Shown in pieces: positions 1 through 32,000 of a DNA stretch of 32,000 nucleotides. The notes below the pieces were generated by a model that saw only the letters and a program-made list of their open reading frames with translations, was not told the origin of the DNA and did not search any database. The DNA is from Cupriavidus necator. Lineage in GTDB: Bacteria > Pseudomonadota > Gammaproteobacteria > Burkholderiales > Burkholderiaceae. A program made the translations under genes and the position numbers. Where the stretch lies: contig NZ_CP066019.1 in assembly GCF_016127575.1 (NCBI RefSeq), positions 2,730,001 to 2,762,000 of the forward strand, read 5' to 3'. Each line of letters opens with the position of its first letter. Position 1 is the first letter of the stretch.

Positions 1-1053
1 CAGGATCACCGGCTGGCCGACGACGGAGATCGTGCCCAGCCTGGGGTGCTCGATGGGCTGGCTCATGCGCAGATGTTCGACCTGCGGATCGGCGAAGGCC
101 TCGTTCATGCTGAGGATGGGGCCGCACGGCACCCCTTCGCGATTCATGCGGGCGATCCATTCCTCGGTGGTGCGGGTGCGCGTGCGCCCGGCGATCGCGG
201 CGTTCAGCGCCGGCCGATTGCGGGCACGCAACGGCACCGTCAGGAAGCGCTCGTCCGCGATGAGTTCAGGCACCTCAAGCACCTTGCACAGCCGCGCGAA
301 GATGTCGTTGCCCATGGCGGCAATATTCATGTAGCCATCCTGCGTCGGGAACACGCCGGTCGGGCTGCTGGTGGGATGATCGTTGCCGCTCTGGCCCGGC
401 ACCTCGCCATTCATCAGCCAGCGCATGGCCTGGAAGTCCATCATCCACAGCTGCGATTGCAGCAGGGAGGTCTGCACCCACTGGCCCTGGCCGGACACTT
501 CGCGTTCCAGCAGCGCCACCATCAGGCCGATCGCGCAGAACAGACCGGCGGTCAGGTCCGCAACGGGAATCCCCGCGCGCATCGGTCCGCGCCCGGGTTC
601 GCCCGTGACCGACATCATGCCGGAGATCCCTTGCGCGATCTGGTCCAGACCCGGGCGCTCGTGGTACGGACCATCCTGCCCGAACCCCGATACGCTGCCA
701 TAGACGATGCGCGGATTGACCTTGCGCAGCGACTCATAGTCGATGCCCAGCTTGAACTTCACGTTGGGCCGGTAGTTCTCCACCACCACATCGGCCTTGC
801 GCACCAGCTCCAGGAACAGCGCGCGCCCCTCCGGATGCTTGAGGTTGAGCGTAATGCTCTGCTTGTTGCGATGGGTGTTCTGGTAGTCGGCAAACTGCGC
901 CGAACCGCCCGGCTTGTCATCGGGCGCCTGGCCCGGCTCTTCGATCTTGATGACGGTCGCCCCCCAGTCGGCGAACTGGCGCACGGCGGCCGGACCGGAG
1001 CGCACGCGCGTGAGGTCGAGTACGGTGAATCGGGAAAGCGGACCATGCCCCAC
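1..1053 (-). CDS. Class III (CaiB/BaiF family) CoA-transferase; 3' end lies outside the window
   Basis: Absent from the ORF track because it has no stop inside the window. Reverse-strand translation starts at GTG 1053-1051, with GGAGAC at 1063-1058 and an in-frame TAG upstream at 1113-1111. It reads VGHGPLSRFTVLDLTRVRSGPAAVRQFADWGATVIKIEEPG...HRNKQSITLNLKHPEGRALFLELVRKADVVVENYRPNVKFKLGIDYESL...GFGQDGPYHERPGLDQIAQGISGMMSVTGEPG and stays open to base 1 (351 codons). Same family signature as the CDS at 11287-12444. Confidence 0.85.
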   Translation of the reverse strand, partial: MGHGPLSRFTVLDLTRVRSGPAAVRQFADWGATVIKIEEPGQAPDDKPGGSAQFADYQNTHRNKQSITLNLKHPEGRALFLELVRKADVVVENYRPNVKFKLGIDYESLRKVNPRIVYGSVSGFGQDGPYHERPGLDQIAQGISGMMSVTGEPGRGPMRAGIPVADLTAGLFCAIGLMVALLEREVSGQGQWVQTSLLQSQLWMMDFQAMRWLMNGEVPGQSGNDHPTSSPTGVFPTQDGYMNIAAMGNDIFARLCKVLEVPELIADERFLTVPLRARNRPALNAAIAGRTRTRTTEEWIARMNREGVPCGPILSMNEAFADPQVEHLRMSQPIEHPRLGTISVVGQPVIL

Positions 1054-1218
1054 AGTTGTCTCCAATTTTGTCTCTTTTCCAGGCCATCTACAGATGGGAT
1101 GTTGGACATCCTATATTCAGGATTCGCACGAATCAAGCCGGGGGTAAACCCCTGAGGACATTCCGGATTGGGCGAGAAGACTTCAGGGAAAGCGAATGTT
1201 GACAATCACGAATCCGTG

Positions 1219-1273
1219 ATCTACAACATCGTCTACACACTAAATCAATTTTGTAGACAATTTTGTAGTCAAT
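1219..1273. promoter_or_regulatory. Candidate operator array (CTACA/TGTAG repeats) in a divergent promoter region
   Basis: AT-rich island in the 308-bp gap between divergent starts 1053(-) and 1362(+). Copies: ATCTACAA 1219-1226, GTCTACA 1231-1237, TGTAGAC 1252-1258, TGTAGTC 1264-1270. GTCTACA-N14-TGTAGAC is a perfect 7-bp inverted repeat. CAATTTTGTAGA / CAATTTTGTAGT (1246-1257, 1258-1269) is a 12-bp tandem direct repeat. Confidence 0.4.
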
Positions 1274-1361
1274 AAAAAGCAGCTTTCCACCGGCGCACAC
1301 CAAAGAGCCCAACGGCCGCATGTCGCCTATCGTCAAGACACACATCTGCCAGGAGACTCAG

Positions 1362-2885
1362 ATGATGCAAACGACCGCAACCCCCGCCGACGCACCGCAG
1401 GTGCAGGCCGGGCATGCCGCACACGGCAACGCCCTGATCAAGCCGGGGTATGACGAACGCCTGACCAATGAGGACCTGGCGCCGCTGCGCAAGCAGACCT
1501 GGGGCACCTACAACATCTTTGCCTTCTGGATGTCGGACGTGCACAGCGTGGGCGGCTATATCACCGCCGGCAGCCTGTTCGCGCTGGGGCTGACCAGCTG
1601 GCAGGTGCTGGTGTCGCTGCTGGTCGGCATCCTGATCGTGCAGTACTTCTGCAACCTGGTGGCCAAGCCCAGCCAGGTGACCGGCACGCCTTATCCGGTG
1701 ATCTGCCGGGCCTCGTTCGGCGTGCTCGGCGCCAATATCCCGGCGGTGATCCGCGGGCTCATCGCAGTGGCGTGGTACGGCATCCAGACCTACCTGGCTT
1801 CCAGCGCCTTCCTGGTGCTGGCGCTGCACTTCTTCCCCGCGCTGGCGCCCTATGCCGACGTGAAGCTGCACGGCTTTGCCGGACTCTCCACGCTGGGCTG
1901 GGCCGCATTCATGGTGCTGTGGGTGTTGCAGGCGCTGGTGTTCTGGACCGGCATGGAGACCATCCGCAAGTTCATCGACTGGGCCGGCCCGGCGGTGTAC
2001 GTGGTTATGATCGCGCTGGCGATCTGGCTGGTGAACAAGGCCGGCTGGGAGAACGTCAATTTCACGCTGAGCTTCGTCAAGTACACCGGCTGGGAAGCGG
2101 TGCCGGTGATGCTGAGCGCGATCGCGCTGGTGGTGTCGTATTTCTCCGGCCCGATGCTGAACTTCGGCGACTTCTCGCGCTATGCCAAGGACTTCAAGTC
2201 GGTCAAGCGCGGCAACTTCTGGGGCCTGCCGGTCAACTTCCTGGGCTTCTCGCTGCTGACCGTGATCACGACCTCGGCCACGCTGCCGGTGTTCGGCAAG
2301 CTGATCACCGACCCGGTGGAGACCGTCAGCCATATCGACAGCACCTTCGCCATGCTGCTGGGCGCTTTCACCTTCATGACCGCGACCATCGGCATCAATA
2401 TCGTCGCCAACTTCGTTTCGCCGGCATTCGACTTCTCCAACGTCTCGCCCAAGCACATCAGCTGGCGCACCGGCGGCATGATCGCGGCCGTGGCTTCGAT
2501 CTTCATCACGCCGTGGAACCTGTACAACAATCCGGCGGTGATCCACTACACGCTGGACGTGCTGGGCGCCTTCATCGGCCCGCTGTTCGGCATCCTGATT
2601 GCGGACTACTACCTGGTGCGGCGCCAGCATGTCGACGTCGACGACCTGTACACGCTGAACCCGCGCGGCCGCTACTGGTACCGCAACGGCTTCAACCCGG
2701 CGGCGGTGGCCACCATGATCCCGGCGGCCATCATCCCGATCCTGTGCGTGGTGGTGCCGGCCTGGCAGTCCGCGGCCAACTACAGCTGGTTTATCGGCAT
2801 GGGCATTGCGCTGGTGCTGTACCGGCAACTGGCGCCGCGCATGATGCCCGGCCACTTCGGCAGCCGTGCCGCCAGCCAGGCCTGA
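1362..2885 (+). CDS. NCS1-family nucleobase/allantoin/hydantoin:cation symporter
   Basis: Track ORF 1320-2885; I prefer ATG 1362 (AGGAG at 1351-1355, 6-nt spacer). Many hydrophobic segments and an NCS1-type N-terminal region (NEDLAPLRKQTWGTYNIFAFWMSDVHSVGGY, GANIPAVIRGLIAVAWYGIQTY). Racemase and allantoinase genes follow closely on the same strand. Confidence 0.9.
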   Translation: MMQTTATPADAPQVQAGHAAHGNALIKPGYDERLTNEDLAPLRKQTWGTYNIFAFWMSDVHSVGGYITAGSLFALGLTSWQVLVSLLVGILIVQYFCNLVAKPSQVTGTPYPVICRASFGVLGANIPAVIRGLIAVAWYGIQTYLASSAFLVLALHFFPALAPYADVKLHGFAGLSTLGWAAFMVLWVLQALVFWTGMETIRKFIDWAGPAVYVVMIALAIWLVNKAGWENVNFTLSFVKYTGWEAVPVMLSAIALVVSYFSGPMLNFGDFSRYAKDFKSVKRGNFWGLPVNFLGFSLLTVITTSATLPVFGKLITDPVETVSHIDSTFAMLLGAFTFMTATIGINIVANFVSPAFDFSNVSPKHISWRTGGMIAAVASIFITPWNLYNNPAVIHYTLDVLGAFIGPLFGILIADYYLVRRQHVDVDDLYTLNPRGRYWYRNGFNPAAVATMIPAAIIPILCVVVPAWQSAANYSWFIGMGIALVLYRQLAPRMMPGHFGSRAASQA

Positions 2886-2943
2886 GCCCCGGAACCATTC
2901 TTTCGACTGCACGATTTCGACCGCACTTAGCAGAGCCGCGTCT

Positions 2944-3678
2944 ATGAAGCTGAAGATCATCAACCCCAATACCACCCAGAGCATGACCGACAAGATCGGG
3001 CAGTGCGCCGTCGCCGTGGCGGCACCGGGAACGCGCATCAGCGCGGTCAGCCCGCGCATGGGACCGGCTTCCATCGAAAGCCACTATGACGAAGCCCTGT
3101 CCGTGCCCGGCATCCTCGACGAGATCCTGGCCGGCGAGCAGGAGGGCGTGGACGGCTACGTGATCGCCTGCTTCGGCGACCCCGGCCTGTACGCCGCGCG
3201 CGAGGTGGCACGCGGGCCGGTGATCGGCATCGCCGAGGCCGCCATGCATATGGCCAGCGTGGTCGGCAGCAGCTTCAGCGTGGTGACCACGCTGGCGCGC
3301 ACCTGCAATATCGCCTGGCACCTGGCCGAGCGCTACGGCATGAAGCGCTTCTGCAACAACGTGCGCGCCTGCGACCTGCCCGTGCTGGAACTGGAGCGCC
3401 CGGGCTCGGACGCGCGCCGCATCATCACCGAGGCCTGCCGCCAGGCGCTGGTTGAAGACCGCAGCGAATGCATCGTGCTGGGGTGCGCCGGCATGACCGA
3501 CCTGTGCGACGAGATCGCCGACGCCATCGGCGCACCGGTGATCGACGGCGTGGTGTGCGCGGTCAAGATGGCCGAGGCGCTGGTCTCGGTGCGCCTGGGC
3601 ACCAGCAAGCGCGGCGACTGGGCGCGGCCGCTGCCCAAGGCGTATGCGGGCATGCTGGCCCCTTATGCGTTGAACTGA
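2944..3678 (+). CDS. Asp/Glu/hydantoin racemase family protein (allantoin racemase HpxA-like or hydantoin racemase)
   Basis: Track ORF 2866-3678, start moved to ATG 2944 (MKLKIINPNTT). Both catalytic-cysteine motifs of the family are visible: VIACFGDPGL and IVLGCAGMTD. It sits between the NCS1 permease and the PuuE-type allantoinase. Confidence 0.85.
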   Translation: MKLKIINPNTTQSMTDKIGQCAVAVAAPGTRISAVSPRMGPASIESHYDEALSVPGILDEILAGEQEGVDGYVIACFGDPGLYAAREVARGPVIGIAEAAMHMASVVGSSFSVVTTLARTCNIAWHLAERYGMKRFCNNVRACDLPVLELERPGSDARRIITEACRQALVEDRSECIVLGCAGMTDLCDEIADAIGAPVIDGVVCAVKMAEALVSVRLGTSKRGDWARPLPKAYAGMLAPYALN

Positions 3679-3683
3679 ACCGT

Positions 3684-4706
3684 ATGACTTCCCGATCCAA
3701 TTCCGACTCCACCACCATGCTCCAGTCCCGCTATCCACGCGATCTCATCGGTTACGGCGCCCGGCCGCCGCACGCCCGCTGGCCGGGCGGTGCGCGCGTT
3801 GCGCTGCAGTTCGTCCTCAACTACGAAGAAGGCGGCGAAAACTGCGTGCTGCACGGCGACGCCGCCTCCGAGCAGTTCCTCTCCGAGATCGTCGGCGCCG
3901 CGGCCTACCCCGACCGCCACATGAGCATGGAGGGCATCTACGAATACGGCTCGCGCGCCGGCGTCTGGCGCCTGCTGCGCGAGTTCGAGAAGCGCGGCCT
4001 GCCGCTGACCATCTTCGGCGTGTCGATGGCGCTGCAACGCCATCCTGAACTGACCCGCGCCTTTGTCGAACTGGGCCACGAGATCGCCTGCCACGGCTGG
4101 CGCTGGATCCACTACCAGGGCATCGACGAAGCCACCGAGCGCGAGCACATGCGCATCGGCATGCAGATCATCAAGGACCTGACCGGCGAACTGCCGCTGG
4201 GCTGGTACACCGGCCGCGACAGCCCCAACACGCGCCGCCTGGTGGTGGAGCACGGCGGCCTCCTGTACGACTCGGACTACTACGGCGACGACCTGCCCTT
4301 CTGGACCGAGGTGGAAGTCACCGGCGGCGAGAAGAAGCCGCACCTGGTGGTGCCGTACACGCTCGACTCCAACGACATGCGCTTTGCCACGCCGCAGGGC
4401 TTCAATACCGGCGAACAGTTCTTCCAGTACCTGAAGGATGCGTTCGACGTCTTGTATGAGGAAGGCGACCCGAGCGGCCAGGACAGCCCCAAGATGCTGT
4501 CGATCGGCATGCACTGCCGCCTGCTCGGCCGCCCGGGCCGCTTCCGCGCGCTGCAGCGCTTTCTCGACTATGTGCAGGGACACGACAAGGTGTGGATCTG
4601 CCGCCGTGTCGATATCGCCCGCCACTGGGCGCAGGTGCACCCGTTCCAAGCCGCGGGCGATGCCGCAGCCGTGGGCACGATGCCCGAGGAAGTTGCCCCG
4701 GCCTGA
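3684..4706 (+). CDS. puuE: PuuE-type (polysaccharide-deacetylase fold, metal-independent) allantoinase
   Basis: Track ORF 3468-4706; start moved to ATG 3684, 5 nt after the racemase stop. Strong PuuE-like strings: YPRDLIGYG, VALQFVLNYEEGGENCVLHGD, SEQFLSEI, YEYGSRAGVWRLLREFEKRGLPLTIFGVSMALQRHPE, GHEIACHGWRWIHY, LGWYTGRDSPNTRRLV. Confidence 0.85.
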   Translation: MTSRSNSDSTTMLQSRYPRDLIGYGARPPHARWPGGARVALQFVLNYEEGGENCVLHGDAASEQFLSEIVGAAAYPDRHMSMEGIYEYGSRAGVWRLLREFEKRGLPLTIFGVSMALQRHPELTRAFVELGHEIACHGWRWIHYQGIDEATEREHMRIGMQIIKDLTGELPLGWYTGRDSPNTRRLVVEHGGLLYDSDYYGDDLPFWTEVEVTGGEKKPHLVVPYTLDSNDMRFATPQGFNTGEQFFQYLKDAFDVLYEEGDPSGQDSPKMLSIGMHCRLLGRPGRFRALQRFLDYVQGHDKVWICRRVDIARHWAQVHPFQAAGDAAAVGTMPEEVAPA

Positions 4707-4796
4707 CAAATGCCGTCCGTGTCGCCATATTTGTGTACGATATAGCCGTCTTTCGTCGCCAGTTCCGGCGACAGGCTGAAATGTCCGTCCCCTGAT

Positions 4797-5615
4797 ATGG
4801 CAACCACATCGAAGAAGGCGGCGCCCGGCGCGGCAGCAAAAACGCCGCGCCGGCCCGCGTCCAAGGCAACCCTGAAAACGGCACCCAAGGCCGCCGCCAA
4901 TGCCGCACCGGAGGAAAGCGCCGGCCCGGAGGCCGCCGCCAGCGAAGCTTCCGCCACCGAGGCCATCTACCTCAGCCTGCTGACCGCGATCATGGAGCAT
5001 CGCCTGCTGGCCGGCACCAAGCTGGTCGAGGAACGGCTGTGCGAAGTGACCGGCGCCAGCCGGGCCCGCATCCGCCAGGTCTTCGCGCGCCTGGCGCATG
5101 AGAAGCTGGTCACGCTGGTGCCCAATCGCGGCGCCTTTGTCTCCAGCCCCACGGTGGACGAGGCGCGCGAGGTGTTCCAGGCGCGCCGCGTGGTCGAGCC
5201 CGCGCTGGCGGCCGAACTGGCCCAGCGTGCCACGCCGGCCAAAGTCCGCAGCCTGCGCCGCCATGCCATGGAAGAAGACAACGCGCGCGCGCGCGGCGAC
5301 CGCGCCGCGATGATCCGCCTGTCGGGGGAATTCCATATCCTGCTGGCGGAGATGGCCGGCAATGCCATCCTCGAAAAGCTGATCCGCGAGATGGTGTCAC
5401 TGACATGCCTGATCATCACGCTGTATGACCGCCCCGGCGCACCGGCCTGCGCCGAGCATGAGCACCGCCAGCTGACCGACGCCATCGAGCAGCGCGACGC
5501 CGCGCGCGCCAGCGCGTTGATGGCGGAACACCTGGAACACATCGAGGGTTCGCTCGACCTGAGCGTGCCCGACAGCGGCGCGCCGGACTTCTACAGCATC
5601 TTCAGCAAGGGTTGA
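4797..5615 (+). CDS. GntR-family (FadR/FCD subfamily) transcriptional regulator with a ~55-residue Lys/Ala/Pro-rich N-terminal extension
   Basis: ATG at 4797. The winged HTH (LVEERLCEVTGASRARIRQVFARLAHEKLVTLVPNRGAFV) is followed by an all-helical FCD-like domain (LSGEFHILLAEMAGNAILEKL, EHEHRQLTDAIEQRDAARASALMAEHLEHI). The N-terminus MATTSKKAAPGAAAKTPRRPASKATLKTAPKAAANAAPEE is low complexity. Confidence 0.85.
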   Translation: MATTSKKAAPGAAAKTPRRPASKATLKTAPKAAANAAPEESAGPEAAASEASATEAIYLSLLTAIMEHRLLAGTKLVEERLCEVTGASRARIRQVFARLAHEKLVTLVPNRGAFVSSPTVDEAREVFQARRVVEPALAAELAQRATPAKVRSLRRHAMEEDNARARGDRAAMIRLSGEFHILLAEMAGNAILEKLIREMVSLTCLIITLYDRPGAPACAEHEHRQLTDAIEQRDAARASALMAEHLEHIEGSLDLSVPDSGAPDFYSIFSKG

Positions 5616-5730
5616 AGCACGGTGCGGGGGCGCCAGCGGGCGCCTCATGGCCGGCATTGCACTCCGCGCCCGGCAACCTAGACTGGCTGCATAACAATGC
5701 CGCGCGCAATGCGCCGCAGGGAGGTGCGCC

Positions 5731-6150
5731 ATGGCTGTCGCTGCAGAACCCGTCACAACCGCCCGTCCACCGCTGGCCTTCGAACGGCTTTACGCGGATG
5801 CCGCCGGCGAATCCCACTTCGGCCCCATTTCCGTTGCCATCACCGAGCGCCTGTTCGCGCCGCCCGCGCGCGCCTTCTGGGTGTCGCCGCTGGACGAAGC
5901 CGCGCGGCAGGGCTTCCTGCTGGTGCCGGCCGGCTGGGTGGGCGCACTGCACCCGTCGCCGCTGCGCATGTGGATTTTCGTGCTGGCTGGTGCGATGGAG
6001 TTCGAAGCCAGCGATGGCGAGCGCCGGCCGCTGTCGGCGGGCAGTGCGCTATTGCTGGAAGACACCACGGGCAAGGGGCATGTCAGCAGGGTCGTCGGTA
6101 CTGCCGATGCCACGCTGGCCGTGGTGCAGTTGCCGGAGAACCGAAGCTGA
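5731..6150 (+). CDS. Small cupin-like protein of unknown function
   Basis: ATG 5731 preceded by AGGGAGG (5718-5724). 139 aa with a beta-rich cupin-like core (GFLLVPAGWVGALHPSPLRMWIFVLAGAMEFEASDGERRPLSAGSALLLEDTTGKGH). The assignment is by resemblance only; no full metal-binding motif is seen. Confidence 0.55.
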   Translation: MAVAAEPVTTARPPLAFERLYADAAGESHFGPISVAITERLFAPPARAFWVSPLDEAARQGFLLVPAGWVGALHPSPLRMWIFVLAGAMEFEASDGERRPLSAGSALLLEDTTGKGHVSRVVGTADATLAVVQLPENRS

Positions 6151-6202
6151 GCCCGCGGCGTGCCGGCAGGGCTGTGGCCACGCAACACGATCACGGAGCC
6201 CC

Positions 6203-6556
6203 ATGATGATTGCTCCCGAGCCAGCGGCTCCGCCCAAGCCCGCGCCGCAACTGGTGCCCAACGGCTACCGCCAGGGCATCATCACCGCGATCACGGTGCT
6301 GCTCGGCTTCTCGCTGGCGTTCTGGCGGTTCTGGGGCTTCGAGAGTCCCGGCCACTGGAACCTGCGCGCGCTGTTCGCCGCGGTCTCGCTACTGGCCGCG
6401 GTGTCGCTGCAGATCGTGGCGCTCTACCGCGCGCTGCGCATCGAGGACGATGCAGTGGATGAATACCGCAAGACCGTGCGATGGTTCATCGCGTCGGCGC
6501 TTGCGCTGCTGGTCGGGCTGGCCGTGGCCATGATAGACGCGGCACTCGGCCCCTAG
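6203..6556 (+). CDS. Small integral membrane protein, unknown function
   Basis: This is the last 117 codons of track ORF 5612-6556. ATG 6203 is preceded by ACGGAG. Three hydrophobic helices (IITAITVLLGFSLAFWRFWGF, LFAAVSLLAAVSLQIVALY, FIASALALLVGLAVAMIDAAL). 53 nt downstream of the cupin gene. Confidence 0.5.
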   Translation: MMIAPEPAAPPKPAPQLVPNGYRQGIITAITVLLGFSLAFWRFWGFESPGHWNLRALFAAVSLLAAVSLQIVALYRALRIEDDAVDEYRKTVRWFIASALALLVGLAVAMIDAALGP

Positions 6557-6568
6557 GCCGCCCGGCAG

Positions 6569-7084
6569 TCACGCTATCCGGCCCGGGAACGAACCTGCGC
6601 CTGCTCCTGGCTCGCGTCGCAGATAGCGCACCTGCAGCACCGCCCCCGCCAGGAATACCAGGAACAGCACGCCGACGATCCCCTTCAGTTCCGGCGCTTC
6701 CGCATTGGCAAAGACCGGATTGCCCACCGGCAGGCGCGTGCCGGTCTCGGTCAGGCCCGGGATGAAGTGGAAGAACACCGTCAGCGACAGCGACACCACC
6801 TCCACGTAGCGGCTCATGCGCCCGAATGCACCGCGTGCCGCGCAGACCGCGACCGCCAGCACCAGCAGCGTGACGATGCCCAGCACATGGGGCTTGCCGA
6901 ATCCGCCGTGCTGGAAGATGCCAAACCCGGTCAGGCAACTCAGCACGGTGCCGATGACATAGGCCAGTCCGAGCCGGGTATGCAGGCGCACCATGCCGGT
7001 GCTCGAGAGCGCCACCAGGCCGCAGGCCAGTCCCGCCAGACTGATCAGGGTATGGATGATGCCAAGCTGCGTGAGTCCGAGCAT
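6569..7084 (-). CDS. Integral membrane protein (about 5 TM), unknown function
   Basis: Track ORF 6569-7144; I prefer ATG 7084, preceded by GGAGG (rc of 7092-7096). Hydrophobic throughout (MLGLTQLGIIHTLISLAGLACGLVAL, GLAYVIGTVLSCLTGFGIF, VLGIVTLLVLAVAVCAA, VVSLSLTVFFHFIPGL, IVGVLFLVFLAGAVL). Confidence 0.6.
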   Translation of the reverse strand: MLGLTQLGIIHTLISLAGLACGLVALSSTGMVRLHTRLGLAYVIGTVLSCLTGFGIFQHGGFGKPHVLGIVTLLVLAVAVCAARGAFGRMSRYVEVVSLSLTVFFHFIPGLTETGTRLPVGNPVFANAEAPELKGIVGVLFLVFLAGAVLQVRYLRREPGAGAGSFPGRIA

Positions 7085-7255
7085 GATGGTGCCTCCAGCC
7101 GGGTGGGTGCCGCAATGGATCTGGACAGGCGTGGCGGCGCGCAAGACAAGGCGAGTTGCGTGGGGGCGGGCCGCAACAGCAAGCCTTCATGTAAGGCGAA
7201 GCTTGCGGGGATTGCAAGGATGGCGGCAGCCGCGGGGCACCCGCCTTTGCCGATG

Positions 7256-8041
7256 TCAGAGCATCGGGGCACCGGCCCTTGCAGACTGCGCCATGGCCTG
7301 GCGCGCCACCGCGACCTCGGCCCTGCCGCGCCGGTGCGATCCCTGCAGGCGGCGCAGCGCCGCAGCGGCACCCGCCTCGATCATCACGCACAGCACGAAG
7401 TAGAGCAGCGCAACCGCTGCGAACACTTCCGCCGCATAGCTCATGCTGCGGCCATTGACCTGCGTGGCCAGTGTCGACAGCTCACTGACGCCGACGATAT
7501 AAGCCAGCGACGTATCCTTGGTCAGCGCCACCCAGGTGTTGGCCAGGGACGGCAGCATGGCGCGCAGCGCCTGCGGCAGCACCACATGCCAGAGTGCCTG
7601 CGTGCGCGACATGCCCAGCGCCAGCGCCGCCTGGCGCTGGCCCGCGCCGATCGCGGCAATTCCCGCGTGCAGGCTCTGCGCGATAAACGCGGCGCCCACC
7701 AGTGCCAGCGCCAGCACCACGGTCAGCACTTCGCTGACCTGCACGCCGGCCAGCATCGGCAGCAAGAAGTAAGTCCAGAAGATCAGCATCAGCACCGGCA
7801 CCGCGCGCAGCAACGCCAGCACGGCGCGCAGCACGCGCGTGACGCTGGATGGCGCAAGCTCCAGCAGCAGCGCCAGCGCAATGCCCAGCACCGTGGCGCC
7901 GGCGCAGGCGAGCGCCGCTATCCACAGCGTCAGCGCCGCGCCGGCCAGCGGGCCCTCGGGGAAAGCGCCTTTGAGCAAGTAGGGCAGCTGGCCCCATACC
8001 AGCGCCAGGCCCGCCGGCAGGCTTGCCATCCCATCAGGCAT
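7256..8041 (-). CDS. Polar amino-acid ABC transporter permease (His/Glu/Gln/Arg/opine family)
   Basis: ATG 8041 overlaps the upstream permease stop by 8 nt (ATGCCTGA). It has a typical EAA-loop region (IAAIGAGQRQAALALGMSRTQALWHVVLPQALRAMLPSLANTWVALTKDTSLAYIVGVSEL). Confidence 0.85.
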   Translation of the reverse strand: MPDGMASLPAGLALVWGQLPYLLKGAFPEGPLAGAALTLWIAALACAGATVLGIALALLLELAPSSVTRVLRAVLALLRAVPVLMLIFWTYFLLPMLAGVQVSEVLTVVLALALVGAAFIAQSLHAGIAAIGAGQRQAALALGMSRTQALWHVVLPQALRAMLPSLANTWVALTKDTSLAYIVGVSELSTLATQVNGRSMSYAAEVFAAVALLYFVLCVMIEAGAAAALRRLQGSHRRGRAEVAVARQAMAQSARAGAPML

Positions 8042-8774
8042 GACGTGCTCCGGTCCAGCCGAGGCGCCTGAGCAAGGCCGGCGCCACCGCCTGCAGCGAC
8101 AGGATCAACGCCGCATAGAGCAGCGTGGCAATGCCGAAAGCCTGGAAGGCCATCAGCGTATCGGTCTCGACCTGGCGCGCGGTGTAAGAGAGTTCGGCAA
8201 AGCCGATCGCCATGGCCAGCGAGGTGTTCTTGATGGTCTGGCAAAACTGCCCCACCATCGGCCGCGCCGCAATCCGCAGCGCCTGCGGCAGCACGATGCG
8301 CCACCACGCGGCACGCGGCGCGAAGCCCAGCGCCAGCGCCGCGGCGAACTGCCCGCGCGGCACCGCGGCGATTCCGGCTTCGAGTTCCTGCGCATAGAAG
8401 GCGCTGGCATACAGGGCGATGCCGAATACGCTGGCCAGCGCTTCCAGCGACGGCGCGGGAATGGCCACGGCACACATCTGGAGGCCGCGCCAGTCCGAGA
8501 TCGCGCCGATGGCCGCATCGCCCAGCAATTGCGCGGCACCGAAGTACCAGAAGAACAGCTGCACCAGCAGCGGCGTCTTGCGCAGCAGCCCGATCACCGC
8601 ATTGGCCGCGATGGCCACGGGGCGCCACGGCACCCTGCGCAGCGCCAGCCAGGCTGCGGCCAGCGCGCAGCCGAGCAGGAACACCGCCAGCGACAGCGCC
8701 ACCGTCATGGCAAAGCCGCCGAGCAGCCAGTGCAGGTATTTGGCCGGCAACGACTGCCAGAGAATGGAAACCAT
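8034..8774 (-). CDS. Polar amino-acid ABC transporter permease
   Basis: ATG 8774. Permease signature: LLRKTPLLVQLFFWYFG, IAAVPRGQFAAALALGFAPRAAWWRIVLPQALRIAARPMVGQFCQTIKNTSLAMAIGFAELSY. Confidence 0.85.
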   Translation of the reverse strand: MVSILWQSLPAKYLHWLLGGFAMTVALSLAVFLLGCALAAAWLALRRVPWRPVAIAANAVIGLLRKTPLLVQLFFWYFGAAQLLGDAAIGAISDWRGLQMCAVAIPAPSLEALASVFGIALYASAFYAQELEAGIAAVPRGQFAAALALGFAPRAAWWRIVLPQALRIAARPMVGQFCQTIKNTSLAMAIGFAELSYTARQVETDTLMAFQAFGIATLLYAALILSLQAVAPALLRRLGWTGARHA

Positions 8775-8803
8775 GGGTCAGGGGCGATCAGGCTGTGGCG
8801 TGC

Positions 8804-9628
8804 TTACTTGACCGTGCTGCCGATGGTGAAGTCGCGCGCCAGCGGCGCCTGGCTCTTCGGCCCGAAGTACTTGTCGTAGATGCGCGCCGCCGTGCCGCTC
8901 TTCTCCAGCTCCAGCAGGATCTGGTCGATGGCGGCCTGCAGGCGCTCCTCGCCCTTGGGCACGCCCACGCCCATGTATTCGCGCGTCAGCGTGAAGGGCG
9001 AGATCTCGAACTGGTCGCGGTTGGGCAGCGTGGCCAGCAGCGCGCCGAGCTTGGCGCCGTCCTGCGCAAAGGCCTGGATCGCGCCGGTGCGCAGCGCCTG
9101 CAGCGCCAGCGGCGAATCGTCATAGGCGATCACGCGCGCGTCGGGGTAGCGCTGGCGCAGCGTGGTTTCCTGCGTGGTGCCCTTGTCCACGCCCAGGCGC
9201 CAGGCCTTCAGTTCATCGGGCTGGCGCAGCGCCCCCTTCCTTGCGATGAACTGCAGCCCGCTGGCAAAGTAAGGCGTGGAGAAGCCGATCTGCTGGCGGC
9301 GTTCATCGGTGATGGTGAAGTTGGCCGCGACGATATCCACCTTCTGCGAGGCCAGCAGCGGAATGCGGTTGGCGGGGTTGGTGGCGCGGAACTCCGCCTT
9401 GACGCCAAGGCGGCTGGCAATCTCGTTGGCATAGTCGACATCCAGGCCCGCTGGCGCATGCGTCTTCGGATCGACAAAGCCGAACGGCGGGTTGGCATCG
9501 AACACGCCCACGTGCAGCACGCCGGCCTTGCGGATATCGTCGAGGCGATCCGCCAGCGCGGTACCGGAGGCCATGACGGCAACGCCGGCGACGATGGCGC
9601 CGCGCAGCAGGAAGGAACGGAAGGACAT
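8804..9628 (-). CDS. Periplasmic amino-acid-binding protein (SBP family 3) of the ABC transporter
   Basis: Track ORF 8804-9637 begins at a GTG; ATG 9628 (MSFRSFLLRGAIVAGVAVMASGTALA/DRL) gives a normal signal peptide. SBP_bac_3-like strings: LHVGVFDANPPFGFVD, GLDVDYANEIASRLGVK, DIVAANFTITDERRQQIGFSTPYF. The start could be either codon. Confidence 0.85.
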   Translation of the reverse strand: MSFRSFLLRGAIVAGVAVMASGTALADRLDDIRKAGVLHVGVFDANPPFGFVDPKTHAPAGLDVDYANEIASRLGVKAEFRATNPANRIPLLASQKVDIVAANFTITDERRQQIGFSTPYFASGLQFIARKGALRQPDELKAWRLGVDKGTTQETTLRQRYPDARVIAYDDSPLALQALRTGAIQAFAQDGAKLGALLATLPNRDQFEISPFTLTREYMGVGVPKGEERLQAAIDQILLELEKSGTAARIYDKYFGPKSQAPLARDFTIGSTVK

Positions 9629-9735
9629 GGAAGGCACTCACTGAAGTCTGGATGGGCAGACGATAGCGGTGCGCGCCCCGATCAGGAACGAATGGTTTCG
9701 CAGATGGATATGCCGCCATGCCGGGCGGCGCGCGC

Positions 9736-10116
9736 TCAGGCGCCGAGAATCTCGATGCTGTCGACGCGGTCCGGGTAGAAGGCCAGGTGCGAGGCGATCG
9801 CCGCCACCGCGGGGTAAGGCGTCTCGTAGCTCCACACCGCATTGCGCGCGCGCTCGCCGCCGGCGGGGATGGAGAAGTAGCTGCAATCGCCCTTGTATGG
9901 GCAGTACGTCGTGTGCGCGGTACGCTCCAGCTGCGCCAAGTCGACATGCTCGCGCGGGATGTACTGCACCGGCGGGTAGGTCGCCTCTTGCAGGGTCAGC
10001 GCCGCGTCGCTGTCCGCAATGGCAATGCCCGCCACCCTGACCACCACCCTGCCGGCCGTCGGCGTGATGGTGATCGGGTGGTCGGGGCCGGGGATCCTGA
10101 CTGGCTTGTCGGTCAT
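9736..10116 (-). CDS. DUF427 domain protein
   Basis: ATG 10116 preceded by AGGAGGA. 126 aa with the family-typical pattern RVVVRVAGIAIADSDAALTLQEATYPPVQYIPREHV, TYCPYKGDCSYFSI, AVWSYETPYPAVAAIASHLAFYPDRVD. Confidence 0.8.
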   Translation of the reverse strand: MTDKPVRIPGPDHPITITPTAGRVVVRVAGIAIADSDAALTLQEATYPPVQYIPREHVDLAQLERTAHTTYCPYKGDCSYFSIPAGGERARNAVWSYETPYPAVAAIASHLAFYPDRVDSIEILGA

Positions 10117-10174
10117 GGCGCGTCCTCCTGCAGGGCATCGTCACGGGGGCGATGCTGCATTCTAGGCGTTCGCC

Positions 10175-10194
10175 GCGCGGCCTGCAGGCCGCGC
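10175..10194 (-). terminator. Perfect 20-bp GC palindrome downstream of the Bug gene (possible terminator)
   Basis: GCGCGGCC-TGCA-GGCCGCGC lies 24 nt past the TAG of the Bug CDS (10218-10220). There is no clear U-tract, so intrinsic-terminator status is uncertain. Confidence 0.4.
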
Positions 10195-10217
10195 CCGATG
10201 GTTCAGCCCAGCCGCCG

Positions 10218-11210
10218 CTATTCGACCTTGACGTTGGCCTTCTTCACCAGTGCGGCGTAGCGCGTGGCCTCGCTGCGGAAGAAGCTGGCGGCCGCCTCGG
10301 GTGTGCCGGGCTCGATCACGGTGGCCTGCTTCTTCATGGCCTCCAGCACTTCGGGCGAGGTGAAGGCCCTGGCAAATGCGTCATGCACGCGCTTTACCTC
10401 TGCCGGCGGCATGCCGGCGGGGCCGACCACGGCAAACCAGCCGGCGACGTTGTAGTGGGGCAAGCCTTGTTCGGCGATGGTGGGGATCTCCGGCGCGGCG
10501 GACGAGCGCTTGTCGCCGCACACGCCGATCGCGCGCAGTGTGCCGGCCTTCAGGTGCGGCGCCACCGCGTTGAGCGCAACCACGCCCAGTTCCACCTGTC
10601 CGGCGATCAGGTCGTTCATCATCGGGCCCGTGCCCTTGTACGGAACGTGGCGCGCACTCACGCCGGCCTCGTCCAGGAACATCTCCCCGGCCAGGTGGAT
10701 GATGGTGCCGTTGCCGGACGAGCCGTAGTTGTAGCCGTCGGGCCTGGCCTTGAGCAGCGCCACCAGTTCCTTCACGTTCCTTGCCGGCACCTTGGGATTC
10801 ACGACAAGCACCAGCGGCGTGGTGCCGATCACGCTGATCGGGGTGATGTCCTTGATGGCATCGAACGGCATGGTGCGGAACACGCTCGGGTTGATGACAT
10901 GGTTGTTCGAGACCAGCCCGAGCGTGCTGCCATCCGGCTGCGCCTTGACCACGGCTGCGGCCCCGGTGATACCGCCGGCGCCGGGCAGGTTCTCGATCAC
11001 CACCGGCTGGCCAAAGGCCTTGCCCAGGGCCGGACCGGCCGCGCGCGCGATGGTGTCCACGCCGGAACCGGCGCTGATCGGCAGGATCAGGCGCACCGGT
11101 TTGCCGGTATTGCCCTGCGCGAGCGCGCCGATGCCGGGCGCGGCCAGCGCGGCGGCCACGGTGGCGGCCAGCGCCAGCGCTGACTTGAGAAGGATGCGAC
11201 GGGGGTGCAT
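10218..11210 (-). CDS. Bug-family (TctC-like) tripartite tricarboxylate transporter substrate-binding protein
   Basis: Signal peptide MHPRRILLKSALALAATVAAALAAPGIGALA. Bug hallmarks: VRLILPISAGSGVDTIARA, VVIENLPGAGGITGAAAV, PDGSTLGL, YNYGSSGNGTIIHLAGEMF, HVPYKGTGPMMNDLIAGQVELG. No tctA/tctB genes are present in the window. Confidence 0.9.
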   Translation of the reverse strand: MHPRRILLKSALALAATVAAALAAPGIGALAQGNTGKPVRLILPISAGSGVDTIARAAGPALGKAFGQPVVIENLPGAGGITGAAAVVKAQPDGSTLGLVSNNHVINPSVFRTMPFDAIKDITPISVIGTTPLVLVVNPKVPARNVKELVALLKARPDGYNYGSSGNGTIIHLAGEMFLDEAGVSARHVPYKGTGPMMNDLIAGQVELGVVALNAVAPHLKAGTLRAIGVCGDKRSSAAPEIPTIAEQGLPHYNVAGWFAVVGPAGMPPAEVKRVHDAFARAFTSPEVLEAMKKQATVIEPGTPEAAASFFRSEATRYAALVKKANVKVE

Positions 11211-11286
11211 GAGGTTGTCTCCGTATCGTTATCGTAGGATCTTTGCGGGCTGCCGCTGTGCCGCGGCATGCCCGTCGTGGTACCGG

Positions 11287-12444
11287 TCAGCCGGCGCGGC
11301 CCTGGCCGAGCTGCAACAGGATCTCTTCGTTGTGCTCGCCGGCCCTGGGCAGCGGCCGGCGCACGCCCGGGCGGCGCCCGCCCATCAGCAGCGGCAGCAG
11401 CACCGTGGGCGTGGTCGAGCCGTCGTCGGCCTGCATCGGCACCAGCCCGCCGCTGGCAAGCAGGTGCGGATCGTCGAGCAGCTGGTCCGGGCGCACGATC
11501 GGCGCATAGGGGATGCCGGCGGCTTCGAGCCTGGGCGCCAGTTCTGCGCTGCGGTGGTGGCGCAGGATCGCGCCCAGCTCATCGAGCAGTTGCGGACGCA
11601 CCGCCACGCGCGAGGCATTGCTGGCGTACTCGGGCTTGCCGAGAAGCTCCGGATGCTCCAGCACCTGGCACAGCGTCGCGAACTGCTTGTCGCTGACCGC
11701 GCCGATAAACAGCTGCTCGTCGCCGGCCAGCGTAAAGACGTCATACACGCTCCACGCCGACACGCGCGACGGCATCGGCGGCGGCGCCTCGCCGGTCATC
11801 GCAAACTGCTGCATATGCTGCGAAGCCAGGAATACGCAGTTCTCGAACAGCGCGCTCTGGATCTCCTGGCCGCGCCCGGTGCGGTCGCGCTCGCGCAGCG
11901 CGGCCAGCACGCCGATGGCGCCGAACATGCCGCCCATGATGTCGTTGACCGAGGTGCCCGCGCGCAGCGGCCGCCCGCTTGGGCCGGTCATGTAGGACAG
12001 CCCGCCCATCATCTGCACCACCTCGTCGAGCGCCAGCCGGTTCTCGTACGGGCCGGGCAGGAAGCCCTTGTGCGAGACGTAGATCAGGTGCGGGTAGTCG
12101 CGCGACAGTGTGGCGTAGTCCAGCCCCAGCTTCTGCATCAGGCCGGGCCGGAAGTTCTCCAGCAGCACGTCGCTCTGGCCCGCCAGCTCGGCCGCGGCGG
12201 CACGCCCTTCCTCGGTGGTGATGTCCAGCACCACGCTCTTCTTGTTGCGGTTGAAGGCGCGGAAGAAGCCGATGCCCAGGCCCGGCAGGTTGCGCGTCTT
12301 GTCGCCGCCGGGCGGCTCTACCTTGATCACCTCGGCGCCCAGGTCGGCCAGGATCATGCCGCAGGTGGGGCCCATCACCATATGCGTGAATTCGACCACG
12401 CGGATGCCGGCCAGCGGCAGGGAGTTGCTGTTGTCTTGGGTCAT
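11287..12444 (-). CDS. Class III (CaiB/BaiF family) CoA-transferase
   Basis: Track ORF 11287-12510; start moved to ATG 12444 (MTQDNSNSLPLAGIRVVEFTHMVMGPTCGMILADLGAEVIKVEPPGGDKTR), 8 nt after the lyase stop. The family signature continues with NRNKKSVVLDITTEEGRAAAAELAGQSDVLLENFRPG. Confidence 0.9.
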   Translation of the reverse strand: MTQDNSNSLPLAGIRVVEFTHMVMGPTCGMILADLGAEVIKVEPPGGDKTRNLPGLGIGFFRAFNRNKKSVVLDITTEEGRAAAAELAGQSDVLLENFRPGLMQKLGLDYATLSRDYPHLIYVSHKGFLPGPYENRLALDEVVQMMGGLSYMTGPSGRPLRAGTSVNDIMGGMFGAIGVLAALRERDRTGRGQEIQSALFENCVFLASQHMQQFAMTGEAPPPMPSRVSAWSVYDVFTLAGDEQLFIGAVSDKQFATLCQVLEHPELLGKPEYASNASRVAVRPQLLDELGAILRHHRSAELAPRLEAAGIPYAPIVRPDQLLDDPHLLASGGLVPMQADDGSTTPTVLLPLLMGGRRPGVRRPLPRAGEHNEEILLQLGQGRAG

Positions 12445-12452
12445 CTTGCGTC

Positions 12453-13400
12453 TCAGGCAGCGGCGCCAGCAGGCTGGGCCGGGAAGGTCTTGGGCAGGCC
12501 GGCGCGCCACAGCGTGCCGTGCAGGGTTTCGTCCTTGAGCCAGCCAGCCACGTCTTCACGCAGCGCCAGCAAGCGGCCGATATCGATGCCGGTGTCGATG
12601 CCCATGCTGCCGAGCATGTAGGCCAGGTCTTCGGTCGTGACATTGCCGCTGGCGCCGGGCGCGTGCGGGCAGCCGCCGATGCCGGCCAGGCAGGCGTCAA
12701 AGCGGGTCACGCCGGTTTCCAGCGCCGCGTGGACGTTGGCCAGGCCAAGCCCGCGGGTATCGTGGAAATGGCCGCACCAGAACCGATCGCCGGCGATATC
12801 GACGGCGCGCGCAAACAGCTCGCGCACCATGTGCGGGTCGGCATAGCCGACGGTATCGGCCAGGCTGACGCGGTCGGCGCCGGCATCGAGCAGCGCCTGC
12901 ATCAGGCGCAGCACTTCATCGGGATCGACATGGCCCTGCAGCGTGCAGCCGAACGCGGTGCCGACACCGCCTTCGATCAGCGTCTTCGCGCCGCTGGCAT
13001 CGCGCGCGGCGCGGATGCGCGCCACTTCAGCCACCACTTCATCCGGCGTCTTGCGCAGGTTGGCCAGGCTGTGCGCATGGCTGGCCGACAGCGGCACGAG
13101 CATCAGGTCCGCGCCGCTGGCCAGCGCATCCTGCGCGCCGCGCAGGTTCGGCACCAGCACCGAGACGAACAAACCCGGCAGCGTGCGCGCGAACGCGACC
13201 AGCTGCGCGGTATCGGCCAGTTGCGGCAGCAGGTGCGCGGGCACGAACGAGCCCACCTCCAGCTCGCGCAGACCGGCCGCGTACGCGCCGCGGATCCACG
13301 CTTCCTTGCTGGCCGTGGGCAGGATGGTGCGGATGCTCTGCAGGCCATCGCGCAATCCGACTTCGCGGATAACGGCGTGGCGGGGAAAGGGAACAGACAT
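12453..13400 (-). CDS. HMG-CoA lyase-like (HMGL family) acyl-CoA lyase
   Basis: ATG 13400. Motifs: EVGLRDGLQS (substrate Arg-Asp), GADRVSLADTVGYADP, GHFHDTRGLGLANVHAALETG (His-x-His metal ligands), GIGGCPHAPGASGNVTTEDL. Confidence 0.9.
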   Translation of the reverse strand: MSVPFPRHAVIREVGLRDGLQSIRTILPTASKEAWIRGAYAAGLRELEVGSFVPAHLLPQLADTAQLVAFARTLPGLFVSVLVPNLRGAQDALASGADLMLVPLSASHAHSLANLRKTPDEVVAEVARIRAARDASGAKTLIEGGVGTAFGCTLQGHVDPDEVLRLMQALLDAGADRVSLADTVGYADPHMVRELFARAVDIAGDRFWCGHFHDTRGLGLANVHAALETGVTRFDACLAGIGGCPHAPGASGNVTTEDLAYMLGSMGIDTGIDIGRLLALREDVAGWLKDETLHGTLWRAGLPKTFPAQPAGAAA

Positions 13401-13496
13401 GATTCAGGGGCTTCCGGTTTGCGCCCCGCAGTGGGGCGACGGAAGAACTCTATGAGTTTCTGCCCAAGAGCTGAAGCGGTGATTCGCGCACGATAA

Positions 13497-13513
13497 CATT
13501 CCGAACCGGAATG
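13497..13513. promoter_or_regulatory. Candidate LysR-type operator (CATTCCG-N3-CGGAATG)
   Basis: Perfect 7-bp inverted repeat in the 216-bp divergent region between the lyase operon (start 13400, minus) and the LysR gene (start 13617, plus). It contains ATTC-N7-GAAT, i.e. a T-N11-A type core. Related copies: ATTCCCGGATGAAT 13545-13558, TTCCGGAA 13592-13599, TTCCGG 13412-13417. Confidence 0.45.
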
Positions 13514-13616
13514 TCTGCCGGGCGCCGCACAGCTACATCCAGAAATTCCCGGATGAATGATTACCGGCAACCAAAGGGGCTTAACATTCCATTCCGGAAA
13601 CACGCAGCCCCTTACC

Positions 13617-14579
13617 ATGCGAGACCTCGACCTCACCAGCCTGCGCCTGTTCGTCGCCGTCTGCGAAACCCGCAACATGGCGCGTGCGGGCGAGCAGGAG
13701 CACATCGTGGCATCGGCCATCAGCAAGCGGCTGGCGCAACTGGAAGGGACGGTTGGCGCAACCCTGCTGGAGCGGCGCCGCCGCGGCGTGATCCCGACGC
13801 CCGCGGGCGAAATGGTGCTGGCGCATGCGCGCGCCATGCTGGCGGCGGCGGACCGCGTCGCGCGCGACATGGCCGACTACGGCGCAGGCATACGCGGGCA
13901 GGTGCGGCTGCTGGCGACGGTGTCCTCAATGGCGGAATCGCTGCCGGACGATATTGCCGCCTTCCTGCAGCAGCCGGCCAACCGCGATGTGCGCGTGACC
14001 ATCGAGGAAAGCCTGAGCAGTGACGTGGTGCGAGCGCTGCGCGAGGGCTCGGCGCCGCTGGGCATCTGCTGGGACGCGGCCGACCTGGAAGGCTTCCAGA
14101 CCCGGCCCTACCGCACCGACCAGCTCGCGGCAGTGGTCCACGCCTCGCATCCGCTGGCGCAGGCCGAGGACTGCCGCTTCGAGGACACGCTGGACTACGA
14201 CCATATCGGCATGCCCGCCCAGACCGCGGTGCAGACCATGCTGACGCGCTATGCGGCCATCCTCGGGCGCGGCATTGGCTACCGCGCGGTGGTCTCGACC
14301 TTCGACGCTGCGCTGCGCTGTGTGCGTGCCGACCTGGGCATCACCATCATCCCGGCCGAGATCGCCGCGCCGATCGCGCCTACCTTCGGCCTGCGCGTGA
14401 TCCCGCTGCGCAACGACTGGGCGCGGCGGCGCTTTGCGATCTGCTTCCGCGACCTGGAACTGCTGTCGCCGGCGGCGCGGCTGCTGGTGGCCTTCCTTGA
14501 ACAGACCGCGGCGGCGGAAGCGGCGGCCGCCCCCGCGGACACCACGCCAGCGCGCAAGCCACGGCGCAATCGGCAATGA
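13617..14579 (+). CDS. LysR-family transcriptional regulator
   Basis: Track ORF 13557-14579; start moved to ATG 13617 (MRDLDLTSLRLFVAVCETRNMARAGEQEHIVASAISKRLAQLEGTVGATLLERRRRGVIPTPAGE). Divergent from the lyase/CoA-transferase/Bug operon. Confidence 0.9.
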   Translation: MRDLDLTSLRLFVAVCETRNMARAGEQEHIVASAISKRLAQLEGTVGATLLERRRRGVIPTPAGEMVLAHARAMLAAADRVARDMADYGAGIRGQVRLLATVSSMAESLPDDIAAFLQQPANRDVRVTIEESLSSDVVRALREGSAPLGICWDAADLEGFQTRPYRTDQLAAVVHASHPLAQAEDCRFEDTLDYDHIGMPAQTAVQTMLTRYAAILGRGIGYRAVVSTFDAALRCVRADLGITIIPAEIAAPIAPTFGLRVIPLRNDWARRRFAICFRDLELLSPAARLLVAFLEQTAAAEAAAAPADTTPARKPRRNRQ

Positions 14580-14762
14580 CGCGGCGTGGCGCGCAACTTC
14601 CTGTGCCGTTCAAGGGTTAGCCCGAGGCAATTTCGCAAGCAAATGTTGGGGAGCGGTGCGTAGACTGGCTTGCGTTTTTCGCCCCGGCCCACGATGGTAA
14701 AAGCCGGCCCCCGGGCGATGCTGACCCGACCATGCGCGCCACGACGGCGCAGGAGCACGCAA

Positions 14763-15455
14763 ATGAACTTCAACGGCAAGAACGTATTGATCACCGGCGC
14801 ACGCGGCAACCTGGGCCGCGCCGTGGCACAGGCCTTCGCGCAGGCAGGCGCGCGCGTGGTGCTGCTGGACCGGCATGCAGCGCCGCTGCCCGAAGCGGGC
14901 ACCGGCCACCTCACGCTGCAGGCGGACCTGCTGGATGCCGCCAAGCTGAGCGAGGCCGTCGCGCAAGCGGTTCAGTCATGCGGCCGCATCGACGTGGTGT
15001 GCAACCTGGCCGGCGGCTTCGCCATGGGCCCAAGCGTGCATGAAACCAGCGCCGAGGCCTGGAACCACGTGTTCGACATGAACGTGGGCACGGTGCTGAA
15101 CATGGCGCGCGCGGTGGTGCCGCACATGCTGGCCGCCGGCGGCGGCGCCATCGTCAACGTGGGTGCCAACTCGGCGGCGCGCGGGCTGGCGCAGATGAGC
15201 GCTTATTGCGCCTCGAAGGACGCGCTGGCGCGTGTGACCGAATCGATGTCGGCAGAGCTGCGCGACCAGGGCATCCGCGTCAACGCGGTGCTGCCCAGCG
15301 TGCTGGATACGCCCGAGAACCGCCAGGCCATGCCGGATGCCGATGCCGCGCGCTGGGTCAGCCTGGATGCGCTGGCCGACGTGATCCTGTTCCTGGCCTC
15401 GGATGCGGCGCGCGCGGTGCAGGGCGCGCTGCTGCCGGTGGTCAACCGCGCCTGA
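14763..15455 (+). CDS. Short-chain dehydrogenase/reductase (SDR)
   Basis: Track ORF 14670-15455; start moved to ATG 14763 (AGGAG 14751-14755). Cofactor motif ITGARGNLG, NLAGG, catalytic YCASK. The 3' end overlaps the convergent LysR gene by 14 nt. Confidence 0.85.
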   Translation: MNFNGKNVLITGARGNLGRAVAQAFAQAGARVVLLDRHAAPLPEAGTGHLTLQADLLDAAKLSEAVAQAVQSCGRIDVVCNLAGGFAMGPSVHETSAEAWNHVFDMNVGTVLNMARAVVPHMLAAGGGAIVNVGANSAARGLAQMSAYCASKDALARVTESMSAELRDQGIRVNAVLPSVLDTPENRQAMPDADAARWVSLDALADVILFLASDAARAVQGALLPVVNRA

Positions 15456-16398
15456 CGCGGGGCTTGCGCGCGGCCGGCTCGGCCGCGCTGATGGCGCTGG
15501 CCGCCTCCTGGATCTGCTGGCGCAGCCAGCGCCGCAGCCGGTCGGCATCGGTGCGCGCGTGCCAGATCTGCATCATGTCGACGTGGGGCAGCGCGAACGG
15601 CACCGGCAGCAGCACCAGATCAGGGTCGCGCGCCACGGCCTCTTCCGCGACCGAGCGCAGGCAGGTCAGCAGCAGTTCCGTGCCGCGCACCAGCCGGCTC
15701 GGCGCAAGGAAGCTCGACAATCCCGCCACCACCCTGCGCTTGTGCCCCTGCCGGGCAAGCGCACGGTCAACCACGCCGTTGAGGTCGCCGGTCAGCGTGG
15801 TCAGCAGGTGTTCGCACGCCAGGAAGGCGTCGAGATCCAGGCCATCGGCGATGCGCGGATTGGCGCGCGAGGCTAGCACCACGAAGTCCTCGCTGCACAG
15901 CCGCTGCTGGTGGAAGGTATCGGGCAGGTTCTCATAGAAACCCGCGATCGCCAGGTCGCAGGTGCCCTTCTCCAGTTCCTCGCGCGGCAGCTCGCCGCGC
16001 GTGTTGTGCGTGACCAGCACCACGCCCGGCGCCTGGCTGCGCAGCCGCGGCAGCAGGGCGGGCAGCAGCAGCTGCTCCATGTAGTCGGTGGTGTAGATGT
16101 GCAGGTGCTCGCTGCGCGCCAGGTAGTCGTGGCCGGCACAGGCATCATAGAACGCGTCGAGATCCCCGACCAGCCGCTGCACCTGTGGCGCCAGCGCGTG
16201 CGCACGCGGCGTCGGCGTCAGGCCGCGCGGCGCACGCACGAACAGCGGATCGCCGAGCTCGTCGCGCAGGCGGTTGAGCTTGTGGCTCAGCGCCGGCTGG
16301 CTCAGCGCCATGCGCGCGGCCGCGCGCGAGGCATTGCCCTCCTGATACAGCACGTGGAACACGTACAGCAGGTTCAGGTCCTTGCTGCCGATATTCAT
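15442..16398 (-). CDS. LysR-family transcriptional regulator
   Basis: ATG 16398. N-terminal HTH (LNLLYVFHVLYQEGNASRAAARMALSQPALSHKLNRLRDELGDPLFVR). Divergent from the DJ-1/PfpI gene. Confidence 0.9.
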   Translation of the reverse strand: MNIGSKDLNLLYVFHVLYQEGNASRAAARMALSQPALSHKLNRLRDELGDPLFVRAPRGLTPTPRAHALAPQVQRLVGDLDAFYDACAGHDYLARSEHLHIYTTDYMEQLLLPALLPRLRSQAPGVVLVTHNTRGELPREELEKGTCDLAIAGFYENLPDTFHQQRLCSEDFVVLASRANPRIADGLDLDAFLACEHLLTTLTGDLNGVVDRALARQGHKRRVVAGLSSFLAPSRLVRGTELLLTCLRSVAEEAVARDPDLVLLPVPFALPHVDMMQIWHARTDADRLRRWLRQQIQEAASAISAAEPAARKPRVRRG

Positions 16399-16406
16399 TT
16401 TTTGGA

Positions 16407-16419
16407 TAGCAGAGATCTA
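16407..16419. promoter_or_regulatory. Possible LysR box (TAG-N7-CTA) in an AT-rich divergent promoter
   Basis: TAGCAGAGATCTA lies in the 119-bp AT-rich gap between 16398(-) and 16518(+). Short and weak; listed only as a candidate. Confidence 0.25.
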
Positions 16420-16517
16420 ATAATAGAAGTTTTCGAATCATAGTCCGCTGCCTAGGATGGTGCCAGTGCCGAGGCATTTCTCGCCCGGCTGCCTGTGAAC
16501 CGACATGGAGCGGAACA

Positions 16518-17195
16518 ATGAAAATCCTGATGGTGCTGACATCGCACGACCAGCTGGGCAATACCGGCAAGAAGACCGGCTTCTGGCTGGAGGAATTCGC
16601 AGCGCCCTACTACGTCTTCAAGGACGCCGGCGCCGACATCACGCTGGCCTCGCCCAAGGGCGGCCAACCGCCGATCGACCCGAAAAGCGACGATCCGGGC
16701 GCCCAGACCGACGCCACCCGGCGCTTCCAGGGTGACCCGGCCGCCAGGGCCGCACTGGCCAGCACGCTGACGCTGGACCAGGTGAAGGCGGAAGACTTCG
16801 ACGCCATCTTCTACCCGGGCGGCCACGGCCCGCTGTGGGACCTGGCCGAAGACAAGCGCTCCGCCGCGCTGATCGAGCAGTTCGACCGCGCCGGCAAGCC
16901 GGTGGGAGCGGTATGCCACGCACCGGCGGTGTTCCGCCATACCAGGGGCGCGGACGGGGAACCGCTGGTCAAGGGCAAGGAAGTGACCGGCTTCACCAAC
17001 AGCGAGGAAGAAGCCGTGCAGCTGACCAAGGTAGTCCCGTTCCTGGTGGAGGATATGCTCAAGGCCAATGGCGGGCGCTTCACGCGTGGCGAGGATTGGG
17101 CCAGCCATGTCGTGATCGCGGGGCGGCTGGTGACGGGGCAAAATCCGGCATCGTCTGATGCTGCGGCGCAGGCGCTGTTGAAGATGTTGAAGTAA
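16518..17195 (+). CDS. DJ-1/PfpI-family (class I glutamine amidotransferase-like) protein
   Basis: ATG 16518 with GGAG at 16507-16510. MKILMVLTSHDQLGNTGKKTGFWLEEFAAPYYVF, FDAIFYPGGHGPLWDL, nucleophile elbow GAVCHAPAVF, LVTGQNPASS. Confidence 0.9.
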   Translation: MKILMVLTSHDQLGNTGKKTGFWLEEFAAPYYVFKDAGADITLASPKGGQPPIDPKSDDPGAQTDATRRFQGDPAARAALASTLTLDQVKAEDFDAIFYPGGHGPLWDLAEDKRSAALIEQFDRAGKPVGAVCHAPAVFRHTRGADGEPLVKGKEVTGFTNSEEEAVQLTKVVPFLVEDMLKANGGRFTRGEDWASHVVIAGRLVTGQNPASSDAAAQALLKMLK

Positions 17196-17200
17196 GGGAA

Positions 17201-17218
17201 GGCGGCAAACGCGCCGCC
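17201..17218 (+). terminator. GC hairpin after the DJ-1/PfpI gene
   Basis: GGCGGC-AAACGC-GCCGCC lies 6 nt after the TAA (17193-17195) and is followed by GCCGGTTTG. Confidence 0.4.
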
Positions 17219-17227
17219 GCCGGTTTG

Positions 17228-17257
17228 CACCCCTCGCCCGCTTGCGGGAGAGGGGTG
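17228..17257. repeat. REP-like GC-rich extragenic palindrome between convergent genes
   Basis: CACCCCTC-G-CCCGC-TT-GCGGG-A-GAGGGGTG is a nested 13-bp stem with one mismatch. The CCCGCTTGCGGGAGAGGGG type of element is a common intergenic repeat in Ralstonia/Cupriavidus/Burkholderia genomes (from memory). It could act as a bidirectional terminator. Confidence 0.5.
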
Positions 17258-17303
17258 CGTACGCCGAGCTTGATGGCTACTTCAAACGCATGGGTTGTCC
17301 CAC

Positions 17304-19736
17304 TTACTGCGGCACCAACTCCAACCGCTCCCGGCTGGCCTTCTCCACCGCCTTGCGCGTATACACCAGCGGGAAATACTCCCCCTTGGCCCACAACGGC
17401 GCCAGGTCGCGGTAATGCGGGCTGGCGGGATTGCCCGATTGCCCCGGCGTGTTGATCACGCGCGAGGCATCCCAGTTGCCCACATCCAGCACCATGCGGA
17501 ACGACGCGCCCGCGGTCAGCCGGAAGTCGGTATTGCGGTAGCTGGTGTTCATCGGCGTGAAGGCCGAGCCGCCGATCGGACCGGCGTTGACATTGAACTG
17601 CTGGCGTTCCGCGTCGCTCAGGATCGGGTCCATCGGATGCGTGAACACGGCAGTGTGAAGCTTGCCCCATTGCCATGCGCGCGGGTCGGGGCCGAGCTTG
17701 CCTTCCGCTTCCGCCATGGCGGCCTTCAGCGATTCGAGCATCACCGCATTGCGGCGCTCCACCGGCATCCACGGACCGGGCTGCTCCAGCACCGCCACCA
17801 CGCGCGCGGCATCGCCGGCACCGACCAGGCGTGCGGCTTCGGGCGTCAGCGCGGCGCGCACCACGGCCTGGCGCAGGTGTTTGCTGAACCAGACTTCGAA
17901 CAATGCCGCTGCGGCGCTGTCGGCACGCTCGTTGCCGTCCCAGCCGCGCAGCAGGTCCAGGCCGCGGGCCAGTTGCGGGTCGTCGCTGCGCACGTCCCTC
18001 AGCAGCGCCACCACGCGCTGGGCCGGCAGCGAAACGGTGTCGTTCTGCCACGCCATCGAGTCCTGCGCCGAGCTGCGCGCATTGGCGCCCACCACGGCCT
18101 TGAGCCGGCGCGCGCGCGAGCTGTCGCTCCATTCATAGCCCACGCCAAGTTTCGCGGCCGGGTGCTCGGGCGGGATGTTGTTCTCGTTGGCGGTGACGAT
18201 GTAGCCTGGCGCGGGGTTGTAGGCCCACGGCAGCTCGTCCATGTTGCGGTAGCCGGCCCACTCGTAGCGGCCATCGCCCGCCACCGGCGTGAGGCCGTCC
18301 CAGTTGGGCCGCTTGACGGTCAGCCCGCCCGGGATCCAGCCGATATTGCCGCTGGTATCGGCATAGACCTGGTTCTCGCCGGGCGCGCCCCAGCGGTTCA
18401 TGGCGGCGCGGAACTGGTCCCAGTTGCGCGCGCGCATATAGTCCATCGAACCGAAGTACGGCGCCATGCCGTAGTCGAGCCACGCGGCGCGCAGCGCCCA
18501 CGCCTGCGCGCGGCCGGCATCGGCAACCAGCACCGGGCCGTGGCGCGTGAAGTCGATGGTGACCTTGCGCGGCGCGGACTCGCCCTTGACCACGATCTCT
18601 TCGGTGATGCTCTCCATCGGTTCCCAGCGGCCCTTGTACTTGTACTCATGCGGGTTGGCCGGATTGAGCTCGTAGCCGTACAGGTCTTCCTGGTCCATGT
18701 AGAAGCGCGTCAGGCCAAAGGCAATGGTGCCGTTGTGCCCGATCGAGATGCCGGGCAGGAACGGCTCGCCCGCGCCGATCACCGACATCCCCGGCGCGTT
18801 CAGGTGGCTGATATAGCGCAGGCTGGGCGCGCCGTGCGAGCGGTGCGGGTCGTTGGCCAGGATCGGGCGGCCGGTGGTGGTGCGCTTGCCGCCGATGACC
18901 CAGTTGTTCGATCCGAGGCTGCGGCCGGCGTCGCTGTTGGGGTCCACCAGTGCGTAGAGCTGGTCGAGCGGGATGCTGGCGGCCTGCGCATTGCCCCACG
19001 CCTCTTTCGGGAAGCGCGCTGCGGCGGTGGCCAGTTCGTAGGCGCGGCGCAGTTCGGCGGCGGGAACCGTGCAGGGGTCGATGCCGGGGCTGAGCCTGGG
19101 CTCGATCTGCGGGTCGAGTTCGCGGCGCAGCCAGTCGGCACGCGGGGCGTCCTGTTTGGCCTGGCAATAGAGCTGGGCGCGTTCGACTTCGCCGGTGAAG
19201 TTGAGCGTCAGGCCGTGGTGGCGGATGCGCACGATATCGTCGGCACGCCAGCGCGCAGGCTTGTAGTTGAGCTTGCGGAATTCCGGCGGCAGCAGCTCGG
19301 GCTTCTGCTCGGTCAGCGCCACATAGGCGTTCACCCCGGCCACGAAGGCCTCGGCCACGCGCTTGGCGTCGGAGCCATAGGCCAGCCATTCGCGGTACAT
19401 GTCGCCGCGGAACAGCACCGCGCGCGCCATGCGGTCGCCATCGGCATAGGCCGGGCCGAAGTCCCTGGCCATTTCGCCGAGTCCGCGCTTGCGCCACAGG
19501 TCGATCTGCCACAGGCGGTCGCGCGCGGCCATGAAGCCCTGCACGAAAAAGGCGTCGTAGAGCGTGCCGGCATAGATATGCGGCACGCCCCAGCGGTCGA
19601 CCAGCACGCTGGCGGGCTTTTCCAGGCCGGGCACGGCCAGCACGTTGTTGCGGACGGGGGCTTCGGCCATGGCGGCCGGGATGGTGGTGGCGAGCAGGGC
19701 CAGCGCAGCGGCCAGGCGGCGGGGGGTGCGTAACAT
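17304..19736 (-). CDS. Secreted Ntn-hydrolase of the penicillin acylase / acyl-homoserine-lactone acylase family (peptidase S45)
   Basis: Track ORF 17304-19838; start moved to ATG 19736 (GGAGA at 19741-19745 rc). Signal peptide MLRTPRRLAAALALLATTIPAAMA/EAP. Alpha-subunit strings VDRWGVPHIYA, FFVQGFMAARDRLWQIDLWRK. The predicted autoproteolytic site is G-SNNW (Ser codon 18911-18909), followed by TTGRPILANDPH. Confidence 0.9.
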   Translation of the reverse strand: MLRTPRRLAAALALLATTIPAAMAEAPVRNNVLAVPGLEKPASVLVDRWGVPHIYAGTLYDAFFVQGFMAARDRLWQIDLWRKRGLGEMARDFGPAYADGDRMARAVLFRGDMYREWLAYGSDAKRVAEAFVAGVNAYVALTEQKPELLPPEFRKLNYKPARWRADDIVRIRHHGLTLNFTGEVERAQLYCQAKQDAPRADWLRRELDPQIEPRLSPGIDPCTVPAAELRRAYELATAAARFPKEAWGNAQAASIPLDQLYALVDPNSDAGRSLGSNNWVIGGKRTTTGRPILANDPHRSHGAPSLRYISHLNAPGMSVIGAGEPFLPGISIGHNGTIAFGLTRFYMDQEDLYGYELNPANPHEYKYKGRWEPMESITEEIVVKGESAPRKVTIDFTRHGPVLVADAGRAQAWALRAAWLDYGMAPYFGSMDYMRARNWDQFRAAMNRWGAPGENQVYADTSGNIGWIPGGLTVKRPNWDGLTPVAGDGRYEWAGYRNMDELPWAYNPAPGYIVTANENNIPPEHPAAKLGVGYEWSDSSRARRLKAVVGANARSSAQDSMAWQNDTVSLPAQRVVALLRDVRSDDPQLARGLDLLRGWDGNERADSAAAALFEVWFSKHLRQAVVRAALTPEAARLVGAGDAARVVAVLEQPGPWMPVERRNAVMLESLKAAMAEAEGKLGPDPRAWQWGKLHTAVFTHPMDPILSDAERQQFNVNAGPIGGSAFTPMNTSYRNTDFRLTAGASFRMVLDVGNWDASRVINTPGQSGNPASPHYRDLAPLWAKGEYFPLVYTRKAVEKASRERLELVPQ

Positions 19737-19803
19737 CAGGTCTCCTCGGTGTTGTGATTGGCTGCAGATGTCTTGCAGTTCACACCGAAGATAGTGCATC
19801 GCC

Positions 19804-19827
19804 GGCCAGCGCGCGAGCCGCGCGGCC
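19804..19827 (-). terminator. GC hairpin between the reductase and acylase genes (possible partial terminator)
   Basis: GGCC(A)GCGCG-CGAGC-CGCGCGGCC lies 35 nt past the reductase stop. No U-tract is present. Confidence 0.3.
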
Positions 19828-19861
19828 GATCTCCGCACGGCGTGTGCCGCTGCGGGTTCGC

Positions 19862-21460
19862 TCAGTAGACGTCGCGCCGGTAGCGGCCGTCGTCGGCAAG
19901 CCGGCGCAGCGCGTCTGCGCCGAGGATCCCGGCCAGTGCGTCATGGACGCCGCCGGCCATGCCCTGCAGGCTGCCGCAGACATAGATGGCGGCGCCGTCC
20001 GCCACCCATTGGCGCACCGTATCGCCCTGCGCGCGCAAGGCGTCCTGCACGTAGCGCGGCGCGCCGCCGTCACGCGACCAGGCATGGTCCACGCGCTGCA
20101 GCGTGCCGTCGGCCTGCCATGCGGCCAGGTCCCCGGCAAAGAACGCATCATGCTGCGCCGAGCGCTCGCCGAACAGCAGCCAGTTGCGGCGCCGCCCGGC
20201 CGCGGCGCGGGCCTTGAGCTGGGCGCGCAGCCCGGCCAGCCCGGTGCCGTTGCCGACCAGGATCAGGGGCCGGTCATCGGCCGGCGGGTGGAAGCTGCGG
20301 TTGGTGCGGATGCGCAGCGCGATGCGGGTGCCCACGGCCGCGTGTTCGGTCAGCCAGCCGGAGGCCAGGCCCAGGCGGCCGTCGTCGTAGCGGGTCTGCC
20401 GCACCAGCAGTTCGAGTTGCCCGTCCCGCGGCAGCGAGGCGATCGAATATTCGCGGTGCGGCAGCGGCGGCAGCGTGTCCACCAGTTGCTGCGGCGGCAG
20501 GCCCTGCATCGCCGCGAAGTGCGCCTCAGGCAGCGGCATGCGTGTGCCCAGCGCCTCGGCGAGCGTGGCGTCGCGGCCGTCGCAGCGCACCGGTGTGGCG
20601 CCGTCGAGGCCAAGCCGCGCCAGCAGCCGTTCAACCTCGGCCGGCGCGTGGCACGGGCCGATCTCGGCGATGTCGCCGGCTTGCCAGTCCATTGCCGCAT
20701 CGTCCTGCGGCGCCAGCGACAGGTGGAATGCCGGCGCGCCCTGGCTGCCGGGGTTCAGATGACGGCGTTGCGCGAGCCGCCAGCTGTCATAGCGCGGGCG
20801 TTCCCAGTCGGCAATCTCCGCGCCGCCGCTCAGGGCCGACAGGTGGTTCTGCCAGTGGCGCAGTGCGCCGGCGTCGCCGTTGTCGACTTCGACCAGGTCA
20901 AAGAGCGGCTGCGCGCGGTGACGCTGCAGCCAGCCGTCGAGCGCGTGGCCGAAGGCGCAGAAGCGCGCGTAGCTGCTGTCGCCGAGCGCGAGGATGCCGT
21001 AGCGCAAGGACTGCAGGCCATCCGCGCCGGCCAGCAAGCGGCGCGCAAAACCGGACGCGCTGTCGGGGGCGTCGCCCTCGCCGGTGGTGCTGACCAGAAA
21101 CAGCGCCTGGCGGCATGCCTGCAGGCGCCGCGCATCGACATCGGCCAGCGACAGCAGTTGCACCGGCACCCCCGCGCCGTGCAGCGCGTTGGCGGTCTGC
21201 AACGCCAGTTGTTCGGCAAACCCGGTCTGCGAGGCGTAGGCAACCAGCGTCGCGCCCTCTTCCGTGCCAGCCAGTGCCACCACGCGCACGCGCCGCTGGC
21301 GATGGTGGGCAAGCACCGCGCTGCAGAAGCCCGCATAGGCGGCCACCACGCCGGCCGCCATAGCCATGCGCGACGGCCCCAGCACGGACAGCGCGACGCC
21401 GCCGGCAACGGCAAGCCAGCTTGCGCCGGCGATGGCGGACGGCATGGCCTTCGCGCTCAT
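19862..21460 (-). CDS. Membrane-tethered CysJ-like diflavin reductase (flavodoxin + FAD/NAD(P)H ferredoxin-reductase domains)
   Basis: Track ORF 19862-21619; start moved to ATG 21460, which overlaps the ApbE stop (ATGA, 21457-21460). Two N-terminal hydrophobic helices (AIAGASWLAVAGGVALSVL, AMAAGVVAAYAGFCSAVLA). Flavodoxin-like strings TLVAYASQTGFAEQLA, LFLVSTTGEGDAPD, YGILALGDSSY. FAD motif REYSIAS. NAD(P)H motif LILVGNGTGLAGLRA. C-terminal YRRDVY. Confidence 0.85.
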   Translation of the reverse strand: MSAKAMPSAIAGASWLAVAGGVALSVLGPSRMAMAAGVVAAYAGFCSAVLAHHRQRRVRVVALAGTEEGATLVAYASQTGFAEQLALQTANALHGAGVPVQLLSLADVDARRLQACRQALFLVSTTGEGDAPDSASGFARRLLAGADGLQSLRYGILALGDSSYARFCAFGHALDGWLQRHRAQPLFDLVEVDNGDAGALRHWQNHLSALSGGAEIADWERPRYDSWRLAQRRHLNPGSQGAPAFHLSLAPQDDAAMDWQAGDIAEIGPCHAPAEVERLLARLGLDGATPVRCDGRDATLAEALGTRMPLPEAHFAAMQGLPPQQLVDTLPPLPHREYSIASLPRDGQLELLVRQTRYDDGRLGLASGWLTEHAAVGTRIALRIRTNRSFHPPADDRPLILVGNGTGLAGLRAQLKARAAAGRRRNWLLFGERSAQHDAFFAGDLAAWQADGTLQRVDHAWSRDGGAPRYVQDALRAQGDTVRQWVADGAAIYVCGSLQGMAGGVHDALAGILGADALRRLADDGRYRRDVY

Positions 21461-22473
21461 GCCAGCATCGCGGCAAAGGCCGGGGACAGCTGTTCGTCGA
21501 AGCCGCCCGGCGTGCGCACCAGGAAGCGCGCGGCAATGCCGTGGCGGCGCGCGTGCGCCATGCCTGCCTGCGGGCCCAGCACGGTCAGCGCGGTGGACAG
21601 CGCATCGGCCAGCATGCACTGCGCGTGGATGACCGTGACCGAGGCCAGCGCGTGGCTGGCCGGATAGCCGGTGCGCGGATCGATGGTATGGGCGTAGCGG
21701 CGACCGTCACTGTCGAAATAGCGGCGATAGTCGCCGGAAGTGGCGACGGACAGGCCGTGCAGTGCCACCAGCGTCTGCCCCGCGGCATCGCTGCCCAGCC
21801 CCGGCGGGGCCTCCAGCGCGACCCACCACGGCATGCCGTCGGGCTTGACGCCATGGCCGCGCAGTTCGCCGCCGATCTCCGTCAAGTGGTGGTCAAGGCC
21901 CTGCTCACACAGGTAGCCTGCCACCGCGTCGACGGCAAAGCCCTTGGCGATGGCGCAGAAGTCCAGCGACACGCCGCCCGGCTGCCAGGCGCGCCGGCCC
22001 GTGGCATCGACTTCGATGCGGGCCCAGCCGCAGCGGCCGCGCGTGGCCTGCACCGCGTCTGGCGACGGCGGCGCGGTGCGCGCCGGTGCTGGGCCGAAGC
22101 CCCACAGGTCGACCAGCGGACCGGCGCTCGGGTCATAGGCGCCACCGCTGTCGCGCGCCACCAGCAGCGCGCATTGCAGCACCATGAAGCAGTCTTCAGG
22201 CAGCGCGTGCCAGCTGCCGGGTGCCGCGCCGTTGAAACGGCTCAGATCGGAATCCGCTTCCCAGTTGCTCATCTGCGCGATCACGCCATCTAGAACGGCC
22301 TGGATGCCGGCGGCGATGGCGTCCGCATCCGTGGCCGGCGGCAGCAGTGCCGCCACCGACCAGGTCGTGCCCATGGTCGCGCCGCCCCAGCGCTGCAGCC
22401 GCATATCGGCTGCGGGCGGCTGTGGGGGCGCGGTCAGCGCAACAGGTACCAGGACGCGGTTCAAACCCGGCAA
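21457..22473 (-). CDS. apbE: ApbE-family FAD:protein FMN transferase (flavinyl transferase)
   Basis: The longest ORF starts at TTG 22473, 5 nt after the DUF4198 stop; ATG 22404 is an alternative. Family motifs: TMGTTWSV, GAYDPSAGPLVDLWGFGP, DFCAIAKGFAVDAV, VATSGDYRRYF, YAHTIDPRTGYP, ADALSTAL. No obvious signal peptide is present. Confidence 0.85.
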   Translation of the reverse strand: MPGLNRVLVPVALTAPPQPPAADMRLQRWGGATMGTTWSVAALLPPATDADAIAAGIQAVLDGVIAQMSNWEADSDLSRFNGAAPGSWHALPEDCFMVLQCALLVARDSGGAYDPSAGPLVDLWGFGPAPARTAPPSPDAVQATRGRCGWARIEVDATGRRAWQPGGVSLDFCAIAKGFAVDAVAGYLCEQGLDHHLTEIGGELRGHGVKPDGMPWWVALEAPPGLGSDAAGQTLVALHGLSVATSGDYRRYFDSDGRRYAHTIDPRTGYPASHALASVTVIHAQCMLADALSTALTVLGPQAGMAHARRHGIAARFLVRTPGGFDEQLSPAFAAMLA

Positions 22474-22478
22474 CCGGC

Positions 22479-23318
22479 TTATTGCGGCAGCACCTCGACC
22501 GTCACCGCATAGACGGCACGGCGCGATTTGGCCTGCTTGAAGGTGGTCTTGTCATCCTTCACCTCGGCTTCCATCCAGTACATGCCTGGGGCCGGCCACT
22601 TGACGCTGAACTTGCCGTCGGCGTCGGTGGTGGCGCTGAACTCCTGCAGCTGGTCGCGGTAGCGGATGCCGCCCGGCACCACCGAGACCTTCAGGTTGCT
22701 GGCGGGCTTGCCGTCGAGCAGCATGCGGAAGCTGGCGGTGTCGCCCGCGACCAGGTCGTTCGGGTGCGTGATCGGGGCCAGTTCCAGGCCGCGGCCGGCG
22801 GTGCGCAGGCCCTTGTCGCTGGGCTTGCCGGCGGTGATGAAGGATTCGATGCGGCCTTCGGCCTGGGTGGCCTGCAGGTCCTGCGCATTGGCCGGGACTT
22901 CCTTGGCGAAGTTCTCGGCCGAACCCCGCCAGCGCTTGGCCTGGCCGTCGACCTTGTAGCTGGCGAACAGGCCGTTGTTGACCACCGCCACGCGGTACGT
23001 GCCGGGCTGGGTCAGGTGCAGGTCGAAGGTGCTGCGGTACTTGCCGGTGGCAGCGTTCTCGGCCTTGACGGCGCTGCCATCGGGCGCGGTCACCTGCAGG
23101 TTGTCGAGCCGCATCGGCACGTGCTCGAAATAGAACAGGTCGTTGGAGACAGCGGCGTCCACGGTCACCCACGGATCGCTGCCTGACAGCACGGTAGCCG
23201 ACGGCAGCAGCCACTGGCGGTGCGCGTGCGCGGCCAGCGGCGCCAGGGCGGCCAGGGCGAGCACGGCCACGCGGGTGGCGATGCGGGTAGATGCGGCGGA
23301 CATAAGGGAAGGTTTCAT
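22479..23318 (-). CDS. Periplasmic DUF4198 domain protein (family related to Ni/Co-uptake periplasmic components)
   Basis: ATG 23318 with GGAG upstream. Signal peptide ...LALAALAPLAAHA/HRQWLLPS. Beta-rich with DUF4198-like strings: DAAVSNDLFYFEH, TFDLHLTQPGTYRVAVVNNG, GLELAPITHPNDLVAGDTASFRMLLDGKP, DADGKFSVKWPAPGMYWMEA. Confidence 0.8.
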   Translation of the reverse strand: MKPSLMSAASTRIATRVAVLALAALAPLAAHAHRQWLLPSATVLSGSDPWVTVDAAVSNDLFYFEHVPMRLDNLQVTAPDGSAVKAENAATGKYRSTFDLHLTQPGTYRVAVVNNGLFASYKVDGQAKRWRGSAENFAKEVPANAQDLQATQAEGRIESFITAGKPSDKGLRTAGRGLELAPITHPNDLVAGDTASFRMLLDGKPASNLKVSVVPGGIRYRDQLQEFSATTDADGKFSVKWPAPGMYWMEAEVKDDKTTFKQAKSRRAVYAVTVEVLPQ

Positions 23319-23336
23319 CGTCTGGCTCCGGAAGGA

Positions 23337-23861
23337 TTACGGCTTCAGTTCGACGGTCACGCCGCCGAGTTCGTGTTCGCCCTTGGCGCGGGCGGTCTGT
23401 GCGGCTTGCGGCGGCCACGTGAACGGCACGCGCAGCAGCTCGCGCCCGCCCACTTCACGCGCGGCTTCCACCACCAGCTGGTAGTTGCCGGCGGGCAGCT
23501 TGCCCAGCGGCGCCTTGTCGTCGCTGAAGCTCACGCCGTGCTCGCCCGGCGCGCGCGTGGCGCCGGAGATGCCGTCGGCCGGCATGTGCAGGTCGCGGCC
23601 GGCCTTGCGCCACCACTGGCGCATGTCCTTGAGCCACTTGGTGCCTTCGCCGTCCCTGAGCTTGCCGTCGTACCAGACCGCCAGGGTCTGCACCGGGCTC
23701 TGGTCGGCGCGCTCGACCCACATCGCCACATAGGGGCGGTGGTACTCGGCCACGGTCAGGCGCGGGATTTCGACCTTGACGTTCAGGTCCGCGGCCAGCG
23801 CGGGGCCGGCCAGGGGAACCGCGGCCATGCCGGTCAGGGTGACGGTGAGCAGTCGGCGCAT
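23337..23861 (-). CDS. Periplasmic DUF2271 domain protein with a predicted ApbE flavinylation site
   Basis: ATG 23861. Signal peptide MRRLLTVTLTGMAAVPLAGPALA/ADL with a twin-Arg at positions 2-3. DUF2271-like strings: EYHRPYVAMWVE, TLAVWYDGK, WLKDMRQWWRK, LPAGNYQLVVEAAREVGGRELL. Motif DGISGAT at residues 96-102 (nt 23576-23556). Confidence 0.85.
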   Translation of the reverse strand: MRRLLTVTLTGMAAVPLAGPALAADLNVKVEIPRLTVAEYHRPYVAMWVERADQSPVQTLAVWYDGKLRDGEGTKWLKDMRQWWRKAGRDLHMPADGISGATRAPGEHGVSFSDDKAPLGKLPAGNYQLVVEAAREVGGRELLRVPFTWPPQAAQTARAKGEHELGGVTVELKP

Positions 23862-23916
23862 ATCGGAGAAACCTCGTCAGTGGGATGCAGGAAGGAAAAC
23901 GGTTGGAACGGTTGAC

Positions 23917-24573
23917 TCAATGGATAAACAGGAGCGCCAGCAGCACCGGGACCACCAGCCCCAGCCCCACCAGCGGCCAGGTCCCCACGCGCCCGGCCGC
24001 ATGCAGCTTGAGCAGGAACAGGCCGGTCACGCTGAAGACCAGGCATGCCAGCGCGAACACATCCAGGAACAGGCTCCACGCGGCGCCGGTGTTGCGGCCC
24101 TTGTGCAGGTCGTTCAGGTAGGAGATGGCGCCGCGCGTGGTTTTCTCGTACTGGGCTTCGCCGCTGTCGAGTTCCAGGCTGACCCAGGCGTCGCCGCCCG
24201 GACGCGGCAGCGCCACGTAGATCTCGTCGGCGGACCATTCGGCCTCGCGCCCGCTGGCGTCGATGTCCAGCGCCTGCGCCAGCCAGTCGGCCAGCACCGG
24301 CGGCACCGGCGCCTTCTTTTCACGCCCCTGGGCATCGCCCGCCGGCGCTTCGGCCCGCACCTTGTCGAGCACGCGCGTGGGCATGGTGGCGTGGCGCGTC
24401 TCGACCGCGGGCCTGGCCTCGATCTGTGCGGCGTGGTTGAGCGTGAAGCCGGTAACGGCAAACATCAGCATCCCGATCAGGCAGATCGCGGAACTGATCC
24501 AGTGCCACTGGTGGAGATGCTTGAGCCAGAAGGCACGCCGCTGTTGGCCGGAGGCCGGCTGGGTTTCGGTCAT
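23917..24573 (-). CDS. PepSY-associated TM helix (PepSY_TM / PiuB/FoxB-like) inner-membrane protein, short 3-TM form
   Basis: Track ORF 23917-24600 starts at a TTG; I prefer ATG 24573 (MTETQPASGQQRRAFWLKHLHQWHWISSAICLIGMLMFAVTGFTLNH). Second family motif ISYLNDLHKGRNTGAAWSLFLDVFALACLVFSVTGLFLL, plus a C-terminal TM. Confidence 0.8.
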   Translation of the reverse strand: MTETQPASGQQRRAFWLKHLHQWHWISSAICLIGMLMFAVTGFTLNHAAQIEARPAVETRHATMPTRVLDKVRAEAPAGDAQGREKKAPVPPVLADWLAQALDIDASGREAEWSADEIYVALPRPGGDAWVSLELDSGEAQYEKTTRGAISYLNDLHKGRNTGAAWSLFLDVFALACLVFSVTGLFLLKLHAAGRVGTWPLVGLGLVVPVLLALLFIH

Positions 24574-24673
24574 TGCGGTTGGTCGGCGGGCGCGGCCCAA
24601 GTGGCGGCCCGGTCTTGCCTTGTGTACGGATAGCTGGAGCGTCCCTTGCGCGCATCACACGGGCTCAGGCGTG

Positions 24674-24691
24674 CCATTGTCTGCACAATGG
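24674..24691. promoter_or_regulatory. Perfect 18-bp palindrome CCATTGT-CTGC-ACAATGG upstream of the PepSY_TM operon
   Basis: 7+4+7 perfect inverted repeat about 100 nt upstream of ATG 24573, between the Fur-like box and the coding start. It could be a second operator or a leader hairpin. Confidence 0.3.
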
Positions 24692-24708
24692 TTGGCGGAA
24701 GAGAGAAG

Positions 24709-24727
24709 GATAATCGTTCGCATTTGA
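24709..24727 (-). promoter_or_regulatory. Fur-box-like AT-rich site
   Basis: GATAATCGTTCGCATTTGA matches the 19-bp Fur consensus GATAATGATAATCATTATC at 11 of 19 positions, with the first 6 perfect. It sits in the only AT-rich patch upstream of the operon, about 136 nt from ATG 24573. It overlaps an ATTTGAAAT near-palindrome flanked by TCGCA direct repeats. Confidence 0.4.
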
Positions 24728-24899
24728 AATCGCAAACGGTCCGGGACGGCGCTGGATTACAGCGCATTACAACGTGAAGCAGCGGGACGGATCACTTGTC
24801 CGCGGCGCTCTGGTTCGCTGGAAGAGATGTGCAACGCACAAGCAAGACGGCACATGTAAGCCAATCAACCATATCACCCGAAGGGGTGAAATTACCCAG

Positions 24900-24927
24900 T
24901 CAAGTTAGTTGCCTCCTGCGCCGTTAA
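24900..24927 (+). promoter_or_regulatory. Sigma-28 (FliA)-type promoter for the chemoreceptor gene
   Basis: TCAAGTTA-N12-GCCGTTAA compared with the consensus TAAAGTTT-N11-GCCGATAA: 6/8 and 7/8 matches, spacer one nt long. About 105 nt upstream of ATG 25033. Confidence 0.5.
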
Positions 24928-25032
24928 GGCGATGACTCACACGCATGCGACAGGCGCCACCGATGCATGACGCCGCCGGCGTGTCGCCGACAAGAAAACG
25001 CGCAGAGCGCGGAATATGGAGGAGTGGAAGCA

Positions 25033-26589
25033 ATGCTGCACAACCTGAGCCTGAAGAAGAAGCTGTTATTGCCGCTGGTGCTGAGCTGGATCTGCCTGCT
25101 CGGCATCACGCTGTGGAACGCGTGGCAGATCCGCTCGCTACGCATGGAAGAGCGGCGCCTGGACCTGGCCCACGTCACCGACACCGCATTCTCGGTGGTG
25201 GCCGAGTACGAGGCGCTGGCCAAGGCCGGCAAGCTGACGCAGGACGAGGCCAGGAATCAGGCCATCGAGCGCGTGCGCGCGATGCGCTTCGGCAGCGATG
25301 GCTATTTCACGCTGATGCGCTCGGACACCGTGGTATTGATGCACCCGTTCAAGCCGGAGATGAACGGCAAGGCCATGGAAGGCACCAAGGACCCCAACGG
25401 CGTCTACCTCTTCCGCGAAATCGCCGGGATCGGCAAAGGGCCTGGCAAGGGCTTCGTCGAGTACCTGTGGCCCAAGCCCGGCGCGGATGCGCCGCAGCCC
25501 AAGCTGAGCTACGTGGCCAACTTCCGCCCGTGGGACTGGAACTTCATCGCGGGCCTGTACCTGGACGACATCGAGGCGGCGTTCCGCGCCGAACTGATGA
25601 AGGCGTTCGGCATCCTGCTGGGGGTTGGCTTGCTGATGTCGCTGGTGATGGTGCGCGTGGCGGCCAGCCTGCAGCGCCAGCTGGGCGGCGAACCTGCCAC
25701 CACGGCGCACATCGCCGGGCGCATTGCCGAAGGCGACCTCGGCAGCCAGGTAGAGGTGCGCCCCGGCGACGAGCACAGCGTCCTCTATGCGATGCATCGC
25801 ATGCAGGCGCGCCTGACCGGCGCAATCGGCAGCATCCGCGGCTCGGCCGATTCGATCGCGGGCGCGGCCAAGCAGATCGCCGCGGGCAACGCCGACCTGT
25901 CGCGCCGCAGCGAAGAACAGGCCGCGTCGCTGCAGGAAACCGCCGCCAGCATGGAGCAGCTCACCAGCACCGTGCGCCAGAGCGCCGAGAACGCGCGCCA
26001 GGCCAGCCACCTGGCCGAAGGCGCATCGGACATCGCGGTGCGCGGCGGCACCATCGTCAGCCAGGTGGTGGACACCATGGGCGAGATCAAGAATGCCTCG
26101 GGCAAGGTGGTCGACATCATCGGCGTGATCGAGGGCATTGCCTTCCAGACCAACATCCTCGCGCTCAATGCGGCCGTGGAAGCGGCACGTGCCGGCGACC
26201 AGGGCCGCGGCTTCGCGGTGGTGGCCGGCGAGGTGCGCACGCTGGCGCAGCGCAGCGCCACCGCTGCAAAGGAGATCAAGGCGCTGATCGGCAACTCGGC
26301 GCAGCGCGTGGATGACGGCGCGGTGCTGGTTGAAAGCGCGGGCAAGGCGATGGACGAGATCGTCGGCGCGGTCAAGCGCGTGACCGACCTGATGGCCGAG
26401 ATGCGCGCGGCTACCGAGGAGCAGACCGGCGGCATCGAGCAGGTCAACCAGGCGGTGTCGCAGATGGACCAGATGGCGCAGCAGAACGCCGCGCTGGTGG
26501 AAGAAGCCGCGGCCGCCGCCGCCTCGCTGGAAGACCAGGCCGATGCGCTGCATCACGCGGTCGGCCAGTTCCGGCTGGCGCAGGCCTGA
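25033..26589 (+). CDS. Methyl-accepting chemotaxis protein with a periplasmic sCache_2-type sensor, HAMP and MCP signalling domains
   Basis: Track ORF 24967-26589; start moved to ATG 25033 (GGAGGAG 25017-25023). TM1 [18 protein letters not shown]. Cache strings [58 protein letters not shown]. Signalling hairpin [41 protein letters not shown]. Confidence 0.9.
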
Positions 26590-26657
26590 CGGCAGCGCCT
26601 GCGCTTGTCACTTGAGCGTCATACGCACCAGACTGCTGCGTGTATCATGAAGCGCAA

Positions 26658-26678
26658 CCGGCCGCCCCTTGCGGCCGG
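26658..26678 (+). terminator. GC hairpin between the MCP and GlsB genes
   Basis: CCGGCCGC-CCCTT-GCGGCCGG is a perfect 8-bp stem 69 nt after the MCP stop and 34 nt before ATG 26712. There is no U-tract, so it may be a terminator or a leader structure. Confidence 0.35.
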
Positions 26679-26711
26679 CATGGACTCAGACCACTACCGG
26701 GAGAGCGCATC

Positions 26712-26963
26712 ATGATGGCATTCATTGGCACCGTGTTCGTTGGCCTTATCGTCGGCCTGATCGCCAGGGCGGTCAAACCCGGCGACGACAAGATGGGCTG
26801 GATCATGACCATCGTCCTGGGCGTGCTGGGCTCGCTGGCTGCAGGCTACGTCGGCCGCGCCATGGGCTGGTACCTGCCGGGCCAGCCGGCCGGCTGGATT
26901 GCGTCGGTGATTGGCGCGATCGTGCTGCTGGTGATCTACGGCATGGTCCGGCGCAAGGGCTGA
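26712..26963 (+). CDS. GlsB/YeaQ/YmgE-family (transglycosylase-associated) small stress membrane protein
   Basis: Track ORF 26640-26963; start moved to ATG 26712 (GGGAGAG upstream). MMAFIGTVFVGLIVGLIARAVKPGDDKMGWIMTIVLGVLGSLAAGYVGRAMGWY is a family-typical sequence. Confidence 0.85.
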   Translation: MMAFIGTVFVGLIVGLIARAVKPGDDKMGWIMTIVLGVLGSLAAGYVGRAMGWYLPGQPAGWIASVIGAIVLLVIYGMVRRKG

Positions 26964-29900
26964 CTGGCGCGGCGCACGCCGGCGGCGTCCTGCGCGTCGG
27001 CCAGGGCCGGTACCTCGGGCGCGGCAGGCGCCTGCGGTACCGCGGCAGTATTGGGCGTGCCGCTGCGCGCCGGCCCCTGGAGGCTCTGGAGGCCCTGGGC
27101 CAGCGTGGCGCCAGGCACGGCGTCGGCCGGCGTGGCCATGGCGGGCACGCGCGGCGTACGCAGGCCGGGCGCGGCATCATGGCAACGCAGCAGCGGGCGG
27201 TCGCCACCCGGCGCCATCGCCGACACCTGCGGCGCGACCGCCCGCAGGACCCGCACCGCCAGCGCGCTGGTAAAGCTGTAGCGCGCCGCATAGGGTTCTC
27301 TCACATTGACCACTACGGTGCCGAAGAAGCGCTCGCCCAGCGTGAACACAAAGGTGGCCGAGCGGTTCACCGAGCGCGACGAAATCAGCCGCCCGCCCGG
27401 CCCATAGACCTGGTAGCGCTGGTCGCCGGTGCCGGTCTTGCCCGCCACCGCCAGCGTGGCGCCGTCGCGCCCGGGCACCGTGAAGGCGCCGCGGATCGAC
27501 CTGGCGGTGCCGCGCTCCACCACATCCAGCATCGAGCGCCGCGCCAGTTCGGCCACTTCGGCCGGCAATACCCGCTTGCCCGGACCCGGCTGCAGCACGT
27601 AGCGCGTGGCGTACGGCGTGCCGTCGGCAAACGCCAGGCTGCGCACCGCCGTGTTCTGCGTGACTACGCCGCCCGCCAGCAGGATGCCGGCCAGCTCCGC
27701 CAGCGCGGCCGGCCGGTCGCCCGCGGCACCGATGGCGCTGCCGTACGACGGCGTCAGGGAATCGAACGGATAGCCCAGCCGCTGCCAGCGCCGCGCAATC
27801 CGCGTGAAGGCGTCTTGCTCCAGCAGCGTGCGGATGCGGTTGTCCTGGCCGGCCTTGCTGCGCGTGCGGAACAGCCATTTGTACACTTCCTGGCGCTCGG
27901 CGGTGCTGGCCTTCAGGATCTCTGCCAGCGTCGCGTCGGGGTGCTGGTCGAGGTACTCCACCATCCACAGTTCCAGCGGATGCACCCGTGACAGGTAGCC
28001 CCGGTCGTTCAGGTTGAACTTGTCCTTGCCGTACTTGCGGTACAGCGCGCTCAGGTCTTCGCCGGCCAGCTGCTTGTCGCCCAGGCGGGCGCGCATGATG
28101 CGGATGTAGCTGTCCTCGTCCAGGTGCGGCCGCGCGCTCAGCAGCGTCACCGACATGCGCACCGCATTCAGGTGCGGCGTAGTCATGCGCACGCGGCCCA
28201 GCAGCGTGGCCAGGCGCAGCTCAGAACTCTTGCCGCGGTAGCGCTGGTAGAAGTTCGTCATGTAGGCGCTGCCCTCCTGGTCGGCAAAGCGCTCCAGGTA
28301 GGCGCGCCGGCCGGGCGCGTCGCGGTCATCGAAGAGCTCGCCAATGTCCGGGCTGGCGTGGAAGGTCTCGTAGCGCACGATGTCGCGCATCATGCGGATG
28401 AAGACCAGGTTGACCGAGTGCTGGAATGCGGTCCGCACCGTCAGGTTGCGCATGCCCGATTCACGCTCGAAATTGCTGAAGCTCTGCAGGCCGCCGCCGG
28501 TGTAGAAGGCTTCGCCGGCGCCGCCGGAGTACTTGCGCTCCATGGCGGCATCGAGCATGGCCATCAGCTCGCGCTCCGCGGGCTTGCGCGCCTTAAGCAA
28601 GTAATCGACCGCCCAGTGGCTGAGCGCGTCCTGGCGTGCCAGCGGCACCGCGGCCAGCTGTGCGCTGGTCATGCCGGCATAGCGCGCGTGCAGCTCGCTG
28701 ATGATCTCCAGGTAGGTCACCAGCGTGCGCAGCTTGGCCGTGGAACCCAGGTTCAGGCGCGCGCCGCTGTTGATATCAAAGGGCTGGTCGATATTGTCGG
28801 CCTGGATCCGCACCACGCTGGCATTGCCCACGCGCTCATACAGCGTGAAGCTCGTCATCAGTTTCGACGGGTCGTCGTGGTCGCGCAGCAGGTTGTGGCC
28901 GTACAGGCCCATGGCGCGCGCATCGGCCTTGTTGTTCACGCGCTGCAGCGTTTCGGTGACGATGCGCTGCGCCTCGCGGTTGACGGTGCTGTCCACGGTC
29001 AGGTCGAGCCGGTCCATGTCGTAGCGGCTCTCCACCCCGGTGAGCCGGGTGATATCGGCACGCACCCGGTTGACGGCCTTGCGCGTGACAAAGGGCTCCT
29101 GCGGCGGGCTCTGGGGTGGCGCGGCCTTGTCCAGCGGCTGCGCCAGCGCTACGTCGCGCAGCTCGGCGGTGATGACGTTGTTGGCCGCCAGCAGGCGCAG
29201 GTAGCTGCCGGTCAGCGCATCCAGGTTGGTGTCATCGCGGCGCAGGTGGTAGGACGGGCGGCGCTGCGAGATGATCAGCGACAGTGCGCGCTTGAAGGCC
29301 TGCGCCTGGCGCGGCTCGGGCGCGTGCTGGTCCAGTTCCTTGAGCAGCCGGTTGACCTCGCCGAAGTCCTCGCCATACCAGACCCAGAGCCCATCGCCGA
29401 TGCCGTTGATCTCGCCGAAGCCGGCGCGCGCCGACAGCGGCACCGTGTTCAGGTAGTCGACCACGATGCGCTCGCGCGCGCGCTGGGTGTCGGGGCCGTC
29501 CAGGTAGGCACGCAGCGACGCCGACGCCATCTGGCGGAATTTCTCCGGGATCGATGCGGTGCGCCCTTCGGGCGAGTGCCGGTATTTCTCGATCTGCGTG
29601 GCCAGCGTGCTGCCGCCGGGCGCGTCATGCGACTTGTCGGCAAGCCGGATCACCTGGTCGAGCACCGCGCGCGACAGCCGGCGCCAGTCCAGCGCCGGGT
29701 TCATATTGGGGTATTCCGGGTTGAGCAGGCCCTGGTTCTCGACATAGAGCAAGGCGCTCACCAGCAGCGGCGGCACCGTGCCGAAGTCCGGGTACTGGCG
29801 CTGCGGATAACGCTCGAACGCCAGCGTCAGCCCGTTGCAGTCGCGCAGCAGCAGGCCCGCCTGGTTCTTCTCGCGGTAGGGCGTGAACAGGCCTTCGTCG

Positions 29901-30211
29901 ATCAGCCGCACCATCTCGGGCGACATGCGCGCCTGTTCGGCGGGAACGTAGCCGCGCTGCTCCAGCCGCTGCGCGAACAGCGGCACCTGGCCGTAGCCCA
30001 TGCGGGCGTCATAGGGCCCGGAATGCGGGAAACGGATGCTGTCGCTGGCGCCCGGCAGGATCTCGAATGTCAGCCGCTGCCCCAGGCTGCCGATCAGCCG
30101 CGCCTGCAAGTGCGAGTTGTGCACTTCGCTTGCGACAAAGCTGTACACAACATAGGCGCCCCCACCAAGGGCGACCGCCAAGCCAGCGAAGATCCAGCCA
30201 CGACGCGACAC
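26936..30211 (-). CDS. Atypical 1091-aa class-A penicillin-binding-protein-like protein (GT51 transglycosylase + transpeptidase motifs, large insertions)
   Basis: GTG 30211 (GGGAAG upstream). N-terminal anchor WIFAGLAVALGGGAYVVYSFV. GT51-like strings LLYVENQG, GGSTLATQ, DYLNTVPL. Transpeptidase triad STAK (Ser490, codon 28744-28742), SVN (599-601), KTG (925-927). Pro/Ala-rich C-terminal tail. The 3' end overlaps the GlsB gene antisense by 28 nt. Confidence 0.8.
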   Translation of the reverse strand: MSRRGWIFAGLAVALGGGAYVVYSFVASEVHNSHLQARLIGSLGQRLTFEILPGASDSIRFPHSGPYDARMGYGQVPLFAQRLEQRGYVPAEQARMSPEMVRLIDEGLFTPYREKNQAGLLLRDCNGLTLAFERYPQRQYPDFGTVPPLLVSALLYVENQGLLNPEYPNMNPALDWRRLSRAVLDQVIRLADKSHDAPGGSTLATQIEKYRHSPEGRTASIPEKFRQMASASLRAYLDGPDTQRARERIVVDYLNTVPLSARAGFGEINGIGDGLWVWYGEDFGEVNRLLKELDQHAPEPRQAQAFKRALSLIISQRRPSYHLRRDDTNLDALTGSYLRLLAANNVITAELRDVALAQPLDKAAPPQSPPQEPFVTRKAVNRVRADITRLTGVESRYDMDRLDLTVDSTVNREAQRIVTETLQRVNNKADARAMGLYGHNLLRDHDDPSKLMTSFTLYERVGNASVVRIQADNIDQPFDINSGARLNLGSTAKLRTLVTYLEIISELHARYAGMTSAQLAAVPLARQDALSHWAVDYLLKARKPAERELMAMLDAAMERKYSGGAGEAFYTGGGLQSFSNFERESGMRNLTVRTAFQHSVNLVFIRMMRDIVRYETFHASPDIGELFDDRDAPGRRAYLERFADQEGSAYMTNFYQRYRGKSSELRLATLLGRVRMTTPHLNAVRMSVTLLSARPHLDEDSYIRIMRARLGDKQLAGEDLSALYRKYGKDKFNLNDRGYLSRVHPLELWMVEYLDQHPDATLAEILKASTAERQEVYKWLFRTRSKAGQDNRIRTLLEQDAFTRIARRWQRLGYPFDSLTPSYGSAIGAAGDRPAALAELAGILLAGGVVTQNTAVRSLAFADGTPYATRYVLQPGPGKRVLPAEVAELARRSMLDVVERGTARSIRGAFTVPGRDGATLAVAGKTGTGDQRYQVYGPGGRLISSRSVNRSATFVFTLGERFFGTVVVNVREPYAARYSFTSALAVRVLRAVAPQVSAMAPGGDRPLLRCHDAAPGLRTPRVPAMATPADAVPGATLAQGLQSLQGPARSGTPNTAAVPQAPAAPEVPALADAQDAAGVRRASQPLRRTMP

Positions 30212-30319
30212 GTTTGGGCTTCCCTGTTGGGCCGATGCAGCGCGCAGGGGCTGTCATGCACCGGCTCGAAGCGCAATGTTCTCGCGGCGCGCGCACGCCG
30301 CGCGCCGCCTGTCTTGATA

Positions 30320-30348
30320 TTAGTAGGAGTAAAGGCAGCCTGCAGCAA
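30320..30348 (-). promoter_or_regulatory. Possible sigma-70 promoter for the PBP-like gene
   Basis: On the minus strand: TTGCTG (30348-30343), 17-nt spacer, TACTAA (30325-20), in the only AT-rich patch of the 223-bp gap. Each hexamer matches consensus at 4/6. Confidence 0.3.
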
Positions 30349-30434
30349 GCGCACGCGCGGGCATTGTGCCGTTGCATACAGGCATCACTCCAGGCAGCGC
30401 CTGAGCCACATTGCGCCCCTGTCCGAAACGGTCA

Positions 30435-31469
30435 TCAGGCTGCCTGCGCGCGTGCCACGGGCCGCCCCCCGAACGGATAGCCCGGGTCGTTGTAGCCGTG
30501 CGTCGAGGCATGGCCCGGCGACACCAGCGCATCGACCATCGATTCTTCCTCGGGCGTGATGACGGCAGCGGGCGCGCCCAGGTAGTCCTCGAATTGCGCG
30601 AGCGTGCGCGGACCGGCAATGACCGACGAGATAATCGGGTTGGCCAGCACCCACGCCGTGGCGAACTGGCCCGGGGTCAGCCCGCGCCCTTCGGCATGGG
30701 CCTTGAGCTGCTGTGCAATCAGCAGCGACTCTTCACGGAACTCGGTTTCCATCATGCGGCGGTCTGCGCGGCCGGCGCGCGTACCCTCGCCCGGTGCCTG
30801 CCCGGGCGCGTACTTGCCGGTCAGCACGCCGCGCGCCACCGGGCTGTAGGGCACCACGCCCAGCCCGTAGTGCTCGCATGCCGGCAGGATCTCCACCTCC
30901 GGCATCCGGTTCAGCAGGTTGTAATAGGGCTGGCATGCCACCGGGCGCGGCACGCCCAGCTCGCCGCACAGCCGTGCGATCTCCGCGATGCGCCAGCCGC
31001 GGAAGTTCGACACCGCCCAGTAGCGGATCTTGCCGCTGCGCACCAGGTCGCCCATTGCCCGCACCGCCTCTTCCAGGTTCGCGCCGGGATAATCGCGGTG
31101 CAGATAGAGAATGTCGATGTAGTCCGTCGCCAGCCGGTGCAGGCTGTCCTCCACCGCGCGCAGGATCCAGGTCCGCGAATAGTGCCCGTGATTGGGCGCC
31201 GCCTGCATCGCGTTGCCCAGCTTGGTGGCAAGTACCCAGTCGTGGCGGCTGGCGGTCAGCAGGCGCCCGACCATCTGCTCCGACGCGCCCTTGGTATACA
31301 CGTCGGCGGTGTCGATGAAGTTCACGCCGTGGTCGCGCGCGCTGGCGACGATGCGGGCGGCTTCGGCCGCATCGGTCTGGTCGGCGAACATCATGGTGCC
31401 CAGGCAAAGTGCCGAAACGCGCAGGTTGCTGGCGCCGAGGCGGCGGTAGGGCATGGTGGTGGCGGGCAT
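30435..31469 (-). CDS. Aldo/keto reductase (Tas/YajO-like NADPH-dependent oxidoreductase)
   Basis: Track ORF 30435-31739; start moved to ATG 31469 (AAGGAG upstream). MPYRRLGASNLRVSALCLGTMMF, FIDTADVYTKGASEQMVG, LATKLG, YIDILYLHRDY, IRYWAVSNF, ACQPYYNLLNR, VVPYSPVARGVLTGKY. Confidence 0.9.
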   Translation of the reverse strand: MPATTMPYRRLGASNLRVSALCLGTMMFADQTDAAEAARIVASARDHGVNFIDTADVYTKGASEQMVGRLLTASRHDWVLATKLGNAMQAAPNHGHYSRTWILRAVEDSLHRLATDYIDILYLHRDYPGANLEEAVRAMGDLVRSGKIRYWAVSNFRGWRIAEIARLCGELGVPRPVACQPYYNLLNRMPEVEILPACEHYGLGVVPYSPVARGVLTGKYAPGQAPGEGTRAGRADRRMMETEFREESLLIAQQLKAHAEGRGLTPGQFATAWVLANPIISSVIAGPRTLAQFEDYLGAPAAVITPEEESMVDALVSPGHASTHGYNDPGYPFGGRPVARAQAA

Positions 31470-31765
31470 GGTGGCTCCTTGGGTGGGGTGGGATGGCGTC
31501 GGGTTGGTGAAAGCACAGGGCACAGGCGGAAACGGCAGACTGTGACCACGGTTCCACATTTTGCCGCGAGTCGGCGTGGCTTGCTGGCCCCCTGCCGGTT
31601 TCCGTGCGGCCCATCGGGGATCCAGCCCGGGAGAATTGGTTTCAATATGTTGCAGGCCGGCCAACGGGAGCCAATTTGCAGTCATATTCTCGCGTTTGCC
31701 GCGGAGGATGACGCTTTGCGCTACCCTCGCGGCGTTCATGCAAGAGAAGAAAAGAGTCGAACCTT

Positions 31766-32000
31766 ATGAAAACGGAAACCACGGATGTCGTCATCATCGG
31801 CGCAGGGCCCGCGGGCTCGGTCGCGGCCGGCTTGCTGCGCAAGCATGGGATTCCGGTGCTGGTGATCGAGAAGGAGACGTTCCCGCGCTTTTCCATCGGC
31901 GAAAGCCTGCTGCCGCAGAGCATGGCCTACATCGAAGAGGCAGGCATGCTGCGCGCGGTGGTGGAAGCGGGCTTCCAGTACAAGAACGGCGCCGCCTTCG
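31766..32000 (+). CDS. FAD-dependent oxidoreductase (geranylgeranyl-reductase / flavin-halogenase-like fold), 5' part only
   Basis: Not in the ORF track because it is open at the window end. ATG 31766 gives MKTETTDVVIIGAGPAGSVAAGLLRKHGIPVLVIEKETFPRFSIGESLLPQSM. It has a GxGxxG dinucleotide fold and an FPRxxIGES string. Divergent from the AKR gene. Confidence 0.7.
   Translation, partial: MKTETTDVVIIGAGPAGSVAAGLLRKHGIPVLVIEKETFPRFSIGESLLPQSMAYIEEAGMLRAVVEAGFQYKNGAAF

Follow-up and report, generated by a model that had tools for sequence, protein, structure and literature searches.

A probably Fur-repressed operon of Cupriavidus necator that is likely to carry electrons from NAD(P)H to Fe(III) in a PepSY-like system

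Inspection of a 32,000-nt (32-kb) stretch of Cupriavidus necator DNA, referred to here as the window, confirmed the presence of a five-gene operon on the minus strand, at positions 19862-24573. This operon is likely to transfer electrons from NAD(P)H to the periplasm and to reduce Fe(III) for uptake, as a 'PepSY-like' system that is probably repressed by Fur. The genes follow the order PepSY_TM_like_2, DUF2271, DUF4198, ApbE and a membrane-anchored CysJ-like diflavin reductase. Read directly on the sequence, their junctions are of 55 nt (PepSY/DUF2271), 18 nt (DUF2271/DUF4198) and 5 nt (DUF4198/ApbE, with TTG 22473 as the start codon), while ApbE and the reductase overlap in an ATGA (21457-21460). 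This is the packing described in the sequence-only reading, although the third gap would be 14 nt if ApbE started at a second TTG (22464). The features are as follows:

24703..24727, minus strand: candidate Fur-box-like operator (consensus match)
23917..24573, minus strand: PepSY_TM_like_2 inner-membrane protein, 218 aa (PF16357 and PF03929)
23337..23861, minus strand: DUF2271 secreted protein, 174 aa (PF10029)
22479..23318, minus strand: DUF4198 secreted protein, 279 aa (PF10670)
21457..22473, minus strand: ApbE-family FAD:protein FMN transferase, 338 aa, or 335 aa from TTG 22464 (PF02424)
19862..21460, minus strand: CysJ-like diflavin NAD(P)H reductase, membrane-anchored, 532 aa (Pfam and NCBIfam matches, CysJ structure alignment)

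All five family assignments are judged strong. Profile-HMM searches returned the Pfam families that had been named: PF16357 (E=4e-84) and PF03929 (E=8.7e-12) for the PepSY protein, PF10029 (E=1.5e-54) for DUF2271, PF10670 (E=1.3e-62) for DUF4198, PF02424 (E=7.4e-84) for ApbE, and Flavodoxin_1 (E=2.8e-24) and NAD_binding_1 (E=1.5e-6) for the reductase. Only FAD_binding_1 in the reductase fell below the Pfam cut-off (26.3 bits, the cut-off being 32.3). Escherichia coli CysJ structures (6efv and 1ddg) nevertheless align across the FMN, FAD and NADPH parts of this protein (residues 69-532), including YASQTG, REYSIAS, GNGTGLAG and the C-terminal RDVY. Hydropathy places two TM helices (9-27 and 32-50) ahead of the flavodoxin, FAD and NAD(P)H domains, in agreement with the architecture first proposed. 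Of the 57 relatives with a locatable flavodoxin motif, 54 have a TM anchor and, after it, an Arg-rich stretch on the cytoplasmic side; having two helices is a Cupriavidus trait, most relatives having one.

The longest ORF for the PepSY protein spans 23917-24600, but translation probably begins at the ATG at 24573, giving a product of 218 aa, the length of NCBI homologues. It was proposed to have three TM segments and family His motifs. The segments were located by hydropathy (26-44, 170-188 and 199-217), and the AF2 model (pLDDT 82) shows helices at 7-52, 164-191 and 196-217, plus a periplasmic alpha/beta domain of about 110 aa. In an alignment of 81 sequences the conserved His residues all lie at the membrane edges: H24, H157 and H218 (100%), H191 (96%), H21 (94%) and H47 (84%). 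The HLHQWHW motif itself held up less well, since H24 alone is invariant and H19 is variable. A PDB sequence search with this protein gave no matches. Near the top of a fold search the sole membrane redox protein was Pseudomonas aeruginosa FoxB (PDB 7ABW), a ferrioxamine reductase with two bis-His b haems, although the similarity is weak (E=0.018, TM-score 0.23). Both proteins belong to the PF03929 superfamily, carry conserved histidines at each edge of the membrane, have a domain that faces the periplasm and are connected with iron uptake; FpvG and HiuB are further PepSY_TM siderophore reductases that group with FoxB for comparison. FoxB, however, has four TM helices and two PepSY domains, and lacks a flavinylated partner or a known dedicated NAD(P)H reductase, whereas the C. 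necator protein has three helices and gave no PF03413 match in the Pfam profile search. By analogy with FoxB, from which haem binding is inferred, it is predicted to be a transmembrane electron carrier with two haems. For this subfamily a single characterised PepSY-like homologue is cited, Vibrio cholerae VciB, which, as it is described in the papers citing it (PMC8238504, PMC12004947), is an inner-membrane protein whose reduction of Fe(III) leads to Fe(II) uptake. It differs, according to the description in PMC8238504, in lacking an associated ApbE, DUF2271 or DUF4198.

The DUF2271 protein has an N-terminus resembling a cleavable signal (ending in ALA|AD) and, as proposed, a flavinylation motif, DGISGAT, at residues 96-102. 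All 80 DUF2271 relatives have the pattern D-G-[VIL]-[ST]-[GSAT]-[AP]-[TS]; no conserved [ST]GA[ST] motif was found in the other four operon proteins. Thr102 is predicted to carry FMN. ApbE has been shown experimentally to flavinylate a DUF2271 homologue (PMC8238504). The ApbE encoded here aligns to solved ApbEs (5mgy, E=9e-70, and 6nxi) and keeps the catalytic His in RYAHTIDP, which bears out its identification as an FMN transferase. Its annotated homologues begin at the position matching the second TTG. A conserved motif, RVL(I/V)P, marks the N-terminus, which is apparently structured: the AF2 model (pLDDT 92) gives residues 1-20 scores of 81-85, with a beta-strand at residues 3-5. Neither N-terminal sequence analysis nor this model revealed a recognisable signal peptide. 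An ApbE with no recognisable export signal, facing a secreted DUF2271 substrate, counts against the model, a point absent from the earlier description.

The sequence-only reading had arranged these parts into a wire running from NAD(P)H through FAD, FMN and the PepSY protein to DUF2271 and a metal. At the cytoplasmic face the tethered reductase, whose domains are seen and whose activity is presumed, would pass electrons from NAD(P)H to FAD and then FMN. From there they would enter the PepSY_TM_like_2 protein, the two b-type haems of which could be held by H24 and H191 at the cytoplasmic edge of the membrane and by H47, H157 and H218 at the periplasmic edge. The periplasmic haem would then reduce the FMN covalently attached to Thr102 of DUF2271 by the operon's ApbE, a step suggested by the motif present here and the flavinylation demonstrated for the homologue. 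The flavin would in turn reduce Fe(III), free or chelated. DUF4198, with its invariant mature N-terminal His, may bind the metal substrate or product and pass it on; this is the least certain part. No reconstitution of the whole chain was found in the searchable literature.

The gene neighbourhood is well conserved. The complete five-gene set, with order and strand unchanged, is retained in 63 of the 73 related loci with enough sequence, across Alpha-, Beta- and Gammaproteobacteria. Nine relatives lack the reductase, so the electron input can be swapped, a point against the model. Of 80 related loci, 32 have a TonB-dependent receptor within 4.5 kb and 16 a PiuC-like 2OG oxygenase, these being the commonest neighbours; in a Silvimonas relative, a TonB receptor and a PiuC-like gene lie ahead of the same operon. 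Neither an Fe(II) transporter nor a TonB-dependent receptor is linked to the operon in the 32-kb window, so that uptake would have to depend on genes in other parts of the genome.

The Fur-box-like site (24703-24727; core AATGCGAACGATTATC at 24709-24724) is located upstream of the PepSY gene, about 130 nt from its ATG, and overlaps an imperfect palindrome (24715-24738). It matches the consensus GATAATGATAATCATTATC at 14 of 19 positions, the top match on both strands of the whole window; against 2000 dinucleotide-shuffled versions of the intergenic region (393 nt), P was 0.002. A pattern derived from the family, AATGNGAA(N2-3)ATTNTC, occurs once in the 32 kb, at this site. Equivalent sites precede related loci: 61 of 80 orthologous upstream regions scored at least 12/19 against the Fur consensus, compared with 8% of random windows, and the 8-mer AATGAGAA was found in 38 of 80 upstream regions and in 6 of 78 AT-rich controls. 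The C. necator site is more degenerate than those of most relatives, which counts against the model. As judged from these motifs, this is probably an iron-starvation operon repressed by Fur, and the earlier proposal of a Fur box at this place stands.

Among the closest known systems is that of Caulobacter crescentus (CC_3059-CC_3063 / CCNA_03155-03159), composed of a PepSY-family membrane protein, DUF2271, DUF4198, ApbE and a sulfite-reductase-like flavoprotein (PMC3751524). The same five genes lie there in the same order, and a Caulobacter locus (L040) aligns with the C. necator operon in every gene at 51-62% identity. Iron limitation or deletion of fur raises expression of the C. crescentus genes 12- to 51-fold (PMC3751524), and transposon insertions in them reduce fitness in EDTA (PMC12004947). 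C. crescentus differs in belonging to the Alphaproteobacteria, in a reductase with apparently one TM anchor instead of two, and in a Fur box about 40 nt, not about 130 nt, from the start codon.

The same machinery could instead serve another metal, reducing Cu(II) to Cu(I) or handling Ni or Zn, in which case DUF4198 would be the partner that binds this metal specifically and not an iron handler; we consider this unlikely. This alternative draws on DUF4198 proteins reported in 2025 as metal-binding, the characterised members of which bind Zn, Ni, Co and Cu (PMC12663993, PMC12537917). Neisseria gonorrhoeae Zcp (PDB 9MHI series) binds Zn and, in crystal soaks, also Cu, Co and Ni, while Fe soaks gave no density; Ideonella sakaiensis IsDUF4198 binds Ni via an N-terminal His chelate (same sources). 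Like them, the operon's protein is a secreted PF10670 member, as first described: an AxA|H-x-x-W pattern is present in 73 of 78 relatives, and predicted cleavage leaves His33 as the mature N-terminus. His33 is conserved in 100% of the alignment (H66 in 96%, H185 in 86%), and an invariant mature N-terminal His is typical of such sites. It is predicted to be a periplasmic metal-binding protein, and its sequence weakly resembles that of Zcp (9mhi/9mhk, E=2.7e-4). Further, CrpH, a PepSY_TM protein that supports the function of haem-copper oxidase, is believed to act on copper. However, no His of the operon's DUF4198 protein aligns with the third ligand of Zcp, H142. Zcp and IsDUF4198 are stand-alone or Ni/Zn-linked, and Zur-regulated or NikR-associated, whereas the orthologous operons are fronted by Fur-box motifs, not by Zur, NikR or copper-regulator boxes; their neighbours are TonB receptors of siderophore type and PiuC-like oxygenases, and the Caulobacter operon with the identical gene set is under iron and Fur control and matters when EDTA limits iron. 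Iron reduction remains the preferred reading, with Fe as the metal held by DUF4198 its weakest step, given the metals bound by characterised members and the lack of Fe density in Zcp.

That the operon supplies periplasmic reducing power for envelope-protein repair or protection (cf. MsrQ) or for an organic substrate, with iron regulation secondary, is very improbable: flavinylated extracytosolic proteins do have many different redox functions, PepSY-like and MsrQ-like modules do occur together in 108 clusters (PMC8238504) and no iron transporter is linked in the window, but neither the operon nor the conserved surroundings of related loci include an MsrP-like or other terminal oxidoreductase gene, the only conserved extra periplasmic partner is from a metal-binding family, and the Caulobacter genetic and regulatory data point to iron.

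Part identities, kept gene order, recurring Fur-box motifs and the receptor and PiuC neighbours support the wire for Fe(III) reduction, which coincides with a published model (PMC8238504) and fits the Caulobacter data. The claim to novelty, that the assembly had not been characterised biochemically as a unit, was overstated, since a 'PepSY-like system' has been described, named and defined in 3220 clusters (Méheust et al. 2021, eLife 10:e66878, PMC8238504), flavinylation of the Amantichitinum ursilacus DUF2271/ApbE pair being the sole step shown experimentally there. The C. necator operon agrees with that definition in having a PF16357/PF03929 protein clustered with ApbE and DUF2271; it also has the DUF4198 and NAD-binding partners that are frequent in the published system, and the electron path of the model is shared. 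It differs in having a separate TM-anchored diflavin protein, whereas in 1077 published cases the PepSY-like protein is itself fused to an NAD-binding domain. Nor do two of the five parts count as domains of unknown function, as had been stated: DUF2271 flavinylation has been demonstrated, and DUF4198 is no longer wholly of unknown function. The C. necator operon is a new copy of a known system, its gene set and model having been published before.

Inspection of the minus strand between 19862 and 24573 identified five ORFs, and Pfam and NCBIfam profile searches assigned them to the same families that had been named from the sequence alone.

Genes of the operon (positions in the window)
23917-24573, minus strand: PepSY_TM_like_2 protein, 218 aa (PF16357, E=4e-84; PF03929, E=8.7e-12)
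23337-23861, minus strand: DUF2271 protein, 174 aa (Pfam, E=1.5e-54)
22479-23318, minus strand: DUF4198 protein, 279 aa (PF10670, E=1.3e-62)
21457-22473, minus strand: ApbE, 338 aa (PF02424, E=7.4e-84)
19862-21460, minus strand: reductase, 532 aa (Flavodoxin_1 and NAD_binding_1; weak match to FAD_binding_1)

The gaps of 55 and 18 nt and the ATGA stop/start overlap at 21457-21460, all reported in the sequence-only reading, were read off the sequence at the respective junctions. The 5 nt given for the third junction (DUF4198-ApbE) holds if ApbE starts at its first TTG; with a start at the second TTG, which is where annotated homologues start, the distance is 14 nt. The observation as a whole is correct, with two details adjusted. 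The first concerns the three domains assigned to the reductase: Flavodoxin_1 and NAD_binding_1 were recovered, while FAD_binding_1 fell under the Pfam threshold, yet CysJ structures align throughout the FMN-FAD-NADPH region. The second concerns the histidines of the HLHQWHW motif in the PepSY protein; H24 is invariant among relatives, but the remaining ones are not. The GC content of the window is about 68%. The PepSY protein is 93% identical in the closest relative, Cupriavidus sp. TMH.W2, where it is encoded on chromosome 2; C. consociatus is also a closest relative, and shares flanking genes with the window.

Méheust et al. (2021; PMC8238504) defined a ‘PepSY-like system’ as a PF03929/PF16357 protein encoded in a flavinylation-associated cluster. 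The PF16357/PF03929 protein of the window adjoins the DUF2271 and ApbE genes, and the locus is therefore a known kind of system. The published set comprises 3220 clusters, 2833 of them with DUF2271 and 1500 with DUF4198, and in 1077 the PepSY-like protein carries an NAD-binding domain (PMC8238504). The same work provided experimental evidence that ApbE flavinylates DUF2271 at the threonine of [S/T]GA[S/T], covalent FMN being demonstrated only for the A. ursilacus homologue, and proposed that NAD(P)H-driven transmembrane electron transfer serves iron reduction and assimilation (PMC8238504). The interpretation reached from the sequence alone is thus sound, but its model is the published one, and the finding rediscovers a described system. 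The statement that the assembly had not been characterised biochemically as a unit is overstated, since the system had already been defined and modelled and flavinylation of DUF2271 demonstrated; no paper reporting reconstitution of the whole chain was found in the literature searched. The Caulobacter counterpart, made up of the same five genes (CC_3059-3063), responds to iron limitation or loss of Fur with a 12- to 51-fold induction (PMC3751524), and transposon insertions in this set lower fitness in EDTA (PMC12004947).

Pattern scanning, with each species represented by one genome, yielded 583 confirmed PepSY relatives. The best 80 of these loci, which were kept for comparison, span Burkholderiales, Xanthomonadales/Lysobacterales, Caulobacterales, Sphingomonadales and Hyphomicrobiales. 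Neighbourhood conservation was counted in the 73 loci whose sequence continues for 5.2 kb or more downstream of the PepSY start. All five genes were present in the same order and strand in 63 of them, the reductase was missing from nine (Sphingopyxis, Hyphomicrobiales) and ApbE from one (Azoarcus), counts that apply solely to this PepSY subfamily, because the loci were selected by PepSY protein similarity. The reductase-less loci are alphaproteobacterial (L032, L048, L049, L059, L067, L072, L075, L076 and L080) and keep the PepSY-DUF2271-DUF4198-ApbE set; in Sphingopyxis, the next genes instead encode a PiuC-like oxygenase and a TonB-dependent receptor. Electron input to the PepSY protein must therefore differ in the nine loci that have no diflavin reductase. 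The commonest neighbours of the operon family were TonB-dependent receptors, found within 4.5 kb in 32 of the 80 loci, and PKHD-type PiuC-like 2OG-Fe(II) oxygenases (16/80). Neither a TonB-dependent receptor nor a PiuC-like oxygenase was found in the window.

Upstream of the operon lies a divergent gene for an sCache_2 methyl-accepting chemotaxis protein (24967-26589, plus strand), and the intergenic region between the two (24574-25032) is unusually long (∼390-460 nt). This region gave no Rfam match, and Rfam and tRNA scans of the whole window were likewise negative. Beyond the chemoreceptor gene, a 1091-aa PBP1C-like protein with a transglycosylase domain and a weak transpeptidase match (26936-30211, minus strand) is unrelated to the operon; its gene adjoins that of the chemoreceptor in the closest Cupriavidus relatives too. 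On the other side, 125 nt downstream of the reductase and with a good RBS, lies a gene for a secreted 810-aa acylase of the penicillin-amidase (Ntn) family (17304-19736, minus strand). Since it is on the same strand with no terminator between, this gene might be co-transcribed with the operon. It was rejected as a sixth member, as it adjoins the operon in only five Cupriavidus loci and is absent from the closest relative (L001), and an identity with PvdQ was rejected as well, its score being 56 bits where the cut-off is 950.

When both strands of the 32 kb were scored against the Fur consensus GATAATGATAATCATTATC, the best match (14/19) was located at 24703-24721, upstream of the operon, where a Fur-box-like site had been noted. 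The 393-nt intergenic region was shuffled 2000 times with dinucleotides preserved, and scores of at least 14 arose with P=0.002. Of the 80 orthologous upstream regions, 61 reached a score of at least 12, a level attained by 8% of 300-nt windows drawn at random from these loci. A k-mer count that made no use of the consensus found AATGAGAA in 38/80 upstream regions versus 6/78 controls, the latter being, for each locus, the 200-nt stretch elsewhere with the highest AT content; the 8-mer represents the Fur-box core. A pattern derived from the family, AATGNGAA(N2-3)ATTNTC, has a single occurrence in the window (24709-24724). The motif evidence for Fur control of the operon family is good; for the window copy it is only moderate, because the Fur site of this copy is degenerate. 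A second set of over-represented 8-mers, GGATTCTA, AGAATCCG and GAATCCGC, was observed upstream of the operon in 12-14 of the 80 loci, as against 0-1 of the controls.

A promoter scan of the intergenic region of the operon found no sigma-70 consensus promoter. The terminator scan returned four terminator-like matches, a number not above chance, and none was convincing; two lie inside the PepSY coding sequence and another is a palindrome at the Fur site. This imperfect palindrome, CGTTTGCGATTTCAAATGCGAACG (24715-24738, minus strand), overlaps the Fur-box-like site and was flagged by the scanner as terminator-like. It is more likely to be part of an operator than a terminator, and may represent a second half-site or be bound by a different regulator.

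The structure of E. coli CysJ (6efv) aligns with residues 69-309 and 314-532 of the reductase, and the motifs REYSIAS, GNGTGLAG and the C-terminal RDVY align to those of the E. coli protein. On these alignments, the reductase is of the diflavin type, with FMN, FAD and NAD(P)H domains in a single chain. It was not considered to be the assimilatory CysJ itself: its score against TIGR01931, the equivalog model for that enzyme, was 227.7 bits (cut-off, 668), its genomic context is different, and it bears an N-terminal transmembrane (TM) hairpin. The two helices of the hairpin, already described in the sequence-only reading, are followed by HHRQRR, and 54 of the 57 assessable relatives have one or more TM helices and then a stretch rich in arginine; this arrangement places the flavin domains in the cytoplasm.

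Hydropathy and AlphaFold2 agreed on three TM segments for the PepSY protein. The model (pLDDT 82) shows three long helices; TM1 and TM2 are separated by some 110 residues that make up a periplasmic alpha/beta domain. Among 81 sequences, H24, H157 and H218 were conserved in 100%, H191 in 96%, H21 in 94% and H47 in 84%. Five of these histidines (H24, H47, H157, H191 and H218) are located at TM ends; if the positively charged N-terminus is taken to be inside, H24 and H191 would be on the cytoplasmic edge of the membrane, and H47, H157 and H218 on the periplasmic one. Such a layout would correspond to that of the two bis-His b haems of FoxB, the di-haem ferrioxamine reductase of Pseudomonas aeruginosa, and by this analogy the window protein is predicted to bind haem. 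The two proteins differ, however, in that FoxB has a four-helix TM bundle, and in that the periplasmic PepSY domains typical of FoxB (PF03413) were absent from the window protein in the Pfam search. A Foldseek search with the PepSY model ranked FoxB (7abw_A) third, but the match was weak (E=0.018, TM-score 0.23, 17% identity) and was not taken as proof of a shared fold. PDB sequence searches with the PepSY protein, either as a single sequence or as a 12-sequence profile, and with the DUF2271 protein gave nothing useful. Two other members, HiuB and CrpH, widen the PepSY_TM family to xenosiderophores and copper-dependent respiration. Within TM1 and TM2 of the PepSY protein, cysteines C31 and C177 were kept in 91-93% of the relatives, and a recurrent A-Y-x-x-[FL]-C was observed near the cytoplasmic end of the conserved TM anchor of the reductase (residues 32-50 of the window protein). 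These conserved positions could form a helix-helix interface, the anchor contributing the fourth helix of a FoxB-like bundle.

The flavinylation motif announced for the DUF2271 protein was found as DGISGAT, and the form D-G-[VIL]-[ST]-[GSAT]-[AP]-[TS] was present in 80/80 relatives. By hydropathy heuristics, its N-terminus (MRR, a hydrophobic stretch and ALA|AD) resembles a cleavable signal; what looks like a classical Sec-type signal was seen in all loci, with a twin arginine in a minority. The DUF4198 protein also has the signal peptide ascribed to it, which ends in AHA and is followed by HRQW (AHA|HRQW), so that the mature protein starts at His33. This residue is conserved in 100% of the relatives, H66 in 96% and H185 in 86%. 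Two DUF4198 proteins were characterised in 2025: Zcp of Neisseria gonorrhoeae, which binds Zn through three histidines, and IsDUF4198 of Ideonella sakaiensis, which binds Ni through its N-terminal histidine; a histidine at the mature N-terminus occurs in 79% of the family (PMC12663993, PMC12537917). Compared with the Zcp triad (H29, H31 and H142), the window protein has the H-x-H pair (H31 and H33), although its H31 is only 44% conserved, and H142 of Zcp pairs with a non-His position in an alignment that is weak.

On the strength of domain identity, motif conservation, synteny and the operator-like sequence, and with the cofactors, the direction of electron flow and the substrate presumed, the operon probably encodes an iron-reducing electron path from NAD(P)H to Fe(III), with metal binding by DUF4198. 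The tethered reductase would pass electrons from NAD(P)H to FAD and then FMN, two haems in the PepSY protein would carry them over the membrane, and the covalent FMN on DUF2271 would receive them. The DUF2271 flavin would then reduce free or chelated Fe(III), and the metal would be bound by DUF4198. The same machine might act on another metal, given that the characterised DUF4198 proteins bind Zn, Ni or Cu and that Zcp leaves Fe unbound; this alternative, which we regard as improbable, is countered by the Fur boxes, by what is known from Caulobacter and by the siderophore-type genes in the neighbourhood. A redox role unrelated to metals is very unlikely indeed, as no terminal enzyme is conserved with the cluster.

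One step of this iron-reducing path deserves separate consideration. The identification of ApbE as an FMN transferase was borne out: residues 22-334 align to 5mgy (E=9e-70), and also to 6nxi and 3pnd, the catalytic histidine in RYAHTIDP matches the residue mutated in 6nxj, and the AlphaFold2 model has a pLDDT of 92. Bacterial ApbEs are typically periplasmic lipoproteins. The window ApbE, however, has no N-terminal lipoprotein or Sec signal recognisable by hydropathy heuristics; only about 21-30 residues precede the TMGT motif with which the domain starts, and they show no convincing hydrophobic core. The maximum 11-residue hydropathy of its N-terminus is 1.66, and the median for 71 relatives is 1.16, whereas in these loci the DUF2271 signals give 1.98 and the DUF4198 signals 2.35. 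For the window ApbE hydropathy alone is not decisive, because its 1.66 is near the 1.73 of its own DUF2271 signal. A clear signal peptide or lipobox was detected in only about seven of the 71 relatives. Within the N-terminus of ApbE (22402-22473, minus strand; likewise in the ApbE genes of the related loci L001-L080), the motif M-x-R-V-L-(I/V)-P was near-invariant in a 33-sequence alignment, which is unusual for a signal peptide. In the AlphaFold2 model, residues 3-5 form a docked beta-strand rather than a loose helix, with a pLDDT of 81-85 at residues 1-20. In the work of Méheust et al., it was enough for one target gene per cluster to have a signal peptide or lipidation site (PMC8238504), and the localisation of ApbE was therefore not addressed.

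The combination of a signal-less ApbE with a secreted DUF2271 leaves several possibilities: flavinylation of the precursor in the cytoplasm, unconventional export, or a failure of the hydropathy heuristics. Only tentatively, as a rather doubtful reading, might ApbE be cytoplasmic and transfer FMN onto the unfolded DUF2271 precursor before Sec export, or else leave the cell interior by a non-classical route involving the RVL(I/V)P motif. The cytoplasmic version would extend to most of the orthologous operons. A second, cytoplasmic flavinylation target was rejected as an explanation for the missing signal, as a conserved [ST]GA[ST] is absent from the PepSY protein, DUF4198 and the reductase. Export of pre-flavinylated DUF2271 by the Tat pathway was also discarded: Cupriavidus and a few further loci have the twin arginine, but most relatives have MRK, MQVRY or similar, so Tat provides no general explanation.

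If true, either reading of ApbE would change a single step in the published model of a system that thousands of genomes encode. Periplasmic flavinylation poses the problem of FAD supply, which a cytoplasmic ApbE, if true, would remove, as FAD would then not be needed in the periplasm. For the window itself, the gain is mainly one of correct annotation: DUFs, a ‘thiamine biosynthesis lipoprotein’ and a ‘sulfite reductase’ become readable as one probably Fur-controlled, iron-reducing electron conduit. The operon family occurs in thousands of genomes, and periplasmic reductive release of iron is an important acquisition route of Gram-negative bacteria that is less well understood than siderophore transport.

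Follow-up and report, generated by a model that had tools for sequence, protein, structure and literature searches.

In the window, that is, the whole 32,000-nucleotide stretch of Cupriavidus necator DNA analyzed here, the ApbE of a five-gene operon very probably attaches FMN to Thr102 of the exported DUF2271 protein encoded by the same operon, and the flavinylated protein would serve as the periplasmic redox carrier in extracytosolic electron transfer by a PepSY-like system that is induced by iron starvation. That DUF2271 is flavinylated by ApbE on the Thr residue of its motif, and within PepSY-like clusters, is already known (PMC8238504). Since this flavinylation was shown experimentally in 2021, the operon is regarded as an ordinary member of a known iron-starvation electron-transfer type, and the description of DUF2271 in the original prediction as a domain of unknown function had been overtaken by that publication (PMC8238504). 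In annotation, the five genes may confidently be labeled an extracytosolic electron-transfer system, flavin-based and of the Fur-type iron-starvation class, whose predicted FMN site is Thr102. The sole part of the operon that could add knowledge is the N-terminus of ApbE, as described in detail below.

The five genes follow one another in the same orientation, on the minus strand, and encode, in gene order, a PepSY_TM-like membrane protein, the DUF2271 protein, a DUF4198 protein, ApbE, and a flavodoxin/FAD/NAD(P)H reductase, all assigned with Pfam. The intergenic gaps, in the same order, are 55, 18, 5, and −4 nt, which fits a single operon. PepSY-like clusters have been defined by a membrane protein of the PF03929 or PF16357 family together with ApbE, DUF2271, and usually DUF4198; 3220 such clusters were reported, 2833 of them with DUF2271 and 1500 with DUF4198, and the systems were proposed to carry out transmembrane electron transfer for iron reduction and assimilation (PMC8238504). 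The operon of the window falls under this definition, with all four genes adjacent and on one strand. In a subset of PepSY-like systems, an NAD-binding domain is fused to the PepSY-like protein (PMC8238504), whereas in the window this function is assigned to a separate gene. Upstream of the operon, a methyl-accepting chemotaxis gene is transcribed divergently, and the remaining genes of the window (G+C = 68%) are concerned with unrelated transport and metabolism. Neither a ferrous-iron transporter nor a TonB-dependent receptor is encoded adjacent to the operon in the window.

The DUF2271 protein, a putative ApbE substrate of 174 aa (23337..23861, minus strand), matches Pfam PF10029 with an E-value of 1.5e-54, at 183.8 bits versus a cut-off of 27.3 and with profile positions 2–135 of 136 covered. 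Its translation contains the flavinylation motif D96-G-I-S-G-A-T102 (DGISGAT; 23556..23576, minus strand; GACGGCATCTCCGGCGCCACG), in which Thr102 is encoded by the codon ACG at 23556–23558 within the surrounding sequence HMPADGISGATRAPGEH; translation of the minus strand thus reproduces the residue numbers and coordinates of the original prediction in every case. ApbE recognizes the motif D-x-x-[S/T]-G-A-[S/T] and attaches FMN to its last residue, and the 7-residue motif alone suffices as a tag (PMC12052999). DGISGAT fits this sequence at all defined positions, so that the proposed reading of the motif as an ApbE recognition context holds. By its place in the motif and by analogy with a characterized homologue, Thr102 is almost certainly the predicted site of the FMN phosphoester.

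A match to D..[ST]GA[ST] is expected by chance 0.0012 times per 174-aa protein and approximately 0.06 times over all proteins of the window, as calculated from their amino-acid composition. When all 32 kb were translated in six frames, two matches were obtained, and the second of these (21054–21074, plus strand) lies antisense to a real gene. The latter match, in a non-coding frame, is what can be said for reading DGISGAT as a chance occurrence with no function; against this stand the low expectation per protein and the retention of the Thr residue in 80 of 80 loci, with conservation down to ~35% identity. Chance is therefore an exceedingly improbable explanation, effectively refuted by conservation. 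The [ST]GA[ST] core was absent from the other operon proteins, all of which were scanned, and a second flavinylation target with a motif of the DGISGAT type in the operon was accordingly rejected.

Direct biochemical evidence comes from a homologue. A conserved [S/T]GA[S/T] motif was described in 282 DUF2271 proteins encoded next to orphan apbE genes (Méheust et al. 2021, eLife, PMC8238504). In the same study, the Amantichitinum ursilacus DUF2271 protein (WP_053936890.1), when produced in E. coli with its cognate ApbE, was UV-fluorescent and flavinylated, and exchange of Thr for Ala at the predicted site abolished flavinylation (PMC8238504). Hence, the experiment put forward in the original prediction—co-expression, UV inspection of SDS-PAGE gels, and a Thr-to-Ala variant—has already been published for a homologue, with a positive outcome (PMC8238504). 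DUF2271 has since been listed among the confirmed flavinylated domains, as one with its own fold (PMC11334425). Both the A. ursilacus protein and that of the window belong to this Pfam family and carry a signal peptide; each has one [S/T]GA[S/T] motif with Thr as its last residue, and each is encoded in a cluster that contains apbE. The equivalence of the two Thr residues would follow from the single conserved motif column in the family. In Andreprevotia (L039), a sister genus of Amantichitinum, the five-gene order is identical and the DUF2271 protein is 65% identical to that of the window.

Conservation was assessed in the best 80 of 590 confirmed matches, with one genome per species. These 80 loci span Beta-, Alpha-, and Gammaproteobacteria, and the order PepSY, DUF2271, DUF4198 is identical in all of them. 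The closest DUF2271 protein, at 95% identity, is encoded on chromosome 2 of Cupriavidus sp. TMH.W2. Across the best 80 of 590 loci, the motif column reads D-G-[VIL]-[ST]-[GSA]-[AP]-T-[RK], and the motif Thr is kept in 80/80, including the 17 loci without an apbE match. The conservation check suggested in the original prediction, with and without apbE nearby, thus gave the result expected of a flavinylation site. Furthermore, among the 150 best 50%-identity cluster representatives (35–60% identity), the motif is found in most full-length sequences, down to ~35–40% identity, and the representatives lacking it are mostly fragments or frameshifted predictions. The motif is the most conserved loop in the DUF2271 family.

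The apbE gene comes next after DUF4198 in 63 of these best 80 of 590 loci. Of the 17 loci with no apbE match, four end too early to judge, and the other 13 were judged from flanking DNA, so that at least 13, mainly from Pseudomonas and Stutzerimonas, truly lack the gene in the cluster. PepSY, DUF2271, DUF4198, and the reductase, but no apbE, were observed in L052, L053, L055, L056, L058, L065, L067, L070–L072, L079, and L080. In the Pseudomonas, Stutzerimonas, and related clusters without apbE, the intact motif (DGVSGAT) implies that the product of an apbE gene outside the cluster carries out flavinylation. The CysJ-like reductase gene was detected downstream in 52 of the best 80 of 590 loci and adjoins apbE in 42; another 12 loci have the CysJ-like gene and no apbE match, with the gene directly following DUF4198 in 10 of these, and in the remaining loci the gene is mostly absent although the flanking DNA was covered.

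The loci lacking apbE also bear on another reading, in which the motif is kept for a structural or ligand-related reason, ApbE either serves some other target or traffics flavin or hydrolyzes FAD for the CysJ-like reductase, and DUF2271 is not flavinylated in vivo. Besides the 17 of 80 loci without an apbE match, at least 13 of them true absences from the cluster, this reading could draw on the apparent lack of an export signal on ApbE when DUF2271 is exported, and on members of the ApbE/Ftp family that are FAD pyrophosphatases (PMC4767422). Nevertheless, Thr-dependent flavinylation of DUF2271 by the cluster ApbE has been demonstrated directly (PMC8238504), no other operon protein offers the [ST]GA[ST] core, and the most conserved loop of the family is the very one that fits the ApbE recognition sequence at all defined positions. 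The probability that DUF2271 escapes flavinylation in this manner is very small, and flavinylation of Thr102 by ApbE is retained as the preferred reading.

The DUF2271 protein is clearly predicted to be extracytoplasmic. Residues 1–23 (MRRLLTVTLTGMAAVPLAGPALA; 23793..23861, minus strand) have the n/h/c layout and A-x-A site of a Sec-type signal peptide, with cleavage predicted before ADL, as judged by eye and from hydropathy; a cleavable signal peptide had been proposed originally, and this assignment is supported. The layout and the A-x-A site are kept in 81 homologues. Export via the Tat pathway was considered and rejected, as a twin arginine occurs in only 18 of the 81 N-termini. Two natural fusions were also observed. 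In the first (P0145; 363 aa), a PepSY_TM-like protein is fused to DUF2271, and its third membrane helix stands in for the signal peptide; the DUF2271 domain would be located outside the cytoplasm because it comes after this helix. The second (P0259; 470 aa) consists of a signal peptide, a divergent ApbE-like domain, and DUF2271, and its N-terminal signal peptide would place both domains outside the cytoplasm.

With respect to structure, AlphaFold2 (AF2) models DUF2271 as a β-sandwich plus a single helix at a moderate pLDDT of 70.6, and confidence falls below 50 in the loop that carries the motif (residues 91–102). No significant match to a solved structure in the PDB was obtained either with a sequence profile or by a fold search with the AF2 model; the structure searches gave only insignificant matches to C2-like or β-sandwich proteins, the best with an E-value of 0.016. 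NqrC and RnfG, which contain the FMN_bind domain, share with DUF2271 the recognition motif, the FMN phosphoester on the last Thr, the extracytoplasmic face, and the role of a one-flavin relay. Their fold is, however, unrelated, and DUF2271 is a soluble secreted protein rather than a subunit of an ion-pumping complex.

The flavin transferase itself, FAD:protein FMN transferase ApbE, is encoded at 21457..22473 on the minus strand (Pfam PF02424, E = 7e-84). It aligns over its full length with ApbE structures from P. stutzeri (5mgy, E = 9.5e-70) and V. cholerae (6nxi, 1e-61), with 45–50% similarity to the solved FMN transferases. S246, H262, and D290 align with Ser241, His257, and Asp285 of V. cholerae ApbE, the residues named in the ApbE review, and the enzyme is, as judged from this alignment, catalytically intact. 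The placement of apbE two genes downstream of DUF2271 in the same operon, as originally described, is confirmed by the Pfam assignment, the intact catalytic residues, and the tight gaps.

ApbE enzymes of the canonical type are lipoproteins and have a signal at the N-terminus; in V. cholerae, Cys17 is the lipidated residue (ApbE review). In the present operon type, residues 1–33 of ApbE (22375–22473, minus strand) consist of a conserved M-x-R-V-L-[VI]-P stretch followed by a Pro-rich linker, as seen in the N-termini of L001–L078. The spacing between the Arg residue and the core MGT motif is fixed at 25–30 residues among the homologues, and 37 of 62 of these have D, E, H, R, or K within 8 residues after the conserved Arg, as in MPERRVLIPHDLDDTPPP, and so have no hydrophobic core. 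No lipobox, A-x-A site, or recognizable Sec, lipoprotein, or Tat signal was found in the ApbE N-termini. Homologues annotated by NCBI start three codons later, at M-N-R-V-L-V-P, and in-frame stops upstream rule out longer N-termini in many loci. In the AF2 model (pLDDT 91.9), residues 6–8 form a strand (pLDDT 73–77). The median best 9-residue hydropathy in the same loci was 1.49 for ApbE, compared with 1.98 for the DUF2271 signal and 2.52 for the DUF4198 signal. From these sequence features, the M-x-R-V-L-V-P stretch and Pro-rich linker appear not to be a signal peptide in most relatives. In Cupriavidus, the corresponding ApbE segment (VLVPVALTAPPQPPAA) is uncharged and moderately hydrophobic (2.39), and it could conceivably act as a weak export signal. 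Two other routes for ApbE were considered and rejected: a Tat signal, because a twin arginine is not conserved (NR, QR, HR, or TR is found at this place) and the stretch that follows lacks a hydrophobic core, and a DUF4198–ApbE fusion arising by frameshift or readthrough, which would lend ApbE the DUF4198 signal peptide, because the frames differ here. The distance between DUF4198 and apbE also speaks against such a fusion, since it varies among relatives between a few nt and over 180 nt.

Since ApbE has no recognizable signal, a periplasmic ApbE acting on an exported substrate is unsupported for this operon type, and the compartment in which ApbE meets DUF2271 is less obvious than the original prediction had assumed: of the two export signals that a shared compartment outside the cytoplasm would call for, the one on DUF2271 was found, but a recognizable one on ApbE was not. 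The chemistry and the site could thus be the same, but with a cytoplasmic ApbE modifying the unfolded precursor and the flavinylated chain then being exported via Sec. This order of events would remove the need for a supply of FAD to the periplasm, and the features of the ApbE N-terminus speak for it, namely a conserved motif of fixed length, with charged or His residues early in 37 of 62 homologues and without a lipobox or A-x-A site; longer N-termini excluded in many loci by in-frame stops, with which the NCBI starts agree; and, at residues 6–8 in the AF2 model, a strand rather than a free tail. Cytosolic ApbEs do exist (ApbE review), and ApbE modifies a bare 7-residue tag (PMC12052999), so that a folded substrate is not required. 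Within the same loci, hydrophobicity is also lower for the DUF2271 signals than for the DUF4198 signals (medians 1.98 vs 2.52), which would be weakly suggestive of post-translational export.

Several observations nonetheless weigh against flavinylation in the cytoplasm. ApbE kept in the cytoplasm failed to complement an apbE mutant of Salmonella (ApbE review), and no case is known in which SecYEG exported a flavinylated chain. In the natural fusion P0259, the ApbE-like and DUF2271 domains would both lie outside the cytoplasm, following the N-terminal signal peptide. The Pseudomonas and Stutzerimonas clusters without their own apbE presumably use a periplasmic lipoprotein ApbE encoded elsewhere. 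In addition, the uncharged Cupriavidus segment VLVPVALTAPPQPPAA, at 2.39, may be a weak signal, and the cognate ApbE used with the A. ursilacus DUF2271 protein was described as "signal peptide-truncated" (Méheust et al., PMC8238504). Modification of the precursor before export is therefore considered unlikely. Similarly, it is judged improbable that the dedicated ApbE of this operon type as a whole stays unexported, with M-x-R-V-L-V-P as a structural or docking element and the linear motif of DUF2271 receiving its flavin in the cytoplasm, ahead of Sec export, or that this ApbE reaches the periplasm by an unrecognized route. If true, a non-exported ApbE or an unrecognized route would constitute a new way to make extracytoplasmic covalent flavoproteins, and cytoplasmic flavinylation would sidestep the unsolved supply of FAD to the periplasm. 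Should ApbE truly be devoid of an export signal, the operon would lend itself well to asking at which place and time ApbE substrates are modified.

The membrane component, a PepSY_TM-like protein (23917..24600, minus strand; Pfam PF16357 PepSY_TM_like_2, E = 4e-84), is a proposed transmembrane electron carrier. These coordinates are those of the longest open reading frame, and an alternative ATG start is present at 24573. Three membrane helices are predicted, with conserved His residues at their ends: His33, His56, His166, and His227 are kept in 79–80 of 80 homologues, and His200 in 71 of 80. This pattern fits bis-His heme sites. The nearly invariant His227 (79/80) is also the C-terminal residue of the protein, in addition to the four helix-flanking His residues. 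FoxB, a PepSY-like protein that binds two hemes via conserved His pairs, provides a structural model for the membrane component (PMC11334425); it was not matched by the window protein in a sequence search against the PDB. FoxB and VciB, which are PepSY-type ferric or ferric-siderophore reductases, have in common with the PepSY protein of the window the conserved His residues at helix ends and a link to periplasmic iron reduction. However, FoxB and VciB lack associated flavinylation components (PMC8238504), whereas the window protein belongs to PepSY_TM_like_2 and has three helices.

DUF4198, a periplasmic, predicted metal-binding protein, is encoded at 22479..23318 on the minus strand (Pfam PF10670, E = 1.3e-62). 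Its signal peptide is strong and ends in ...AHA, so that the predicted mature N-terminus is His33 (codon 23220–23222; AHA|HRQWLLPS). The junction A-[HQ]-A|H-[RK]-x-W-[LM]-L-P-S was recognized by eye in most of the 81 DUF4198 homologues listed. DUF4198 proteins are periplasmic Zn or Ni binders (PMC12663993, PMC12537917), with the N-terminal His serving as a metal ligand in one structure (PMC12537917); a weak sequence match of the window protein to PDB entries 9mhk/9mhi was also obtained. The predicted N-terminal His33 matches this metal site, and DUF4198 may accordingly be a partner of the flavoprotein that binds metal.

The proposed cytoplasmic electron donor is a CysJ-like, membrane-tethered flavodoxin/FAD/NAD(P)H reductase (19862..21460, minus strand); the gene begins with an ATG at 21460, in a 4-nt overlap with the stop codon of apbE. 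In Pfam, Flavodoxin_1 (3e-24) and NAD_binding_1 (2e-6) both exceed their curated cut-offs, and FAD_binding_1 (8e-6), at 26.0 bits, is below its cut-off of 32.3 bits. Two moderately hydrophobic segments precede the flavodoxin domain at the N-terminus.

A Fur-box-like operator with an overlapping dyad is located at 24703..24738 (minus strand), ~100–130 nt ahead of the gene that opens the operon. The match to the 19-bp Fur consensus is 14/19 at 24703–24721, the best in the whole window, and 12/19 at 24709–24727; an inverted repeat with an 8-bp stem spans 24715–24738. Many related loci have a Fur-consensus match at the equivalent place, reaching 17/19 (GCAAATGATAATCATTATC) in L068 and L077. A scan for promoters and terminators gave nothing above chance. 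The 14/19 match suggests that the operon of the window may be regulated by iron through Fur.

Iron regulation of this gene set has been established in Caulobacter crescentus, in which CC_3059–CC_3063 (CCNA_03155–03159) is a direct Fur target with a validated Fur site and 12–51-fold induction on iron limitation (PMC3751524). Furthermore, transposon insertions in CC_3059–3063 lower fitness in EDTA (bioRxiv 10.1101/2024.10.16.618771). The five genes and their order are the same as in the window, namely a PepSY-type "transporter," DUF2271, DUF4198, ApbE, and a sulfite-reductase-like flavoprotein, and the genus is represented among the loci by that of C. segnis (L046). The Fur site is experimentally validated in Caulobacter, whereas the window has only the 14/19 consensus match, and the regulation and the phenotype were measured in Caulobacter only.

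Taken together, the components suggest the following mechanism. [quoted passage not shown] Electrons would then pass from NAD(P)H to the FAD and FMN of the membrane-tethered CysJ-like reductase, from these flavins to the hemes that the PepSY_TM-like protein would bind through its conserved His pairs, and from the hemes to FMN-Thr102 of the periplasmic DUF2271 protein. Electrons would finally reach a metal in the periplasm, most likely Fe(III) or a ferric chelate, and DUF4198, with its N-terminal His and predicted metal binding, may hold the substrate or the product. In this scheme, we infer that the DUF2271 protein of the window is flavinylated, that the PepSY protein binds heme, that the carriers act in the order given, that iron is the acceptor, and in which compartment ApbE acts.

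A gene for a secreted product of the penicillin-amidase family (Ntn-hydrolase), conceivably a PvdQ-like siderophore or AHL acylase of the iron operon, was observed directly downstream of the CysJ-like gene, at 17304–19838 on the minus strand. A gene of this family occupies the equivalent place in 5 of 12 Cupriavidus loci (L002, L007, L008, L010, and L074) and in none of the loci of other genera.
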